Program-made: the position numbers and the translations under genes | IMG/VR virus record: IMGVR_UViG_3300029886_000031 | Reading direction: 5' to 3' (one strand) | Source: a virus | Lineage: Duplodnaviria > Heunggongvirae > Uroviricota > Caudoviricetes | Length of the DNA: 8,161 nt | Part shown: one piece after another, positions 1 through 8,161 of the stretch | Numbering within the stretch: position 1 is the stretch's first letter | Layout: every line of letters starts with the position of its first letter | The notes under the pieces: generated by a model | Seen by the model: the letters and a program-made list of their open reading frames with translations, nothing else | What the model was told of the DNA's origin: nothing | Databases searched by the model: none

Positions 1-1149
1 CTGAAGCTGTAGCGGAATCCCACGCCGTTATCATCCACCACCACATCGCTGTTGGTGTACGGCCACACCACATCCGACGGGCGGTCCTGAACGAACGTCA
101 GCGTCTGACCGTTCCATACCGGCATACAGCGCATCGCAGAGCAGAAATCACTGAGAACGTCCCACGCCTTACGCTGTTGTGCCAGGTACGCATTAAAGGT
201 CATCCGCGGCTCGGTCCCCCCGAAACCATCCGGGACCGTCTGGTCGCAGTACTGCCCGATGGCATACAGCGCCCACTTGTCCACATCCGCCGCCCCCAGA
301 CGTTTTCCCATGCCGTAGCGCGGGTGAGTCAGCATGTCCCACAGACACCAGGCCGGGTTGTTGCTGTATGCCGGTTTCAGACTGCCGTCCCAGATNNNNN
401 NNNNNACTATACGTGCGTTTTTCCGGGTCATAGTTTGACGGCACCTGGATGATGCGACCGCGGATATGGTAGTTCACCGTCATCTGCTGGCCGCCGAACT
501 GCTCCGCATCCACCTGCAGCCCCACAATGGCCGTGTTCGGGTAGCACTGTTTCACATCGATGATTTCGGTGTATGACGACCACAGCGTCTTATTCTGCAG
601 CTGGTCCGTGGTGCTGTCCGCCGTCTCCCTGACCATCCGGATGTTAAAGGGCCGGGGAGGCAGATTATCCAGAATCACCGAGGCCAGGAACTGTGAGGTG
701 GTCTTGCCGTTAATGGTGACGTCCTTTTCTGTCACCCAGTTACCGTTACGCTGTAACTGAATCAGCAGGCGGACGGATGCCGGGTTACGGTCACCCTTTG
801 AGGTGGTCTCCACCAGTGACTGCACCCCGAAGGTAACCCGCAGGCGGTCAATGTTCGCGGACGTAATGGTGCGCGTCACCGGTTTTGCCTTCGTCACTTC
901 CACGCCCAGTCCGGTTTCAGCTCCGGAGGACTCAAAGCCTTCCGGTGGTGTCTGCTCCTGCTCCCCGGCGCGCCAGACCGCCGTCACACCGTGTATCACG
1001 GGATTGCCGTCCGTGTCCGTCAGTGGGGTTTTGTTCACCAGAATACTCTGCAGTCCCTTCACCGGACCTTCTATCGGTCCCTCACCAATCGCATCAATCA
1101 CGCTCATCATCTCACGAGGCGTGTGTGCCTTACCGCCACCTTTTCCCAT
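1..1149 (-). CDS. J: Host specificity protein J (central tail fibre / tail tip), N-terminal part; C-terminus lies beyond the window start. Apparent frame break at the N-run 396-405 is an assembly artefact.
   Basis: Translation from ATG at 1147-1149 (MGKGGGKAHTPREMMSVIDAIGEGPIEGP...GEQEQTPPEGFESSG...TRTITSANIDRLR...FNIRM...DSTTDQLQNKTLWSSYTEIIDVKQCYPNT) closely resembles the lambda J N-terminus as I recall it. Below the N-run the homology continues in a different frame (my manual translation of 1-395 gives IWDGSLKPAYSNNPAWCLWDMLTHPRYGMGKRLGAADVDKWALY...). SD-like GGGGAAGG on the mRNA (plus coords 1154-1161) 4 nt upstream of ATG. Confidence 0.93.
396..405. other. Assembly gap / ambiguous bases (10 N) inside gene J
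   Basis: Run of N seen directly. J homology continues on both sides but in different frames, so the N length does not equal the true missing length. Confidence 0.95.
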
Positions 1150-1253
1150 ACAGCCTTCCCCTGAATAAATTAACCGCCACTTGCCATTCCGTACAGAAGT
1201 CGGATATCCTTCGCCCGAAAAGCATGAAACACATTTCTGCCATGCTAAAGAGA

Positions 1254-1288
1254 AACCCCGGTATCAGCAGATACCGGGGTTTTCTTTC
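1254..1288. terminator. Hairpin with pyrimidine/T-rich tracts on both sides; candidate bidirectional rho-independent terminator in the I-J spacer
   Basis: Perfect 12-bp inverted repeat AACCCCGGTATC (1254-1265) / GATACCGGGGTT (1270-1281) with 4-nt loop AGCA. Followed on plus strand by TTCTTTC; on minus strand the stem is followed by UCUCUUU. Confidence 0.5.
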
Positions 1289-1354
1289 ATGCCCACCGAT
1301 AATCCTGTTGGTTAAAACCGGTAATGGCATAAAAATTCTGAATATCTTCACATT

Positions 1355-1382
1355 TTCACACACTGACTGTGGCGCTTATAAT
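1355..1382 (+). promoter_or_regulatory. Candidate sigma70 promoter (-35 TTCACA, 16-bp spacer, -10 TATAAT) reading rightwards, opposite to the tail genes
   Basis: TTCACA at 1355-1360 (5/6 match to TTGACA), perfect TATAAT at 1377-1382, AT-rich upstream tract (ATAAAAATTCTGAATATC) that could act as an UP element. Pattern match only. Confidence 0.4.
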
Positions 1383-1388
1383 TTCGCT

Positions 1389-1487
1389 GCGTTAGTGTTT
1401 TTTTGCCCGAGTAACAAAAACAACTCCTTAACATTGATCTTCATTTGTCTGTCCCCGCAGCTCCGCGATCACTGCGGGATTTTTTTA
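1389..1487 (+). ncRNA. Candidate small RNA (about 100 nt) transcribed from the I-J spacer, from the predicted promoter to an intrinsic terminator
   Basis: Predicted start about 7 nt downstream of the -10 (around 1388-1390), 3' end at the terminator U-tract (around 1486). No plausible ORF with an RBS on this strand within the unit. Contains an unstructured A/U-rich stretch with CUCCUUA (1424-1430). Ends are inferred, not measured. Confidence 0.3.
1454..1487 (+). terminator. Rho-independent terminator (plus-strand orientation)
   Basis: GC-rich 7-bp stem CCCGCAG (1454-1460) / CTGCGGG (1472-1478), 11-nt loop, followed by ATTTTTTTAT (1479-1488). On the minus strand the hairpin is preceded, not followed, by the A/T run, so it is unidirectional for plus-strand transcripts. 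Confidence 0.6.
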
Positions 1488-1491
1488 TGTT

Positions 1492-2172
1492 TTATCCCTG
1501 TCGCCCGATAACCACGACCGTTCCGCCCCCGCCTTCATCACGGGTGCTGATGTCCTGGGATATACGGCGGGAGCCAACCAGCATTTCCCCGTAAGGCACC
1601 GGCATCGGGTTCCCCTGGGCAATCATGTTATCCAGCGAGGAAAAGTACGTGTTCTGTCTGCCGTTATCCGTTGCGCGGTAATCCGGTGTTTTTGCCTTCG
1701 GGGCCAGCATCTGGGCCACACCGCCCAGAATCATGCTGGCTCCAAGTGAAAACAGCATCGTGGTGGCAGAAAAACCACCGGCTGCCAGGGCTGAACCCCA
1801 TAACGCCATTGATGCCCCGGCAGTGAAGAAAGAGCCCACGATGGCTGCCGCCCCCAGCACAATCTGCAGTCCACCCTTTCCGGCCCCGGCCAGTCGCGGC
1901 ACAATATGGATGACCGTTCCCTCACCCAGCTGTTCGTGAAGACGGGCGTACACCGCCTCCGGTGCCGTGTCATAACCGGCAATACGTATCTGGTACCAGC
2001 CTTCGTTCATCTGACGGCGAAAGCCCGGCACCTGTAACGACAGCGCCCGGATGGCTTCCGCTGCCGTGTTCACATACAGGCTGAGGCGGCGGCCAAATCG
2101 TTGTAAATCCCCGTGAAGGCAGATGCGTGCCAGTGGCGGTGACGCCAGACAGAATGCGTTCGTCGTTGCCAT
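1492..2172 (-). CDS. I: Tail assembly protein I
   Basis: 226-aa translation (ARICLHGDLQRFGRR...AEAIRAL...WYQIRIAGYD...IHIVPRLAGAGKGG...QIVLGAAAIVGSFFTAGAS...LFSLGASMILGGVAQMLAPKAKTP...NTYFSSLDNMIAQGNPMPVPYGEMLVGSRRISQDISTRDEGGGG) strongly resembles lambda gpI as recalled. Its start lies 103 bp inside the 3' end of K, as in lambda. Confidence 0.93.
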   Translation of the reverse strand: MATTNAFCLASPPLARICLHGDLQRFGRRLSLYVNTAAEAIRALSLQVPGFRRQMNEGWYQIRIAGYDTAPEAVYARLHEQLGEGTVIHIVPRLAGAGKGGLQIVLGAAAIVGSFFTAGASMALWGSALAAGGFSATTMLFSLGASMILGGVAQMLAPKAKTPDYRATDNGRQNTYFSSLDNMIAQGNPMPVPYGEMLVGSRRISQDISTRDEGGGGTVVVIGRQG

Positions 2173-2812
2173 TTTTCGGAATACCTCTCCCGTTTACTCA
2201 GTTGTTCAGGCAGATGGTGAAGCAGCTCACCGTTGCCGCAGTAAATGGCGGCATGGTTCGGTACCGAAGCACCAAAGCAGCACAGCAGAATATCGCCCGC
2301 CTGTGCAGAGGACAGGGGCACCCGGTAAAAGCCGGTGACCGCCATATTGTCCAGGTAAAGGTTCTGACCGTTGCGCCACCAGTCATCCTCGCGATGAAAA
2401 TCCGGCATTTCAGTCCCCGCCAGATGATAAGCATCCCGGAACAGCGTGTAACAGTCCGTCACCCCGTGCTCAAAGCGCGTCCTGTCAGATGTGGCACACA
2501 GCGGAATTTGTGAATGTCACCCCGGCAGACCAGCCACCAGGGCAGTGCGCTTTTTATCTGCAGCCGCCGGTCAGCCTCGCTCAGCCAGGGCAGCCCACCG
2601 GGATGACTGTGGACCAGTGCCACAATCTCCCCCTGCATCTCTGCCCGCAGCCAGTCTTCCGGTGCGATACGAAAATACGCCTCCGGCTCTGCAGAAATAT
2701 TCACACAAGGGATATACCACTCCCCCTCCGACGTGCTTATCACGAAGCCGCACGACTCCGCAGGCGCACACCGCCGGGCATGCGCCAGAATCGCTGATTC
2801 AGTCTGTGTCAT
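2070..2812 (-). pseudogene. K: Tail tip assembly protein K (JAB/MPN-like N-terminal and NlpC/P60-like C-terminal regions), disrupted by an apparent 1-nt deletion; reads as two ORFs (2459-2812 and 2070-2462)
   Basis: N-terminal ORF from ATG at 2810-2812 (MTQTESAILAHARRCAPAESCGFVIS...EIVALVHSHPGG...DIHKFRCVPHLTGR) stops at TGA 2459-2461. The homology continues in the +1 frame (TDCYTLFRDAYHLAG...DFHREDDWWRNGQNLYLDN...LLCCFG...PNHAAIYCG...ELLHHLPEQLSKRERY...AFTGIY) to the stop at 2070-2072. Lambda K as I recall it reads ...HLTGRRFEHGVTDCYTLF... continuously, implying one missing base near 2475-2480. Could be a real inactivating mutation or a sequencing error in a draft assembly. Confidence 0.6.
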
Positions 2813-2822
2813 AAACCGGGAT

Positions 2823-3521
2823 TTACTGCGAAAGTTTATTAATGGAAAGGAAACCGCCAAAATTGCCGACATTCCTGCGCAGTTCACACCCGCGCATGCA
2901 CTTGCTGCATCTGTCCTTACGGATATCCGTGGTGGGGTTGTCGAACTCATCCGCCACCGCAGGACCGTTATACCCGCATTCATCTCCCCGGTAATCCCAC
3001 ATACAGGTGTTCGCCAGCATGATGCGACCGGGAAACAGCGCCCCATCCGTCTCGGTCGGTGTAGCCAGCACAAACGAGGCCGTCATGGCTGTCAGCTGCG
3101 ACATCTGCTCCACCACCCAGCGGTCACTCAGCTCCTGCTCCGGGTCCGCCTCCGGATTGCCCGCAACGAAATTCACCGCATCCAGAAAACGGGCATACAC
3201 CCGGCGGCGGACCACCGTGGCCCCCACCAGACTCTGCAGGTCTTCCGCCATCCCGGTGACCAGACCGAACAGATTGGACACCGTCAGCGACGGTCTGGCA
3301 CTGCTGCCCTTCCCGCTCATCTCAAAACCGCTGCCGTCAATCGGGTATGCCTGATATTGCCGCCCCTGCCAGGTGACCGGCTCCCCTTTTTCATTCAGCT
3401 CATTACAGAAAAAATACCGCTCACCGCCCTGTACCGTCAGGTCGATTTCCCAGAGTACCACCCGCGGTGACTGCTCTGACTTAACCGACTCGTTCAGACT
3501 TTCTTCGCGAATATCCTGCAT
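2823..3521 (-). CDS. L: Minor tail protein L (tail tip assembly)
   Basis: 232-aa translation (MQDIREESLNE...VVLWEIDLT...GGERYFFCNELNEKGEPVTWQGRQYQAYPI...MLANTCMWDYRGDECGYNGPAVADE...CSKCMRGC...NVGNFGGFLSINKLSQ) is highly similar to lambda gpL, including the conserved Cys cluster. ATG at 3519-3521 overlaps the M stop (ATGA). Confidence 0.95.
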   Translation of the reverse strand: MQDIREESLNESVKSEQSPRVVLWEIDLTVQGGERYFFCNELNEKGEPVTWQGRQYQAYPIDGSGFEMSGKGSSARPSLTVSNLFGLVTGMAEDLQSLVGATVVRRRVYARFLDAVNFVAGNPEADPEQELSDRWVVEQMSQLTAMTASFVLATPTETDGALFPGRIMLANTCMWDYRGDECGYNGPAVADEFDNPTTDIRKDRCSKCMRGCELRRNVGNFGGFLSINKLSQ

Positions 3522-3847
3522 CAGTTCACCACCTGCTCAATCGTACAACTGAAATCACTGTGCCTGGCGTTATCTGTGACGCTCCACTCCCGGCACACCA
3601 CCCTCACCGTCAGGTTATGTTTCGGCGGTCGGTAACCACCATGCCACGATAAAAATTCATCCAGCCAGCGCCGGGTTGGTTCATCCGTCACCCGGAACAC
3701 CGCCTGAAACGTCTTCAGTCTGGCATTAAGTCCCGTCGGTCGGCGCTGTTCATAACCGTCACCAAACCGAACCCTCACCACCGACGGTTTCTCACTCACC
3801 TGCATCCCTTCACGCGGGACCAGATGCAGCGTTTTTATCTCAGCCAC
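3521..3847 (-). CDS. M: Minor tail protein M
   Basis: 108-aa translation with VRFGDGYEQR...GLNA...LKT and C-terminal ...EQVVN resembling lambda gpM; position between H and L. Start overlaps the H stop by a few nt. Confidence 0.88.
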   Translation of the reverse strand: MAEIKTLHLVPREGMQVSEKPSVVRVRFGDGYEQRRPTGLNARLKTFQAVFRVTDEPTRRWLDEFLSWHGGYRPPKHNLTVRVVCREWSVTDNARHSDFSCTIEQVVN

Positions 3848-6800
3848 TCAGCATTCCTCCGTCACGTCGCATGGACAGCATCACCGCCTGCACCCGCTGG
3901 TCAATCAGCTGCACAAGACTGCCTGCCGCCTCCGCCCCTATCTGTCCGTTAGCCCCGTCATTCTGAATGGCGATGTGGTAGACCGGGGAATACACCAGAC
4001 CGGCACTGCCGTTCATACTGCCCACCGCGCGTACGCCCAGCGAGCCATCCGCCGCCCGGGTCAGGGGCATAATGGCTTCAGGTCCGGCTTCCCCCATCAG
4101 CCCGGCCCCTTTTGCAAACGCAAAGTACGTGGGCGTGTCCACAATGCTGTTGCTGTACGCACTCAGGTTTGCCGAGGTATACACGCCGCCTTTTGCATTG
4201 GCCACCGCACCGCCCAGCCAGTCACCAATGCTGCCAATAAATCCTCCCGCACCGGACATACCGTTTGCCGCCGTCTTAATTCCGTTGACAATCGCAGCAT
4301 TCATAAGAACTTTTGAGATTTCCTGCAGTACGGATGAGGCCCAGTTGCGCCATTCCACTTTGTTTCCGTTCAGCATCTCCGTGATGTTATTCACCATCCC
4401 TGAGATACCCTCCGTCGCAAGCTGTGCTGCCTGTGAGGCGTAATCGGATGCATTGTCCACCCAGTTACTGAGCCCCTCCTGCAAGCCTTTCTGCCAGTCC
4501 GCACGCTGCGCATCCGATTCGGCATAAAAGGCTGCCTGGTCCTTAAGGCGTTCGCTCAGATACTGCGCGTTCTGTGCCCGTGCCTGTCTGTAAAAATCCT
4601 CACTGATATCCCCGGTCTGATACTGAGACTGAAGGTCCGCATCCTTCTGGCGGAAGCTGTCACGGATCTGCTGCAACTCCCGCATGCGTTCCCTGGCTCG
4701 TTCTCCCTGCCCGTATCCCAGCAGTTCGGCTTCATTTGATGCACGCGCAGCCACATTATCATTCTTCAGGGTCTCTTCCCGGGATCGCAACTGTTCCCGG
4801 ATTTTTTGCTGGTCAATCAGGGCCGCGTTACGCAGCAGTTCCTGCTTCTGCATCTCCGTCAGGGTTTTCAGTTCGCCCTGCGCAGTCTGGTACTTCAGCT
4901 TCGCCAGCTCTGTATTCTGACCCGCCAGTGCCAGTTGCTCTTTCTGCTGCTTCAGTAGCCGGGAAAAACTGTCTTCCGCTTTTTCCGTCTCTGATTTTCC
5001 ACCCCGGGATTTAGGTTTGTTCGCCTCGTTATTACGCCAGGCTTCCAGAGCATTACTGATATAACGCTGTCTCGCCTCCTGATACGAATCCCCCACAAAA
5101 CCAAGGTCATCCGCCGCATACCCCAGCCGGGCACGCTCTTTTTCCTCCCCCTTCAGTCGGGACAGGGCCAGCTCACGTTCTGTTTTTGTCAGGGCGCTCT
5201 GCTGTTTATCATCCAGGGTGGCCTGCGGCAGCCGTAACGGTACATTCACCAGTCCCTGACGCTGCTGAAGCAGTTCATTCCCCAGCCCCAGCAGACGGTT
5301 GAATTCCGTATGCTGACCGTTCATAACCAGCATGGACTGGTACACCTTATTCTGCTCTGCCGCCTGCTGACGAATTAACGCCACACGACGGTCTTCCAGC
5401 CCGGCAAGCACATCCTGAATGGACTGCGCTTTTTCCTGCATCTGTGCCAGACGGGACTGCTCAACGGCAAGCTGCTCTGTNNNNNNNNNNNNNNNNNNNN
5501 NNNNNNNNNNNNNNNNNNNNNNNNNNNNNNNNNNNNNCGGTTGTCCAGCCAGGGTTAGCCAGAACATACTGATATCCAGCGATTTTTTCCTGCAGGGATT
5601 TCACCCGGCTGGCCTGTTCATCAATCAGCCGGTTCTGCTCTGCCAGCGCCGCCCGTGTTCGTCCTTCATTATCTGAGGCTTCAGGCAAAGACATTGACGG
5701 CGTTTTATGCGCGATTTCATCTATCGTCAGTGCATACTGGCGCGCTGACTCCCTGGCCTGCTCCTGATTCTGGTACAGCGTATACCATGCTGCTGCCCCC
5801 AGCATCACCAGTCCGGGTACGCCACCAACCAGTCCCAACGCACCAGTCATCAGACGTGAGCCCACCGCCGTTGTACTGTTCAGCTCATTCTGGGCTGCGG
5901 TTCTGGCAGCAATATTTCTGTTCAGGCGTTCCTGTGTGGCCGCCAGACGGGCTTCTGCAGCAATCTGCATCTCCGTCCCGCGGGCTGCCGCCACAGCCTG
6001 CTGTGCACGGTACACGGCTGCCCTTGCCCGCGCCGTGGCAATCTGCGTCCCCCTGAGCTGTGCTTCCGCCAGTGCCACTTCATTACGTGCTGCCGTCACA
6101 AGTCCTGCCGTGGCAGACACCGCTCCGGAGGCCATATTGCCAAAGTACCGGGCAACCCCGACGGCAACCAGCGCCCCCGCGGCTGTTGCCACATTATCAA
6201 TATTACCGGCAACACCGTTCAGCACGCCGGAGAGCGTTTTCGTCGCTCCGCTGGCTTCATTCGCGCCACCCACCCAGGCCATAAAGGCGTTTTCCACCTT
6301 TGTGATCCCGTCAGAGACCGTTTCCGGCATGGCGGCATATTCATCACGCAATACCCCCAGCTGGCTGATTAACGCAGGAACGACTTTATCCGCCGTCAGT
6401 TTGCCGTCGTCCGCCATCGCCTTAAGGTCTTTACGGGCCACGCCCATACCCGCAGCCAGTGCACGTACGATCCGGTCTCCGCTTTCATTGACCGAATTAA
6501 ATTCCTCACCGCGTAACACACCCTGTGCCAGCGCCTGGCTGAACTGGGTGATCACCGAGCCCGCCTCTGCCGTACTGGCACCGGAGATTTTCAGCCCCGT
6601 GGAAATGGCCTCCGTCACCTTCAGCACATCATCAGCACTGTAACCATATTCACGCATTGAGGCTGCCGAGCGGGCAAACAGGGCCGCATTATCTGAAAAT
6701 GCCGTGCCCGTCCGCTGGCTGATATCCATCAGCACTTTCTGTGATGACGAAAATTCATCGGATGACTGCGACGCCTGTTTCAGTCGGGCATTCACGGAAC

Positions 6801-7074
6801 TCCATTCATCGGCCAGAGAAATCAGGTGTCCGGTGGCAAAGGCACCTGCAAATGCCCCCGCCGTTCCGGCAGCTGAAGCGCGGATTTCCGTCAACTGGCT
6901 GTTCAGCTCAGCCAGGGCGCGTCGCTGCACCCGGGCGACTGCGGCAGCCTGACGCCCGCCATTCTGCAGGGTCCGGTAATATTCACTGCCCATGCGGGAA
7001 GCCCGCTGGATCTCCGACTGGAATGACTGCGAATTTGCCGAAATTTTGATAATCAGTTCACGTAACGTCGCCAT
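3840..7074 (-). CDS. H: Tail tape measure protein (lambda gpH-like), interrupted by assembly gap 5481-5537; the two supplied ORFs (5461-7074, 3840-5567) are one gene
   Basis: Long Ala/Gln/Glu-rich coiled-coil-like translation typical of tape measure proteins. C-terminal segment (...GGFIGSIGDWLGGAVANAKGG...HIAIQNDGANGQIGAEAAGSL...RRDGGMLSG) resembles the lambda H C-terminus as recalled (...NNDGTNGQIGPAAL...MRDGGLFSG). Located between G/T and M. SD GGAGAAAGG upstream of ATG 7072-7074. Confidence 0.93.
5481..5537. other. Assembly gap / ambiguous bases (57 N) inside the tape measure gene
   Basis: Run of N seen directly. Tape measure reading frame differs on the two sides, so the true gap length is unknown. 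Confidence 0.95.
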
Positions 7075-7121
7075 TCACCTTTCTCCGGGCGTAAAAAAAC
7101 CGCCTCAGCGGTTCTCATCAT

Positions 7122-7436
7122 TCATGACTGTGCTGCGAAGCTCAGCGCGTCTTCCAGCGCCGCAAACGGATCCACCTCCGGCTTATCCTCATCCTCGCCC
7201 CAGCAGAGCATGGCGTCCTTCAGTGCAACATTCATCCCCTGTGCCCCAAAAACCGCTTTCACGATCTGTGCATTACGGATATCCCCGCGCTCATCACCCA
7301 GCGGGGATACCCTGTCGAACTCCATCCACATCATCGCCTCGCTCACACTCAGGCTGTGCCGCAGTTCGGATAAGGTGCGCCCCAGACGGAGCGCAAGTCG
7401 CATCAGAAAGCGAATTTCCGGGCGGGCTACTTTTTT
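7122..7436 (-). CDS. T: Tail assembly chaperone T portion, expressed as a G-T fusion by programmed -1 ribosomal frameshift (full fusion product spans 7122-7801)
   Basis: The -1 frame is open from the slippery site to the stop TGA at 7122-7124 (…KKVARPEIRFLMRLALRLGRTLSELRHS...EDEDKPEVDPFAALEDALSFAAQS). Arrangement matches the conserved G/GT paradigm immediately upstream of the tape measure gene. Assignment is by synteny and mechanism, not by strong sequence similarity to lambda gpT. Confidence 0.75.
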   Translation of the reverse strand, partial: KKVARPEIRFLMRLALRLGRTLSELRHSLSVSEAMMWMEFDRVSPLGDERGDIRNAQIVKAVFGAQGMNVALKDAMLCWGEDEDKPEVDPFAALEDALSFAAQS

Positions 7437-7801
7437 CTGGCCGACTCTGCATCAGCGATCAGTTCCAGTGCCTGACGCAGCAACCGGGCATGTACCGGAC
7501 CATAGACGGCCAGCACCTGCTCACGGTCGTCCGGAGCGAACACCCGCTGCAGATCCGTATCACACAGGACATCGCAGAACAGCGTCACATCCGCTTCTAG
7601 GTTACGGCGGGTTTTCGCCACCACCGACAGGGTATCGTCATCCTCTCCATCACCATTGAGCACTTCCTGCCACAGATACCAGGCCTCTGCCGAAGGCTCC
7701 CGCAGCACCACGCTGACATTACCCCATTCCGGCACCTTCACCGTTTTATGACGAAACCCTGACAGTCTGGCCAGCGCCAGCGTTTTCAGATCCTTTTTCA
7801 T
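7427..7801 (-). CDS. G: Tail assembly chaperone G (zero-frame product)
   Basis: ATG at 7799-7801 preceded by SD AAGGGGA on the mRNA (MKKDLKTLALARLSGF...); ends ...ADAESARKK then TAG at 7427-7429, immediately after the slippery heptamer. Position between major tail gene and T/H. The supplied ORF start at 7849 is an upstream in-frame extension overlapping V. Confidence 0.78.
   Translation of the reverse strand: MKKDLKTLALARLSGFRHKTVKVPEWGNVSVVLREPSAEAWYLWQEVLNGDGEDDDTLSVVAKTRRNLEADVTLFCDVLCDTDLQRVFAPDDREQVLAVYGPVHARLLRQALELIADAESARKK
7430..7436 (-). promoter_or_regulatory. Programmed -1 ribosomal frameshift slippery heptamer A_AAA_AAG at the G/T junction
   Basis: mRNA reads GCC AGA AAA AAG TAG (reverse complement of plus 7427-7441). 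A_AAA_AAG is the classic -1 slippery motif (as in E. coli dnaX), with the zero-frame stop directly following. Confidence 0.75.
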
Positions 7802-7815
7802 GATGACCCATCCCC

Positions 7816-8161
7816 TTATCCGGCGGCTGCGCTCACTGTCACGGTGCATTCAACAGACGTCACACTCTGTGCTTTCTCTGCCGAATCGGTCACCACGCAG
7901 GTATATTTCCCCGCATCAGCGGACTGCGCACCTGGCTTACTGAAGGTGTCTGTCGTCTGCCCGTCAACCGGCTGACCATCCTTCTTCCAGGCGTATTTAT
8001 ACGGCGGCGTTCCCCCGTTGGCACTGACTGACATTGTCAGCAGCGCACCTGTATTCACGGTAAGTGTTTTATCCAGATTTTTCACAAACGCCAGCGGTAC
8101 CACAAAGGACACCGGTTTGCCTTTCATACGCAGTGAAAACGTTGCTGCCACCACGCCGTTG
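7816..8161 (-). CDS. V: Major tail protein (gpV-like), C-terminal Ig-like domain region; N-terminus lies beyond the window end
   Basis: Translation ...TPPYKYAWKKDGQPVDGQ...AGKYTCVVTD...VECTVTV has Ig-like-domain character as found at the C-terminus of lambdoid major tail proteins. Stop TAA at 7816-7818; position immediately upstream of G. Reading frame is open to the window edge. Confidence 0.75.
   Translation of the reverse strand, partial: NGVVAATFSLRMKGKPVSFVVPLAFVKNLDKTLTVNTGALLTMSVSANGGTPPYKYAWKKDGQPVDGQTTDTFSKPGAQSADAGKYTCVVTDSAEKAQSVTSVECTVTVSAAAG

Follow-up and report, generated by a model that had tools for sequence, protein, structure and literature searches.

What is encoded between two tail genes that are adjacent in phage lambda? 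The window, i.e., the whole stretch of 8,161 nucleotides of viral DNA that was analysed, carries the genes G, T, tape measure, M, L, K, I and J in a lambda-like order, all on the minus strand. The product of the tail assembly gene I (1492..2172, minus strand; stop codon at 1492-1494) matches PHROG tail assembly families, and the 5' part of the tail tip gene J lies at 1..1149 (minus strand; ORF 193..1149, start codon at 1147-1149), its reading frame being interrupted by a run of 10 N at 396-405. This run and another one at 5481-5537 account for two features that were set aside as artefacts, namely a local rise in AT content at 5400-5600 and the interruption of the tape-measure and J ORFs. Between the start of J and the stop of I there is a spacer of 342 bp (1150-1491), with a GC content of 43.6% vs 58.0% in the remaining window, while the I-J spacer of lambda measures 60 bp (15445-15504) and holds no cassette of the kind described below. 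The AT-rich 342-bp spacer of the original prediction, and the lambda gap of a few tens of base pairs given alongside it, agree with these measurements. In E. coli E2865, where the annotation follows the same gene order, an identical spacer is located between neighbours annotated as 'tail assembly protein' and 'phage attachment tail tip protein J'. Altogether the spacer was found in 1612 of 5426 complete E. coli genomes (~30%), those of ST131, O26, O111, O145 and O157 included, and it is also present in inducible phages, e.g., ASU11, and in 'PPompW' prophages. Among the E. coli matches listed, RefSeq annotates nothing within it.

On the plus strand, a near-consensus sigma-70 promoter, TTCACA-16-TATAAT, is present at 1355..1382, with a predicted start at about 1389 that would give a 98-nt RNA. 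It matches the consensus at 11 of 12 positions and is the only site in the window, on either strand, with at least 10 of 12 matches; a site of 11/12 arose in 5 of 300 window-like (1.7%) and 25 of 3000 spacer-like (0.8%) Markov simulations. Further downstream on the same strand lies a Rho-independent terminator (1454..1486), in which the 7-bp stem CCCGCAG/CUGCGGG, formed by arms of 100% complementarity (1454-1460/1472-1478), closes an 11-nt loop and is followed by U7 (T7 at 1480-1486). Both elements had been proposed from the sequence, the terminator as a strong one ending 5 nt from the I stop codon, and both are confirmed, as is the architecture that was read from them, that of a small antisense moron with its own promoter and terminator, placed between genes that in lambda are separated by the 60-bp spacer without such a cassette.

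We are highly confident that the segment 1327-1491 constitutes a noncoding moron, a gene complete in itself for the Hfq-dependent trans-acting base-pairing sRNA PasB. Five prophage sRNAs were found via Hfq RIL-seq in EPEC E2348/69 (Pearl Mizrahi et al., 2021, Sci Adv, PMC8550237), and PasB is listed there as E2348CN_0006, of 83 nt, at 1466343->1466261 on the minus strand of NC_011601.1, in prophage PP6, flanked by E2348C_1436 and E2348C_1437 (PMC8550237, table S6). The two are homologous to I and J, and the spacer between them in E2348/69 measures 240 bp. The reverse complement of the Northern probe used for PasB (AATCCCGCAGTGATCGCGGAGCT; PMC8550237) has a single exact match in the window, at 1459-1481 on the plus strand, with 0 mismatches. 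When the E2348/69 coordinates are transferred by gapless alignment, the published 83-nt RNA occupies 1404..1486 (plus strand) and 82 of its 83 bases are identical, the mismatch being at RNA position 27 (1430), where the window has A instead of C. From about 1327 to past 1491 the two spacers differ, with no gaps, at two bases, one of which is inside the RNA; the ~75 bp upstream of PasB, comprising the promoter and a CRP-like box, are identical save for one base at the far upstream edge, and in both the 3' end of PasB lies 5 nt from the I stop codon. The two copies thus have the locus, strand and terminator in common and differ in the position-27 base and in spacer length, the latter because the J-proximal half is a different module. 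Position 27 is also the base that distinguishes PasB from PasB-2 (Zhu, Shabalina and Storz, 2026, bioRxiv 10.64898/2026.05.13.724894), so that the window copy is probably the common PasB-2 variant.

The small noncoding plus-strand RNA, antisense to the tail operon, that had been predicted here corresponds to this published sRNA: the prediction of an sRNA was right, and the element is already known and experimentally detected in E2348/69. The extent of the insert was drawn too wide in that prediction, which had taken in the whole spacer; the I-proximal ~165 bp (1327-1491) constitute the PasB cassette, while the J-proximal 177 bp are a different module. Rfam 15 gave 0 matches at the gathering threshold in the whole window, and in the spacer at E-values <=10 it gave sub-threshold terminator-shaped noise only. 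An identity with AgvB or AsxR, considered on account of a C/A-rich stretch, was ruled out, since AgvB and AsxR are found at the PR' moron site and, in Sakai, the AgvB model has its match elsewhere.

The behaviour of PasB in E2348/69 has been described (Pearl Mizrahi et al., 2021; PMC8550237). On Northern blots the RNA runs at the expected size. Static overnight cultures in LB contain more of it than exponential cultures in DMEM, and its level in the hfq mutant vs wild type changes by log2 -6.8 and -2.4 in the two conditions. Its RIL-seq interactions number 37, of which 30 are with CDS or 5'UTR regions, and they include partners in the core genome; PasB, which has a 7-U tract, is the second RNA in ~99-100% of its chimeras. 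The more recent survey counted 1,158 PasB hits, limited to Escherichia and Shigella, and described PasB as frequently the sole Pas gene of a genome, embedded in a phage structural-gene operon, with a proposed seed directly upstream of the terminator (Zhu et al., 2026; 10.64898/2026.05.13.724894). Our own genome searches (the 1612 of 5426 complete E. coli genomes) agree with the published distribution.

Where does this RNA begin? The published 5' end, which was derived from RNA-seq coverage and Northern band size (PMC8550237), corresponds to 1404 and an RNA of 83 nt, that is 15 nt downstream of 1389; hence, of the predicted start at ~1389 and RNA of about 100 nt, the promoter itself stands and does point to 1389, while the published transcript is shorter. 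It is possible that coverage under-represents the true 5' end, or that a primary RNA of 98 nt is shortened within the U-run at 1398-1404, or that transcription begins at ~1404-1406 from an alternative weak -10, TAGTGT (1393..1398, plus strand), which was read from alignments and would match the published 5' end. The comparison of alleles introduced below favours neither -10, as both positions are widely kept: the strong one reads nATAAT or TATCAT in all alleles but one, where it has decayed to GTGCAT, and TAnnnT at the weak one is kept in all alleles, including that with GTGCAT. The -35 element is poor (2-3/6) in several other alleles, i.e., TTCTGT, TCCGCA and TCCGGC.

As for the RNA body, the 5' ~50 nt of the 83-nt form are essentially unpaired in the computed fold. 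An A-rich (ARN)4 run, AACAAAAACAAC, followed by CUCCUU (1413..1429, plus strand), reads as a candidate Hfq distal-face site and a candidate seed, CUCCUU being complementary to a Shine-Dalgarno sequence; C1426, C1427 and T1429 are invariant in the alignment of alleles (alignment A2). The core AUCUUC (1437..1442, plus strand) is a second candidate seed, made of columns that are invariant in the same alignment, and it falls within the seed region of Zhu et al. (10.64898/2026.05.13.724894). CUCCUU and AUCUUC form two conserved islands, both unpaired in the fold of the 83-nt form. The RNA also has the Rho-independent terminator with a long U tail by which Hfq-dependent sRNAs are recognised (7-bp GC-rich stem, U7). 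Since this terminator hairpin is the sole structure common to the alleles and its stem hardly varies, the covariation test of RNA structure yielded no countable covariation across alleles.

How far does the family extend beyond near-identical copies? A sensitive BLAST of the spacer against phage records returned 127 records, mostly Stx1a-, Stx2a- and Stx2c-converting phages, and these match the I-proximal half at 60-80% identity. The insert is thus not rare, being present in 1612/5426 genomes, with diverged versions of the cassette in many Stx-converting phages. In an alignment of these phage records, E. coli variants and 42 IMG/VR prophage loci, at least 8 RNA-body alleles occupy the same I-J slot. 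With few exceptions they have in common a TCTGA-N6-TCACA box, a -10 element 24 nt downstream of it, GCGTTA at the predicted +1, a U-run followed by an A-rich ARN run, YUCCUU, an AAUCUUC core, and the terminator CCCGCAG/CUGCGGG with U6-8, whose stem is essentially invariant across most alleles and whose loop is variable. The comparison of I-J junctions, which had been suggested as a check on the insert, accordingly gave a cassette absent from lambda, diverged alleles in the same slot elsewhere, and conserved plus-strand signals.

The spacers of the Sakai prophages Sp15, Sp14 and Sp11 carry one diverged allele of the PasB family. From these prophages EcOnc22, EcOnc23 and EcOnc24 were reported as Hfq-CRAC sRNA candidates (Tree et al., 2014, Mol Cell, PMC4104026, table S2); they are encoded on the strand opposite to the tail operon, ran at ~85 nt on Northern blots and were described as 'destabilised' when hfq was mutated (PMC4104026). 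The coordinates in table S2 belong to an earlier version of the Sakai genome, offset by +137 to +146 nt when calibrated on AgvB, and mapping of EcOnc22 by coordinates alone was ambiguous; the placement was settled by the sequence of the probe, GGGAGAGAACGATGAAGATTAACTGATGAGTTA (PMC4104026), since the reverse complement of its 23-nt core, GTTAATCTTCATCGTTCTCTCCC, lies within the RNA body of all three Sakai spacers. With the probe core located there, PasB and EcOnc22-24 appear to be alleles of one family, and that family is one detected independently in EHEC (2014) and in EPEC (2021). They coincide in the I-J slot, the antisense strand, the CRP-like box, the -10 position, the AAUCUUC core and CCCGCAG/CUGCGGG+U7, and the size of ~85 nt and the loss in the hfq mutant agree with PasB, whereas the RNA body of EcOnc22-24 is about three-quarters identical and the -35 is poor. 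The link is absent from both Pas papers: the table S6 entry of PasB notes no EHEC homologue (PMC8550237), and the later paper is without EcOnc names (10.64898/2026.05.13.724894).

The conserved box raises the question of regulation. It is located at 1337..1352 (plus strand, centre 1344.5) and fits TGTGA-N6-TCACA at 9 of 10 positions; its sequence is TCTGA-ATATCT-TCACA, the window contains no second site of this kind (one vs 0.25 expected by chance), and the T-rich flank also fits. The half-sites are unchanged in nearly all intact-promoter alleles (one has TATGA), the N6 occurs in seven forms (ATATCT, TTTTCT, AATTCT, GTTTAT, AACTCT, ATTTCT, ATTTAT), and the distance from the box to the -10 is fixed at 24 nt, with the intervening sequence diverging freely. 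Judged from the alleles, constant half-sites around a variable N6 are the pattern expected for the site of a dimeric regulator, and the poor -35 of several alleles suggests that these need an activator. That the activator of the PasB promoter would be CRP is, to our reading of these signals, an even chance. The centre of the box is at -44.5 from a start at 1389, out of phase with the positions -41.5 and -61.5, and it falls at -59.5 to -61.5, which fits class I, only for a start at 1404-1406. Known CRP-activated sRNA promoters include those of CyaR and McaS. PasB resembles them in having a near-consensus pair of CRP half-sites upstream of a small Hfq-type sRNA gene and in its higher expression in glucose-free stationary culture, but differs in that its box is only putative for CRP and is centred at -44.5 or about -60.5. 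Spot 42, by comparison, is CRP-repressed. In the same data in which PasB is higher in LB, Spot 42 is ~5-fold higher in DMEM, the opposite of PasB (PMC8550237), although the difference of PasB between LB and DMEM is confounded by growth phase and oxygen/aeration. Neither Pas paper (PMC8550237, 10.64898/2026.05.13.724894) discusses the PasB promoter, and the latter mentions neither CRP nor any promoter. Alternatively, the box may be a linker through which mosaic modules recombine; in mosaic phages, recombination by itself can maintain conserved sequences at module boundaries. A scan for the box in species-representative genomes returned only E. albertii and three tiny, probably contaminant contigs.

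Some loci hold more than one cassette. In several IMG/VR prophages the I-J spacer is ~920 bp long and contains four cassettes in the same orientation (at 7603-8432 of locus L040), each with its own box, -10, diverged body and terminator. Of 5426 complete E. coli genomes, 67 have the full four-cassette array; at >=80% coverage, no copy of it was found in 50,697 phage records. One strain with such an array is E. coli STEC1587 (NZ_CP129259.1, 2865936-2866857). The published analysis of tandem duplication covers only PasA and PasD, and PasB arrays are not described in it (10.64898/2026.05.13.724894).

The other part of the spacer, the J-proximal module of 177 bp (1150..1326), has no counterpart in E2348/69, in Sakai or in the Stx phages examined; these carry a different ~75-bp segment with its own hairpin. 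Within the module, a 4-nt loop separates the arms of a perfect 13-bp inverted repeat, AAACCCCGGTATC/GATACCGGGGTTT (1253..1282; fold z -7.8 on the plus and -5.7 on the minus strand), which is flanked by U-rich runs on both strands, and a promoter-like TTGCCA-18-TATCCT (9/12; 1181-1210, plus strand) would give a ~70-nt RNA. Judged by these elements, the module may serve as a terminator/insulator in both directions or may encode a second plus-strand RNA of ~70 nt. The original prediction missed the separate module and its 13-bp hairpin. Copies of the module with >=99% identity were found in 1446 genomes, and all those examined are located in the I-J spacer. Its membership of the PasB family was considered and rejected, as local alignments were no better than shuffles, with the exception of a 16-nt stretch, CCTTCCCCTGAATAAA, common to the module and to the starts of array cassettes (z = 4.1). 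In strain VR50 the module is joined to a type-2 RNA body, which places the recombination point at or near the conserved box. These observations can be drawn together in a reading that we put forward as tentative, the chances being rather against it as a whole: the I-J junction of Escherichia lambdoid prophages would be a dedicated slot for sRNA cassettes, in which a frame of CRP-type box, -10 and terminator holds a fast-diversifying body (at least 8 alleles, PasB and EcOnc22-24 among them), recombination at the box shuffles the bodies, cassettes are stacked in tandem up to four, and the J-proximal module is a second sRNA gene.

Could the position of PasB itself be its function? The RNA might act mainly in cis, as an antisense to the I-J intergenic part of the late tail mRNA, to which it is complementary over its full length, so that in the lytic phase a duplex of 83-98 bp would be cut by RNase III or would otherwise shift the J:I ratio, and in lysogens leaky expression of the tail genes might be dampened. 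The gene is wholly inside the I-J spacer and on the antisense strand in every allele examined, and the constancy of the slot despite divergent RNA bodies is what a position-dependent role would predict. Yet PasB ends outside the coding sequence of I and starts at least 250 nt from the ribosome-binding site of J, lambda does without such a gene, RIL-seq shows multi-target trans-acting behaviour with core-genome partners (PMC8550237), and neither the differing body sequences in the same slot nor the four-cassette arrays are needed for a cis role. A cis-antisense role is possible and unneeded to explain the data; as the main action of PasB we hold it to be quite improbable. The operon strand offers another account, in which the hairpins would adjust the expression of J by terminating transcription in part, by being processed or by stabilising 3' ends, and the plus-strand RNA is a by-product. 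Every I-J spacer examined has, in the direction of the operon, a GC-rich hairpin followed by a U-rich run just upstream of J, i.e., AAACCGCCTGCGGGCGGTTTTGTCATTT in the 60-bp spacer of lambda, CAGGCACC...GGTGCCTG then TTGTTTTTG in E2348/69 and Sakai, and 1282-1253 then UUUCUCUUU in the window, and this recurrence suggests a separate function on the operon strand. However, such a function accounts for the J-proximal hairpin and not for the conserved plus-strand -10, box and U7 terminator, and it leaves an abundant Hfq-bound plus-strand RNA unexplained (PMC8550237, PMC4104026), so that as an explanation of the whole spacer it is unlikely, and a hairpin role probably coexists with the sRNA gene.

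A small protein was also considered. Two minus-strand ORFs do exist, one of 22 aa (MKINVKELFLLLGQKNTNAAKL; 1376-1444) with GGGGA 7 nt upstream of its ATG, the other of 66-77 aa across the J-proximal module, over which the record of phage ASU11 annotates gp9c, a hypothetical protein. Against them, neither ORF matches any PHROG family, type-2 alleles have ACG in place of the start codon of the 22-aa ORF, the frames downstream are of differing length and sequence from allele to allele, the longer ORF runs across the perfect 13-bp hairpin and overlaps the start of J, and RefSeq is silent here in the E. coli matches listed. A coding function is therefore most improbable, and the small-protein readings were rejected for the missing PHROG match and the start codon lost in other alleles. 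On the plus strand, where the original prediction named no ORF with a ribosome-binding site between promoter and terminator, a long ORF (885..1511) does cross the spacer; other alleles do not keep it, as the indels between them shift the reading frame. The check for protein-coding content thus ends without a PHROG family match for the ORFs of the spacer.

With PasB as a trans-acting sRNA, its mode of action may be outlined as follows. It is made in the lysogen from the strand opposite to the silent tail operon, and transcription, which would be activated by cAMP-CRP via the TCTGA-N6-TCACA box, ends at the U7 terminator just outside I. Hfq would be contacted through the U7 tail and the (ARN)4 run AAC-AAA-AAC-AAC, and the unpaired CUCCUU and/or AUCUUC would pair with ribosome-binding regions of host and prophage mRNAs.

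Among known systems, the closest general likeness is to lambdoid morons, a concept said to have been introduced by Juhala et al. in 2000, and to prophage sRNAs such as AgvB, AsxR, PasA/C/D and STnc100. As in these, a promoter-gene-terminator unit sits between conserved late genes, the PasB cassette is absent from lambda, and there is expression in the lysogen, seen for the E2348/69 copy. AgvB, AsxR and PasA/C/D differ in lying near the PR'/lysis region and not in the tail operon, and none of these sRNAs, STnc100 included, has a sequence or Rfam relationship to PasB.

The main value of identifying this locus is one of annotation, as an experimentally supported Hfq sRNA in ~30% of complete E. 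coli genomes is labelled by neither RefSeq nor Rfam. What remains of interest is the 5' end, the CRP box, the link of PasB to EcOnc22-24 and the cassette arrays. If CRP activation is true, PasB would be a phage-borne output of the carbon status of the host, and if the junction is indeed a slot for sRNA cassettes, each prophage would plug a different set of seeds into the cAMP-CRP/Hfq network of its host. The one-family link, the common CRP-like box and the tandem arrays thus bear on how prophages are wired into host regulation, and they suggest that the sRNAs of the tail operon may report the carbon status of the host and diversify by cassette swapping.

The I-J spacer is modular: its J-proximal half (window 1150–1326) forms a separate and nearly invariant module, in which a perfect 13-bp hairpin with U-rich tails on both strands (1253–1282) and a plus-strand promoter-like site matching 9 of 12 positions (1181–1210) were found; it may act as a bidirectional terminator or constitute a second small RNA gene. 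When the spacer of E. coli VR50 was compared with window 1150–1491, the J-proximal module was the same but the PasB allele was different (type-2, a diverged form of the RNA body), and the junction of this module with a type-2 allele indicates that recombination has occurred at or near the conserved box. Hairpins upstream of J are present in all spacers examined, analogous in place and unrelated in sequence; in the 60-bp I-J spacer of lambda (L003 1446–1505), the hairpin and T-run in the operon direction, AAACCGCCTGCGGGCGGTTTTGTCATTT, lie just upstream of J. Elsewhere in the window, two runs of N, at 396–405 (10 bases) and 5481–5537 (57 bases), break the J reading frame and split the tape-measure ORF into 3840–5567 and 5461–7074; an apparent AT-rich dip at 5400–5600 is a product of these N runs.

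The PasB-like cassette may also be multiplied. In some prophages the I-J spacer measures about 920 bp and carries four tandem PasB-like cassettes in one orientation (L040, an IMG/VR prophage, 7603–8432; also loci L023, L025, L031–L033, L051, L053 and L054), each with its own TCTGA-N6-TCACA box, −10 element and terminator, and with a diverged RNA body. Among 5426 complete E. coli genomes, 67 carry the whole array; the phage record search returned no record with the full array at a coverage of at least 80%. At two further loci (L028 and L041) the type-2, PasB-like RNA body and the terminator are present, and unrelated DNA, reaching right to the predicted start, takes the place of the box and the −10; these copies are probably promoterless or re-promoted. 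The box pattern was also noted on tiny contigs (460–3408 bp; L062, L063 and L065) from the assemblies of Asaia platycodi, Parendozoicomonas haliclonae and Streptomyces flavalbus, and L063 contains the EcOnc22–24 probe core as well; the three contigs are most likely contaminating E. coli DNA.

In E. coli O157:H7 Sakai, PasB-like RNA is encoded in the I-J spacers of prophages Sp15 (L013 1337–1427), Sp14 (L014) and Sp11 (L015). The kinship of EcOnc22–24 with PasB is not stated in the Pas papers (Pearl Mizrahi et al., 2021; Zhu et al., 2026). This Sakai RNA is the target of the EcOnc22/23/24 Northern probe (Tree et al., 2014), which places EcOnc22–24 and PasB in a single family.

Follow-up and report, generated by a model that had tools for sequence, protein, structure and literature searches.

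In bidirectional intrinsic terminators, a symmetric hairpin is flanked by an A-tract and, on its other side, a T-tract; the classical cases lie between convergent genes. Terminators have also been predicted inside the single-promoter, antiterminated late operon of lambdoid phages, where partial termination and the stopping of non-antiterminated transcription have been proposed as their roles (phage L/P22, PMC8022706), and the Hendrix-lab record of phage HK542 annotates a rho-independent terminator inside the tail operon. Q-modified polymerase is highly resistant to terminators over the whole late operon (PMC9388147). Small RNAs are also known from lambdoid prophages: EcOnc22, EcOnc23 and EcOnc24 were detected as Hfq-CRAC peaks in the Sakai prophages Sp15, Sp14 and Sp11 (Tree et al. 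2014, PMC4104026), and EcOnc22 appears on Northern blots at ~85 nt and is less stable in a strain lacking hfq (PMC4104026). Morons, in the Juhala/Hendrix concept cited in PMC4104026, are pieces of extra DNA inserted between late genes with a promoter and a terminator of their own, and in the Salmonella prophage BTP1 the RNA STnc6030 is antisense to late tail transcripts (PMC7067206).

Here we describe a hairpin between tail genes I and J in a window of 8,161 bp, the whole stretch of phage DNA analysed, and compare it with these systems. Like the terminators of phage L/P22 (PMC8022706) and HK542, it is a predicted element inside a single-promoter, antiterminated late operon, but those terminators sit at other gene junctions, and neither bidirectionality nor pairing with an antisense sRNA gene is reported for any of them. 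With bidirectional terminators it shares a AAAGAGAAA-stem-loop-stem-TTTTCTTTC symmetry and a positive terminator score on both strands; it differs from the classical cases in that no plus-strand gene is known to its left. EcOnc22/23/24 resemble not the hairpin but its neighbour at 1355-1486, which has the same place between I and J and the same antisense orientation, although the allele in the window is only ~75% identical to the validated RNAs. The junction is moron-like in that its length is 60 nt in lambda, ~245 nt in Stx-type phages, 342 nt here and ~857 nt where it holds an antisense sodC gene, and in that the sRNA gene of the window has its own promoter and terminator. Unlike a moron terminator, however, the hairpin lies upstream of the sRNA promoter and is not the terminator of the sRNA gene, and it is more aptly assigned to the J leader than to a moron. 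STnc6030 offers a possible model for the spacer sRNA gene or genes, but it exceeds 700 nt, belongs to a P22-like phage and has a demonstrated superinfection-immunity phenotype (PMC7067206).

Anatomy and setting of the hairpin

By Pfam, the genes on the minus strand of the window form a lambda-type tail module, arranged G, T, H, M, L, K, I, J. A prophage of E. coli 4/1-1 matches the window at 99-100% identity, and the Sakai prophage Sp12 at ~95%. The apparent truncation of J and H was dismissed as an artefact of N-masks at 396-405 and 5481-5537; in E. coli 4/1-1, gpJ is intact (3,474 bp). The start of gene I in the PGAP annotation of relatives is equivalent to position 2073. The spacer extends over 342 bp between two minus-strand codons, the stop of I (1492-1494) and the start of J (1149-1147). 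Within it the hairpin lies in the J 5' leader, as the earlier note on this DNA had placed it; in operon direction, 97 nt separate it from the J ATG downstream. Coordinates of the features discussed are collected in Table 1.

Table 1. Features of the I-J spacer and its flanking genes. Positions are those of the window; minus-strand elements joined by "to" are given in operon direction.
Feature	Position	Strand	Details
Tail-tip gene J, 5' part	193-1149	-	Pfam FNIII-A_GpJ, E = 3.6e-42
Left module (J 5'-leader cassette)	1150-1333	-	184 bp; replaced as one block in Stx-type spacers
Shine-Dalgarno sequence of J	1162 to 1154	-	AGGGGAAGG
Weak promoter-like site	1181-1210	+	TTGCCA-18-TATCCT; 9/12 matches; ~3.4 such sites expected by chance per window
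Operon-strand T-tract	1255 to 1247	-	TTTCTCTTT; directly 3' of the stem; predicted termination zone of I-to-J transcripts; d = +22.3
Hairpin	1253-1282	both	13-bp perfect arms 1253-1265 / 1270-1282; loop AGCA 1266-1269
Plus-strand T-tract	1280-1288	+	TTTTCTTTC; predicted termination zone of transcripts antisense to J; d = +32.9
Upstream stem-loop	1333 to 1286	-	directly upstream of the hairpin on the operon strand
A/T-rich stretch	1331-1354		precedes the sRNA promoter
Right module	~1334-1491		contains the sRNA gene
Sigma-70-type promoter of the sRNA gene	1355-1382	+	TTCACA-16-TATAAT; 11/12 consensus matches
Predicted sRNA, EcOnc22/23/24 homolog	1389-1486	+ (antisense to tail operon)	~98 nt; by homology; start inferred from the -10 position
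Terminator of the sRNA gene	1454-1486	+	CCCGCAG (1454-1460) / CTGCGGG (1472-1478), then T7 (1480-1486)
Tail assembly gene I	1492-2172 (longest ORF)	-	Pfam Lambda_tail_I, E = 2.3e-16

The hairpin reads AAACCCCGGTATC and GATACCGGGGTTT in its two arms, separated by the 4-nt loop, with a G+C-rich core of 10 bp (1256-1265 / 1270-1279); if one bulge is allowed, the stem extends to ~19 pairs over ~1247-1289. The earlier note had described a perfect, GC-rich inverted repeat of 12 bp, and the repeat is indeed perfect, but it comprises 13 pairs rather than 12. The U-rich flanks that the note reported on both sides are present as TTTTCTTTC on the plus strand and TTTCTCTTT on the minus strand, each with T at 7/9 positions, and its description of the element as terminator-like holds on both strands, each of which displays every sequence feature of an intrinsic terminator. 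The end coordinate given there, 1288, includes the plus-strand T-tract.

To score terminators we used d = 96.59 x (-dG/length) + 18.16 x (T-tail score) - 116.87, a d'Aubenton-Carafa form, with ViennaRNA energies and calibration by shuffles. Folding of positions 1240-1295 gave -28.7 kcal/mol (z = -7.4) on the plus strand and -29.9 kcal/mol (z = -6.5) on the minus strand, with 0/200 shuffles folding as well in either case, and the core of the hairpin accounts for -18.5 and -19.1 kcal/mol, respectively. No other perfect inverted repeat with a loop of 3-10 nt in the whole window reaches 9 bp, and among 300 dinucleotide-shuffled versions of the window perfect repeats attained a maximum of 12 bp, in a single case, and never 13 bp. 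Only two sites in the window score above d = 10, and these are the two strands of the hairpin, while shuffling of the J-proximal 160 nt yielded d > 0 in 1/300 cases. The element thus combines a G+C-rich stem and short loop with a 3' U-rich tract and a score above random, and it looks like a strong bidirectional intrinsic (Rho-independent) terminator, as predicted from its letters. A consensus scanner run on the window did not list it, and Rfam 15 covariance models gave no match at E <= 1 against 1150-1491. Elsewhere in the window, two weak Rfam matches below gathering scores were seen, one isrK-like (7093-7160) and one to the snoRNA sR32 (1057-1114). With respect to transcription-unit ends, the hairpin lies on the operon strand inside the late operon, and on the plus strand only the weak promoter-like site lies upstream of it.

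Mosaic structure of the I-J spacer

The 342-bp spacer is a mosaic of a right module, which holds the sRNA gene, and a left module, which forms the J leader; both this make-up and the antisense sRNA gene had escaped the earlier reader. The right module is 74-78% identical to its Stx-phage copies and is kept at this level in more than 130 Stx and lambdoid phages, whereas the left module is not. Among 34 aligned alleles the -35 hexamer is invariant and the -10 conserved, and an AAUCUUC motif and the terminator stem are also conserved in 29-34 alleles. This stem was the only conserved helix that alifold found in the sRNA alleles, two of which have a different but compensated version of it. Nucleotides 1-23 of the EcOnc22/23/24 Northern probe are the exact complement of the plus-strand I-J spacers of Sp15, Sp14 and Sp11, just before the terminator, which fixes the strand and place of these RNAs and implies an offset of ~+142 between the old and new Sakai coordinates (NC_002695.1 and NC_002695.2). 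Judged by its sequence, its locus, its orientation and its conserved promoter and terminator, the element at 1355-1486 is a homolog of EcOnc22/23/24. Expression and Hfq binding have been shown for Sakai Sp15-type alleles only (PMC4104026); the published probe does not match the local allele, and Table S2 of Tree et al. (PMC4104026) lists no Hfq-CRAC peak for the Sp12 copy of the spacer.

In operon order, the left module consists of a stem-loop, the terminator-like hairpin, a 97-nt leader and the Shine-Dalgarno sequence. Folded as a pair on the operon strand, the stem-loop and the hairpin reach z = -5.8; an antiterminator, sought as an alternative fold upstream of the hairpin, was not predicted, the upstream sequence making a stem-loop of its own. 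In spacers of the Stx/Sakai type, everything from the A/T-rich region upstream of the sRNA promoter up to the first codon of J is unrelated in sequence. Of 5,426 complete E. coli genomes, 1,446 (~27%) have the cassette at 99% identity or more, and it is found in 13 phage records, including that of the mitomycin-induced Stx2 phage ASU11, the spacer of which is identical to the one studied here; the Sakai Sp12 spacer is identical except for a 1-nt deletion, the loss of G1252. This Sp12 spacer occupies 2,217,392-2,217,732 of NC_002695.2, with its hairpin at ~2,217,494-2,217,523. No other homologs of the cassette were found in the phage collection. With so little variation among the 1,446 genomes (identity of 99% or more throughout), no covariation within the hairpin could be obtained, and the few polymorphisms present cluster at 1246-1256, over the operon-strand T-tract, which makes this the most variable part of the left module. 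In one variant, L093, the first T of that tract is lost and d falls to -9.4. The hairpin occurs in one copy per prophage, unlike a REP-like or dispersed repeat, and an apparent second copy in the BLAST search of ASU11 proved to be the palindrome matching itself on the other strand.

Several other candidate elements of the spacer were considered and set aside. AgvB/AsxR anti-sRNAs were rejected as the identity of the C/A-rich spacer sRNA, since those genes lie at the pR' moron site and not between I and J. A small protein on the operon strand (MKINVKELF...), which would have made the locus a type I toxin-antitoxin system with the hairpin as its terminator, has ACG for ATG in many alleles and frames that vary from 6 to >40 codons. 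The ORF of 66-77 aa that runs through the hairpin (1130-1363, a 'hypothetical protein' in ASU11) has no Pfam match, overlaps the J start and is taken as spurious. For a minus-strand promoter divergent from that of the sRNA gene, from which a short minus-strand RNA would run to an end at the hairpin, the best candidate found by manual reading has 7/12 matches, and the scanner reports none.

Hairpins ahead of gene J in related phages

To place the hairpin among its relatives, we gathered 106 I-J spacers, drawing on IMG/VR, on fetched records and on genomes that represent their species. In 93 of the 106, d > 0 is reached on the operon strand no further than 160 nt from J, in a sample that includes many redundant loci (lambda copies contaminating other assemblies and clones of E. 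coli prophages); shuffles of representative spacers gave this result in at most 1/300 cases. The spacers fall into four length classes. Operon-strand scores are positive in 22 of 23 lambda-type spacers (59-60 nt), 30 of 33 Stx/Sakai-type spacers (240-259 nt), 41 of 42 window-type spacers (342-350 nt) and none of the eight sodC-type spacers (854-857 nt), which hold an antisense Cu/Zn superoxide dismutase gene. Positive antisense-strand scores are confined to the window type, where 41 spacers show one, and are absent from all members of the other three classes.

Within ~15465-15493, lambda itself (NC_001416) has a hairpin (~15465-15484), AAACCGCC-TGCG-GGCGGTTT followed by TGTCATTTAT, in the 60-nt spacer that precedes the J start at 15505; the record does not annotate it. 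Like the hairpin of the window, it sits past the I stop and ahead of the J start and is followed by a T-tract on the operon strand, but its sequence is unrelated, its stem is shorter and it is one-directional, with an antisense score of -17. It is also closer to the J ATG (20 nt as against 97 nt), in a spacer with no sRNA gene. The hairpin of Stx-type spacers, CAGGCAYCC-TCCG-GGRTGCCTG plus TTGTTTTT, always has its T-tract on the operon strand, and its stem shows a compensatory exchange of ATCC/GGAT for ACCC/GGGT.

J is present in 665 phage records, and ten more distant J-bearing phages were also inspected. Five of the ten have an I-J spacer of 50 nt or more, and in four of these a canonical operon-strand terminator was predicted, namely HK542 (d = 43.1), Cronobacter phiES15 (44.0), Serratia Ulliraptor (33.5) and the T1-like JMPW1 (27.8), whereas the fifth, mEp021, has an HNH endonuclease gene in its spacer and no terminator. 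In the other five phages, where the spacer does not exceed 32 nt or the genes overlap, there was none. In JMPW1 the terminator is followed by TATAAT, suggesting that J there starts a new transcription unit.

Analogs in the same slot with a different sequence occur in lambda, a Citrobacter prophage, the Stx/Sakai type, HK542, phiES15, Ulliraptor and JMPW1. Several of the hairpins compared have a common CC-TCCG-GG core and may be homologous, so that independent origins are fewer than phages, perhaps four or five rather than ten. We refer to a hairpin plus T-tract on the operon strand in this slot as a pre-J terminator, a positional class of this analysis to which the hairpin of the window belongs (1282 to 1247). 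The earlier note had regarded a terminator inside the lambda tail operon as unusual, a view contradicted by the I-J spacer of lambda itself and by the hairpins, unrelated or only distantly similar in sequence, that occupy this slot in Stx/Sakai prophages, HK542, phiES15, Ulliraptor and JMPW1. By this comparison of predicted elements, a stop-signal hairpin ahead of J is normal in lambda-like phages and the hairpin of the window is ordinary in kind; what makes it stand out is that it is predicted to be bidirectional and adjoins a gene of the EcOnc22 sRNA family.

Candidate functions of the hairpin

From the anatomy of the hairpin, its significance against shuffles, its distribution and a position conserved across differing hairpins, we infer with moderate confidence that the pre-J intrinsic terminator is here present in a local version, which would stop polymerase that has not been modified by Q and be read through by polymerase that has. 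This reading agrees with the two roles suggested for terminators inside the late operon of phage L/P22 (PMC8022706). The 184-bp J-leader cassette would here take the place of the shorter leader and hairpin of Stx/Sakai prophages. When polymerase without Q transcribes the operon strand, the hairpin would fold and the transcript would be released at TTTCTCTTT. Such unmodified polymerase could come from stray or lysogen-state transcription that emerges from gene I or from the region of the sRNA gene, and the stop would keep J, lom and the side-tail-fibre genes, with their roles in host range and conversion, silent. During lytic growth, Q-modified polymerase from pR' would pass the hairpin, allowing J to be made. 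By virtue of its mirror-image A-tract and T-tract, the hairpin should also stop plus-strand transcription entering from the antisense side of J, and it would do so ~70 nt before the promoter of the EcOnc22-like sRNA, keeping antisense-J transcription out of that promoter.

Q genes are annotated in ASU11 and in Sakai Sp12, both of which have the window-type spacer. Since these relatives encode Q and the inducible ASU11 has an identical spacer, read-through by late antitermination is the natural expectation, and the mitomycin-induced ASU11, with its Q gene, indicates that a hairpin in this position is compatible with a working phage. The late strand of ASU11 contains nine other terminator-like hairpins, seven of them downstream of Q and including ones after J, lom and stf. 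Against the pre-J terminator count the lower d on the operon strand than on the plus strand (22.3 against 32.9), the position of the hairpin on the operon strand inside an operon and not at the end of a known unit, and the sodC-type spacers and mEp021, which manage without such a terminator; moreover, the polymorphism cluster at 1246-1256 and variant L093 do not suggest strong purifying selection on the operon-strand tail. Given that the plus-strand tail scores higher and varies less, and that there is a signal on both strands, the variant in the window is best called bidirectional.

These same properties of the plus strand (its better d and less variable T-tract) would also fit a hairpin that terminates an unannotated plus-strand sRNA of ~70 nt (~1217-1288), starting from the site at 1181-1210, made opposite the J leader as a cis-antisense RNA and arranged in tandem with the EcOnc22-like sRNA, or one that terminates antisense-J transcripts. 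We consider either unlikely. The promoter-like site lies 43 nt upstream of the stem, and the predicted RNA resembles an sRNA in its layout, with a 5' stem-loop (AGCATG 1221-1226 / CATGCT 1241-1246) and a AAGAGAAAC A-R-N stretch ahead of the terminator and U-tail; a plus-strand terminator is also unique to the window spacer type, and STnc6030 of BTP1 shows that prophage RNAs antisense to tail transcripts exist (PMC7067206). The promoter match, however, is weak and at chance level, the invariance of the cassette makes its conservation uninformative, and the other spacer types that have terminators have them on the operon strand only. Neither an Rfam match nor, in the searchable literature, the hairpin sequence was found, and the Sakai Sp12 spacer has no listed Hfq-CRAC peak (Tree et al. 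Table S2, PMC4104026). A broader proposal, which we hold to be distinctly unlikely, is that the pre-J terminator is a selected checkpoint of lambda-, HK97- and T1-like tail modules that in this phage works in both directions and ends a new ~70-nt cis-antisense sRNA, which together with the EcOnc22-like sRNA acts on tail transcripts. If so, a lysogen could use the two RNAs to act on tail transcripts, whether these come from its prophage or from superinfecting relatives, in the manner of STnc6030 in BTP1.

An element of RNA stability or processing, serving as a protective 3' stem after cleavage or as the structured 5' boundary of the J segment, also seems distinctly unlikely to us. The hairpin is very stable (~-29 kcal/mol), the second stem-loop lies directly upstream of it, and a Q-modified polymerase expected to ignore terminators would leave the RNA structure free for another role. 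A stability element needs no T-tract, however, yet all positional analogs keep one on the operon strand, and roles in stability and termination can coexist. The attenuation proposed in the earlier note, by which a fixed fraction of late transcripts would be stopped even under Q and the expression of J and downstream genes lowered relative to the upstream tail genes, we regard as improbable. M, L, K and I, encoded just upstream, are low-copy assembly proteins too, so that a dosage step exactly at I/J is not obviously needed. The strength of the hairpin and the inclusion of attenuation among the two roles proposed for terminators within the operon (PMC8022706) speak for it, whereas the high terminator resistance of Q-loaded complexes across the whole late operon (PMC9388147) speaks against it. 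Very improbable, finally, is a palindrome that acts as DNA, in protein binding or in recombination, or that arose by chance. Its perfection and a degraded prophage (NZRM4165) with a deletion endpoint inside the 5' arm would fit a DNA site, but the G+C-rich stem, 4-nt loop and flanking A/T tracts are the signature of a terminator, the slot holds differing hairpins in which hairpin and T-tract are kept while the sequence is not, and the ASU11 genome has no second copy; chance is ruled out by the shuffles. We thus retain the pre-J terminator as the best explanation.

Since O157:H7 Sakai carries the cassette, its existing Term-seq and dRNA-seq data (GEO GSE143631, named in PMC7547250), together with the Hfq and RNase E CRAC data (PRJNA197291, PRJNA310426), bear on the activity of either strand. 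For annotation, a hairpin terminator ahead of J appears to be the rule in lambda-like phages rather than an anomaly to be flagged, and the pre-J terminator emerges as a conserved feature of these phages, lambda included. The I-J junction that houses it is a compact hot spot, where an antisense gene for an Hfq-binding sRNA, a sodC gene or an HNH endonuclease gene may be found.

Variation around the I-J hairpin and further terminator-like hairpins

Across the 42 loci with window-type I-J spacers (342-350 nt), the left module, the J-leader cassette that carries the terminator-like inverted repeat, occurs in only seven distinct variants, which differ almost exclusively within the A/T tracts on either side of the hairpin (window 1246-1256 and 1280). 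Within the same loci, the stem core and the promoter-like site of the module presented zero differences. In E. coli NZRM4165 (L128, locus ~1608), this prophage is present as a degraded copy with a deletion that begins within the 5' arm of the hairpin, with the breakpoint between AAAGAGAAACC and ACCGGCTG..., and that takes out the remainder of the spacer along with the 3'-terminal part of I.

The 47-nt T-H spacer contains a second operon-strand terminator-like hairpin, whose sequence accounts for an Rfam isrK match over the same interval that remains below threshold (27.3 bits versus a gathering score of 50). A terminator-like hairpin was also identified in the Stx2 phage ASU11, in the spacer that separates the major capsid gene from ASU11_gp21c, a small hypothetical gene; there it faces against the late operon.

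Features and left-module variants identified in the window and in related loci (d, terminator score combining hairpin energy per nucleotide and weighted T-tail)
Feature	Location	Strand	Remarks
Terminator-like hairpin, T-H spacer	window 7093-7160, core 7111->7100	- (operon strand)	CCGC-TGAG-GCGG then T7; d = +4.6
Terminator-like hairpin, phage ASU11	L129 16700-16716	+	CAGCCCCTGTGGGGCTG then T5; d = 19.3
Homolog of Hfq-binding sRNA gene EcOnc22/23/24	window 1355-1486	+	unannotated; antisense to tail operon
Small ORF MKINVKELFLLLGQKNTNAAKL	window 1372-1440	-	antisense to EcOnc22-like sRNA
HNH endonuclease gene, phage mEp021	L133 locus 142-708		annotated; between I and J
Left-module variant, loss of G	window 1252		also Sakai Sp12
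Left-module variant, G to C	window 1250
Left-module variant, A to C	window 1255
Left-module variant, loss of T	window 1280
Left-module variant, 5-nt deletion			L009

Integrity of the tail genes and provenance of the collected loci

The J gene and the tape-measure gene H each seemingly comprise two ORFs because of runs of N (masked sequence) at window 396-405 and 5481-5537; both genes are intact in E. coli 4/1-1. In gene K, a single-base deletion at window ~2478 (minus strand) relative to the E. coli 4/1-1 prophage, which is elsewhere 99-100% identical, places the JAB/MPN and NlpC/P60 halves in separate frames (ORFs 2459-3073 and 2070-2462). This deletion is either a sequencing error or a true frameshift; in the latter case the prophage would be defective.

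Numerous "genome" contigs from unrelated organisms (Streptomyces, Paenibacillus, Shewanella, Bradyrhizobium and others) contain tail sequence that matches lambda or prophages of E. coli exactly or almost exactly, most likely as a result of assembly contamination. The affected loci in our collection include L009, L013, L015-L022, L024-L028 and L042-L043, among others.

Occupants of the I-J junction

The sRNA gene homolog in the I-J spacer presents a TTCACA-16-TATAAT promoter and a CCCGCAG..CTGCGGG terminator followed by T7. Among the collected loci it exists as 29-34 distinct alleles, which have a conserved AAUCUUC motif in common. The small ORF on the opposite strand was considered as a gene, and its initial codons are apparently conserved in some alleles. 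Given an ACG start in many alleles and a length ranging from 6 to more than 40 codons, comparison of the alleles indicates that it is probably not a gene.

In four prophages (L012, L074, L081 and L102), the I-J spacer spans 854-857 nt, and the sRNA promoter and J-leader cassette are replaced by an antisense gene that, from inspection of its translation by eye, we take to encode a Cu/Zn superoxide dismutase (sodC). No operon-strand terminator was detected before J in these sodC spacers. The HNH endonuclease gene of phage mEp021 is another insertion type at this junction. In the T1-like phage JMPW1 (L139, locus 600-676), the pre-J terminator CCCGCCTTGCGCGGG is followed by T8, with a TATAAT hexamer at most 7 nt after it. 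This proximity suggests a terminator-promoter pair that would set J apart as its own transcription unit in this virulent phage.

Follow-up and report, generated by a model that had tools for sequence, protein, structure and literature searches.

An anti-Shine-Dalgarno-like island as a candidate seed in a PasB-type small RNA encoded between tail genes I and J of a lambda-like Escherichia coli prophage

The window analysed here, which is the whole stretch of 8,161 nt of IMG/VR record IMGVR_UViG_3300029886_000031, carries between tail genes I and J a small RNA (sRNA) gene that is almost certainly that of PasB, an Hfq-dependent sRNA of EPEC. The sRNA is not a new element: the EHEC relatives were reported in 2014, PasB itself in 2021, and a 2026 preprint covers how PasB is distributed. 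The reading we propose concerns the region ahead of the terminator, in which a first-pass annotation made from the sequence had noticed an anti-Shine-Dalgarno-like CUCCUUA. This region would be the largely unstructured body of PasB, and the conserved island that carries the motif (island 1, nt 21-27 of the RNA) would be a seed pairing in trans with the help of Hfq, a proposal that we hold to be about evenly balanced between true and false.

The window spans tail genes of a lambda-like E. coli prophage, all on the minus strand, namely G, T, H (tape measure), M, L, K and I, followed by the first part of J (Table 1), and prophages in many complete E. coli genomes match it at 99.3-99.4% identity. 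The I-J spacer measures 342 nt, from the I stop codon (1492-1494) to the J start (1149). The sRNA gene is convergent with gene I, whose stop codon stands 5 nt past the U-tract of the sRNA, and the distance from the J start codon to the sRNA 5' end is 254 nt in the window and 153 nt in EPEC E2348/69. The left 176 nt of the spacer (1150-1325) are found in 13 phage records, of the PPompW type only; the right 166 nt (1326-1491) recur in 147 phage records and at 5,544 places in 1,813 of the 5,426 complete E. coli genomes (median 2, maximum 11 copies). As for the tail genes themselves, the apparent stop of J at 193 comes after an N-run (396-405), and the frameshift in K is a 1-nt deletion, either real or an assembly error. 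Prophage decay, as it might be read from the frameshifts of J, K and H, was rejected as an interpretation, the J and H cases both following N runs.

Table 1. Features of the I-J junction and its flanking genes (window positions)
Feature	Position	Strand	Remark
Tail tip gene J, 5' part	193..1149	-	PHROG central tail fiber J, E=4.8e-144
GC-rich hairpin, T-runs on both strands	1254..1281		outside the sRNA, within the 176-nt segment 1150-1325
Most conserved block of the spacer, A-tract and TCTGA-N6-TCACA	1330..1356	+	upstream of and overlapping the -35 element
Sigma-70 promoter-like site, TTCACA, 16-nt spacer, TATAAT	1355..1382	+	11/12 consensus match
Candidate 5' leader GCGUUAGUGUUUUUU	1389..1403	+	exists only if transcription starts at ~1389 and trimming follows
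Mature PasB-type sRNA, 83 nt, allele A at nt 27	1404..1486	+	82/83 nt identity to E2348/69 PasB
A-rich tract AACAAAAACAA, readable as A-R-N repeats	1413..1423	+	read from sequence; an A-rich tract in all variants
CUCCUUA, sRNA nt 21-27, in conserved island 1 (consensus AAYUCCUUA)	1424..1430	+	single occurrence in the window
Island 2, UUGAUCUUCAU, consensus UURAUCUUCRU, U-rich before the terminator	1434..1444	+	mean column identity 0.90
Intrinsic terminator: stem CCCGCAG/CUGCGGG (1454-1460/1472-1478), 11-nt loop, A, U7 (1480-1486)	1454..1486	+	
Tail assembly gene I	1492..2172	-	PHROG tail assembly protein, E=6.5e-79

PasB (pathogenicity-associated sRNA B) was described in EPEC E2348/69 by Pearl Mizrahi et al. 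(2021, Sci Adv; PMC8550237), whose Table S6 places it at NC_011601 1466343..1466261, on the minus strand, as an 83-nt RNA between E2348C_1436 and _1437. That locus proves to be an I-J spacer, with the sRNA on the strand opposite the tail genes. The sole mismatch between the two 83-nt sequences is nt 27 (window 1430), A here and C there, and A1430 is the final base of the flagged CUCCUUA motif. Furthermore, the published northern probe, AATCCCGCAGTGATCGCGGAGCT (PMC8550237), is the exact reverse complement of window 1459-1481. Sequence identity, the I-J position on the opposite strand, the terminator with its U7 and the probe site all agree with the same gene, C27 being what sets the E2348/69 allele apart. 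In EPEC, PasB was verified by northern blot, its level drops 2^6.8-fold without Hfq and it takes part in 37 RIL-seq interactions (PMC8550237). The preprint by Zhu, Shabalina & Storz (2026; 10.64898/2026.05.13.724894) gives 1,158 PasB hits and separates PasB from PasB-2 by a difference at position 27; the window allele, with A27, would fit the PasB-2 described there. A search of Rfam at the locus, with E up to 1, matched no family.

Three RNAs of EHEC, judged by their sequence, are homologues of the window sRNA. EcOnc22, EcOnc23 and EcOnc24 were reported as three homologous Hfq-CRAC peaks in the Sakai prophages Sp15, Sp14 and Sp11, on the plus strand, with a northern signal of ~85 nt and destabilisation in an hfq deletion (Tree et al. 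2014, PMC4104026). The coordinates of that study refer to an older genome version and were shifted to NC_002695.2 by +128 to +140, calibrated on the StxS/AsxR terminators, the shift being put at +128 to +135 when the CLASH reads are taken in as well. The window locus aligns with the Sakai I-J spacers at 74% identity over 166 nt (E=3e-20), and the identity of EcOnc22/23/24 is settled by the RNase E-CLASH reads annotated with these names (Waters et al. 2017, PMC5286369), because their sequence, GCCTGAAAAATAACTCCATAACGTTAATCTTCATCGTTCTCTCCCGCAGC, matches without a difference the part of the Sakai I-J spacer that is homologous to window 1405-1461. The EHEC RNAs share with the window sRNA the I-J spacer and the strand, and they have kept the upstream block, the two islands and the terminator; they differ in the motif, which is CUCCAUA, in a 5' region that is unlike, and in a mature RNA predicted to be 7 nt shorter. 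The label 'asxR2' given to EcOnc22 in one CLASH table was set aside as a find/replace artefact (EcOnc2x to asxRx), as 'asxR1' stands for EcOnc21.

The transcript whose absence would have counted against the first-pass annotation is known from its homologues, which were seen on northern blots and in Hfq-CRAC, RNase E-CLASH and RIL-seq data; for these homologues, published experiments establish that the RNA is expressed, what size it has, that it depends on Hfq and that it has a set of partner RNAs. A 2021 review gives the function of EcOnc22-24 as unknown. Table S6 of PMC8550237 names EcOnc homologues for PasA and PasD and none for PasB, 'EcOnc' is absent from the main text of the 2026 preprint, and a link between PasB and EcOnc22-24 was not found in the accessible parts of these two sources. 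As far as those parts extend, the link appears to be an addition to the literature, and joining PasB with EcOnc22-24 makes the family (5,544 places in 1,813 genomes) bigger and more varied than a PasB-only BLAST implies.

The promoter-like site, whose -10 element reads TATAAT, AATAAT or TATCAT among the variants, predicts a start at ~1389, which is 15 nt upstream of the mature 5' end. Indeed, the published mature 5' end of the homologue corresponds to window 1404, not 1389, and the motif therefore occupies nt 21-27 of an 83-nt RNA. In Sakai, all the CLASH reads begin at the equivalent G and finish after U7, one of them resembling a 3'-to-5' self-ligation after U7. Either the removal of the first 15 nt or a second start at 1405 could produce the mature end at 1404/1405; the second start would be driven by a TAnnnT element, here TAGTGT (1393-1398), which every variant keeps. 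The conserved block that precedes and overlaps the -35 element may be an UP element or the site of a regulator.

At the other end of the RNA, the terminator is the sole structure conserved in the RNAalifold consensus, the 5' body having no shared fold, and one variant (L112) shows a compensatory change of the stem to CCCACAG/CUGUGGG. Island 2, the hairpin and U7 look like a standard Hfq-binding module at the sequence level, with UCUUCAUUUGUCUGU, a 7-bp GC-rich stem and a U7, the 3' U-tail of such modules having a length of at least 6. The A-rich tract that precedes island 1 is a candidate Hfq distal-face site, on account of the ARN rule given in PMC4104026.

The fold of 1389-1487 is weak overall (z = -1.27). 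The first-pass annotation had supposed that the whole of 1411-1450 is single-stranded, which the folding bears out for the motif (P(unpaired) 0.67, with 0.70 for its CUCC core) and for 1431-1450 (0.68), but not for 1411-1422: in the same 1389-1487 model these positions make up the 3' side of an A/U hairpin of low stability (-5.1 kcal/mol), with a mean P(unpaired) of 0.23. The 42-nt string that it quoted as lying directly 5' of the terminator is indeed 1411-1452 and stops just before the stem at 1454. We considered and rejected a conserved helix in which the 5' end would pair with the segment 3' of CUCC, its register being lost across the types and RNAalifold keeping the terminator alone. The 16S rRNA of E. 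coli ends in the same 7 nt as the CUCCUUA motif (...ACCUCCUUA-3'). Its pairing with UAAGGAG amounts to -7.5 kcal/mol, in keeping with a seed complementary to a GGAG-type Shine-Dalgarno (SD) sequence.

The conservation of the sRNA was followed in two sets of loci, one anchored on protein I (88 loci, 29-30 distinct versions) and the other on the upstream block (63 distinct family members, reduced to 19 representatives with <93% mutual identity). Among the 19 representatives, the motif columns of island 1 average 0.86 identity (0.74, 1.0, 0.89, 0.84, 0.63, 1.0 and 0.95 from 1424 to 1430), and the remaining columns of the body average 0.70, or 0.54 when gap columns are counted. It is this conservation that places the motif beyond chance, and not the count of the bare 7-mer: CTCCTTA is found once in the window against 0.42 expected, and at least once in 67 of 200 shuffles, which is not significant. 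Exact CUCCUUA is present in 8 of the 19 representatives, CUCC in 12 and xUCC in 15; counted by copies, the motif reads CUCCUUA in ~35%, UUCCUUA in 33%, CUCCCUG in 10%, CUCCAUA in 9% and CUCCUUC in 7%, UUAUCUA also being among the variants and UCCUUA being present in about two thirds of the copies. In the homologous spacers, where a lack of conservation would have spoken against the first-pass annotation, the motif is kept as a consensus and not as an invariant string. Some phages possess a second, tandem sRNA-like gene with another terminator, which still carries CUCCUUA or ACCUCCUUA, (AC)CUCCUUA being kept.

Island 2 holds the best-conserved 7-mers of the sRNA body. This body contains two conserved islands and not one, the 5' island being the anti-SD-like one; this, too, appears to be an addition to the literature. 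The seeds of sRNAs are usually conserved islands in a variable, unstructured body. Both islands, with P(unpaired) of 0.6-0.7 and no conserved 5' structure around them, have the properties of conserved and accessible single-stranded seeds, although island 2 may be either an element of the Hfq module or a second seed. Conservation pattern and accessibility, like the identity and the genomic context of the RNA, are direct observations.

The RIL-seq partners of PasB in the activating condition are bfpB, bfpI, ftsZ, galE, ler, perB, rplX and an intergenic RNA beside pasA, and the same study found no common target motif for PasB (PMC8550237). Six partner windows from the activating-condition list were compared with the unstructured 49 nt of PasB by local duplexes, with shuffled controls. 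The best predicted duplex of the six, at -22 kcal/mol (equalled by 2 of 100 shuffles), is formed by ler at +316..+337 of its 372-nt CDS and consists of 9 bp with nt 22-30 (UCCUUCACA with UGUGAAGGA) and 7 bp with nt 33-39. In perB, GGAAGGAGG at +345 is predicted to pair with CUCCUUC; the predicted duplexes of ler, perB, galE and bfpB involve the motif, and that of bfpI (+352) involves island 2 alone. The summed energy over the six partners is better than 97 of 100 shuffles (p ~0.03), in a small set from which no single partner but ler stands out. Over the six partners, 22 kcal/mol are lost when island 1 is masked and 18 kcal/mol when island 2 is masked.

Five of the six windows lie inside a CDS (ler +316, perB +345, bfpI +352, galE and bfpB), and ftsZ, the sole window across a translation start, pairs no better than shuffles; among the six activating-condition RIL-seq windows, sites of the CyaR kind, overlapping a ribosome-binding site (RBS) or start, were not found. 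The occlusion of RBSs, which the first-pass annotation had regarded as the typical action of such seeds, is somewhat contradicted by these results. The predicted duplexes of this small set point instead to SD-like purine runs within coding regions, and not to true RBSs. The 57 translation starts of phage ASU11, searched as possible targets, gave a best match no better than shuffled seeds (p=0.11). The Sakai CLASH hybrids are few and of low count (yjbJ coding region, ECs5349 and ECs4701). We rejected yjbJ as a conserved target; it pairs with the Sakai allele only (-22.7 vs -10 to -13 kcal/mol), at +133 in its CDS.

The A27 allele of the window is predicted to pair less well than the C27 allele, with -15.5 to -16.9 vs -22 kcal/mol for ler, and perB would be weaker as well. 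The polymorphism at position 27 lies inside the predicted 9-bp ler helix, an observation on modelled duplexes that appears to add to the literature.

The mechanism we propose combines these elements. PasB is an independent gene, a moron, of the I-J spacer that is read in the direction opposite to the tail operon, and its RNA is built of the A-rich tract, island 1, a short variable linker, island 2 and the hairpin with U7, in this order. Hfq-assisted base pairing in trans would be the likeliest mode of action. From the duplexes and the conservation we infer that nt 21-27 serve as a seed: island 1 would settle on purine-rich GAAGGAG-like sequences, often jointly with island 2. The outcome of the pairing would possibly be mRNA decay and not RBS occlusion, because most of the partner sites lie within a CDS.

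The role given here to island 1 has to be weighed against the possibility that island 2 is the sole seed, CUCCUUA and the A-rich tract being kept for Hfq binding, processing or stability. The 2026 preprint (10.64898/2026.05.13.724894) indeed proposes a PasB seed just upstream of the terminator, which is island 2 here; this island is the best-conserved part of the body (0.90), it is present in all the EcOnc22-24 CLASH reads, and it accounts by itself for the predicted bfpI duplex. But the six partners lose more predicted pairing energy when island 1 is masked than when island 2 is, the strongest duplex, that of ler, requires nt 22-30, and a U-rich stretch before the terminator is a standard element of Hfq modules, whose conservation need not mean target pairing. 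We consider island 2 as the only seed to be doubtful. That the likeness to the 16S 3' end is a coincidence, the sRNA being real and the motif just a run rich in pyrimidines that has no particular role, is improbable in our judgement: the 7-mer is expected 0.42 times per window and is exact in just 8 of the 19 representatives, but the motif is conserved above the surrounding body, is kept in the paralogous tandem gene and is complementary to sites in several of the published partners.

Two further explanations dispense with a trans-acting island 1 altogether. The first-pass annotation had envisaged that the sRNA acts in cis on the I-J transcript, and PasB might indeed work mainly by its complementarity to the I-J mRNA, with cleavage of the duplex or interference tuning J and the motif having no special role. 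The geometry allows it, the gene being wholly inside the I-J spacer on the opposite strand, 5 nt from the I stop codon, and the junction bears terminator-like sense-strand hairpins here and in distant phages. Such complementarity holds, however, for any sequence and leaves the two conserved islands unexplained; the sRNA reaches neither the coding end of I nor the RBS of J (254 nt off here, 153 nt in E2348/69), and it overlaps no stop, start, RBS or processing site of these genes; moreover, lysogens express PasB, and RIL-seq gives it many partners in trans. A mainly cis action is therefore unlikely. Could it be, on the other hand, the minus strand that matters? There the motif reads UAAGGAG, a perfect SD, and island 2 reads AUGAAGAU, with an in-frame ATG at 1444 opening the 22-codon MKINVKELFLLLGQKNTNAAKL in the window; a 32-codon ORF (MKISVKELFF...) has been annotated automatically in phage PhiR12_1 (PV340549), and on inspection of the sequences the indels between the window and Sakai preserve the frame over the first 18-20 codons. 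That a small protein is encoded is nevertheless very unlikely, because the start codon is ACG or ACA in ~40% of the copies (island 2 then ending in CGU or UGU, not CAU), because the length and C-terminus of the ORF vary by type (22, 32, 41 and 31 codons, one type being frame-shifted), and because it is on the sRNA strand that the strand-specific signals of Hfq-CRAC and RIL-seq fall. Nor does the 77-codon minus-strand ORF of the spacer (1130-1363) have a PHROG match.

Among other sRNAs, CyaR (RF00112) offers the nearest likeness to a PasB with an anti-SD-like seed. This Hfq-dependent sRNA of the E. coli core has a C/U-rich stretch with the same sequence as the 16S 3' end, CUCCUUA included; its seed lies in a hairpin loop and it targets true RBSs. 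Both are Hfq-binding sRNAs with an anti-SD-like stretch and an intrinsic terminator, but there is no homology between them (no Rfam match for the window sRNA, and only the 7-mer in common), and the partner sites of the window sRNA are mostly within CDSs. HnrS (EcOnc10-12), AgvB and AsxR are, like the window sRNA, short multicopy Hfq-binding morons of EHEC lambda-like prophages with a conserved 3' module and a variable 5' part; unlike it, they are located between Rz and terminase or downstream of PR', and they have no sequence in common with it. AgvB and AsxR mimic mRNA sites and sponge host sRNAs, whereas the motif of the window mimics the rRNA side. An identity with AgvB/AsxR, suggested by an A/C-rich tract that resembles a GcvB target site, was rejected, the location being I-J with no similarity beyond 8-mers; neither their common ~42-nt 3' region nor their position downstream of PR' is found here. 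An identity with HnrS, or a common hha target, was likewise rejected: the locus is another one, and the hha RBS (GGGUAGAAG) is not complementary, offering only the 4 bp of CUUC/GAAG.

Could PasB and EcOnc22-24 be one large family of I-J-junction sRNAs, with AAYUCCUUA as primary seed and with natural variation in and beside this island, C/A27 included, retuning the targets? We put this forward tentatively, as an idea that stands well short of an even chance. As parts of that same tentative idea, C27 would match ler, the LEE master regulator, and A27, common in LEE-negative strains, would not; PasB would be the member of EPEC and of many non-pathogenic lineages and EcOnc22-24 those of EHEC, the family being present in about one third of the complete E. 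coli genomes, a single one having as many as 11 copies. If confirmed, the PasB/EcOnc22-24 link, the two islands and the place of position 27 in the ler helix would supply a specific hypothesis on the seed and target of a prophage sRNA that is abundant and as yet uncharacterised.

The I-J junction itself deserves a last remark. In distant lambda-like phages (Enterobacter, Rahnella and Pantoea) the I-J spacer is just 42-54 nt long and holds a sense-strand hairpin, and a Pseudocitrobacter phage has a lipoprotein-like ORF at this place. Because distant phages hold there either a short hairpin spacer or such an ORF, the junction appears to be a site of moron insertion, and PasB appears to be one such insertion, found here in E. 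coli-type prophages.

The most conserved part of the entire spacer between the tail genes I and J is a block lying upstream of the PasB-type sRNA gene (AAAAATTCTGAATATCTTCACATTTT), which consists of an A-tract together with TCTGA-N6-TCACA. It resembles a CRP site, with agreement at nine of the ten core positions, and the centre of this CRP-like site would fall at -44.5 for a transcription start at 1389 or at -60.5 for a start at 1405. As judged from its sequence, the block could be an UP element or the site of a regulator. Downstream, a TAnnnT element located 7 nt before the mature 5' end is retained in all variants, as TAGTGT in the window and as TAATTT, TACTTT, TACAGT or TACCGT among the other types; it marks either an additional promoter or, in a leader that is processed, the conserved 5' end. 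In one of the compared I-J loci (L153), the sRNA promoter is interrupted between its -35 and -10 hexamers by the terminal part of an IS3-family element.

In some phages, the I-J spacer carries two tandem sRNA-like genes. The two upstream blocks are 179 nt apart in the case of L107, L162 and L182, and 471 nt apart in the case of L148. The body and the terminator differ in the upstream copy of these tandem loci, yet the CUCCUUA motif is retained (ACCUCCUUA in L148); in L107 and L122, the -10 region of the upstream copy is replaced. A second CUCC is found in the terminator loop and is kept in many variants, and an alternative pairing of the terminator 3' arm with the CCGCG of this loop is possible. 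The labels 'asxR1' and 'asxR2', given to EcOnc21 and EcOnc22 in one CLASH table (supplementary file 4, PMC5286369), were rejected as a functional assignment and are apparently the product of a find/replace of EcOnc2 by asxR.

The 176-nt segment enclosing the GC-rich hairpin of the window is present only in 13 PPompW-type phage records, and a different hairpin occupies the equivalent position, just upstream of J, in Sakai and E2348/69. In distant lambda-like phages of Enterobacter, Rahnella and Pantoea (L012, L013, L015, L016 and L019), the spacer is reduced to 42-54 nt, made up of a sense-strand hairpin and a T-run directly 5' of the J ATG, and the sRNA gene is absent from it. The spacer of the Pseudocitrobacter locus L011 is 582 nt long and contains a lipoprotein-like ORF. 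The junction between I and J thus resembles a site of repeated insertion.

Coordinates of the features in the window
Feature	Position (strand)	Description
Upstream block	1330-1356 (+)	
TAnnnT element	1393-1398 (+)	
Second CUCC	1461-1466 (+)	CUCCGC
GC-rich hairpin	1254-1281	bidirectional terminator-like, T-runs flanking on both strands; inside 1150-1325
Deletion	1110	27 nt, in J; vs E. coli 4/1-1
Deletion	2477	1 nt, in K; vs E. coli 4/1-1
Deletion	3629	15 nt, in M; vs E. coli 4/1-1
N run	396-405	10 bases
N run	5481-5537	57 bases
isrK-like match	7093-7160 (-)	

Apart from its N runs and three deletions, the window is identical to E. coli 4/1-1. The J stop at 193 and the split of H are only apparent, being assembly or masking artefacts, and the low-GC dip of the composition profile (5250-5700) is caused by an N run. 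K is split after the 1-nt deletion, and this deletion could be either genuine or an error of the assembly. Finally, between the tail genes T and H, Rfam returns a sense-strand match to isrK that is weak (E=0.0087), with 27 bits where the gathering score is 50; this region comprises two hairpins, with a terminator-like stem and a U-run at its end, and is probably just a terminator-like structure within the late operon.

Follow-up and report, generated by a model that had tools for sequence, protein, structure and literature searches.

A well-described counterpart of the gene considered here is gene K of bacteriophage lambda. Its product, gpK, is composed of a JAB/MPN domain and an NlpC/P60 domain (Iyer, Burroughs and Aravind 2006, PMC1779556) and, though absent from virions, is needed for the assembly of tails (PMC12617516, PMC10721106). 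In the lambda genome K is found in the order L-K-I-J, and its 3' end overlaps I by 103 nt (K 14276-14875, I 14773-15444).

The lambda reference sequence (J02459/NC_001416) has K annotated as a protein of 199 residues, a figure that is still quoted in papers (PMC7291167), while a further 46 N-terminal codons with homology are found upstream in a different frame. The reference lacks a G at 14266 (position 1267 of L245) compared with the resequenced lambda genomes PV340536.1 and LC730321.1, both of which encode a K of 247 residues. KT232076.1, the imm21/imm434 hybrids, DE3, HK629/630, and others give match spans of 213 vs 212 nt, consistent with the same extra base, and the shorter reference allele is common to only four records. 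The missing G puts the first 46 codons out of frame, and the shortened K was annotated from an internal ATG. Single-base omissions in K lead in this way to misleading calls of truncated or split genes; the 199-residue version conceals the N-terminal part of the JAB domain, with its conserved AESCGF sequence.

Prophage context of the window

The window (the whole stretch of 8,161 nucleotides analysed here) is, as judged from its nucleotide sequence, the tail module (V, G/T, H, M, L, K, I, and J) of the lambda-like prophage Phi4 of Escherichia coli ST131 strain EC958. The EC958 locus retrieved for comparison (L001) is prophage Phi4, which has a truncated invertase (PMC4134206). All long open reading frames of the window are on the minus strand and, according to the ORF list and the EC958 annotation, follow the layout of a lambda-type tail module. 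The annotated order in EC958 is tail completion protein, major tail subunit, assembly chaperone, T, tape measure, and phage tail protein (M), followed by L, a C40 family peptidase (K, 6001-6744), tail assembly protein (I), gpJ, and lom, the last of these cut by ISEc12. The corresponding features of the window are as follows.

3' end of V, minus strand, encoding an Ig-like C-terminus
7427-7849, minus strand, G, with T in the -1 frame
7122-7403, minus strand, T
3840-7074, minus strand, tape measure gene H, broken by 57 N
3521-3847, minus strand, M
2823-3521, minus strand, L
2070-2812, minus strand, K
1492-2172, minus strand, I (tail assembly protein I), intact and identical to EC958, overlapping the 3' end of K by 103 nt
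1150-1491, spacer of 342 nt between I and J
1-1149, minus strand, 5' part of J

Base-by-base comparison of the window with EC958 reveals no substitution over about 8.1 kb. The sole differences are three deletions, of 1 nt in K, 15 nt in M, and 27 nt in J, and two runs of N, all of them located between positions 396 and 5537. Apart from the site in K, which is described below, these are:

Junction at about 3631, minus strand, private in-frame deletion of 15 nt in M (3521-3847), removing RAFLW (KSFLW in lambda M)
Junction at about 1112, minus strand, private in-frame deletion of 27 nt in the N-terminal region of J, removing AKDNLKSTQ, which is identical in lambda J
396-405, run of 10 N in J, standing for 3 real bases of EC958 (+7) and shifting the frame of J
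5481-5537, scaffold gap of 57 N in H, standing for 65 real bases (-8)

The spacer that separates I from J is much longer in this prophage than in lambda (342 vs 60 nt), and is non-coding. On its plus strand, antisense to the tail genes, are found a near-consensus promoter, TTCACA-16-TATAAT (1355-1382), and a predicted intrinsic terminator (1462-1478) with a T-run, which together suggest a transcript of about 100 nt. The predicted fold of the spacer is no better than that of shuffled sequences (z=-0.56), and an Rfam search of both the whole window and the spacer gave nothing at the gathering score, with only weak, chance-level matches below it. PPompW prophages, phage ASU11, and others contain the spacer with 100% identity, mostly without annotation.

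The two parts of K and the missing base

Gene K of the window is read in two frames. The N-terminal part, translated on the minus strand from 2812 to 2459, reads MTQTESAIL...CVPHLTGRALSTG-stop, or more fully MTQTESAILAHARRCAPAESCGF...HSHPGGLPWLSEAD...CVPHLTGRALSTG-stop, with the TGA at 2461-2459; the residues ALST at its end are out-of-frame junk. The C-terminal part, one base back, begins with (G)VTDCYTLF, reads ...SDRTRFEHGVTDCYTLFRDAYHL...AAASACM-stop and also ...TRFEHGVTDCYTLFRDAYHLAG...AAASACM-stop, and ends at 2070. Its first codon, GTG (2462-2460), overlaps the stop codon of the N-terminal part as GTGA (2462-2459). The elements of the split gene are listed below.

2459-2812, minus strand, N-terminal part of K, 117 codons and TGA, with the whole Prok-JAB/MPN domain and 100% nucleotide identity to EC958 K
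2070-2462, minus strand, -1 frame, C-terminal part of K, with the NlpC/P60 (C40 peptidase) domain and the catalytic-Cys motif TDCY
2459-2516, minus strand, 58 nt in which both frames are open (script scan)
2477-2479, minus strand, site of the missing base, a single c at 2478 where relatives have cc (comparison with EC958)

The N-terminal part matches the Pfam family Prok-JAB (PF14464) with E=4.5e-16 over residues 3-105 and contains both AESCGF and HSHPGGLPWLSEAD; it thus carries the JAB/MPN domain with the JAMM motif expected in the lambda gpK family. The NlpC_P60 domain (PF00877, E=1.2e-12), which is also characteristic of that family, is found in the C-terminal part, but is encoded in the -1 frame. 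A match to both domains across two frames is far beyond chance. In an intact relative the two domains are present in a single protein of 247 residues, where Pfam places them at residues 3-105 and 111-224, so the break in the window falls in the interdomain linker. The position of the gene is also that of the family, between L and I and upstream of J, and the overlap of its 3' end with I is likewise present. In place of the single uninterrupted ORF of about 247 codons, however, the reading frame of the window is stopped after codon 117, whereas the K ORF is uninterrupted in EC958, in resequenced lambda, and in all near relatives.

The missing base is one c of the cc pair at plus-strand position 2478, which on the coding strand reduces codon 112 from CGG to CG. 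EC958 reads GGA CGG CGC TTT GAG at this site and the window GGA CGC GCT TTG AG; the intact sequence with the extra G is GGACGGCGC. Restoration of the G yields ...HLTGRRFEHGVTDCYTLF..., which is identical to K of EC958 and of resequenced lambda, and the restored protein as a whole is identical to the latter in 214 of its 247 residues. The original prediction, that K homology switches frame near 2475-2480 by loss of a base in a CGCGC stretch (CGGCGC in relatives) and that restoring the base would recover the lambda sequence, is borne out by the translations, the Pfam domains, and the alignments to EC958 and resequenced lambda. It was right that the C-terminal part continues in a second frame, although the direction it gave, +1, was not correct, as the actual frame is -1 (equivalent to +2).

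The closest relative is K of EC958 (C40 family peptidase, WP_000194730.1; O25b:H4-ST131), which is identical in 743 of 744 nt and has the same flanking genes V, G/T, H, M, L, I, and J. It forms one ORF of 247 codons, from which the window differs by the absence of one G in codon 112. Hundreds of E. coli genomes, of ST131 and other types, also have K of the EC958 type. A megablast search of 5,426 complete E. coli genomes with the K region of the window returned hundreds of matches, the best with 99.9% identity and spanning 744 nt against the 743-nt query, and phage records gave the same result. The alignment to close relatives that the original prediction had called for shows in these a single ORF of about 247 codons with one base more than the window. 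Lambda K itself is not frameshifted between the domains, as K of the window is, but its reference sequence went through the same kind of event at a different position (codon 46 vs codon 112).

The allele carrying the deletion was found nowhere else. A 79-nt query centred on the junction aligned to 11,837 places in 3,863 of the 5,426 complete E. coli genomes, none of them exactly, the best match having 98.8% identity and one gap. The 39-mer that includes the deletion had no exact match in the viral, genome, and metagenome contig collections; the intact 40-mer had at least 120 matches in the viral collection, 2 in the genome collection (one genome per species), and 109 in the metagenome collection, at least 231 in total. 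There is no record of the truncated product of 117 residues among 153 billion gene positions. The C-terminal part of 130 residues is on record in 10 contigs, none of which has the deletion of the window; in these, K is broken elsewhere or by runs of N.

Recoding and divided function

The same operon contains a genuine programmed -1 site, that of the G/T frameshift of lambdoid tail chaperones. In the window this site, A AAA AAG at 7436-7430 of the minus strand, is intact and identical to EC958, and is directly followed by the stop codon of G (TAG, 7429-7427), with T continuing in the -1 frame. The shift needed to read through the break in K is in the same direction, and K might by analogy be thought to use programmed -1 ribosomal frameshifting. 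While the G/T site has a conserved slippery heptamer that is kept in all relatives, the site in K has neither the heptamer nor its conservation. A script scan of the 58-nt overlap found no heptamer of the type X XXY YYZ; the only spots allowing -1 re-pairing there are TTG to TTT (2473) and G GGG TGA (2464, just before the stop codon). The 74 nt downstream fold with -19.0 kcal/mol, no better than shuffled sequences (mean -19.08, z=0.03), leaving no sign of a stimulatory structure. The two-frame arrangement was seen in none of the 11,837 K places and in none of the three contig collections, and every relative has a single ORF. Since the arrangement is not conserved, a programmed frameshift in K is rejected and in practice refuted. 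The original prediction had set this explanation aside, and the absence of a heptamer, of a stimulatory structure, and of a conserved two-ORF arrangement upholds that choice; it had also pointed out that intact homologues sharing the arrangement would overturn the idea of a lesion, and none does so at this site.

Very unlikely, although somewhat less so than programmed frameshifting, is that K is split yet functional, either with the JAB and NlpC/P60 domains made as two polypeptides through translational coupling at GTGA, or with a low level of full-length protein made through a -1 P-site slip of tRNA-Gly on G GGG (a 'shifty stop'). Several details of the site are in agreement with it. The break lies in the linker between the Pfam domains (residues 105-111), the GTG overlaps the stop codon, and G GGG TGA permits perfect -1 re-pairing; a slip on G GGG would alter only RFEH to ALST within the interdomain linker. 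K homologues with only the NlpC/P60 domain are also known in some phages and prophages (PMC1779556). However, the arrangement is conserved nowhere and hence bears no sign of selection, and no good Shine-Dalgarno sequence is seen at the proper spacing before the GTG. The GGGG-T context is found in every intact K, as is that of GTGA, which makes both contexts coincidental. Tail assembly proteins K limited to NlpC/P60 are a recurrent form of the gene in some phages and resemble the C-terminal ORF located beside I in the window, but their describers suspect that such versions are degenerate copies in prophages (PMC1779556), and the window, unlike them, has a fused gene that is standard except for a private lesion of 1 nt. 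If the deletion were real and tolerated, it would show that a covalent link between the two peptidase domains is dispensable in the tail-tip assembly protein.

Artefact of the draft or recent mutation

The original prediction offered two explanations, a sequencing error or the inactivation of K as its prophage decays, and both hold as alternatives for what is a plain 1-nt deletion with respect to otherwise identical relatives. The evidence now sharpens the choice and tips it towards error, because no substitution, but three private deletions and two gaps of N of incorrect size, are present within 5.1 kb. The break in K is probably an assembly or sequencing artefact in the draft, with a probability of roughly 0.7, and is most likely not biological. 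On this reading the window would come from a scaffolded draft of Phi4, the prophage of E. coli ST131 (EC958), with one base of K lost during sequencing or assembly, and K of the organism would most probably be a normal single gene of 247 codons, encoding the non-structural tail-tip assembly protein with its JAB/MPN and NlpC/P60 domains.

The runs of N support the artefact, as the original prediction had taken them to indicate draft quality. Their lengths differ from those of the real gaps with respect to EC958, which marks them as scaffold gaps of estimated size in a stitched draft. Together with the three deletions they make five structural anomalies within 5.1 kb, against not one substitution compared with a widely conserved ST131 prophage, a pattern far more in keeping with a stitched draft of short reads than with evolution. 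The number of places with a K-like gene in a complete E. coli genome has a median of 2 and a maximum of 15, and the L-K-I-J block is 95-96% identical between different types of prophage; short-read assemblies fragment in such repeated, nearly identical regions. All five anomalies may be inferred to be artefacts of contig joins or coverage dropout in a region that is repeated among several lambdoid prophages. The G missing from K in the lambda reference is a precedent for such an error, a single-base omission in this very gene having already shaped its textbook annotation. One-base breaks in draft scaffolds are routine, and the break here affects a well-known gene in a well-known operon and prophage.

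The main alternative, which we regard as unlikely but by far the more serious of those considered, is a genuine and very recent private frameshift, in which one G was lost in K of a Phi4-type prophage, so that translation stops after the JAB domain (117 residues) and NlpC/P60 is not made, with the deletions in M and J as additional damage to a cryptic prophage in decay. The sequence as given does lack the base, and a real decay of Phi4 is plausible because the prophage is already damaged in EC958, where lom is cut by ISEc12 and the invertase is truncated (PMC4134206). The loss would also be consequential, as gpK is needed for tail assembly even though it is absent from virions (PMC12617516, PMC10721106); a genuine frameshift would probably abolish the process, and the prophage would no longer build tails. 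The outcome would be only a further cryptic copy of the prophage, in an ST131-like strain.

The larger deletions bear on both sides of this comparison. Both are in frame, which random artefacts would give only about 1 time in 9, and this counts against an artefact. Neutral decay is expected to leave several-fold more substitutions than indels, and spontaneous deletions usually have longer flanking direct repeats, as in replication slippage. Three deletions with no substitution in 8 kb are an unlikely pattern for neutral decay, and the deletions in M and J are flanked by only 2-nt microhomology (CG for M, and AG), which, given the longer repeats expected of real events, counts for an artefact. 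The three deletions are also interspersed with scaffold gaps of incorrect length. No other genome or contig searched contained any of the three alleles. At the junction in M, the extra 15 nt are present in each of the 372 matches of full length in complete E. coli genomes, none of which is exact, and the shortened M protein has no record among 153 billion gene positions; at the junction in J, a 48-nt query, in which by design a match could start only from the contiguous junction, had no match in complete E. coli genomes. The lesion in K is private and, over the 8.1 kb compared with EC958, is accompanied by neither the neutral substitutions nor the sharing within a lineage expected of a pseudogene in a decaying prophage.

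Breaks of K are also seen in other assemblies. Three scaffolds (L009, L010, and L011) have runs of N inside K, and in several error-rich assemblies K is broken at other positions. In a group of NCBI drafts with contigs of 4.5-5.2 Mb (L002 and L004-L007), many tail genes (H, L, K, and J) are fragmented in a manner typical of uncorrected indel errors. As such drafts chop K, orphan NlpC/P60 fragments of K with 130 residues in databases are often products of sequencing. The gaps near K in the 10 contigs that have such a fragment represent a selection effect and not independent evidence, because these contigs were found through a broken K.

The 82 contig ends of independent short-read assemblies mapped onto EC958 are spread about every 128 nt, so the proximity of an end to an anomaly means little. 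The only exact coincidence is at the site of the 10 N, where L059, a contig of an independent draft, ends (position 8438 of the EC958 locus); the same contig starts 53 nt from the gap in H. A search for paralogues of K in EC958 through the published prophage coordinates covered Phi1, which is P2-like, and Phi2, which is Mu-like, neither with K; paralogues with 95% identity would give repeat boundaries everywhere, and such a search would have no discriminating power. Finally, an exact 40-mer of E. coli lambdoid K is also present in a contig of 3,408 nt labelled Streptomyces flavalbus CGMCC 4.7400 (L243, NZ_JBHTEB010000006.1), where it probably represents contamination with E. coli or lambda-like sequence.
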